Of a DNA stretch of 24,000 bases, positions 1-24,000 are shown piece by piece. The notes under the pieces are model-generated. The model saw nothing but the letters and a program-made list of their open reading frames with translations. It made no database searches and was not told the origin of the DNA. Where the stretch lies: positions 778-24,777 of the forward strand of contig DCGI01000083.1 in NCBI GenBank assembly GCA_002315475.1, in the 5' to 3' direction. The translations under genes and the position numbers were made by a program. Source of the DNA: Christensenella sp. UBA1782 (GTDB taxonomy: Bacteria > Bacillota > Clostridia > Christensenellales > DTU072). Positions within the stretch are counted from its first letter, which is position 1. Each line of letters starts with the position of its first letter.

Positions 1-1
1 A

Positions 2-313
2 GACACGTTAAACGACGTAAAAACAGCCGTCAGCGAAGCCATAACGAATTGCGTCGTTCATGCGTACGACGAAGGCGGAGACGTCGATATTCTTTGTGAA
101 ATCGAAGATACCGTACTGAAAGTCACCATACACGATACGGGAAAGGGGATAGCCGACATTTCACAGGCGATGGAAGACTTTTATACCACAAGCACCGAAG
201 AAGAAAGAAGCGGATTGGGGTTTACCATTATGAAAACGTACATGGATGACCTACGCGTAGAGAGTAAAGTCGGTGCGGGTACGACGGTAATTCTGAAAAA
301 GAATATGCGATAA
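2..313 (+). CDS. spoIIAB: Anti-sigma F factor / serine kinase SpoIIAB, C-terminal part (5' end lies outside the window)
   Basis: The frame is open from the window edge to TAA 311-313. My translation reads ...KTAVSEAITNCVVHAYDEGGDVDILCEI...HDTGKGIADISQAMEDFYTTSTEEERSGLGFTIMKTYMDDLRVESKVGAGTTVILKK, which shows GHKL-ATPase N-box and G-box style motifs. It ends 2 nt before sigF, as in spoIIA operons. Confidence 0.85.
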   Translation, partial: DTLNDVKTAVSEAITNCVVHAYDEGGDVDILCEIEDTVLKVTIHDTGKGIADISQAMEDFYTTSTEEERSGLGFTIMKTYMDDLRVESKVGAGTTVILKKNMR

Positions 314-315
314 CC

Positions 316-1029
316 ATGCTTTCCGTCGAAGAAACCGCCGAACTTCTGGAAAAAGCTCAAAAGGGGGACGACGCCGCAAAATCCGCACTTTTGCAGAACA
401 ATCTCCCGTTAATAAAAAGTATCGTACGAAGATACAAAAACAAGCAAATCGAATATGACGACCTCTTGGAACTGGGAACACTCGGTTTTATCAAAGCGAT
501 GAACCACTACGACGCCTCGTTCGGCGTACGTTTTTCCACCTACGCCGTACCCATGATAGCGGGTGAAATAAAACGGTACATTCGAGATAACGGCGTCATC
601 AAAGTAAGCCGTTCTTTGAAAGCAAAAAATCTACTCATGCACAATTTCATGGAAGAATACCGCCAAAAAAACGGTAAAGAACCGAGTTTGCGGGAAATAG
701 CGGACTTCTTGAAGGTCGAGGAAGAAGAAGTCGTTTTTATCATGGACAGTGCCAAATATCCTATATCTATTTATGCGGAAAGCGACGAAGACGGGCTGAG
801 TCTTGCGGACAAACTGGCTTCCAAAGACAATCCAGACGACTATATCGACAAACTTGTCTTGAAGGAAATCATCGATAAATTCGATAAACGAGATAAAACC
901 ATTATTTTTCTGCGTTTTTATCGAGATAAAACACAAAGCGAAATTGCCGCCGTTTTGGGCGTTTCGCAAGTACAGGTCAGCCGATTGGAGGCAAAGATTC
1001 TGGCAAGAATTCGGCAAGAATTGGTATAA
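316..1029 (+). CDS. sigF: Sporulation sigma factor SigF (SpoIIAC)
   Basis: The 237-aa ORF has sigma-70 regions 2-4 (DDLLELGTLGFIKAMNHYD, STYAVPMIAGEIKRYIRDNGVIKVSRSLK, TQSEIAAVLGVSQVQVSRLE). It sits directly after spoIIAB and upstream of spoVA genes. Confidence 0.9.
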   Translation: MLSVEETAELLEKAQKGDDAAKSALLQNNLPLIKSIVRRYKNKQIEYDDLLELGTLGFIKAMNHYDASFGVRFSTYAVPMIAGEIKRYIRDNGVIKVSRSLKAKNLLMHNFMEEYRQKNGKEPSLREIADFLKVEEEEVVFIMDSAKYPISIYAESDEDGLSLADKLASKDNPDDYIDKLVLKEIIDKFDKRDKTIIFLRFYRDKTQSEIAAVLGVSQVQVSRLEAKILARIRQELV

Positions 1030-1053
1030 AGAAATACTCTGTGCGGAATACTA
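1024..1053 (+). promoter_or_regulatory. Candidate forespore (sigmaG/F-type) promoter for spoVAC-AD-AE
   Basis: GTATA (1024-1028, overlapping the sigF stop), an 18-nt spacer, then AATACTA (1047-1053). The textbook sigmaG consensus is GHATR-18-CATXHTA. spoVA is sigmaG-dependent in B. subtilis. Confidence 0.35.
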
Positions 1054-1139
1054 CAAAGCATGGAGTATTTTTATGAGAAAAGAAACGAAAAAAGAAGAAT
1101 GCAGAAATCCCTTCCCGTCCGTTCTCGTGGGAGGTAAAA

Positions 1140-1589
1140 ATGATTCTAAATAAAGAGGAACAAAAAGTTTATAAAAAAGAAATCAAGGACGTTGCACCGA
1201 AAACAAAGCATATTTCCACCCTTTTGCGTGCGTTTTTTACGGGAGGAACCATTTGTTGCATCGGGCAGGGCGTCAATCAAGTACTCGGTATCCTTCTTCC
1301 GAGTCTGACCGAAGAGGACAGGGGAGGGTATACGACTTTGTTGATGATTTTTTTTACGGGTATCTTAACCGCCTTCGGCGTCTACGACCATATCGGGAAT
1401 TTCGGGGGAGCGGGAAGTATCATACCGATTACCGGCTTTGCCAATTCTATCGTCAGTCAAGCGATGGAACACAAGCGAGAAGGGATTATTTTCGGAATTT
1501 GCAGCAATATGTTTGCCATAGCCGGCCCCGTTATCGTCATGGGAATCACCGCTTCGGTGGTCGTAGGCATCGTGTATTTGTTTTTGTGA
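1140..1589 (+). CDS. spoVAC: Stage V sporulation protein AC
   Basis: 149-aa polytopic membrane ORF (GGTICCIGQG..., IPITGFANSIV) with SD GGGAGG at 1128-1133. SpoVAD and SpoVAE follow it. Confidence 0.85.
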   Translation: MILNKEEQKVYKKEIKDVAPKTKHISTLLRAFFTGGTICCIGQGVNQVLGILLPSLTEEDRGGYTTLLMIFFTGILTAFGVYDHIGNFGGAGSIIPITGFANSIVSQAMEHKREGIIFGICSNMFAIAGPVIVMGITASVVVGIVYLFL

Positions 1590-1596
1590 GAAGGGT

Positions 1597-2598
1597 ATGA
1601 AGAATCAAACCGTTCTGTTTCGTTCTCCCGTTCCCGTTGCGGAAACGGCAACCATTGCCGGCCCCAAAGAAAAGGAAGGGCCTCTGCACGCTTATTTTCA
1701 TTATACGCTGGAAGACGACTTATTGAAGCAAGACAGCCACGAACACGCCGAAATACGTTTACACGTCGGGGTACTGAAACAACTCTTGAACCGAGCCAAA
1801 CTTTCTCCGCAGGAGATAGACTGCGCCTTTGCCGGTGATCTTTTGGACGAAATCATCGGCAGTAATTTTGCCATGCGAGAATTGGATATACCCTTTTTCG
1901 GCATTTATAACGCTTGTGCCACCTTTGGCGAAAGCTTGATTTTGGGTTCTTGCATGATCGAAGGCGGTTTTGCCGAAAGAGTAACCTGTTCGGTAACCAG
2001 CCACTTCGCTACGGCGGAACGGCAATACCGTTATCCGTTGGAACTTGGTTGTCAAAGAACCCCTCTGTCCCAATGGACGGTAACGGGTGCGGGTGCTACG
2101 CTTTTGGATAAAAACGCAACGAGCAAAATAAAAATAACGAGCGGAACTATCGGAAAAGTGGTAGATTACGGCATAAAAGACGCCAACGATATGGGTTGCG
2201 TCATGGCGCCGGCGGCACTGTCGACATTACGGACGCATTTACAAGATACGGGAAGAACCGTCGACTATTACGATAAGATTTTTACGGGTGACTTGGGGTA
2301 TTCCGGTAGCCTTTTACTGCAAAAGAAAGCGAGCGAAACGGGTATTATCCTTCACAATCACGAAGACTGCGGCAATTTGATTTATAACCGCATAGCACAA
2401 AACGTGGAATCGGGCGGAAGCGGTGCCTGTTGTTGCGGTTTGGTCTTTAACGGCTATATTTACGACCAATTACAAAAAGGACGACTGAAAAAAGTACTGT
2501 TGATGCCGACGGGTGCCTTGCTTTCCAAAACTTCTTCTTTACAAGGGGAATCCATACCTGCCATCTGTCACGCCGTATCCGTAGAGGTGATCGAATGA
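1597..2598 (+). CDS. spoVAD: Stage V sporulation protein AD (thiolase-like fold)
   Basis: 333-aa ORF with a typical SpoVAD N-terminus (FRSPVPVAETATIAGPKEKEGPL) and IYNACATFGES. It lies between spoVAC and spoVAE and its stop overlaps the spoVAE start (ATGA). Confidence 0.85.
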   Translation: MKNQTVLFRSPVPVAETATIAGPKEKEGPLHAYFHYTLEDDLLKQDSHEHAEIRLHVGVLKQLLNRAKLSPQEIDCAFAGDLLDEIIGSNFAMRELDIPFFGIYNACATFGESLILGSCMIEGGFAERVTCSVTSHFATAERQYRYPLELGCQRTPLSQWTVTGAGATLLDKNATSKIKITSGTIGKVVDYGIKDANDMGCVMAPAALSTLRTHLQDTGRTVDYYDKIFTGDLGYSGSLLLQKKASETGIILHNHEDCGNLIYNRIAQNVESGGSGACCCGLVFNGYIYDQLQKGRLKKVLLMPTGALLSKTSSLQGESIPAICHAVSVEVIE

Positions 2599-2969
2599 AC
2601 GTTTTTATTGACTATTTACTTGTTTTTGCCGTAGGCGGCGGTATCTGCGTACTCGGTCAGCTTTTCATCAATTATACAAAAATGACGTCGGCAAGAATCT
2701 TGGTGATTTTCTTGTTAATCGGTGTCGTTTTGGAAGCCTGCGGCGTTTTTGAATCGATCAAGGAAGTAGCGCAAGCGGGTATTACCGTTCCTATCACCGG
2801 CTTCGGCAGCAATCTTGCCAAAGGCGCCATCAAAGGTGCCCGAGAAAACGGGGTTCTGGGGGCAATCGTCGGCGGGACGAAGGCGGCGAGTGCGGGACTG
2901 GCCGGTGCGATTTTTATCGGCTTCCTTTCGGCATTGGTGGCAAAGCCGAAAAGTAAAGGCGTCAAATAA
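2595..2969 (+). CDS. spoVAE: Stage V sporulation protein AE (SpoVAEB-type)
   Basis: 124-aa membrane ORF carrying the same VPITGFGSNLA motif class as SpoVAC. SD GAGGTGAT lies upstream, and the start is translationally coupled to spoVAD. Confidence 0.8.
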   Translation: MNVFIDYLLVFAVGGGICVLGQLFINYTKMTSARILVIFLLIGVVLEACGVFESIKEVAQAGITVPITGFGSNLAKGAIKGARENGVLGAIVGGTKAASAGLAGAIFIGFLSALVAKPKSKGVK

Positions 2970-2988
2970 CGTTTTTTCGACCGAATTC

Positions 2989-3017
2989 TTGACAACGGAC
3001 GAAACAGAAAATATAAT
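2989..3017 (+). promoter_or_regulatory. Consensus sigmaA promoter immediately upstream of the M24 peptidase ATG
   Basis: TTGACA (2989-2994), exactly 17 nt, then TATAAT (3012-3017). The ATG at 3024 is only 6 nt past the -10 box. Confidence 0.6.
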
Positions 3018-3023
3018 AGAACC

Positions 3024-4040
3024 ATGCAAGAATTATTACGAAACCGAGATGCCGTTTTGGTTCAAAACCCGTCCAATCTTTTTTACTGCACTTCTTATAA
3101 AAACGCCGACGCCAAATTGCTGTTTTGGCAGGATAAACGATATTACTTTACCGATGCCCGCTATTTTGAAGAAGCCGCACAAATCCCCGACGTCCTTTTG
3201 CAAGATATAAAAGAGTTCCCGAACTTTCTCAAAGAACACCGTATCCGAGAAATGGGAACGGACGGCAGTATCACTTTGGAAGAATACGCATCCCTTCAAG
3301 AACAAGGCATAACGAAAGTAGACGACATACAAACTTATATTCATGCCAAACGGGCGAAAAAAACGCCGAAAGAATTGGAAAAAATCCAAAAAGCACAGGC
3401 AATAACCGACAAAACCTTTTCCGACCTATTACCTTTAATACGGGAGGGGATGACCGAAAAAGAATTGGACACCCTTTTGAAATGTACCCTGTATCAAAAC
3501 GGTGCCGACGAACTTGCTTTCGATCCTATCGTTGCTTTCGGGAAGAATTCTTCCAAACCGCACGCACACGCCGGACAAACGGTTTTACAAACCGGTATGA
3601 TGATTACTTTGGACTTCGGTGCAAAGACGGACGGCTATTGTTCCGACATGACAAGGACGGTCGCATTCGGAAAAATCGGAGAAGAAGAAAAAAAGGTTTA
3701 CGGGTGGGTTTTGGAAGCCCAACAACGAGCCCTCGACCTCGTGCATACGGGCATGACGGGAGAGGAATGTCACCGAATCGCCGTTGACACTTTCGCCCGG
3801 TACGGCGTACAATCGTTTTTTACCCATTCGTTAGGACACAGTTTAGGCATCGACATTCACGAAACGCCTTGTTTGTCGCCTCGTTGGAAGGAAAAAATCG
3901 AAGAAAACACCGTCAGCAGCGTGGAACCGGGACTGTATTTTCCCGAAAAATTCGGCGTTCGGATAGAAGATATTATTGTTTTTACAAAAAACGGTATAAT
4001 AAACTTGACAAAAAGCAAAAAAGAGTTGATAATAATATAA
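3024..4040 (+). CDS. M24-family Xaa-Pro aminopeptidase/dipeptidase (YqhT/PepP-like)
   Basis: 338-aa ORF with a creatinase-like N-domain and M24 metal-ligand motifs ([46 protein letters not shown]). It sits upstream of efp, as in Bacillus and Clostridium. Confidence 0.85.
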
Positions 4041-4074
4041 GATATTTTATTCAAAAGATTTGGAGGAAAAATTT

Positions 4075-4638
4075 ATGCCCTATATTACTGCTGGCGATTT
4101 TAGAAAAGGTATTACTTTCGAAATGGATAACACCGTTCAGGTTATCGTGGATTTCTTACACGTTAAACCCGGAAAAGGTGCCGCATTCGTCCGCGCCAAG
4201 ATTCGTAACGTTATGACCGGCGGGGTTATCGAAAGAACTTTCAACCCGAACGAAAAATTCGAAACCGCACTTATCGAAAGAAAGAAGATGACGTATAGCT
4301 ACAACGACGGCGACTTCTATTACTTCATGGACGAAGAAACCTACGAACAAGTTCCGCTCGGAGCCGAACTCGTCAAAGACGCTTTGAACTTCATCAAAGA
4401 AAACGACGTATGCGATATTGCTTTCTACAAAGGAAACGCCTTCTCTTGCGAACCGCAAAACTTCGTAGAACTCAAAGTCATCGAAGCCGATCCCGGAATC
4501 GCCGGTGCCACCGCACAACCCGGCACCAAGAACGCCACTTTGGAAACCGGCTACAAGATTCAAGTACCGCTCTTTGTAAACGAAGGCGACACCATCCGCG
4601 TCGATACCCGCGAAGGTATTTACATGTCCAGAGTATAA
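4075..4638 (+). CDS. efp: Translation elongation factor P
   Basis: The translation [19 protein letters not shown]...[21 protein letters not shown]... is classic EF-P. I chose ATG 4075 (GGAGG at 4062-4066, 8-nt spacing) over the TTG at 4060 given in the ORF track. Confidence 0.9.
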
Positions 4639-4668
4639 GTTTTACCACATTCAATAACATAAATACAA

Positions 4669-4703
4669 CACCGTAAGCATAAAAGTACTTACGGTGTTTT
4701 TTT
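4669..4703 (+). terminator. Rho-independent terminator after efp
   Basis: A perfect 9-bp stem, CACCGTAAG (4669-4677) with CTTACGGTG (4688-4696), a 10-nt loop, then T7 (4697-4703). Confidence 0.8.
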
Positions 4704-5525
4704 ATGGAAAAATTATTCGGTCAAGAGGTCTATGGCGCAATTCTGCAAAACTGTTCGGCAGAGGAACTTTGTGAAGTACGGCTACGCCTTTTTCAGAAAA
4801 TTCAAATAAAAACCGTTTCTGCGGTTTTTTTTCTCGATACCGTCTGCACCGAAGAATACTTGACGAAAGTCCTTTCGACAGCCGTAAACGGTTGTTTCTA
4901 CGCCTATGAACGGGAAATAGCGCAGGGATATATCGACTATGAAAAGGGGATTCGTATCGGAATCGTCGGAAGGGGGACTTTGAGCGAACGACAAATCGGT
5001 TATAAGAAAATCTATGCCCTTTGCATCAGAATTCCCCGAAAAAAACGTTCCGCCGTTGAAAAACTGGGTAATTTTTACACCCCTTTCCAAAATACCTTGA
5101 TTATTGCACCGCCGTACGGCGGCAAAACGACTTTATTGCGCGATATGCTTGCCGTCCTCTCCGAACGATACGACACGTTGGTTTTGGACGAAAGATGCGA
5201 GCTTGTCGGCAAAGATTTGGTTCTTGGGATAGGTACGAGAGGGGACGTATTGCAAGGAATCGAAAAAGAATACGTCTATCAAGGCATTATTCGCTCCATG
5301 AACCCCGAAATCATCGTTTGTGACGAACTGTTCTCCCAAACGGATTTTGAAGCAATTCGGCGTATTTCGGAGGCGGGAATCCGTTGTCTTGCCTCCTATC
5401 ATGCGGAGGAAGTACAAAAAGTCCCCGAATCGTTGCGGGAAATCTTCCCGTCCGTTATTACTTTATCGGCGCACCCCACACCGGGAACCATTCTTTCCTA
5501 CAAACGAGGAAGCCATGCTCGTTAA
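4704..5525 (+). CDS. spoIIIAA: Stage III sporulation protein AA (AAA+ ATPase)
   Basis: 273-aa ORF with EVRLRL near the N-terminus, Walker A (APPYGGKTTLLRD) and Walker B-like IIVCDEL. It is the first gene of an eight-gene spoIIIA series. Confidence 0.85.
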   Translation: MEKLFGQEVYGAILQNCSAEELCEVRLRLFQKIQIKTVSAVFFLDTVCTEEYLTKVLSTAVNGCFYAYEREIAQGYIDYEKGIRIGIVGRGTLSERQIGYKKIYALCIRIPRKKRSAVEKLGNFYTPFQNTLIIAPPYGGKTTLLRDMLAVLSERYDTLVLDERCELVGKDLVLGIGTRGDVLQGIEKEYVYQGIIRSMNPEIIVCDELFSQTDFEAIRRISEAGIRCLASYHAEEVQKVPESLREIFPSVITLSAHPTPGTILSYKRGSHAR

Positions 5526-5976
5526 ACTTGCGGGTGCCGTTTTCGTCGTCGGTTCCTTTGTGTTTCTCGGACTTGCCGTCCTGCAAAAATATCGGAACGC
5601 CGTCCGCTTTTGGGAAGACGTGCTTTCTTTTACGGTTTTATGCGAAAGTGAAATCTTTTATCGCAAAGAAGAATTTTATAAAATCATCGACAATTTTCGT
5701 CTCAGCGGCAGAAAGTACGCCGACATAATCGGAGATGTTTGCCAATACAATACAAAAAACAGGAATCTAACCGAAAAAGAAAACGAGTTTCTTCTCCGAT
5801 TTTCCGAAGAACTCTTAAAAATAGATACCGAAACACAAAAAAAATGGTTTCAGGAGAAAAAGCGAGAAAGCGAAGATAACCGAAAAAAAGCCAAAGAAGA
5901 GGAAGATAAAAAGGGGAAAACCATCCAAAAACTTCTTCCTTTTATCGGACTCGGCATTGTCATTTTTTTCATATAA
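5515..5976 (+). CDS. spoIIIAB: Stage III sporulation protein AB
   Basis: I chose the internal start ATG 5515 (SD GAGGAAG at 5505-5511), giving a 153-aa protein. It begins MLVKLAGAVFVVGSFVFLGL (TM helix) and ends with a second TM. It overlaps spoIIIAA by 11 nt. The longer track ORF from 5320 would run inside spoIIIAA. Confidence 0.75.
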   Translation: MLVKLAGAVFVVGSFVFLGLAVLQKYRNAVRFWEDVLSFTVLCESEIFYRKEEFYKIIDNFRLSGRKYADIIGDVCQYNTKNRNLTEKENEFLLRFSEELLKIDTETQKKWFQEKKRESEDNRKKAKEEEDKKGKTIQKLLPFIGLGIVIFFI

Positions 5977-5985
5977 GGAGAACGC

Positions 5986-6183
5986 ATGGGAGTTGGAATT
6001 CTTTTCAAAATCGCCGGAATCGGAATCGTAACGGCGATCATCAACATCATTTTGGAAAAAAGCGACAAAAAAGAAATAGCTACCTTCGTGACGCTTGCGG
6101 GACTGATTTTGGTTCTGGTTTTGGTTCTCGAAATGATCAGCGGATTATTCGGCTCGTTAAAGACCATTTTTTCTTTGGAATAA
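5986..6183 (+). CDS. spoIIIAC: Stage III sporulation protein AC
   Basis: 65-aa two-TM ORF (MGVGILFKIAGIGIVTAIINIILEKSDKKE...) with SD AAGGAGA. Position and size match SpoIIIAC. Confidence 0.85.
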   Translation: MGVGILFKIAGIGIVTAIINIILEKSDKKEIATFVTLAGLILVLVLVLEMISGLFGSLKTIFSLE

Positions 6184-6185
6184 AC

Positions 6186-6572
6186 ATGAATACGTTGATA
6201 AAAATCATCGGAATCGCCTTCATCGGCACCATACTGTATCAAGTGCTGAAAAAAACGCAAACCGACGTTGCGCCGCTCACCCTTTTGGCTACGGGTTGTC
6301 TGTTGCTTTTTATTCTTGCCGAGCCTCTCACCGAAGCAGTAAACGTTTTTCGAGGTCTTTCCGAAAAATCGGGGTTAAACAACGGACTTTTTTCGTCGAT
6401 ACTCCGCATTATCGGCATCGGATATCTGACGGAATATTCTTCTTCGATTTGCGAAGACGGTGGGTGTGTATCTCTATCGAAAAAAATAGAATTGGCAGGG
6501 AAAACGGTTATTTTGCTGACCGCACTACCCATTTTCAACGGCATCGGAGAACTTCTTTCCTCGTTATTATGA
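6186..6572 (+). CDS. spoIIIAD: Stage III sporulation protein AD
   Basis: 128-aa membrane ORF that starts 2 nt after spoIIIAC (LRIIGIGYLTEYSSSICEDGG...). Its stop overlaps the spoIIIAE start. Confidence 0.8.
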   Translation: MNTLIKIIGIAFIGTILYQVLKKTQTDVAPLTLLATGCLLLFILAEPLTEAVNVFRGLSEKSGLNNGLFSSILRIIGIGYLTEYSSSICEDGGCVSLSKKIELAGKTVILLTALPIFNGIGELLSSLL

Positions 6573-7711
6573 AAATATTACTTCTTTTGCTGCTTCCTTT
6601 CTTAATACCGACATCCTGCGCCTATGCCGAAGACGACATAAACGACGGCGTTTCCGAAATCTTGGACGGCATTGATTTTTCCGACTATAACGATTTTTTG
6701 CAAGACCTACGAGAGGATTCTTCCTCGACGCAAACGATAGAAGAAATCATCCGAGAAATACTCAACGGAAAATCCGACTGGGATGCCGCATATTTTTTGG
6801 AAAAAGCTCTTTCCGTCCTGACGGGCAATATCGGAGAATACCTGACGGACGGCATCATGATTCTTATCGTTTGCGTCCTGCTGAACGTCTTAAAAAACAT
6901 AAGCTCGGGGTTATCGAGGCAAGCCACCGAAAAAATCGTTTATGCGGCTTGTTACGGAGTGGTTTTGACCATTGTTTTGCACGTTTGCAAAACGACGATA
7001 CAAGAATGCAGTCAAACCGTAACGAATTTGGAAAAATTCACCGCAGTCGTTTTTCCGCCCCTTTTTACCGTTCTGAGCGGATTAGGCGGAACGATATCGG
7101 TTTCCGTCTATCAACCCGTCGTATCCGTCTTTTCGGGCATGGGTATCCATTTGATTGAAAAAATCGTATTTCCGCTTTTTTACGTTCATTTTGCCATGAG
7201 CTTACTCGGCAACCTCTCACCGGAAATCAAATTTCGTTCTTTCTTAAAAACCATTAAATCGGTCGTATCTTGGCTTCTCGGTATCTTTTTCGGTCTGTTT
7301 TTAACCATAACCACCGCAAAAGGGATAACGGGTTCGGGCATAGATTCGTTGGCACTGCGCGGAGCAAAATACGCCTTGTCCGGTTACGTCCCCATCGTGG
7401 GAAGTTATTTGAAAGACGGATTTGATATCGTTACGGCGAGTTGTATCGTCATAAAAAACGCTCTCGGATTCGGTTCTGTCGGCATCTTACTGCTTTTTAC
7501 GCTCTCACCGATTCTAAAAATAGCCATCGTACGGTTCACCTTAAAAATAACGTCGTCTTTTTGCGAATCTTTAGACGGAGGCATTTCGCAATCTCTTTCC
7601 GACGTAGCGGATAGTTTGCAAATACTCCTTGCCGCCGTTCTTTGTTGCATTTTTTCGTTATTTGCCTTACTGTTGTTGATACTTTGTTCCTGTAATTTGG
7701 GCGTGCTATGA
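6569..7711 (+). CDS. spoIIIAE: Stage III sporulation protein AE
   Basis: I chose ATG 6569 (ATGA overlap with spoIIIAD), giving 380 aa. The product starts with a signal peptide (MKILLLLLLPFLIPTSCAYAEDD) followed by a multi-TM body. The upstream part of the 471-aa track ORF is an out-of-frame read through spoIIIAD. Confidence 0.8.
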   Translation: MKILLLLLLPFLIPTSCAYAEDDINDGVSEILDGIDFSDYNDFLQDLREDSSSTQTIEEIIREILNGKSDWDAAYFLEKALSVLTGNIGEYLTDGIMILIVCVLLNVLKNISSGLSRQATEKIVYAACYGVVLTIVLHVCKTTIQECSQTVTNLEKFTAVVFPPLFTVLSGLGGTISVSVYQPVVSVFSGMGIHLIEKIVFPLFYVHFAMSLLGNLSPEIKFRSFLKTIKSVVSWLLGIFFGLFLTITTAKGITGSGIDSLALRGAKYALSGYVPIVGSYLKDGFDIVTASCIVIKNALGFGSVGILLLFTLSPILKIAIVRFTLKITSSFCESLDGGISQSLSDVADSLQILLAAVLCCIFSLFALLLLILCSCNLGVL

Positions 7712-8151
7712 AAGCGTGGATACTCGGCATCGTTTCTCTTTCGCTGTTTGTTGCCGTCTTGGAACTTTTTTGTGCCGAAGGCAAAACAAAAAAACTGATT
7801 TCGGGTATTCTGAGAATCGTCTTTGTATTCGTACTGCTTCAACCCGTTTTTTCTTTGGTAAAGGGAGATGAAATCGAGCTTTTTCGGGAAGAAACGTTTT
7901 CAAAGGAAGAGTATACCGAAAACAATATCGTTACCGAGACCGTTTTGAAACAAAAATTAAAAGAGAAAGGAATCGATTGTTCGGTAAAAATCATCACGAA
8001 AAACGGGGAAATCGAATCTATCGATATTTATCCGGAAAATCCAATCATAAATCCCGAAGAGGGGAATATATATATTTACAGCGAAGAGGTTCTTGCGGTC
8101 ATTCGTTCCTGTTTCGATATCGAATTGGAGAAAATACGGGTTTATGGGTAA
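7708..8151 (+). CDS. spoIIIAF: Stage III sporulation protein AF
   Basis: 147-aa ORF with two N-terminal TM helices (MKAWILGIVSLSLFVAVLELFCAEGK...) and a soluble C-domain. ATGA coupling to spoIIIAE. Confidence 0.8.
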   Translation: MKAWILGIVSLSLFVAVLELFCAEGKTKKLISGILRIVFVFVLLQPVFSLVKGDEIELFREETFSKEEYTENNIVTETVLKQKLKEKGIDCSVKIITKNGEIESIDIYPENPIINPEEGNIYIYSEEVLAVIRSCFDIELEKIRVYG

Positions 8152-8506
8152 TTTTTCATGGAAAAGTCTTTGGCTGAAAATCCAAAAATCGAAATACTTA
8201 CAAATCGGTTTGATTTTATTTTCGGTCGGCGTATTACTATTGGTCTTTACCGCTGAAACCGAAAACAAATCCACCGAAACGACGGTGGACTGCGAGCAAC
8301 AACTTTCCGACATTCTGGAAAAAATCGAAGGAGTCGGAAAAACCGAAATCATGATTTACCGAGAAGACGACGCCATACGAGGGGTTATCGTGCTATGTGA
8401 AGGGGGAAACGACCCCACCACGAAAATCATCGTTCGACAAGCGGTATCGACAACCTTACAAATCGACAAAGAAAAAATCAGAATATATGCAAAAAAAACG
8501 GAATAA
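8144..8506 (+). CDS. spoIIIAG: Stage III sporulation protein AG
   Basis: I chose ATG 8144, giving 120 aa (MGNFSWKSLWLKIQKSKYLQIGLILFSVGVLLLVF... then ...GVIVLCEGG..., a ring-building motif-like C-terminus). It overlaps spoIIIAF by 8 nt. Confidence 0.7.
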   Translation: MGNFSWKSLWLKIQKSKYLQIGLILFSVGVLLLVFTAETENKSTETTVDCEQQLSDILEKIEGVGKTEIMIYREDDAIRGVIVLCEGGNDPTTKIIVRQAVSTTLQIDKEKIRIYAKKTE

Positions 8507-8528
8507 GCTTTAGTAAGGAGGCAATTTT

Positions 8529-9011
8529 ATGAAAGCAAACAAGAAAAAAATCATCGTACTGGTATCTTTGGTCGTTCTGTTGGCGGGTGTAGCCTGTCTA
8601 AACTACTTTTTGACCGTATACAAAGGCAAAAGTGGTTCCGCTACCGACGAAACCGGCACAACACAAACCTTTTTCAGTACCTACCGAGAGGACAGAACGG
8701 CTACGCGCAGTCAAGAAATCTTGTATCTCGAAGAAATGATGGCGAGCACGACCGCCGACGAGCAGACGATAGCCGACGCCAAAAAAATGTACTTGGATTT
8801 AGTCGCGGCGATGGAAACGGAAACCACGTTGGAAGGGTTGATTAAGGCGTACGGATTCGACGATTGTATCGTAACCATCAGCGATAATAACGTCAACGTC
8901 GTCATCAAAGACAGCGATTTGACCGTAGAAGAAACGGCGCAGATACTCAGTATCATCACTTCGGAAACCGATTACTGTGCGGCGGACGTCATCGTGATTC
9001 CTTATGTGTAA
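8529..9011 (+). CDS. spoIIIAH: Stage III sporulation protein AH
   Basis: 160-aa ORF with SD AAGGAGG, a single N-terminal TM (KKIIVLVSLVVLLAGVACLNYF) and an extracytoplasmic domain. It is the last gene of the series. Confidence 0.75.
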   Translation: MKANKKKIIVLVSLVVLLAGVACLNYFLTVYKGKSGSATDETGTTQTFFSTYREDRTATRSQEILYLEEMMASTTADEQTIADAKKMYLDLVAAMETETTLEGLIKAYGFDDCIVTISDNNVNVVIKDSDLTVEETAQILSIITSETDYCAADVIVIPYV

Positions 9012-9101
9012 CTCTTCACAAAACCGCCGATAGGCAAAAAATCAACACGTTATACGAAGGAAAAACTCTGTAAAAGGGACGTTTTTAATAAGAAAATTTG
9101 C

Positions 9102-9130
9102 TTGCGTTGAAGAATCGTTTGTGTTATACT
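9102..9130 (+). promoter_or_regulatory. Candidate sigmaA promoter (extended -10) for the Asp23-nusB-folD-xseAB unit
   Basis: TTGCGT (9102-9107), 17 nt, then TATACT (9125-9130), preceded by TGt (9122-9124). Confidence 0.4.
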
Positions 9131-9139
9131 TTATAATGT

Positions 9140-9475
9140 ATGAAAAGGAAAACGAACGATTCTTCTTTGCAACAGGGAGCAGGAAATCAAAACAACCTCA
9201 TCACTTCTCTCATCAATACCGCCGTCGACCAAACGGACGGTATTGCCGGTGACGTGAAAGAAGGAAATTCCCGAAAAAAGGCGTCTCGCAACATTCGATT
9301 GACCGTAAACGATAACGAAATAACGGTCAACGTTTCCGTCAACGTCATTTTCGGCTTTAACGTTCCTACCGTAGCCTGTGAATTGCAGGAAAAAATTATC
9401 CGCAACATACAAGAAAATACATCCCTAACGGTCAAAGCTGTCAACGTTCACGTCAGCAATGCCATCTTTTTATAA
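9140..9475 (+). CDS. Asp23/Gls24-family (alkaline shock protein-like) protein
   Basis: 111-aa ORF whose C-terminal two-thirds fit the Asp23 pattern (...ITVNVSVNVIFGFNVPTVACELQEKIIRNIQENTSLTVKAVNVHVSNA). It occupies the conserved position between spoIIIAH and nusB. The N-terminus is uncertain because no SD is present. Confidence 0.65.
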   Translation: MKRKTNDSSLQQGAGNQNNLITSLINTAVDQTDGIAGDVKEGNSRKKASRNIRLTVNDNEITVNVSVNVIFGFNVPTVACELQEKIIRNIQENTSLTVKAVNVHVSNAIFL

Positions 9476-9477
9476 TT

Positions 9478-9894
9478 ATGAGCAGAAAAATAGCACGAGA
9501 ATACGCCTACAAACTGATTTTTGAGTTTCTTTTTAACCATACGAGAAATCAACACACCTACGACATTTTTACCCACCTTGATTTGGATGCGGGCGACGTA
9601 GAATATTTAGGAAAAGTCTATAACGGCGTCATGACCGAATACGAAGATTTAACCAAAGAAATCGAAAAATACGCACATGGTTTTACGTTGGACAGAATCT
9701 ATAAACCCGATATTGCCGCCTTGCTTCTTTCGGTTTACGAAATGAAGTACATGACCGATATTCCTCATTCGGTTTCCATGAATGAGGCGGTATTGTTGGT
9801 AAAAAAATACTCCACCGATAAGAGCCACTCTTTCGTCAACGGCATTTTATCGTCCGTTCATAAAGAATTGGAAGAAAAAAATGGAAATAATTGA
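9478..9894 (+). CDS. nusB: Transcription antitermination factor NusB
   Basis: 138-aa ORF (MSRKIAREYAYKLIFEF..., ...KSHSFVNGILSSV) in conserved synteny with folD. Confidence 0.85.
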   Translation: MSRKIAREYAYKLIFEFLFNHTRNQHTYDIFTHLDLDAGDVEYLGKVYNGVMTEYEDLTKEIEKYAHGFTLDRIYKPDIAALLLSVYEMKYMTDIPHSVSMNEAVLLVKKYSTDKSHSFVNGILSSVHKELEEKNGNN

Positions 9895-10711
9895 CGGGAA
9901 AAAAGTTTCCGCAGCGTGCCGGGAAGAAATAAAACAAGAACTAACTTCACTCGGTAAAAAGGTGGGTTTGGCCGTTCTTTTGGTAGGAAACGACAAAGCG
10001 TCGGAAATTTACGTCCGTAACAAAGAAAACGCCTGCAAAGAAGTCGGTATTCAGTCGTATCCTTTTATTTTTGACGAAAACGCCGACGAACAGAGCATTA
10101 TTCAAACGATTATCGCATGTAATCAAAATCCCGATATATACGGTATTTTGGTGCAATTACCCCTTCCCGAACGATTGGATGCCGCAAAAATTCTTTCTTA
10201 TATCGATCCTAAAAAGGACGTCGACGGTTTCAGTCGATATCAAATGGGAAAACTTCTTTTGGGAGAAGATTGTTTGGTGAGTTGCACGCCGCAGGGAATT
10301 CTGCAATTATTGGACGCCTACCATATTCCCGTTGCGGGGAAAAAAGCGGTGGTCGTGGGAAGAAGCAATATCGTCGGCAAGCCGATTGCGCTCTTGCTTT
10401 TACAACGGAACGCAACGGTAACCGTTTGTCACTCAAAAACCGAAAATGTAGCGGAATACACCAAAAACTGCGATATTTTAGTGGTCGCCGTCGGGAAAAA
10501 AGGGTTCATTACCGGAGATATGGTAGGAGAGAACACCGTTGTTATCGACGTCGGCATCAACCGTGTGGACGGAAAGCTTTTCGGGGACGTCGATTTTGAC
10601 ACAGTCGCCCCGAAATGTTCTTATATTACCCCCGTCCCCGGCGGCGTAGGGCCGATGACGGTTACCATGCTTCTCAAAAATACCGTTAAGGCGGCGAAAA
10701 ATGCCCACTAA
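9881..10711 (+). CDS. folD: Bifunctional methylenetetrahydrofolate dehydrogenase/cyclohydrolase FolD
   Basis: 276-aa ORF (MEIIDGKKVS..., YGILVQLPLP, VVGRSNIVGKPIALLL, TPVPGGVGPMTVTMLL). Confidence 0.9.
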   Translation: MEIIDGKKVSAACREEIKQELTSLGKKVGLAVLLVGNDKASEIYVRNKENACKEVGIQSYPFIFDENADEQSIIQTIIACNQNPDIYGILVQLPLPERLDAAKILSYIDPKKDVDGFSRYQMGKLLLGEDCLVSCTPQGILQLLDAYHIPVAGKKAVVVGRSNIVGKPIALLLLQRNATVTVCHSKTENVAEYTKNCDILVVAVGKKGFITGDMVGENTVVIDVGINRVDGKLFGDVDFDTVAPKCSYITPVPGGVGPMTVTMLLKNTVKAAKNAH

Positions 10712-11888
10712 AGACTATCTCACCGTCGAAGAACTCAATTATTACATTCATCACGTTTTCCAAGAAGAAGATTTACTGCATAACGTCCCCGTCGTAGGCG
10801 AAGTGTCCGGTTGCACCGTTGTCAACGGCACCTGTTATTTCGTCTTAAAAGACGCCAAAGCACAAATAAAAATCGTTTTTTATAACTGTCCTTTGGAAAA
10901 TGCACCCAAAAACGGCGACCAAGTTTTGGTGCGGGGCAGCGTGGACTATTATTCCAAAGCGGGACAGCTCAACGTAAAAGCCTATCAAATTACCCCTTTC
11001 GGAAAAGGAATCCTATACGAACAATTAGAGAAATTACGAAAAAAGTTGGAATCGGAAGGGTTGTTTCGGGACGACCATAAAAAAGATATACCCGTTTGCC
11101 CGAAACGGGTAGCCGTCGTCACCAGTACGCAGGGAGCGGCGGTACAAGACTTTTTGACGACGTCTCTGAAAAAGAATACGGCGACCGATATTTCGGTCAT
11201 TGACGTACGCGTGCAAGGGGAATACTGCGTTTCGGATATCGTTACGGCACTGACGAACGCCGACGATTACGGATACGACGTGATCGTTATCGCAAGAGGG
11301 GGCGGCTCCTTCGAAGATTTGTACTGTTTTAACGACGAACGACTCGTTCGGACGATTTACGATATGAAAACACCGATTATTTCGGCGATCGGACATGAAA
11401 CGGACTACACTTTATGCGACTATGTGGCGGATTATCGTGCCATCACGCCGACCGCCGCCGCCGAAAAAGTTGCGTTCGATACCGGCATTATTAAAAACGA
11501 AATTTTGGACTTAATCGAAGAAATTGCCGACCTCGTCAACGATACGTTGGAATCCAAAATCGAACGTATCGTCCGATGCTGCGAAAGCATACGAAGTCAA
11601 GCCAACCTTCTGATTTCGGAACAGTACGGCACGATTTTGAACCTTACCGAGTTGTTAAAAATCTACACCAACGCAAAACTGGAAAAAGAAACGAGTAAAT
11701 TCGGCTATCTTACCACCCGTTTAGAAGACTTAAACCCCTTAAAAATAATAAAAAACGGATATTTTCGCATGGTACGAAACGGAGAAACCGTTTTCGACAC
11801 CGAACCGTTACAAACGGGTGACGAAGTAGAACTTATCGGCAGTCAAGAAAAAATAATAGCAAAAATTCTTGCAAAGGAGACCTTATGA
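10701..11888 (+). CDS. xseA: Exodeoxyribonuclease VII large subunit
   Basis: 395-aa ORF with an OB-fold N-terminus (LTVEELNYYIHHVF...VVGEVSG) and a catalytic core (VAVVTSTQGAAVQDF, IARGGGSFEDL, SAIGHETDYTL). xseB follows it. Confidence 0.9.
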   Translation: MPTKDYLTVEELNYYIHHVFQEEDLLHNVPVVGEVSGCTVVNGTCYFVLKDAKAQIKIVFYNCPLENAPKNGDQVLVRGSVDYYSKAGQLNVKAYQITPFGKGILYEQLEKLRKKLESEGLFRDDHKKDIPVCPKRVAVVTSTQGAAVQDFLTTSLKKNTATDISVIDVRVQGEYCVSDIVTALTNADDYGYDVIVIARGGGSFEDLYCFNDERLVRTIYDMKTPIISAIGHETDYTLCDYVADYRAITPTAAAEKVAFDTGIIKNEILDLIEEIADLVNDTLESKIERIVRCCESIRSQANLLISEQYGTILNLTELLKIYTNAKLEKETSKFGYLTTRLEDLNPLKIIKNGYFRMVRNGETVFDTEPLQTGDEVELIGSQEKIIAKILAKETL

Positions 11889-12112
11889 ATTACGAAGAAA
11901 CCATGAAAAAATTGGAAGCCATCGTTGCCAAACTCAAAGAAGACAAAATCGGCATCGAAGAAAGTTTGGAACTCTATTCGGAAGGTATCCGACTCGCCAA
12001 AGAAGGACTTGCCTCCCTAAACGGGTTCAAAGGAAAAATAGAATTACTCAATAAGGATTTATCCAAATTGGAACCGAAAACGGAAGACGAAACGGACGAG
12101 GATGAAGAATAA
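11885..12112 (+). CDS. xseB: Exodeoxyribonuclease VII small subunit
   Basis: 75-aa ORF (YEETMKKLEAIVAKLKEDKIGIEESLELYSEGIRLAK) with SD AAGGAGA and ATGA coupling to xseA. Confidence 0.85.
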   Translation: MNYEETMKKLEAIVAKLKEDKIGIEESLELYSEGIRLAKEGLASLNGFKGKIELLNKDLSKLEPKTEDETDEDEE

Positions 12113-12162
12113 ACTCAAAAAAAGATTGTTTTTTTGAAAAATAAAATAGTTTTCTAAAAGAA

Positions 12163-12194
12163 TTGACATTTTTTTTGAAATCCGTTATTATAAT
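12163..12194 (+). promoter_or_regulatory. Near-consensus sigmaA promoter driving the large ncRNA
   Basis: TTGACA (12163-12168), 17 nt, then TATTAT (12186-12191). An overlapping TATAAT lies at 12189-12194. This predicts a 5' end at about 12198-12201. Confidence 0.6.
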
Positions 12195-12200
12195 AATATC

Positions 12201-12758
12201 GGTGGCACAGTATTCTAGTCAGGTACAAAACAGTCAGGACGGGGATAAAATACCGTTAAAGGGCACATCGTTGAAGTTTCTTGTGCTGGCCTTGATTGCC
12301 CAAATCGGGGCTGGTGCTGGGAGTTAAGGTTTTTGGGCATACCGTAACGGCATACGGAACATGACCCAATTATCGTGGAGACCCGAAACGGCAAAAGTAC
12401 TCAGTCTTTTGCTGTTCGGGATTAAACCTGCAATGCGGTAACTAATAGCTGTGTGCAGTGTAGCCTGCCTTGAGTGAAGCAAGCGAATGAAGGGTTCGGT
12501 TTTTTTATCGTCGGCCGGCGAAGAAAAATACTTTGCCTTCTGAAACTTTCCTTTGCAAAAGAGGATAAACTGTTCAGGGCCTGCTAAGGAAATCTTCTAG
12601 ACTGATTAAGTTAAGGATTATAGTGTGTTCTCAGTGGCGATTCGGTGCGTATTTTACGGTTGTTTCTTAAAAGGAAACTGCTTCTACGGCGACGAGAAGT
12701 GAGACAGCGGGAAACCCTACCGAACCTATGACGCAAGGTTTACTTAACTTATGCCACC
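12201..12758 (+). ncRNA. ole: Large structured non-coding RNA, most likely OLE (ornate, large, extremophilic) RNA
   Basis: The 671-nt gap has no ORF of 60 aa or more on either strand, and it has a dedicated promoter. Several helices are readable directly: 12382-12420, 12489-12540, 12662-12678, 12681-12699 (with a GCGA loop) and 12709-12717. A long-range helix pairs GGTGGCA (12201-12207) with TGCCACC (12752-12758). The position between xseB and a 4-TM protein plus tlyA matches the published OLE/oapA neighbourhood. I did not check it against the covariance model. Confidence 0.65.
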
Positions 12759-12783
12759 TTATCCATAAAGTAAAGGTGCAAAA

Positions 12784-13377
12784 ATGGCAAAAAAAGAGGA
12801 AAATTCCTCACACAAAGAAAAAAAATCCAAAAAGCTGTCGGCAGGAACGATTTGGACGATAAAAATCACGATTATTACGTTGGTTCTTGCGTTTGCGGTC
12901 AGCTTCGTTACCGAAATTGCCTCCACCAAATCCAATATTATCGTATCCGTTTTATTGTTGATATTTTTGATAGCCATCGCCATTTTATTCGATGCCGTCG
13001 GCGTCGCCGCCACAAGTTGCGACCTGCCCCCTCTGTTATCCATGGCTTCCCGAAAGGTAAAGGGTGCCGGTATGGCGGTAAAGCTCGTAAAAAATGCCGG
13101 AAAAGTATCCAATATCTGTAATGACGTCATCGGAGACATGGCGGGCATCATCAGCGGTACCTGCGGTGCCGCCATTATTATCAAAATTCTCACCTATAAC
13201 GATTCTCTTTCGGAGTATTCTTTATTGCTCGGTATCGTCATGAGTTCGATTATCTCGGCTATTACCGTCGGAGGAAAGGCATTTTTCAAAGGGATTGCCA
13301 TCAAAAATTCCAAAGAAATGATTCTTTTTGCGGGAAGAGTCCTATCTGTCTTTTCCGCAAAAAAGAGGAAAAAATGA
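12784..13377 (+). CDS. oapA: OLE-associated membrane protein A (OapA)-like, 4 predicted TM helices
   Basis: 197-aa ORF with SD AAGGTG at 12773-12778 and Lys-rich N- and C-termini. Four hydrophobic segments are present. FDAVGVAA and NDVIGDMAGIISG give a DxxxD pair (D114/D118, nt 13123-13137). It sits immediately 3' of the ncRNA and is coupled to tlyA by ATGA. Confidence 0.6.
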   Translation: MAKKEENSSHKEKKSKKLSAGTIWTIKITIITLVLAFAVSFVTEIASTKSNIIVSVLLLIFLIAIAILFDAVGVAATSCDLPPLLSMASRKVKGAGMAVKLVKNAGKVSNICNDVIGDMAGIISGTCGAAIIIKILTYNDSLSEYSLLLGIVMSSIISAITVGGKAFFKGIAIKNSKEMILFAGRVLSVFSAKKRKK

Positions 13378-14090
13378 GATTGGATGTTTTTTTAACGGAA
13401 AACGGTTTTTCTTGCAGTCGTACGCGAGCCAAAAATCTTATCGAATTGGGTTCGGTTACGGTAAACGGAAAAATCGCAGACAAGCCGTCCGCCGAAGTCA
13501 ACGCCGAGGACGAGGTAAAGATTCTTTCCGATTACGATGCGAGTTTGGGCGGAATCAAGCTTCGGGGAGCCATAGAAAAAACAAAGGTTTCGGTTTCCGG
13601 ATGTTGTTGTTTGGATATCGGTTCTTCCAACGGCGGTTTTTGCGACGTCCTTCTTTCCTTCGGTGCGAAAAAGGTTATTGCTTGCGACGTTGCGGAATGT
13701 GCTCTGCCCGATAGATTGAAAACCGACGCAAGGATTCTTATCAAAGACAACACCAACGCTCGCTTTTTGATGCCCGAAGATTTACCTTACCAACCCGACT
13801 TTATTACGGTGGACGTCAGTTTTATTTCCCTTTCTTTTATTCTGCCGACCGTTTATCGTTGCTTAAAACAAGGCGGAAAAGCTCTTACTTTGGTAAAACC
13901 GCAATTTGAATGTGGCAAGCAGGCACTATCCAAAAAAGGGGTTATTCTCCATAAAAAAGACGAAGAAAGGGCGGTTGCGTCTATGCGAAAAACAGCCGAA
14001 GAGTTAGGTTTTACCGTCCTCGACTCTTTTCCCGCACCCCATCCCTTCGCAAACAAAAATCAAGAATATTTTTTATTTTTATGCAAATAA
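13374..14090 (+). CDS. tlyA: TlyA-family rRNA 2'-O-methyltransferase (S4 domain + FtsJ-like)
   Basis: 238-aa ORF (MRLDVFLTENGFSCSRTRAKNLIELGSVTVNGK..., LDIGSSNGGFCDVLL, DVSFISL, LVKPQFE). Confidence 0.85.
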   Translation: MRLDVFLTENGFSCSRTRAKNLIELGSVTVNGKIADKPSAEVNAEDEVKILSDYDASLGGIKLRGAIEKTKVSVSGCCCLDIGSSNGGFCDVLLSFGAKKVIACDVAECALPDRLKTDARILIKDNTNARFLMPEDLPYQPDFITVDVSFISLSFILPTVYRCLKQGGKALTLVKPQFECGKQALSKKGVILHKKDEERAVASMRKTAEELGFTVLDSFPAPHPFANKNQEYFLFLCK

Positions 14091-14122
14091 CTATTGCATA
14101 ATTGCCTTTCTCGATGTATAAT
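14079..14122 (+). promoter_or_regulatory. argR promoter with an overlapping palindromic operator (ARG-box-like)
   Basis: TTGCAT (14094-14099), 17 nt, then TATAAT (14117-14122). The inverted repeat TTATGCAA (14079-14086) / TTGCATAA (14094-14101) covers the -35 box and the tlyA stop. Confidence 0.5.
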
Positions 14123-14154
14123 TTATTATATTTTTTTGAGTGAGGTATCCTTTC

Positions 14155-14598
14155 ATGAAACAAAACGCCAGACAAAACGCCATTATCGACATTATCACGC
14201 ATCGAGAGGTCAGTACACAATCGGAACTGACGTTTTTATTGAAAGAGCAAGGATTTAACGCCACGCAAGCCACCGTTTCCCGAGATATTTGCGACTTGCA
14301 TCTTATAAAAATTCAAGGAAGCGTTCGAAAATTTCGTTATGCGCAAAAAAAAGCCGACGAAAAAATAACGCATTTGGCAAAAATTTTCAAAGAAACCGTA
14401 CTTTCCATCGTACCCGCACAAAACCTTCTCGTCATCAAAACCTATCCGGGAAACGCCAATTCGGTAGCCGCACTCGTGGACGGCTTAGAACTTTCTCTCA
14501 TACTCGGCACGATTTCGGGGGACGATACCTTTTTAATTATCACCAAAGACGCAGAAGACGCTCATAAAGTGGAGAAAATTTTGAAGGAGTATTTATGA
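14155..14598 (+). CDS. argR: Arginine repressor ArgR/AhrC
   Basis: I chose ATG 14155 (GAGG at 14142-14145), giving 147 aa (MKQNARQNAIIDIITHREVSTQSELTFLLKEQGFNATQATVSRDI..., GTISGDDTFLII). The GTG 14140 start in the track is less likely. Confidence 0.9.
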   Translation: MKQNARQNAIIDIITHREVSTQSELTFLLKEQGFNATQATVSRDICDLHLIKIQGSVRKFRYAQKKADEKITHLAKIFKETVLSIVPAQNLLVIKTYPGNANSVAALVDGLELSLILGTISGDDTFLIITKDAEDAHKVEKILKEYL

Positions 14599-16289
14599 TT
14601 TCCTATCTGAATATCAAAAATATTGCAATTATCAGCGAATTGGAGTTATCTTTCGAACGGGGTTTGAACGTACTGAGCGGGGAAACCGGTGCGGGAAAAT
14701 CCATTTTGATTGATTCGGTAAATTTCGTTTTGGGGGACAGAGCCGACCGTTCCTTGATTCGTTACGGCGAAAACATGGCTCGAGTGGAAGCGTATTTTAC
14801 CGAAATCAAGAATTTTTCCGAAGTAAAAAGCATCTTGGAAGAAGCGGGAATCGACTGCGAGGAAGACGGCGTCATCGTCACGAGAACGATGACGGCGGAC
14901 AAAAGCGAATGTCGTATCAATCGAAAAATCGTACCCCTTTCTCTCTTAAAAAGCGTGGTTGCCTTGCTTGTAGACACCCACACGCAAAACGAAAACCAAA
15001 CCCTCTTAAAGGTGGCGAACCACTTAAAAATTATCGACAGATATGCCTCCGGTGTACAAGACCTTTTATCGAAATACCGAGAAACGCTTTACTCATTCCG
15101 CAAAATTTGTGACAAAATCAACGATTTTTCCGACAAACAACAACGAGAAAGAGAAATCGACGTTTTGAATTATCAAATTGCCGAAATCGAAAAAACTTCG
15201 GTTCGGGAAGGGGAAGAAGAGGAGTTAAAAGCCAAACGTTCTCTTTTTTACAACAGTCAAAAAATCAGCGGGGCTTTGCAAACTTCTTACAATCAGATTT
15301 CCGGTTCGACGGGGTTCGGGGCGTTACCCGCCATAGAAACCGCCCGTTCGGAGATTTCTCGCATCCTGCAATACGACGCTTCGCTCGGTTCTATTTTAGA
15401 ACGGCTGAATTCGTGCGATATTGAATTAAACGACATACAAGAAACCCTTTACGAGAAATTATCGGATACGGGGGAAAACCTCGATATAGACCAAATCGAA
15501 AAACGTTTGGAAGAAATACGCATGATTTCCAAAAAATACGGAAAAACCGCCGCAGATATTCAGACCTTTTACCAAAAAGCTTCCGAACGATTGGAATCCC
15601 TTTTACACGCCGAAGTCGAATTGGAAAAGCTATACGCCGAAAAGGAAAAAACAGAAAAATCCTTGCGGAAAGCAGCCGATGCCCTCCACGCCGTACGAGC
15701 GGACGCTTCACGCACGTTTTGCGATAAAATCGGTAAAAATATCGTAGAATTGGGCATGAAAAATGCAAAATTCGAAGTGAAATTCGATAAAATCTCCGAA
15801 AAATGCGAGGACTATAACGAAAACGGCTACGACGTCGTCGAATTCATGATGGCACCGAATCTCGGAGAACCGTTAAAACCCCTTGCCAAAATCGCCAGCG
15901 GCGGAGAAATGAGCCGTTTTATGTTGGCTTTGAAAAACGTCATTGCCGAAATCGACAACGTCGATACTTTGATTTTCGATGAAATCGATACGGGTATCAG
16001 CGGTGTTATCGCACAGGTCGTCGCCGAAAAAATGTACGATATTGCCGTTTCCAGACAGGTTATCGCCATTACGCATTTACCGCAACTCGGAAGTATGGCG
16101 GACGCCAATTACCTGATTGCCAAAAACGATATTGCGGGAAAAACCTTAACGAGCGTTCAACGCTTGGAAGGGGAGGCGGTCTATCGGGAACTCATGCGTT
16201 TGTCGGGTGCCATCGAAAACAGCGAAGTCGGCAGAAACAACGCCATTGAATTAAAGAACCGCGCCAATCTCTACAAAAAAGCAAAATAG
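14595..16289 (+). CDS. recN: DNA repair protein RecN
   Basis: 564-aa SMC-like ORF with Walker A (LSGETGAGKSILID), a long coiled-coil middle, the signature ASGGEMSRFMLALK and Walker B LIFDEIDTGISG. ATGA coupling to argR. Confidence 0.9.
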   Translation: MISYLNIKNIAIISELELSFERGLNVLSGETGAGKSILIDSVNFVLGDRADRSLIRYGENMARVEAYFTEIKNFSEVKSILEEAGIDCEEDGVIVTRTMTADKSECRINRKIVPLSLLKSVVALLVDTHTQNENQTLLKVANHLKIIDRYASGVQDLLSKYRETLYSFRKICDKINDFSDKQQREREIDVLNYQIAEIEKTSVREGEEEELKAKRSLFYNSQKISGALQTSYNQISGSTGFGALPAIETARSEISRILQYDASLGSILERLNSCDIELNDIQETLYEKLSDTGENLDIDQIEKRLEEIRMISKKYGKTAADIQTFYQKASERLESLLHAEVELEKLYAEKEKTEKSLRKAADALHAVRADASRTFCDKIGKNIVELGMKNAKFEVKFDKISEKCEDYNENGYDVVEFMMAPNLGEPLKPLAKIASGGEMSRFMLALKNVIAEIDNVDTLIFDEIDTGISGVIAQVVAEKMYDIAVSRQVIAITHLPQLGSMADANYLIAKNDIAGKTLTSVQRLEGEAVYRELMRLSGAIENSEVGRNNAIELKNRANLYKKAK

Positions 16290-16293
16290 AAAT

Positions 16294-16323
16294 TCATATT
16301 TTTTTGTTCCTTGCACAAAACTA
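16294..16323 (+). promoter_or_regulatory. Candidate forespore-type promoter for spoIVB
   Basis: TCATA (16294-16298), 18 nt, then AAAACTA (16317-16323). The match to GHATR-18-CATXHTA is weaker. The same ACTA-ending -10 appears at three other forespore-type genes in this window. Confidence 0.25.
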
Positions 16324-16341
16324 AACTGTAACAAGGAGCAA
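16304..16341 (+). promoter_or_regulatory. Hairpin sequestering the spoIVB Shine-Dalgarno
   Basis: TTGTTCCTTG (16304-16313) pairs with CAAGGAGCAA (16332-16341): 10 bp including one G-U, with an 18-nt loop. The 3' arm contains the AAGGAG SD for ATG 16347. Confidence 0.4.
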
Positions 16342-16346
16342 ACTGC

Positions 16347-17342
16347 ATGAAAAAATTTCTTTACAAATCCCTACTTGTTTTTTCCGCACTTTTCTTAATC
16401 GGTGCGGTTTTTTTACCGAAAAATCAACAAGCTTATGCGTTGGAAAGCGTCTATTTAGGCGGGATACCCATCGGCATTAAAGCGAAATCGGAAGATTTCG
16501 TGGTAACCGAACTCGTTGACGTCATCACGAAAGAGGGTTCTTTTTCGCCCGCTCAAAAAGCAGGTATCCAAAAAGGGGATATTCTTTTATCGATAAACCG
16601 ACAAAAAGTCGAAACCGTACAAGACGTACAAAACATCGTCCGACACGCACAAACGTTGGAAATCGAGATAAACCGTCGAGGCGACAAACTGACTTTTTGG
16701 GTAACGCCTGCCTTAGACGCCGTAAAGAACGAATACAAAATCGGACTTTTTTTGCGAAACGACATAGGCGGCATCGGTACGTTGACCTATATCACCAAAG
16801 ACGGAAAATTCGGAGCGCTCGGGCATAAAATAGGGGATTCTTTCGGGTACAGTACCCTTTATCAAAACGGAGAAATCTACGATTGTTTTATATACGGCTA
16901 TAAAAAAGCCGAAAACAAGAAGGCGGGAGAACTCTGCGGAAGGATAGGGAGTAACCGACTCGGAACCTTTTATTCCAACCAAGAAACGGGCATAAACGGG
17001 TATTTTACCGAAAAATCGGATTTTACCGAAGTCCCTCTCGGGAGGAGAGAAGACGTCCGGTCGGGAAAAGCACAGATTTATACCACCATCGACGGAAACA
17101 GTCCGAAACTCTACGAAATCGAAATTCTGAAAACCGCCAAACAGGAGCAAGACCAACCCAAAGGCATGTTGATACGCGTCACCGATGCGGCGTTACTGCG
17201 TACGACGGGCGGTATCCTGCAAGGCATGAGCGGTTCTCCCGTTTTGCAGGACGGAAAATTGATAGGTGCCGTTACGCACGTCCTCACCGACAACTCCTCG
17301 CTCGGATACGGTGTCTATATCGATTGGATGATAAATAAGTAA
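16347..17342 (+). CDS. spoIVB: SpoIVB signalling serine peptidase (S55, PDZ domain)
   Basis: 331-aa ORF with an N-terminal TM, a PDZ domain (AGIQKGDILLSINRQKV), a His motif (FGALGHKI) and the catalytic Ser motif GMSGSPV. It follows recN, as in Bacillus and Clostridium. Confidence 0.9.
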   Translation: MKKFLYKSLLVFSALFLIGAVFLPKNQQAYALESVYLGGIPIGIKAKSEDFVVTELVDVITKEGSFSPAQKAGIQKGDILLSINRQKVETVQDVQNIVRHAQTLEIEINRRGDKLTFWVTPALDAVKNEYKIGLFLRNDIGGIGTLTYITKDGKFGALGHKIGDSFGYSTLYQNGEIYDCFIYGYKKAENKKAGELCGRIGSNRLGTFYSNQETGINGYFTEKSDFTEVPLGRREDVRSGKAQIYTTIDGNSPKLYEIEILKTAKQEQDQPKGMLIRVTDAALLRTTGGILQGMSGSPVLQDGKLIGAVTHVLTDNSSLGYGVYIDWMINK

Positions 17343-17373
17343 TATTTTGTAGATTTTTGCCATAGAATACAAT

Positions 17374-17994
17374 ATGTTTTCTAAGGCTAAACAAAACTTT
17401 TCTTATTATAAAAACGAACTTTTATGTTCTTACCGAAAAAACAAGCAATTCTTTTTCCTTGCCTTCGTATGTATGGGAATCGGATTGCTTTTTTCGTTAA
17501 AAGGGATAAAAGAAAGTGTGGAAGAAGGCTCGTTTCTTTCCCTTGCCGCAGCGATAGAAACGGAAAATTTTTCGGTTTTTACCTTGATAGTTTCGGTCTT
17601 GTTGATTCCTCTTCTTTTTTCGGCTATTATCTATCTTTTGTCCTGCAATCGCTACTTACTTTTTTTATCGTATATCGGCATTATCGTACTATCCGAAAAA
17701 TTCTTTCGCTATACGATTTGCTGTATACTTGCCGATTTATGGAAAGGGCTTATCAGTACTTTTCTCTACGCTCTGCCCGTTTTTCTGTGGATTATGGTCT
17801 GTTGCGTATTCTTTTTATGTAAACTTTGGGAAAGTATTGCCTATCCTTGCCCCCAAAAATTCTTATATATCGTACCGTATCGCTGTTATTTTCGCTCTTT
17901 GAAAAAAGTCATCCTTCGGCATTTTTTGTGGATGTTTCTTCCCGTTTTTCTGTATTCCGTCCTTATCGTTATTTTGTTTTTTCTAATATTTTAG
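17374..17994 (+). CDS. Uncharacterised polytopic, Cys-rich membrane protein (topology loosely like SpoIIM)
   Basis: 206-aa ORF with about 5 hydrophobic segments and 11 Cys (TICCIL, MVCCVFFLC, YPCPQ). I recognise no motif. There is no SD, and TAGAAT (17363-17368) lies 5 nt upstream of the ATG. Confidence 0.5.
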   Translation: MFSKAKQNFSYYKNELLCSYRKNKQFFFLAFVCMGIGLLFSLKGIKESVEEGSFLSLAAAIETENFSVFTLIVSVLLIPLLFSAIIYLLSCNRYLLFLSYIGIIVLSEKFFRYTICCILADLWKGLISTFLYALPVFLWIMVCCVFFLCKLWESIAYPCPQKFLYIVPYRCYFRSLKKVILRHFLWMFLPVFLYSVLIVILFFLIF

Positions 17995-18022
17995 TATAAA
18001 AAAATCGAAGAAAACCAAACTA
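17994..18022 (+). promoter_or_regulatory. Candidate forespore (sigmaF/G-type) promoter for the DD-carboxypeptidase
   Basis: GTATA (17994-17998), 17 nt, then CAAACTA (18016-18022), compared with GHATR-17/18-CATXHTA. Confidence 0.35.
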
Positions 18023-18041
18023 AAAGGCAAAGGAGACATCT

Positions 18042-19214
18042 ATGAAAAAAGTAAAAAAATATCTTTTTATTTGCGTTTTATCCGTCTTATGCGGCATGTT
18101 CTTCGTTCCGCAAAAAACGGAAGCTTATGCGATGGAAACAAAACCGTACCGCTCCGCCTACCTTATTGATTACGATACGGGGACGGTCTTGGAAAGCTAT
18201 CGGGAAAACGATAAACATCCCATTGCGAGCATGGTCAAAATCATGACGTTGTTACTGACTTTTCAAGAAATCGAAAAGGGAAATCTCTCCTACGACGAAA
18301 CCGTCCGCATTTCCGAATACGCCGCCGGCATGGGCGGTTCGCAACTGTTCCTGTCCGTCAACGGGAATTATCCGGTAAACGACTTGATTCAAGGGGTTAT
18401 CGTGTGCAGTGCCAACGATTGCGCCGTAGCCTTAGGGGAAAGAATCGCCGGAAGTAACGAGGCTTTTGTACGAAAAATGAACGAACGTGCAAAAGAAATC
18501 GGCATGGAGAATACGTTGTTTTGTAACGCAACGGGACTTCCTTGCGACAGAGAGCAGTATTCCACCGCCAAAGACGTAACCGTCATGATGCAAAAGCTTT
18601 TGCATTTTCCCCAGTACTACGAGTACACAAAGATTTGGATGAAGGATTATACCCATCCCGACGGCAGAGTGACGCAGATGGTAAACACGAACAAACTGAT
18701 TCGTCAATCGCCCGACTGTGACGCGGGAAAAACCGGCTTTACGCAAGAAGCAATGTTTTGTTTGAGTGCCAGTGCCAAACAGGGAGAAACCCGTTTGGTG
18801 GGGACGGTTTTGGGTTCGCCCGACGGCAAGACGAGATTCAACGCCATGAAGGAGCTTTTTCAAACGGCTTTCGCCCGATACGAAACCACCGTTTTGATTC
18901 GAAAAGGGGAGGAAATACCTTTCTCGGGAACCGTTAAAAACGCCAAAAATCTTCCGCAAAGCGTTTTTTCCGATGCCGACATAAAATTCTTTTGCGAAAA
19001 GGGCAAAAAGGGAGATTTCGTCACGAAATTCGTACGAAACGACGAAATTTCCGCACCGATTTCGAAAGGAACTTCTTTAGGTAAAATCGTCGTGGAAGAC
19101 GAAAACGGCAACAAAATCGGAGAAGCCGATTTACTTTGTTCCGAAGACATCGAAAAAATGAGCTTTTGGGATTCTCTCAAAAAGGTAATCGAACATTGGA
19201 AAATTTTTCGCTAA
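18042..19214 (+). CDS. D-alanyl-D-alanine carboxypeptidase, peptidase S11 (DacF/DacB-like, full length with C-terminal domain)
   Basis: 390-aa ORF with SD AAAGGAGA, a signal peptide, and the SxxK (ASMVKIMT), SxN (CSANDCAV) and KTG (AGKTGFT) motifs. Confidence 0.9.
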   Translation: MKKVKKYLFICVLSVLCGMFFVPQKTEAYAMETKPYRSAYLIDYDTGTVLESYRENDKHPIASMVKIMTLLLTFQEIEKGNLSYDETVRISEYAAGMGGSQLFLSVNGNYPVNDLIQGVIVCSANDCAVALGERIAGSNEAFVRKMNERAKEIGMENTLFCNATGLPCDREQYSTAKDVTVMMQKLLHFPQYYEYTKIWMKDYTHPDGRVTQMVNTNKLIRQSPDCDAGKTGFTQEAMFCLSASAKQGETRLVGTVLGSPDGKTRFNAMKELFQTAFARYETTVLIRKGEEIPFSGTVKNAKNLPQSVFSDADIKFFCEKGKKGDFVTKFVRNDEISAPISKGTSLGKIVVEDENGNKIGEADLLCSEDIEKMSFWDSLKKVIEHWKIFR

Positions 19215-19220
19215 GGACAA

Positions 19221-19247
19221 GGGCGGCAGAACCGCCCCTCCTTTTTT
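19221..19247 (+). terminator. Rho-independent terminator
   Basis: GGGCGG (19221-19226), loop CAGAA, CCGCCC (19232-19237), then CTCC and T6 (19242-19247). The flanking AGG/CCT can extend the stem. Confidence 0.7.
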
Positions 19248-19281
19248 GTTCGGAATTTGCCGAATTAGTCACCAAAATACC

Positions 19282-19311
19282 TTGACATTTTCGGCGAAAT
19301 AATGTTATTAT
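19282..19311 (+). promoter_or_regulatory. SigmaA promoter (extended -10) for the M50-scpA-scpB unit
   Basis: TTGACA (19282-19287), 18 nt, then TATTAT (19306-19311), preceded by TGt (19303-19305). Confidence 0.5.
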
Positions 19312-19320
19312 CTTAAAAGT

Positions 19321-20022
19321 ATGATTATATCGTTGTTGACAAGCGGATACTCCGTCCCCGTAATCGTGATGCTCGCCATTGCTTTACTAAGCAGTGCTAC
19401 GTTATCCATGCTTGTCCACGAAAACGCACATGGGTTTATTGCGTTAAAATGCGGAGATCCTACGGCAAAAGTACGGGGAAGACTCTCCATGAACCCCTTA
19501 AAGCATTTCGATCCGATCGGACTGGTTTTGATGCTTCTCGTCGGCTTCGGTTGGGCAAAACCGGTACCGATAAACCCCGACAATTTCAAAGACAGAAAAA
19601 AGGGGATTATCCTTGTATCTTTGGCGGGCGTCTGTTCCAATCTTCTTCTTTCGGGTTTGAATCTGTTTTTACTTTGGCTTCTTTACCCGTATCTGAATGC
19701 GATTTGCATGTTGGAAACCGCTTGGCGTTTGCTCGGTTTTCTGTTGATTTATTTCTTGGAATACATGGTAATTTTTAACGTCATGCTTGCGTTTTTTAAC
19801 ATTCTTCCCATTGCACCCTTAGACGGTTTTCGCTTTGTGGACGCACTCCTTCCGCAAGGAAACAAGTATACCCTGTTTATGATGCGGTACGGCAACTATT
19901 GCTTAATCGGTTTTTTGGCGATTTGTTTTTTACTCGAAAGAGTGGGTTTGGAACAATTCAGCGTTTTTTATCAAATACAGCACCTCGCAATCGGTTTGGT
20001 TACGTTGGTTACGGGAGGGTAA
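19321..20022 (+). CDS. Peptidase M50 / site-2 protease family membrane metalloprotease
   Basis: 233-aa polytopic ORF with HExxH (VHENAHGF) and the second motif FNILPIAPLDG. The start is uncertain because no SD is present. Confidence 0.8.
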   Translation: MIISLLTSGYSVPVIVMLAIALLSSATLSMLVHENAHGFIALKCGDPTAKVRGRLSMNPLKHFDPIGLVLMLLVGFGWAKPVPINPDNFKDRKKGIILVSLAGVCSNLLLSGLNLFLLWLLYPYLNAICMLETAWRLLGFLLIYFLEYMVIFNVMLAFFNILPIAPLDGFRFVDALLPQGNKYTLFMMRYGNYCLIGFLAICFLLERVGLEQFSVFYQIQHLAIGLVTLVTGG

Positions 20023-20023
20023 T

Positions 20024-20842
20024 ATGGCAAATTATATCGACAGCACCGTAGATGACGTAAAATATCATATCGCCACGCAGGACTTTGACGGTCCTATCGA
20101 CCTACTCGTCAAGATGGTGCGAGAATCGTCCATCGACATCATGCAGATTTTCGTAAGCGACATCACCACGCAGTACGTCAATTACGTCCGTACTCTCAAA
20201 GAATTGAATTACGAATACGTTTCTCACTTCATCGTCATGGCGTCCATTCTCATTGAAATCAAGACCTTTCACATGATGCCCATGCCCGAAGACGAAGACG
20301 ATTCTTACCGAATCGAAACCGAGCAAATGGAAGAAGCGATTTTTTCCGAAGTGGAACAACGGTTGATTACTTCGGCACCCGAAAAACTCCACGATATGGA
20401 AGTAACCAACGTTTTTTATAACGATCCCGTCTACGACAAAGAAGACTACAAACTGCTCGTAAAAGGATTGGACTTAAACAAGCTTTTGGCTGCATACCGT
20501 TTGATTTTGGAAAAAACCGAAATTACCGATAAAATTCCTGCGGTAACCACCATCGAAAAAGAACGGTTTTCGGTAGCCGACAAAACCAAAGAATTGAAAA
20601 AGGAAATCCGAGAAAAGAAGCGGATTAACTTTTTTTCGCTCTTTTCCCCAAACTATACGAAATCGGAGCTTTTGAACGTGTTTTTAGCCATTTTAATGGT
20701 AGTAAAAAGTCAAACCGCCTACGCCGAGCAAAACGATTTCAACGGGGATATAGAACTGATACATAACGACGCAAAGGACGATCCTACGCGCGATGAGGAA
20801 ATAACAGAGGAATTTACAAATGAAGTTAAAGAATCTAATTGA
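20024..20842 (+). CDS. scpA: Segregation and condensation protein A (kleisin)
   Basis: 272-aa ORF (FDGPIDLLVKMVRESSIDIMQIFVSDITTQYVNYV) with SD GGGAGGG. scpB follows it. Confidence 0.85.
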   Translation: MANYIDSTVDDVKYHIATQDFDGPIDLLVKMVRESSIDIMQIFVSDITTQYVNYVRTLKELNYEYVSHFIVMASILIEIKTFHMMPMPEDEDDSYRIETEQMEEAIFSEVEQRLITSAPEKLHDMEVTNVFYNDPVYDKEDYKLLVKGLDLNKLLAAYRLILEKTEITDKIPAVTTIEKERFSVADKTKELKKEIREKKRINFFSLFSPNYTKSELLNVFLAILMVVKSQTAYAEQNDFNGDIELIHNDAKDDPTRDEEITEEFTNEVKESN

Positions 20843-21533
20843 GGGAGTTATTTTCGGTGCCGCCAAAGGCATAACGTACAAACAAATCAAAGAAGCTTTC
20901 GGAGAGGACTACACCGAAAAAGAAATCAAAGCCGCCTTGACCGAAATCACCGAAGAGTATTCCGACGAAAAAGGGATCATTTTGATAGAGTACAACAATA
21001 CCTATCAATTTCAGACCAACCCGAGATACAGCGATATTTTTGCGTCGATTTTGCGAGAAGTCAAAGAAAAGCAACTCAGTCAGACGGTTTTACAAACCCT
21101 CGCCATTATTGCTTATCGGCAACCGATTACCCGTTCCGAAATCGACGATATCCGCAAAGTCAGCAGTGATTATGCCATCGGTATTTTAATGAAAGCCGAG
21201 CTTATCGAAATCACCGATCGGAAGGACACCCCCGGAAGACCGGCTTTATACGGCACAACCGACAATTTCCTGAAGCATTTTCAATTAAAATCTTTGAAAA
21301 GCCTACCCGATTACGAAGAATTGATGAAAACCATTCAAGAAAGCGGAAAATTCAACAAAACCGGCAGTTCCATTTACGCCATCAAAGATAAGGCTCTGTA
21401 CGAAGGCGATATGGAAGACTCTTATTTCGAAACCGAAGAAGAAGCCGAAGAAAGTTTTGCTTTCATGAAAGGAGAGGACATGGTGGAGATAGAATCCGAT
21501 CCCGTCACGACCGAACCGAACGAAGAACCGTAA
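20820..21533 (+). CDS. scpB: Segregation and condensation protein B, with an acidic C-terminal extension
   Basis: 237-aa ORF (IEGVIFGAAKGITYKQI, LSQTVLQTLAIIAYRQPITRSEIDDIRKV, GRPALYGTTDNFLKHF). It overlaps scpA by 23 nt. Confidence 0.85.
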   Translation: MKLKNLIEGVIFGAAKGITYKQIKEAFGEDYTEKEIKAALTEITEEYSDEKGIILIEYNNTYQFQTNPRYSDIFASILREVKEKQLSQTVLQTLAIIAYRQPITRSEIDDIRKVSSDYAIGILMKAELIEITDRKDTPGRPALYGTTDNFLKHFQLKSLKSLPDYEELMKTIQESGKFNKTGSSIYAIKDKALYEGDMEDSYFETEEEAEESFAFMKGEDMVEIESDPVTTEPNEEP

Positions 21534-21554
21534 TTATCCGAAAAAAACCTTTTT

Positions 21555-21583
21555 TCATAAAAAAATAAAAAGAAAGAATACTA
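21555..21583 (+). promoter_or_regulatory. Candidate forespore-type promoter for ytfI-like/ytfJ
   Basis: TCATA (21555-21559), 17 nt, then AATACTA (21577-21583). This is the same -10 heptamer as upstream of spoVAC. The predicted start falls at about 21589-21590. Confidence 0.3.
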
Positions 21584-21605
21584 ACGATATGGTATTCTTT
21601 TTTTT
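21573..21605 (+). terminator. Terminator-like hairpin after scpB
   Basis: AAAGAATAC (21573-21581) pairs with GTATTCTTT (21592-21600), with a 10-nt loop and a T-run extending to 21605. The stem is AU-rich, and the element overlaps both the candidate promoter and ATG 21589. Confidence 0.4.
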
Positions 21606-21694
21606 GTGCCTTTTTATCGGCTGTATTTTTCTTTATCCTGCCGTTTCGGATTCGTTTTTTATCGTTTTCCGCCGATTCTTTCAAAAATATCGGT

Positions 21695-22021
21695 ATGCAG
21701 ATACAAATAGGGCCGTTGACCGTTCCGATTTTTCCCAAGAAAAAAACCGCATTGCCCCCTTTGCACTTTTCGAAAATTCGCTTACCCGACCTGCATTTTC
21801 AAGGAAAACTGCACGTTGTTTTGCCCCTTTCTTTTCCGCACGAAGGCATTATCGTCCATCTTTTTCGAGGACTCGGGTATGCCGTCCCGTTAGAGGTGGA
21901 TATTGTTCGGGGCAATCGGTTTTATTGGGAAGGAGAAGGCACGATAACCCTTTCCCTTTTTGGGATATTTTCGAATTTTTTGCAGATACTAAAGCCGAAA
22001 AGGAAGGTATTATGGAAATAA
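21695..22021 (+). CDS. YtfI-like (DUF2953-like) sporulation protein; N-terminus unresolved, see the frameshift finding
   Basis: The frame is open from 21569 to TAA 22019-22021, and the first ATG in it is at 21695. The upstream in-frame sequence reads ...FCAFLSAVFFFILPFRIRFLSFSADSFKNIGMQIQIGPLTVPIFPKKK, a TM helix plus basic patch as I remember for YtfI-type proteins. It overlaps the ytfJ start by 10 nt, consistent with a ytfI-ytfJ operon. Confidence 0.4.
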   Translation: MQIQIGPLTVPIFPKKKTALPPLHFSKIRLPDLHFQGKLHVVLPLSFPHEGIIVHLFRGLGYAVPLEVDIVRGNRFYWEGEGTITLSLFGIFSNFLQILKPKRKVLWK

Positions 22022-22335
22022 CACAACTTTTGAACGACGCCCTGTCGGGGGTACAGTCGGTCATGAACGTATCGAGAATCATCGGAGAACCGATGGAAAC
22101 GGAAACCTGCACCATTCTGCCCGTCACGAAAATGACGCTCGGTTTTGCCTGCGGCGGAGGGGAGTGGGAAGGAAAATCGGTCAAAAACAAAGATTTGCCG
22201 TACGGCGGAATCGGAGGGGGTGCCGACATTATCCCGATAGGGTTTTTGGTTCTGACAAAAAACAGCGTACAATTCGTTAAAACGGAGGAAACATGGGAAA
22301 AATCCATAGAAAAAGTTTTCAAATTCTTTTCTTAA
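22012..22335 (+). CDS. ytfJ: Sporulation protein YtfJ (GerW family)
   Basis: I chose ATG 22012 (SD AAGGAAGG at 22000-22007), giving 107 aa (MEITQLLNDALSGVQSVMNVSRIIGEPMETETCTILPVTKMTLGFACGGGEWEG...GGIGGGADIIPIGFLVL). The upstream part of the 248-aa track ORF is not protein-like. Confidence 0.8.
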   Translation: MEITQLLNDALSGVQSVMNVSRIIGEPMETETCTILPVTKMTLGFACGGGEWEGKSVKNKDLPYGGIGGGADIIPIGFLVLTKNSVQFVKTEETWEKSIEKVFKFFS

Positions 22336-23120
22336 TTCCGGTAGCGGCGGGCATCGCGTTCTCGTTTGCGACGACATCTGTTCCCATGTCGAAATGCGCT
22401 TATGCCGATATGAACAGCGGATATATCGTTATGGAAGGCGATCGGATAATCAAGGGAGAAAACTACCGTGTCCGGATGCCGATGGCAAGCACGACGAAAA
22501 TCATGACGGCTTTACTGCTTTGCGAAAACTGTCTACCCGACGAAAAAGTAATCGTTCCCGACGAAGGCGTGGGCATCGAGGGTAGCTCCATGTATCTGCA
22601 AAAAGGAGAGGAATATACCGTCAAAGAGCTATTGCTCGGTTTGATGCTTCGCAGCGGAAACGACTGTGCGGTAACCCTCGCTTTGTATATGGGCGGAAGC
22701 GTAAAAAACTTCGTCGATATGATGAATCTGCGTGCCGAAAGTCTGGGACTTAGCGATACCCATTTCGAAAATCCGAACGGATTGCACCACGATAATCATT
22801 ACACCACCTGTTACGACTTATGCAAACTCGGTCAATTCGCCTTAAAAAATCCGCTTTTTGCCGAAATCGTATCCACAAAACTCTGCATCGTAGGAAAAGG
22901 AGACTACCGAAAAACGCTGAAAAACAAGAATAAAATTCTCTTTGAATACGACGGGGGGAACGGCGTCAAAACGGGATACACGAAAAAAGCGGGGAGATGT
23001 TTGGTTTCTTCCGCCAAACGGGAAAACCGACAACTGGTCGCCGTTTGCTTAAACGTGCCCGATATGTTCGGACTCTGTAAAAATCTCTTAGATTACGGTT
23101 TTTCACAAAAAGGGGCGTAA
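22293..23120 (+). CDS. Short D-alanyl-D-alanine carboxypeptidase (S11 catalytic domain only)
   Basis: 275-aa ORF with GGAGG at 22284-22288, a signal/TM segment, and the SxxK (ASTTKIMT), SxN (RSGNDCAV) and KTG (VKTGYT) motifs. It has no PBP5-type C-terminal domain. It overlaps ytfJ by 43 nt. Confidence 0.85.
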   Translation: MGKIHRKSFQILFLIPVAAGIAFSFATTSVPMSKCAYADMNSGYIVMEGDRIIKGENYRVRMPMASTTKIMTALLLCENCLPDEKVIVPDEGVGIEGSSMYLQKGEEYTVKELLLGLMLRSGNDCAVTLALYMGGSVKNFVDMMNLRAESLGLSDTHFENPNGLHHDNHYTTCYDLCKLGQFALKNPLFAEIVSTKLCIVGKGDYRKTLKNKNKILFEYDGGNGVKTGYTKKAGRCLVSSAKRENRQLVAVCLNVPDMFGLCKNLLDYGFSQKGA

Positions 23121-23125
23121 CTTGG

Positions 23126-23154
23126 TTGCTTTTTCTTCATTTTTTTGATATACT
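23126..23154 (+). promoter_or_regulatory. SigmaA promoter (extended -10) for rluB
   Basis: TTGCTT (23126-23131), 17 nt, then TATACT (23149-23154), preceded by TGa. Confidence 0.45.
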
Positions 23155-23178
23155 CATAAAAAACAAAGGAATGAAATC

Positions 23179-23892
23179 ATGCGTATCAACAAATATATCG
23201 CTTCTTCCGGACTCTGTTCGAGAAGAGCCGCCGAAGAACTCATTACGGCGGGAAAAGTAAAAGTCAATAACAAAGTCGTCACCAACCTTTCCACCGATAT
23301 TAACGAAGAAAACGATACCGTCGTGGTAGACGGAAGAAAAATCGAACCTGCCGGCAGATTCATTTATATTATGTTCCATAAACCGAAAGGGTGCGTATGC
23401 ACGTTAAAAGACGACAAAGGCAGAAAAACCATTATGGACTTTTTGAAAGACTTTGAAGGAAAACGGATTTATCCCGTAGGCAGACTGGACTACGACACCG
23501 AAGGACTTTTACTCTTAACCAACGACGGCGACTTTGCAAACGCCCTGACGCAACCTTCTTCCGAAATTTCCAAAACCTATTCGGTAAAAATCGAAGGAAG
23601 TCTTGTGGAAAGCGAGCTTGCCACCATGCGAAACGGCATGACGATAGACGGCATCAAACTTCGCAAATGTAAAATTCGCATTACCGAGCAGGACGAAAAA
23701 TTCACGAAACTGGAAGTTACCATTTTCGAAGGCAAAAATCGACAGATACATCGCATGTTCGAAACAATGGGAAAAACCGTCGTATTCTTAAAACGAATAC
23801 AAATCGAGGAGTTAAAACTGGGCGGATTGACGAGGGGAACCTACCGATATCTTACCGACAAAGAAGTAGCGCGCCTGAAAGGGTTGGCGTAA
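23179..23892 (+). CDS. rluB: RsuA/RluB-family 23S rRNA pseudouridine synthase (S4 domain + catalytic domain)
   Basis: 237-aa ORF (MRINKYIASSGLCSRRAAEELITAGKVKVN, YIMFHKPKG, VGRLDYDTEGLLLLTNDG, GKNRQIHRMFE). Confidence 0.85.
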   Translation: MRINKYIASSGLCSRRAAEELITAGKVKVNNKVVTNLSTDINEENDTVVVDGRKIEPAGRFIYIMFHKPKGCVCTLKDDKGRKTIMDFLKDFEGKRIYPVGRLDYDTEGLLLLTNDGDFANALTQPSSEISKTYSVKIEGSLVESELATMRNGMTIDGIKLRKCKIRITEQDEKFTKLEVTIFEGKNRQIHRMFETMGKTVVFLKRIQIEELKLGGLTRGTYRYLTDKEVARLKGLA

Positions 23893-23898
23893 ACCGAG

Positions 23899-23924
23899 AA
23901 AACACAGTTCGCTGTGTTTTTTTT
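23899..23924 (+). terminator. Rho-independent terminator after rluB
   Basis: AAAACACAG (23899-23907), TTCG loop, CTGTGTTTT (23912-23920), with the T-run continuing to 23924. Confidence 0.75.
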
Positions 23925-23947
23925 ATGAAATTATTACCATGAAGAAG

Positions 23948-23976
23948 TTGATTTTTTGCAAGTTTTATTATATAAT
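23948..23976 (+). promoter_or_regulatory. SigmaA promoter for a gene beyond the window end
   Basis: TTGATT (23948-23953), 17 nt, then TATAAT (23971-23976). Confidence 0.4.
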
Positions 23977-24000
23977 GGTATCTGTTTGAGTTTCAAACTT

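Follow-up and report, generated by a model that had tools for sequence, protein, structure and literature searches.

An OLE RNA and oapA pair with a reduced P13 hairpin in an uncultured, probably spore-forming Clostridia-type bacterium

Introduction

The OLE class of RNAs has more than 2,800 known representatives, and its hosts are Bacillota, typically anaerobes or extremophiles and often spore-formers. A k-turn between J4a/5 and J5/6 of the RNA is the site of the partner protein OapC. Domain 2 of the RNA comprises P1, P2 and P10–P15, and OapA binds "near P2" (PMC12265935). The primary OapB site is formed by the GNRA loop and bulge of P13, with P14.1 acting as a weak secondary site in Halalkalibacterium halodurans (PMC7936274). 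OapA has a published CNNM-like fold, with four transmembrane (TM) helices where CNNM transporters have three (PMC11332333), and a DxxxD motif sets it apart from CNNM domains (PMC9723947, PMC11332333). Among natural variants, OLE variant 1 has shortened P7, P8 and P9 and occurs mostly in the TANB77 clade (Fernando & Breaker 2024, PMC11332333). The OLE RNAs of Clostridium acetobutylicum and C. botulinum have been visualized as dimers by cryo-EM (PMC12286853, PMC12265935).

The locus described here lies within a 24-kb stretch of DNA, referred to throughout as the window, whose host, unlike H. halodurans, is uncultured, has been met solely in metagenomes, and is probably a spore-forming bacterium of Clostridia type. 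The locus belongs to the same covariance-model family as the H. halodurans OLE/OapA system, sits in the same nusB…recN block, and has oapA directly downstream of the RNA. Common to the two RNAs are the CUAG palindromes, the sequence of the k-turn segment, a four-way junction and the GCGA loop of P14.1, and the DxxxD pair of OapA is D100/D104 in H. halodurans and D114/D118 in the window. Relative to H. halodurans, the window RNA has P1–P15 minus a small hairpin preceding P12, which is probably P11, and minus P13's distal half; its P13 has neither the GNRA tetraloop nor the bulged nucleotide needed by OapB; P1 is 7 bp rather than 9–12 bp, and there is neither an ispA gene upstream nor a dxs gene between oapA and tlyA. 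The window RNA is similar in size to the clostridial OLE RNAs (577 nt in C. acetobutylicum), and the elements that make their dimer contacts, the A-rich P4 loop and the P5.1 loop, are conserved in its sequence; in contrast to these RNAs, its domain 2 is reduced.

Results

Identity and extent of the RNA

A covariance-model search identifies window positions 12186–12773 (+ strand) as OLE RNA (Rfam RF01071), scoring 429.9 bits where the cut-off is 50, with an E-value of 2.5e-123 and a match spanning model positions 1–616; OLE is the sole Rfam family matched across the 24 kb. The structural core, P1 to P1, occupies 12201–12758. With this full-model match, and a downstream protein that behaves as OapA, the OLE/OapA reading offered in the preliminary description is upheld. 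The RNA fills a 671-nt gap between the end of xseB at 12112 and the start of the next CDS at 12784, which had been called ORF-free; ORFs contained entirely within it reach at most 59 aa. The + strand of the gap has a minimum free energy (MFE) of -188.6 kcal/mol versus -162.3 +/- 6.9 kcal/mol for shuffled sequence (z = -3.8), and the Rfam alignment shows that essentially all highly conserved OLE nucleotides are kept. The suggestion that the RNA is unusually compact was overstated: the core measures 554 nt where the median is 588, which places it at about the 10th–11th percentile among 101 OLE RNAs and makes it moderately short. The locus is a genuine OLE RNA and oapA pair and an ordinary addition to a well-studied family.

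Positions 12113–12783 are matched exactly in three independent assemblies. Because all three carry the identical 671 nt, an assembly artefact is ruled out as the source of the P13 deletion and of the missing ispA. MAGs from JGI 3300001598, SRR1221442 and SRR5323906 contain the contig. For comparison, AAAGGGCACATCGNTGAAG gave 120 matches, three of which are not OLE (L043, Streptomyces; L081, Phycisphaerales; L097, Acidimicrobiales); these were left out of our own counts, yet they remain within the 110 rows of the helix-pairing alignment.

Promoter and translation signals

The gap opens, as previously noted, with a near-consensus sigma-A type promoter at 12163–12191 (+ strand), which matches at 11 of 12 positions and consists of a -35 box, TTGACA, at 12163–12168, a 17-nt spacer, and a -10 box, TATTAT, at 12186–12191. 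Both boxes are held at the homologous site in all seven clade members examined, L124 included, and a promoter match of at least 9/12 within 55 nt upstream of P1 is present at 79% of 103 OLE loci versus 7% of control windows; such a promoter is typical of ole genes generally. Transcription is predicted to start at about 12198–12201, just before P1. The + strand has no terminator-like site between the RNA and the CDS, in agreement with the preliminary description. P1 ends 25 nt before the oapA ATG (12784), and a Shine-Dalgarno-like AAAGGUG can be read at 12772–12778 (+ strand), 5 nt upstream of that ATG.

OapA and the gene neighbourhood

The oapA gene (12784–13377, + strand) encodes a four-TM, CNNM-like protein of 197 aa, with the DxxxD codons at 13123–13137 (D114, D118). 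The features first read from it are all present: the NDVIGDMAG segment containing D114/D118, Lys-rich ends, four long hydrophobic helices, and an ATGA overlap with tlyA at 13374–13377. It belongs to the OapA family; with the window protein as tblastn query, a same-strand homologue lies just downstream of OLE at 98 of 100 eligible loci. Homologues number 2854, and the DxxxD Asp pair together with G117 is invariant in 88/88 OLE-linked proteins and 58/58 close homologues. The earlier statement that this Asp pair is critical is correct, as OapA PM1 of H. halodurans is D100A/D104A (PMC9723947). Compared with OapA proteins sampled at other OLE loci, identity is only about 30–43%, and the widely conserved A..E..FH positions read C..L..LL in the window protein.

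The AF2 model of OapA (pLDDT 80.3) contains seven helices, including four long hydrophobic ones (residues 20–49, 52–78, 105–138 and 144–174) that match the hydropathy peaks; lysine and arginine together account for seven of the first 20 residues, six of residues 85–112 and five of the last 12. The best four PDB matches by Foldseek are all CNNM/CorB/CorC TM domains (7m1t, 7m1u, 7cfg; probability 0.96–1.0, TM-score about 0.45), at weak E-values of 3.5e-3 to 0.55. Pfam gives a sub-threshold CNNM match of 23.8 bits (cut-off 28.4) and a weaker sub-threshold match to DUF6773, and no CBS or CorC/HlyC domain was found in the Pfam search; a PDB sequence search returned nothing meaningful, and NCBIfam holds no model matching OapA. 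In its modelled TM fold, the protein appears similar to the CNNM-family Mg2+ transporters MpfA, CorB and CorC; unlike them, it lacks CBS or CorC/HlyC domains, falls below the Pfam cut-off, and has the OapA-specific DxxxD motif. It is an OapA orthologue with a CNNM-like fold.

The gene order nusB-folD-xseA-xseB-OLE-oapA-tlyA-argR-recN was confirmed, and ispA is absent between xseB and ole. The tlyA gene (rRNA 2'-O-methyltransferase; 13374–14090, + strand) is joined to oapA by the ATGA overlap, an arrangement of translational coupling. Neither oapB nor oapC was found within the 24-kb window. The window also encodes SigF-like, SpoVAC/AD/AEB, SpoIIIAA-AH and SpoIVB proteins, and homologues are labelled as Clostridia/Clostridiales MAGs.

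Helices of the RNA and their covariation

Helix numbers were assigned from the text of PMC9723947 and PMC12265935, the name P1 from the latter. The published-style structure mapped on the window is 80.8% paired over the 110 alignment rows (three of them non-OLE), against 65.4% in shuffles and 36–47% in slid controls, and double changes occur at 59 of its 73 pairs in the same rows, including the three non-OLE ones. Six helices had been proposed from the sequence, and covariation among 107 OLE loci supports five of them: P1, P7, inner P9, P14.1 and P15. The sixth, a hairpin GTTTCT-TAAAA-GGAAAC at 12662–12678, is spurious, being paired in 40% of cells; its bases instead pair with 12701–12708 to form P14 and contribute to the conserved internal loop.

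The proposed long-range closing helix is P1, in which GGUGGCA (12201–12207, + strand) pairs with UGCCACC (12752–12758). Its covariation was detected by alignment-free counting: the position of the window pair C12206-G12753 is U-A in 45, C-G in 17 and U-G in 11 cases, and the flanking pairs alternate between G-C and A-U. On MAFFT columns P1 is 47.6% paired, because its 3' strand is misaligned there, split by a gap block with the window shifted by one column. Across 80 OLE RNAs the median length of P1 is 9 bp; in the window it is 7 bp. The 5' strand of the adjoining helix, likewise assigned the name P2, is CAGU-AUU-CUAG (12208–12218, + strand); it holds a palindromic CUAG and pairs with CUAGACUG at 12597–12604, and P2 is paired in 98.4% of cells and almost invariant in sequence.

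Domain 1 (12220–12583, + strand) was delimited from the Rfam alignment and helix support, with P3/P3.1 (12220–12234 with 12569–12583) as its enclosing helix. It contains, all on the + strand, the P4 A-loop hairpin (12238–12257), the k-turn segment AAAGGGCACAUCGUUGAAG (12258–12276), the P5/P5.1 and P6 regions, P7 (12382–12420), P8 (12429–12456) and P9 (about 12465–12563, inner helices 12489–12540). P7 and the inner P9 helices (12489–12540 with 12509–12520) show compensatory changes in the 107 OLE loci. By sequence match in the Rfam alignment, the k-turn segments AUCGUUGAAGUU and CUGGGAGUUAAGG differ from the consensus at a single base, 12271, where U replaces A. Domain-1 segments are of typical length throughout in the alignment comparison. 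An AGTCAGG direct repeat reported near the start of the RNA is present, and is found in none of the 106 other OLE RNAs of the alignment; one close relative, L124, has it, and by our estimate chance alone would give about 0.7 nearby 7-mer repeats of this kind.

The 3' part of domain 2 (12605–12752, + strand) is built around the four-way junction by P12 (12605–12615/12743–12752), P12.1 (12624–12628/12731–12735) and P12.2 (12641–12646/12719–12724), which are paired in 94.9%, 97.8% and 98.6% of cells, respectively, each with compensatory changes. P14 (12659–12666/12701–12708) is 95.6% paired, with double changes at 7/7 pairs, and the conserved internal loop UUAAAAGGAAACU (12667–12679) separates it from P14.1 (12680–12700), which has a bulged A12686 and a GCGA tetraloop at 12689–12692; the P14.1 hairpin as first described, 12681–12699 with its GCGA loop, shows compensatory changes in the 107 OLE loci. 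The P15 mini-hairpin, GGGAAACCC(U), lies at 12709–12718 on the same (+) strand as these elements. In the register originally proposed for it, GGG-AAA-CCC at 12709–12717, two conserved pairs show compensatory changes among the 107 loci, one of them by G-C/A-U exchange (90/18), and the third pair is window-specific. An alternative register, G12709-U12718, has no double changes, unlike the original, which was kept for its two pairs.

Loss of the P13 tip and of a hairpin before P12

P13 of the window RNA is a shortened hairpin, CGUA-UUU-UACG (12648–12658, + strand), with 4 bp and a UUU loop, and without the GNRA tetraloop or the single-nucleotide bulge. Between its anchors it measures 13 nt versus 23 nt in 82 of 107 OLE RNAs, and the Rfam alignment records a 10-nt deletion. 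With both the GNRA loop and the bulge gone, OapB probably no longer docks at P13 in the window lineage. The P14.1 GNRA hairpin is not the main OapB site; judging from the sequence that is kept, OapB, if still present, could use only the 'bulge, 2 bp, GNRA' module of P14.1. The small hairpin of Rfam model positions 423–435 is also missing, between 12604 and 12605, where the window is the shortest of the 107 RNAs.

The RNA resembles OLE variant 1 in having no OapB-site nucleotides at the P13 tip, in being short, and in that its promoter lies directly upstream of a P1 that is short. Assignment to variant 1 was rejected: P7, P8 and P9, under the names assigned here, measure 39, 28 and 83 nt versus medians of 45, 30 and 84. 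The RF39-type variant 2, in which P7 and P8 are absent, was likewise rejected, since the window has both hairpins. Because its P7–P9 lengths are typical, the window RNA has a full-length domain 1 and is like the variant in P13 only. A P13 without the OapB site is compatible with OLE membership, the site being missing from variant 1 as well (PMC11332333).

Related loci with and without OLE

The hairpin before P12 is likewise missing in the seven relatives examined, and the P13 tip differs in every member of the window's subclade: UUU, GUAA without a bulge, AAUAGU, ACAAAAG and UCAAAA. The pre-P12 loss spans all members examined, and the canonical P13 tip is lost in the window's subclade, most severely in the window itself.

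The collinear relatives L127–L131 have oapA at the same site, and OLE does not occur there within 10 kb. In at least two of the lineages (L129; L130/L131) the whole RNA is missing from the locus, where an intact oapA with an invariant DxxxD remains; L129, one of these, is the closest relative of the OLE-bearing genome L125. Sequences of OLE-less relatives are recorded in ENA as ERZ4561663 (NODE_7), ERZ16268083 and ERZ16268185. We tentatively raise the possibility, which we consider somewhat improbable, that these collinear, uncultured spore-forming Clostridia record a stepwise dismantling of the OLE ribonucleoprotein, affecting the pre-P12 hairpin, the P13 tip and, in some lineages, the whole RNA.

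Discussion

The locus very likely represents the core of an OLE ribonucleoprotein (probability roughly 0.93). The sigma-A promoter at 12163–12191 would drive a transcript beginning within a few bases of P1, which would pass through the ~560-nt OLE RNA and, with no terminator intervening, on into oapA and tlyA. The RNA is expected to fold into the family architecture, with an A-rich loop on P4, a k-turn segment and the arm formed by P9 in domain 1 (P3–P9), and the P12.2/P13/P14/P15 four-way junction in domain 2 (P1, P2, P10–P15). By analogy with H. halodurans, OapA may bind the RNA near the CUAG palindromes and keep it at the membrane, and the resulting particle may aid adaptation to stresses that include low temperature, short-chain alcohols and excess Mg2+. 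In the window lineage this particle would be a reduced one, having lost the pre-P12 hairpin and retaining P13 as a 4-bp/UUU stub.

The missing primary OapB site and the loss of OLE from collinear relatives mean that the RNA could be under relaxed constraint. Taken further, the shortened P13, the lost pre-P12 hairpin, a P13 tip that differs in every member of the window's subclade, and the collinear L127–L131 loci with oapA and no OLE could indicate a decaying copy, in which the lineage is abandoning the ribonucleoprotein and a non-functional or partly functional relic is transcribed ahead of oapA. This is unlikely in view of a 430-bit match that keeps essentially all highly conserved nucleotides, compensatory C-G/A-U changes in the window's own P1, normal domain-1 segment lengths, a near-consensus and conserved promoter, and an identical sequence in three samples; moreover, the changes are limited to peripheral elements known to vary in natural variants (PMC11332333).

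It is still less probable that the structured region is mainly a long cis-acting leader controlling oapA-tlyA rather than a trans-acting ribonucleoprotein component. Such a role would suit the absence of a terminator before oapA and a Shine-Dalgarno sequence 14 nt after P1, but P1 closes 25 nt before the start codon, the Shine-Dalgarno sequence is not sequestered in the MFE fold, and the window RNA matches, over the whole model, a family whose H. halodurans member binds, and is needed alongside, OapA, OapB and OapC (PMC9723947, PMC7936274), while OLE RNAs alone form ordered dimers (PMC12286853). Translation of the gap into one or more small proteins is barely credible: there are ORFs of 25–59 aa on both strands, and a 41-aa gene lying within the RNA was annotated by the JGI pipeline (L001 1863–1988, corresponding to window 12202–12327), but what is conserved is paired helices with compensatory changes, not codons, and the covariance model explains the region fully.

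OLE ranks among the largest non-coding RNAs of bacteria, and its natural variants are of value in showing which parts are dispensable. The window RNA keeps a complete domain 1 and its OapA partner but has lost a small hairpin and the primary site for OapB, losses which argue that the P13 OapB site and the hairpin are not needed for core function in at least some hosts. Beyond this the window adds little, because the class, the partner protein, the neighbourhood and P13-less variants have already been described; the only notable feature of its RNA is the loss of the usual OapB docking hairpin. The relatives with oapA and no nearby OLE are the more useful lead, offering a natural test of OapA acting alone. 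If the L129 and L130/L131 genomes truly lack OLE, they would run against the published statement that oapA is never found without ole; OapA would then have an RNA-independent function, and OLE would be a dispensable accessory.

An OLE RNA between xseB and oapA

The gap between xseB (11885–12112) and the oapA CDS (12784–13377) spans 671 nt, and its longest internal ORF is 59 aa, in keeping with the ORF-poor interval noted in the preliminary description. An Rfam scan of the whole 24 kb returns OLE (RF01071) as the sole match in the window, at 12186–12773 on the forward strand, with 429.9 bits (E = 2.5e-123; gathering score 50) across model positions 1–616, the full model, and supports the earlier interpretation of an OLE RNA followed by OapA. 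The forward strand of 12198–12762 folds at -188.6 kcal/mol versus -162.3 +/- 6.9 kcal/mol for dinucleotide shuffles (z = -3.8; reverse strand, z = -2.8), and this minimum free energy fold contains the closing helix and a 3’ multi-helix domain. The locus adds an unremarkable further example of an RNA–protein pair that is already known; domain 2 of its RNA is reduced. Because three independent assemblies match the 671-nt gap exactly, its unusual features are not assembly errors. A 41-aa gene called within the RNA by JGI annotation (12202–12327; record L001, 1863–1988) is almost certainly spurious.

OLE is preceded by nusB, folD, xseA and xseB and followed by tlyA, argR and recN, and this block is flanked by the spoIIIAA-AH operon and spoIVB. 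Sporulation genes around ole comprise a SigF-like sigma factor gene, spoVAC/AD/AEB, spoIIIAA-AH and spoIVB (316–9011, 16347–17342), which agrees with the published correlation of OLE with sporulation proteins (PMC11332333). A 206-aa ORF (17374–17994), flanked by spoIVB and a D-Ala-D-Ala carboxypeptidase gene, matches nothing in Pfam or NCBIfam; unannotated ORFs of 202–209 aa, alike in size and position, occur in two relatives (L129, 14859–15467; L130, 14660–15289). Between xseB and ole, the polyprenyl synthase gene ispA is lacking. Every relative examined carries it at this site, as do, among the matches listed, all 59 sampled OLE loci that have xseA upstream.

A dedicated promoter

The A/T-rich 88-nt spacer between xseB and ole (12113–12200) holds the near-consensus promoter recognized earlier, TTGACA-17-TATTAT at 12163–12191 on the forward strand, an 11/12 match. 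Its -35 and -10 boxes lie at a homologous distance from the closing helix P1 in 7/7 clade members, in six of which the end of ispA adjoins the promoter region with the boxes still present. Among the matches listed, 79% of 103 OLE loci have a match of at least 9/12 no more than 55 nt upstream of P1 versus 7% of control windows 150–360 nt further upstream, and 53% versus 1% have at least 10/12. The promoter is no chance match, and its enrichment across OLE loci indicates that a dedicated promoter is the family norm. We infer a transcription start at ~12198–12201; no terminator-like site was found on the forward strand before the oapA CDS, again as first described.

Conservation of the OLE helices

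A scan for the invariant OLE segment AAAGGGCACATCGNTGAAG, limited to a single genome from each species, yielded at least 120 loci, and helix support was assessed by base-pair counts on an alignment, A1, of the window and 109 listed loci with enough flanking sequence. Helix numbers were inferred from how PMC9723947, PMC7936274 and PMC12265935 describe the helices in their text. Three of the loci, outside Bacillota (L043, L081, L097), match the 19-nt pattern by chance and are not OLE, although they stay among the rows of the pair counts. Two further records, titled Pseudomonas sp. ISL-84 (L122) and Succinivibrio sp. MAG (L100), align as genuine OLE RNAs despite their non-Bacillota labels, and at least the latter has an OapA-like gene after OLE; these labels likely reflect contamination, mis-binning or transfer, the explanation given in the literature for 24 comparable hits.

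The published-style structure mapped onto the window (P1, P2, P3/P3.1, P12, P12.1, P12.2, P13, P14, P14.1, P15) is paired in 80.8% of A1 cells, versus 65.4% for shuffles and 36–47% for slid controls. Most of the helices read directly from the sequence correspond to conserved elements. The helix at 12382–12420 is P7, which is 74–75% paired and shows double changes in each of its pairs, and that at 12489–12540, with its inner CGUC/GGCG stem, belongs to the P9 arm (78–96% paired). The GCGA-loop hairpin at 12681–12699 is likewise supported by pair counts; it fits the published description of P14.1, the weak secondary OapB site, rather than that of P13 (PMC7936274). P14 (12659–12666/12701–12708) is 95.6% paired with double changes at 7/7 pairs and is separated from P14.1 by a conserved internal loop, UUAAAAGGAAACU. 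Two pairs of the proposed helix at 12709–12717 (P15) are conserved, one with 90 G-C and 18 A-U, but the third is not, and the proposed GTTTCT/GGAAAC hairpin (12662–12678), only 40% paired, is not supported. The proposed closing helix, 12201–12207/12752–12758, is P1. Its weakness on alignment columns is a MAFFT artefact, and P1 was counted without alignment: among the matches listed, the pair at C12206–G12753 is U-A in 45, C-G in 17 and U-G in 11, and the flanking pairs alternate between G-C and A-U. P1 is 7 bp in the window versus a median of 9 bp in 80 OLE RNAs. The AGTCAGG direct repeat exists; among the matches listed, no other A1 RNA has it, and one close relative, L124, does. It is treated as incidental.

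Reduction of domain 2 and of the OapB site

Among the matches listed, the P1-to-P1 core is 554 nt versus a median of 588, at about the 11th percentile, and the C. acetobutylicum RNA is 577 nt (PMC12286853). Thus, the RNA is short, as first described, but not exceptionally compact. Domain 1 segment lengths are typical, and the shortening sits in domain 2. A small hairpin at Rfam model positions 423–435, between CUAGACUG and P12, is absent, and the CUAGACUG–P12 interval is the shortest of 107 among the matches listed; the hairpin is also absent in the seven relatives examined, making this a clade trait.

P13 is CGUA-UUU-UACG, with 13 nt between anchors versus 23 nt in 82/107 of the matches listed. 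The high-affinity OapB site of H. halodurans comprises the P13 GNRA tetraloop plus a bulge of one nucleotide, with P12.2 (PMC7936274); tetraloop and bulge are both missing from the window P13, and P14.1 keeps a "bulge, 2 bp, GNRA" layout (A12686, C-G/G-C, GCGA). The P13 tip differs in each subclade member (UUU in the window, bulge-less GUAA in L133, AAUAGU in L124, ACAAAAG in L132, UCAAAA in L135), which points to a relaxation of constraint at the OapB site in this subclade; the more distant L125, L134 and L126 retain the canonical bulge and GUAA or GCAA. Loss of the P13 tip has already been described for OLE "variant 1" (PMC11332333). However, the defining trait of that variant is a short P7–P9, which the window RNA does not have, and assignment to variant 1 is rejected.

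OapA and the proposed OLE particle

The 197-aa protein has the features first described: both termini are rich in Lys, four long helices are hydrophobic, and the motif NDVIGDMAG contains D114/D118. Pfam gives sub-threshold matches only, the better being CNNM (23.8 bits; cut-off 28.4), and NCBIfam and PDB sequence searches give no match; a large protein collection contains 2854 homologues, many tagged CNNM. The four PDB entries that best match the AlphaFold2 model (mean pLDDT 80.3) are CNNM transmembrane domains of CorB and CorC; among them is 7M1U, the top structural match reported for H. halodurans OapA (PMC11332333). DxxxD sets OapA apart from CNNM domains; an OapA mutant carrying D100A/D104A is dominant-negative (PMC11332333, PMC9723947). 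Among the matches listed, OLE-linked proteins from 87 other loci are 30–43% identical to the window OapA, with D70, D114, G117, D118, G125, K165 and K169 invariant. Four well-conserved positions read AEFH in 73/88 of the listed OLE-linked proteins versus CLLL in the window's clade (C79, L81, L84 and L85; residues 79–85, 13018–13038), within which C79, P83 and L84 are invariant.

The standard OLE ribonucleoprotein reading is best supported, drawing beyond structure and orthology on H. halodurans and clostridial work. The promoter would drive an ole-oapA(-tlyA) transcript, from which an RNA with the two-domain OLE architecture would arise; tethering this RNA to the membrane would fall to the CNNM-like OapA, and the resulting particle may contribute to stress adaptation. 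OapB docking at P13 is predicted to be lost in this lineage.

oapA without OLE nearby

Two genomes, collinear with the window across 20 kb, encode OapA homologues (P0073, P0119) with 57% and 59% identity to the window OapA, and have ispA–oapA spacings of 74 and 66 nt (L127, 3927–4000; L128, 3935–4000). In OLE-less collinear relatives, represented by these two gaps and three 20.6-kb records (L129, L130, L131), oapA occupies the same syntenic site as in the window. Rfam detects no OLE in the 10 kb to either side of these oapA genes, and the L129 ispA–oapA gap contains nothing OLE-like at E <= 10. DxxxD is intact in their OapA homologues. The OLE-less L129 is nearest to the OLE-bearing L125 (RecN 73%, XseA 64% and TlyA 71% identity), and L130 is roughly equidistant from all others by the same proteins. 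These relationships suggest a loss of OLE, as surveyed to 10 kb either side, inside the clade, which may have happened more than once. According to the literature, oapA occurs only in organisms that contain ole (PMC9723947). The window locus itself is of modest interest; the relatives with oapA but without OLE nearby are the lead most worth following.
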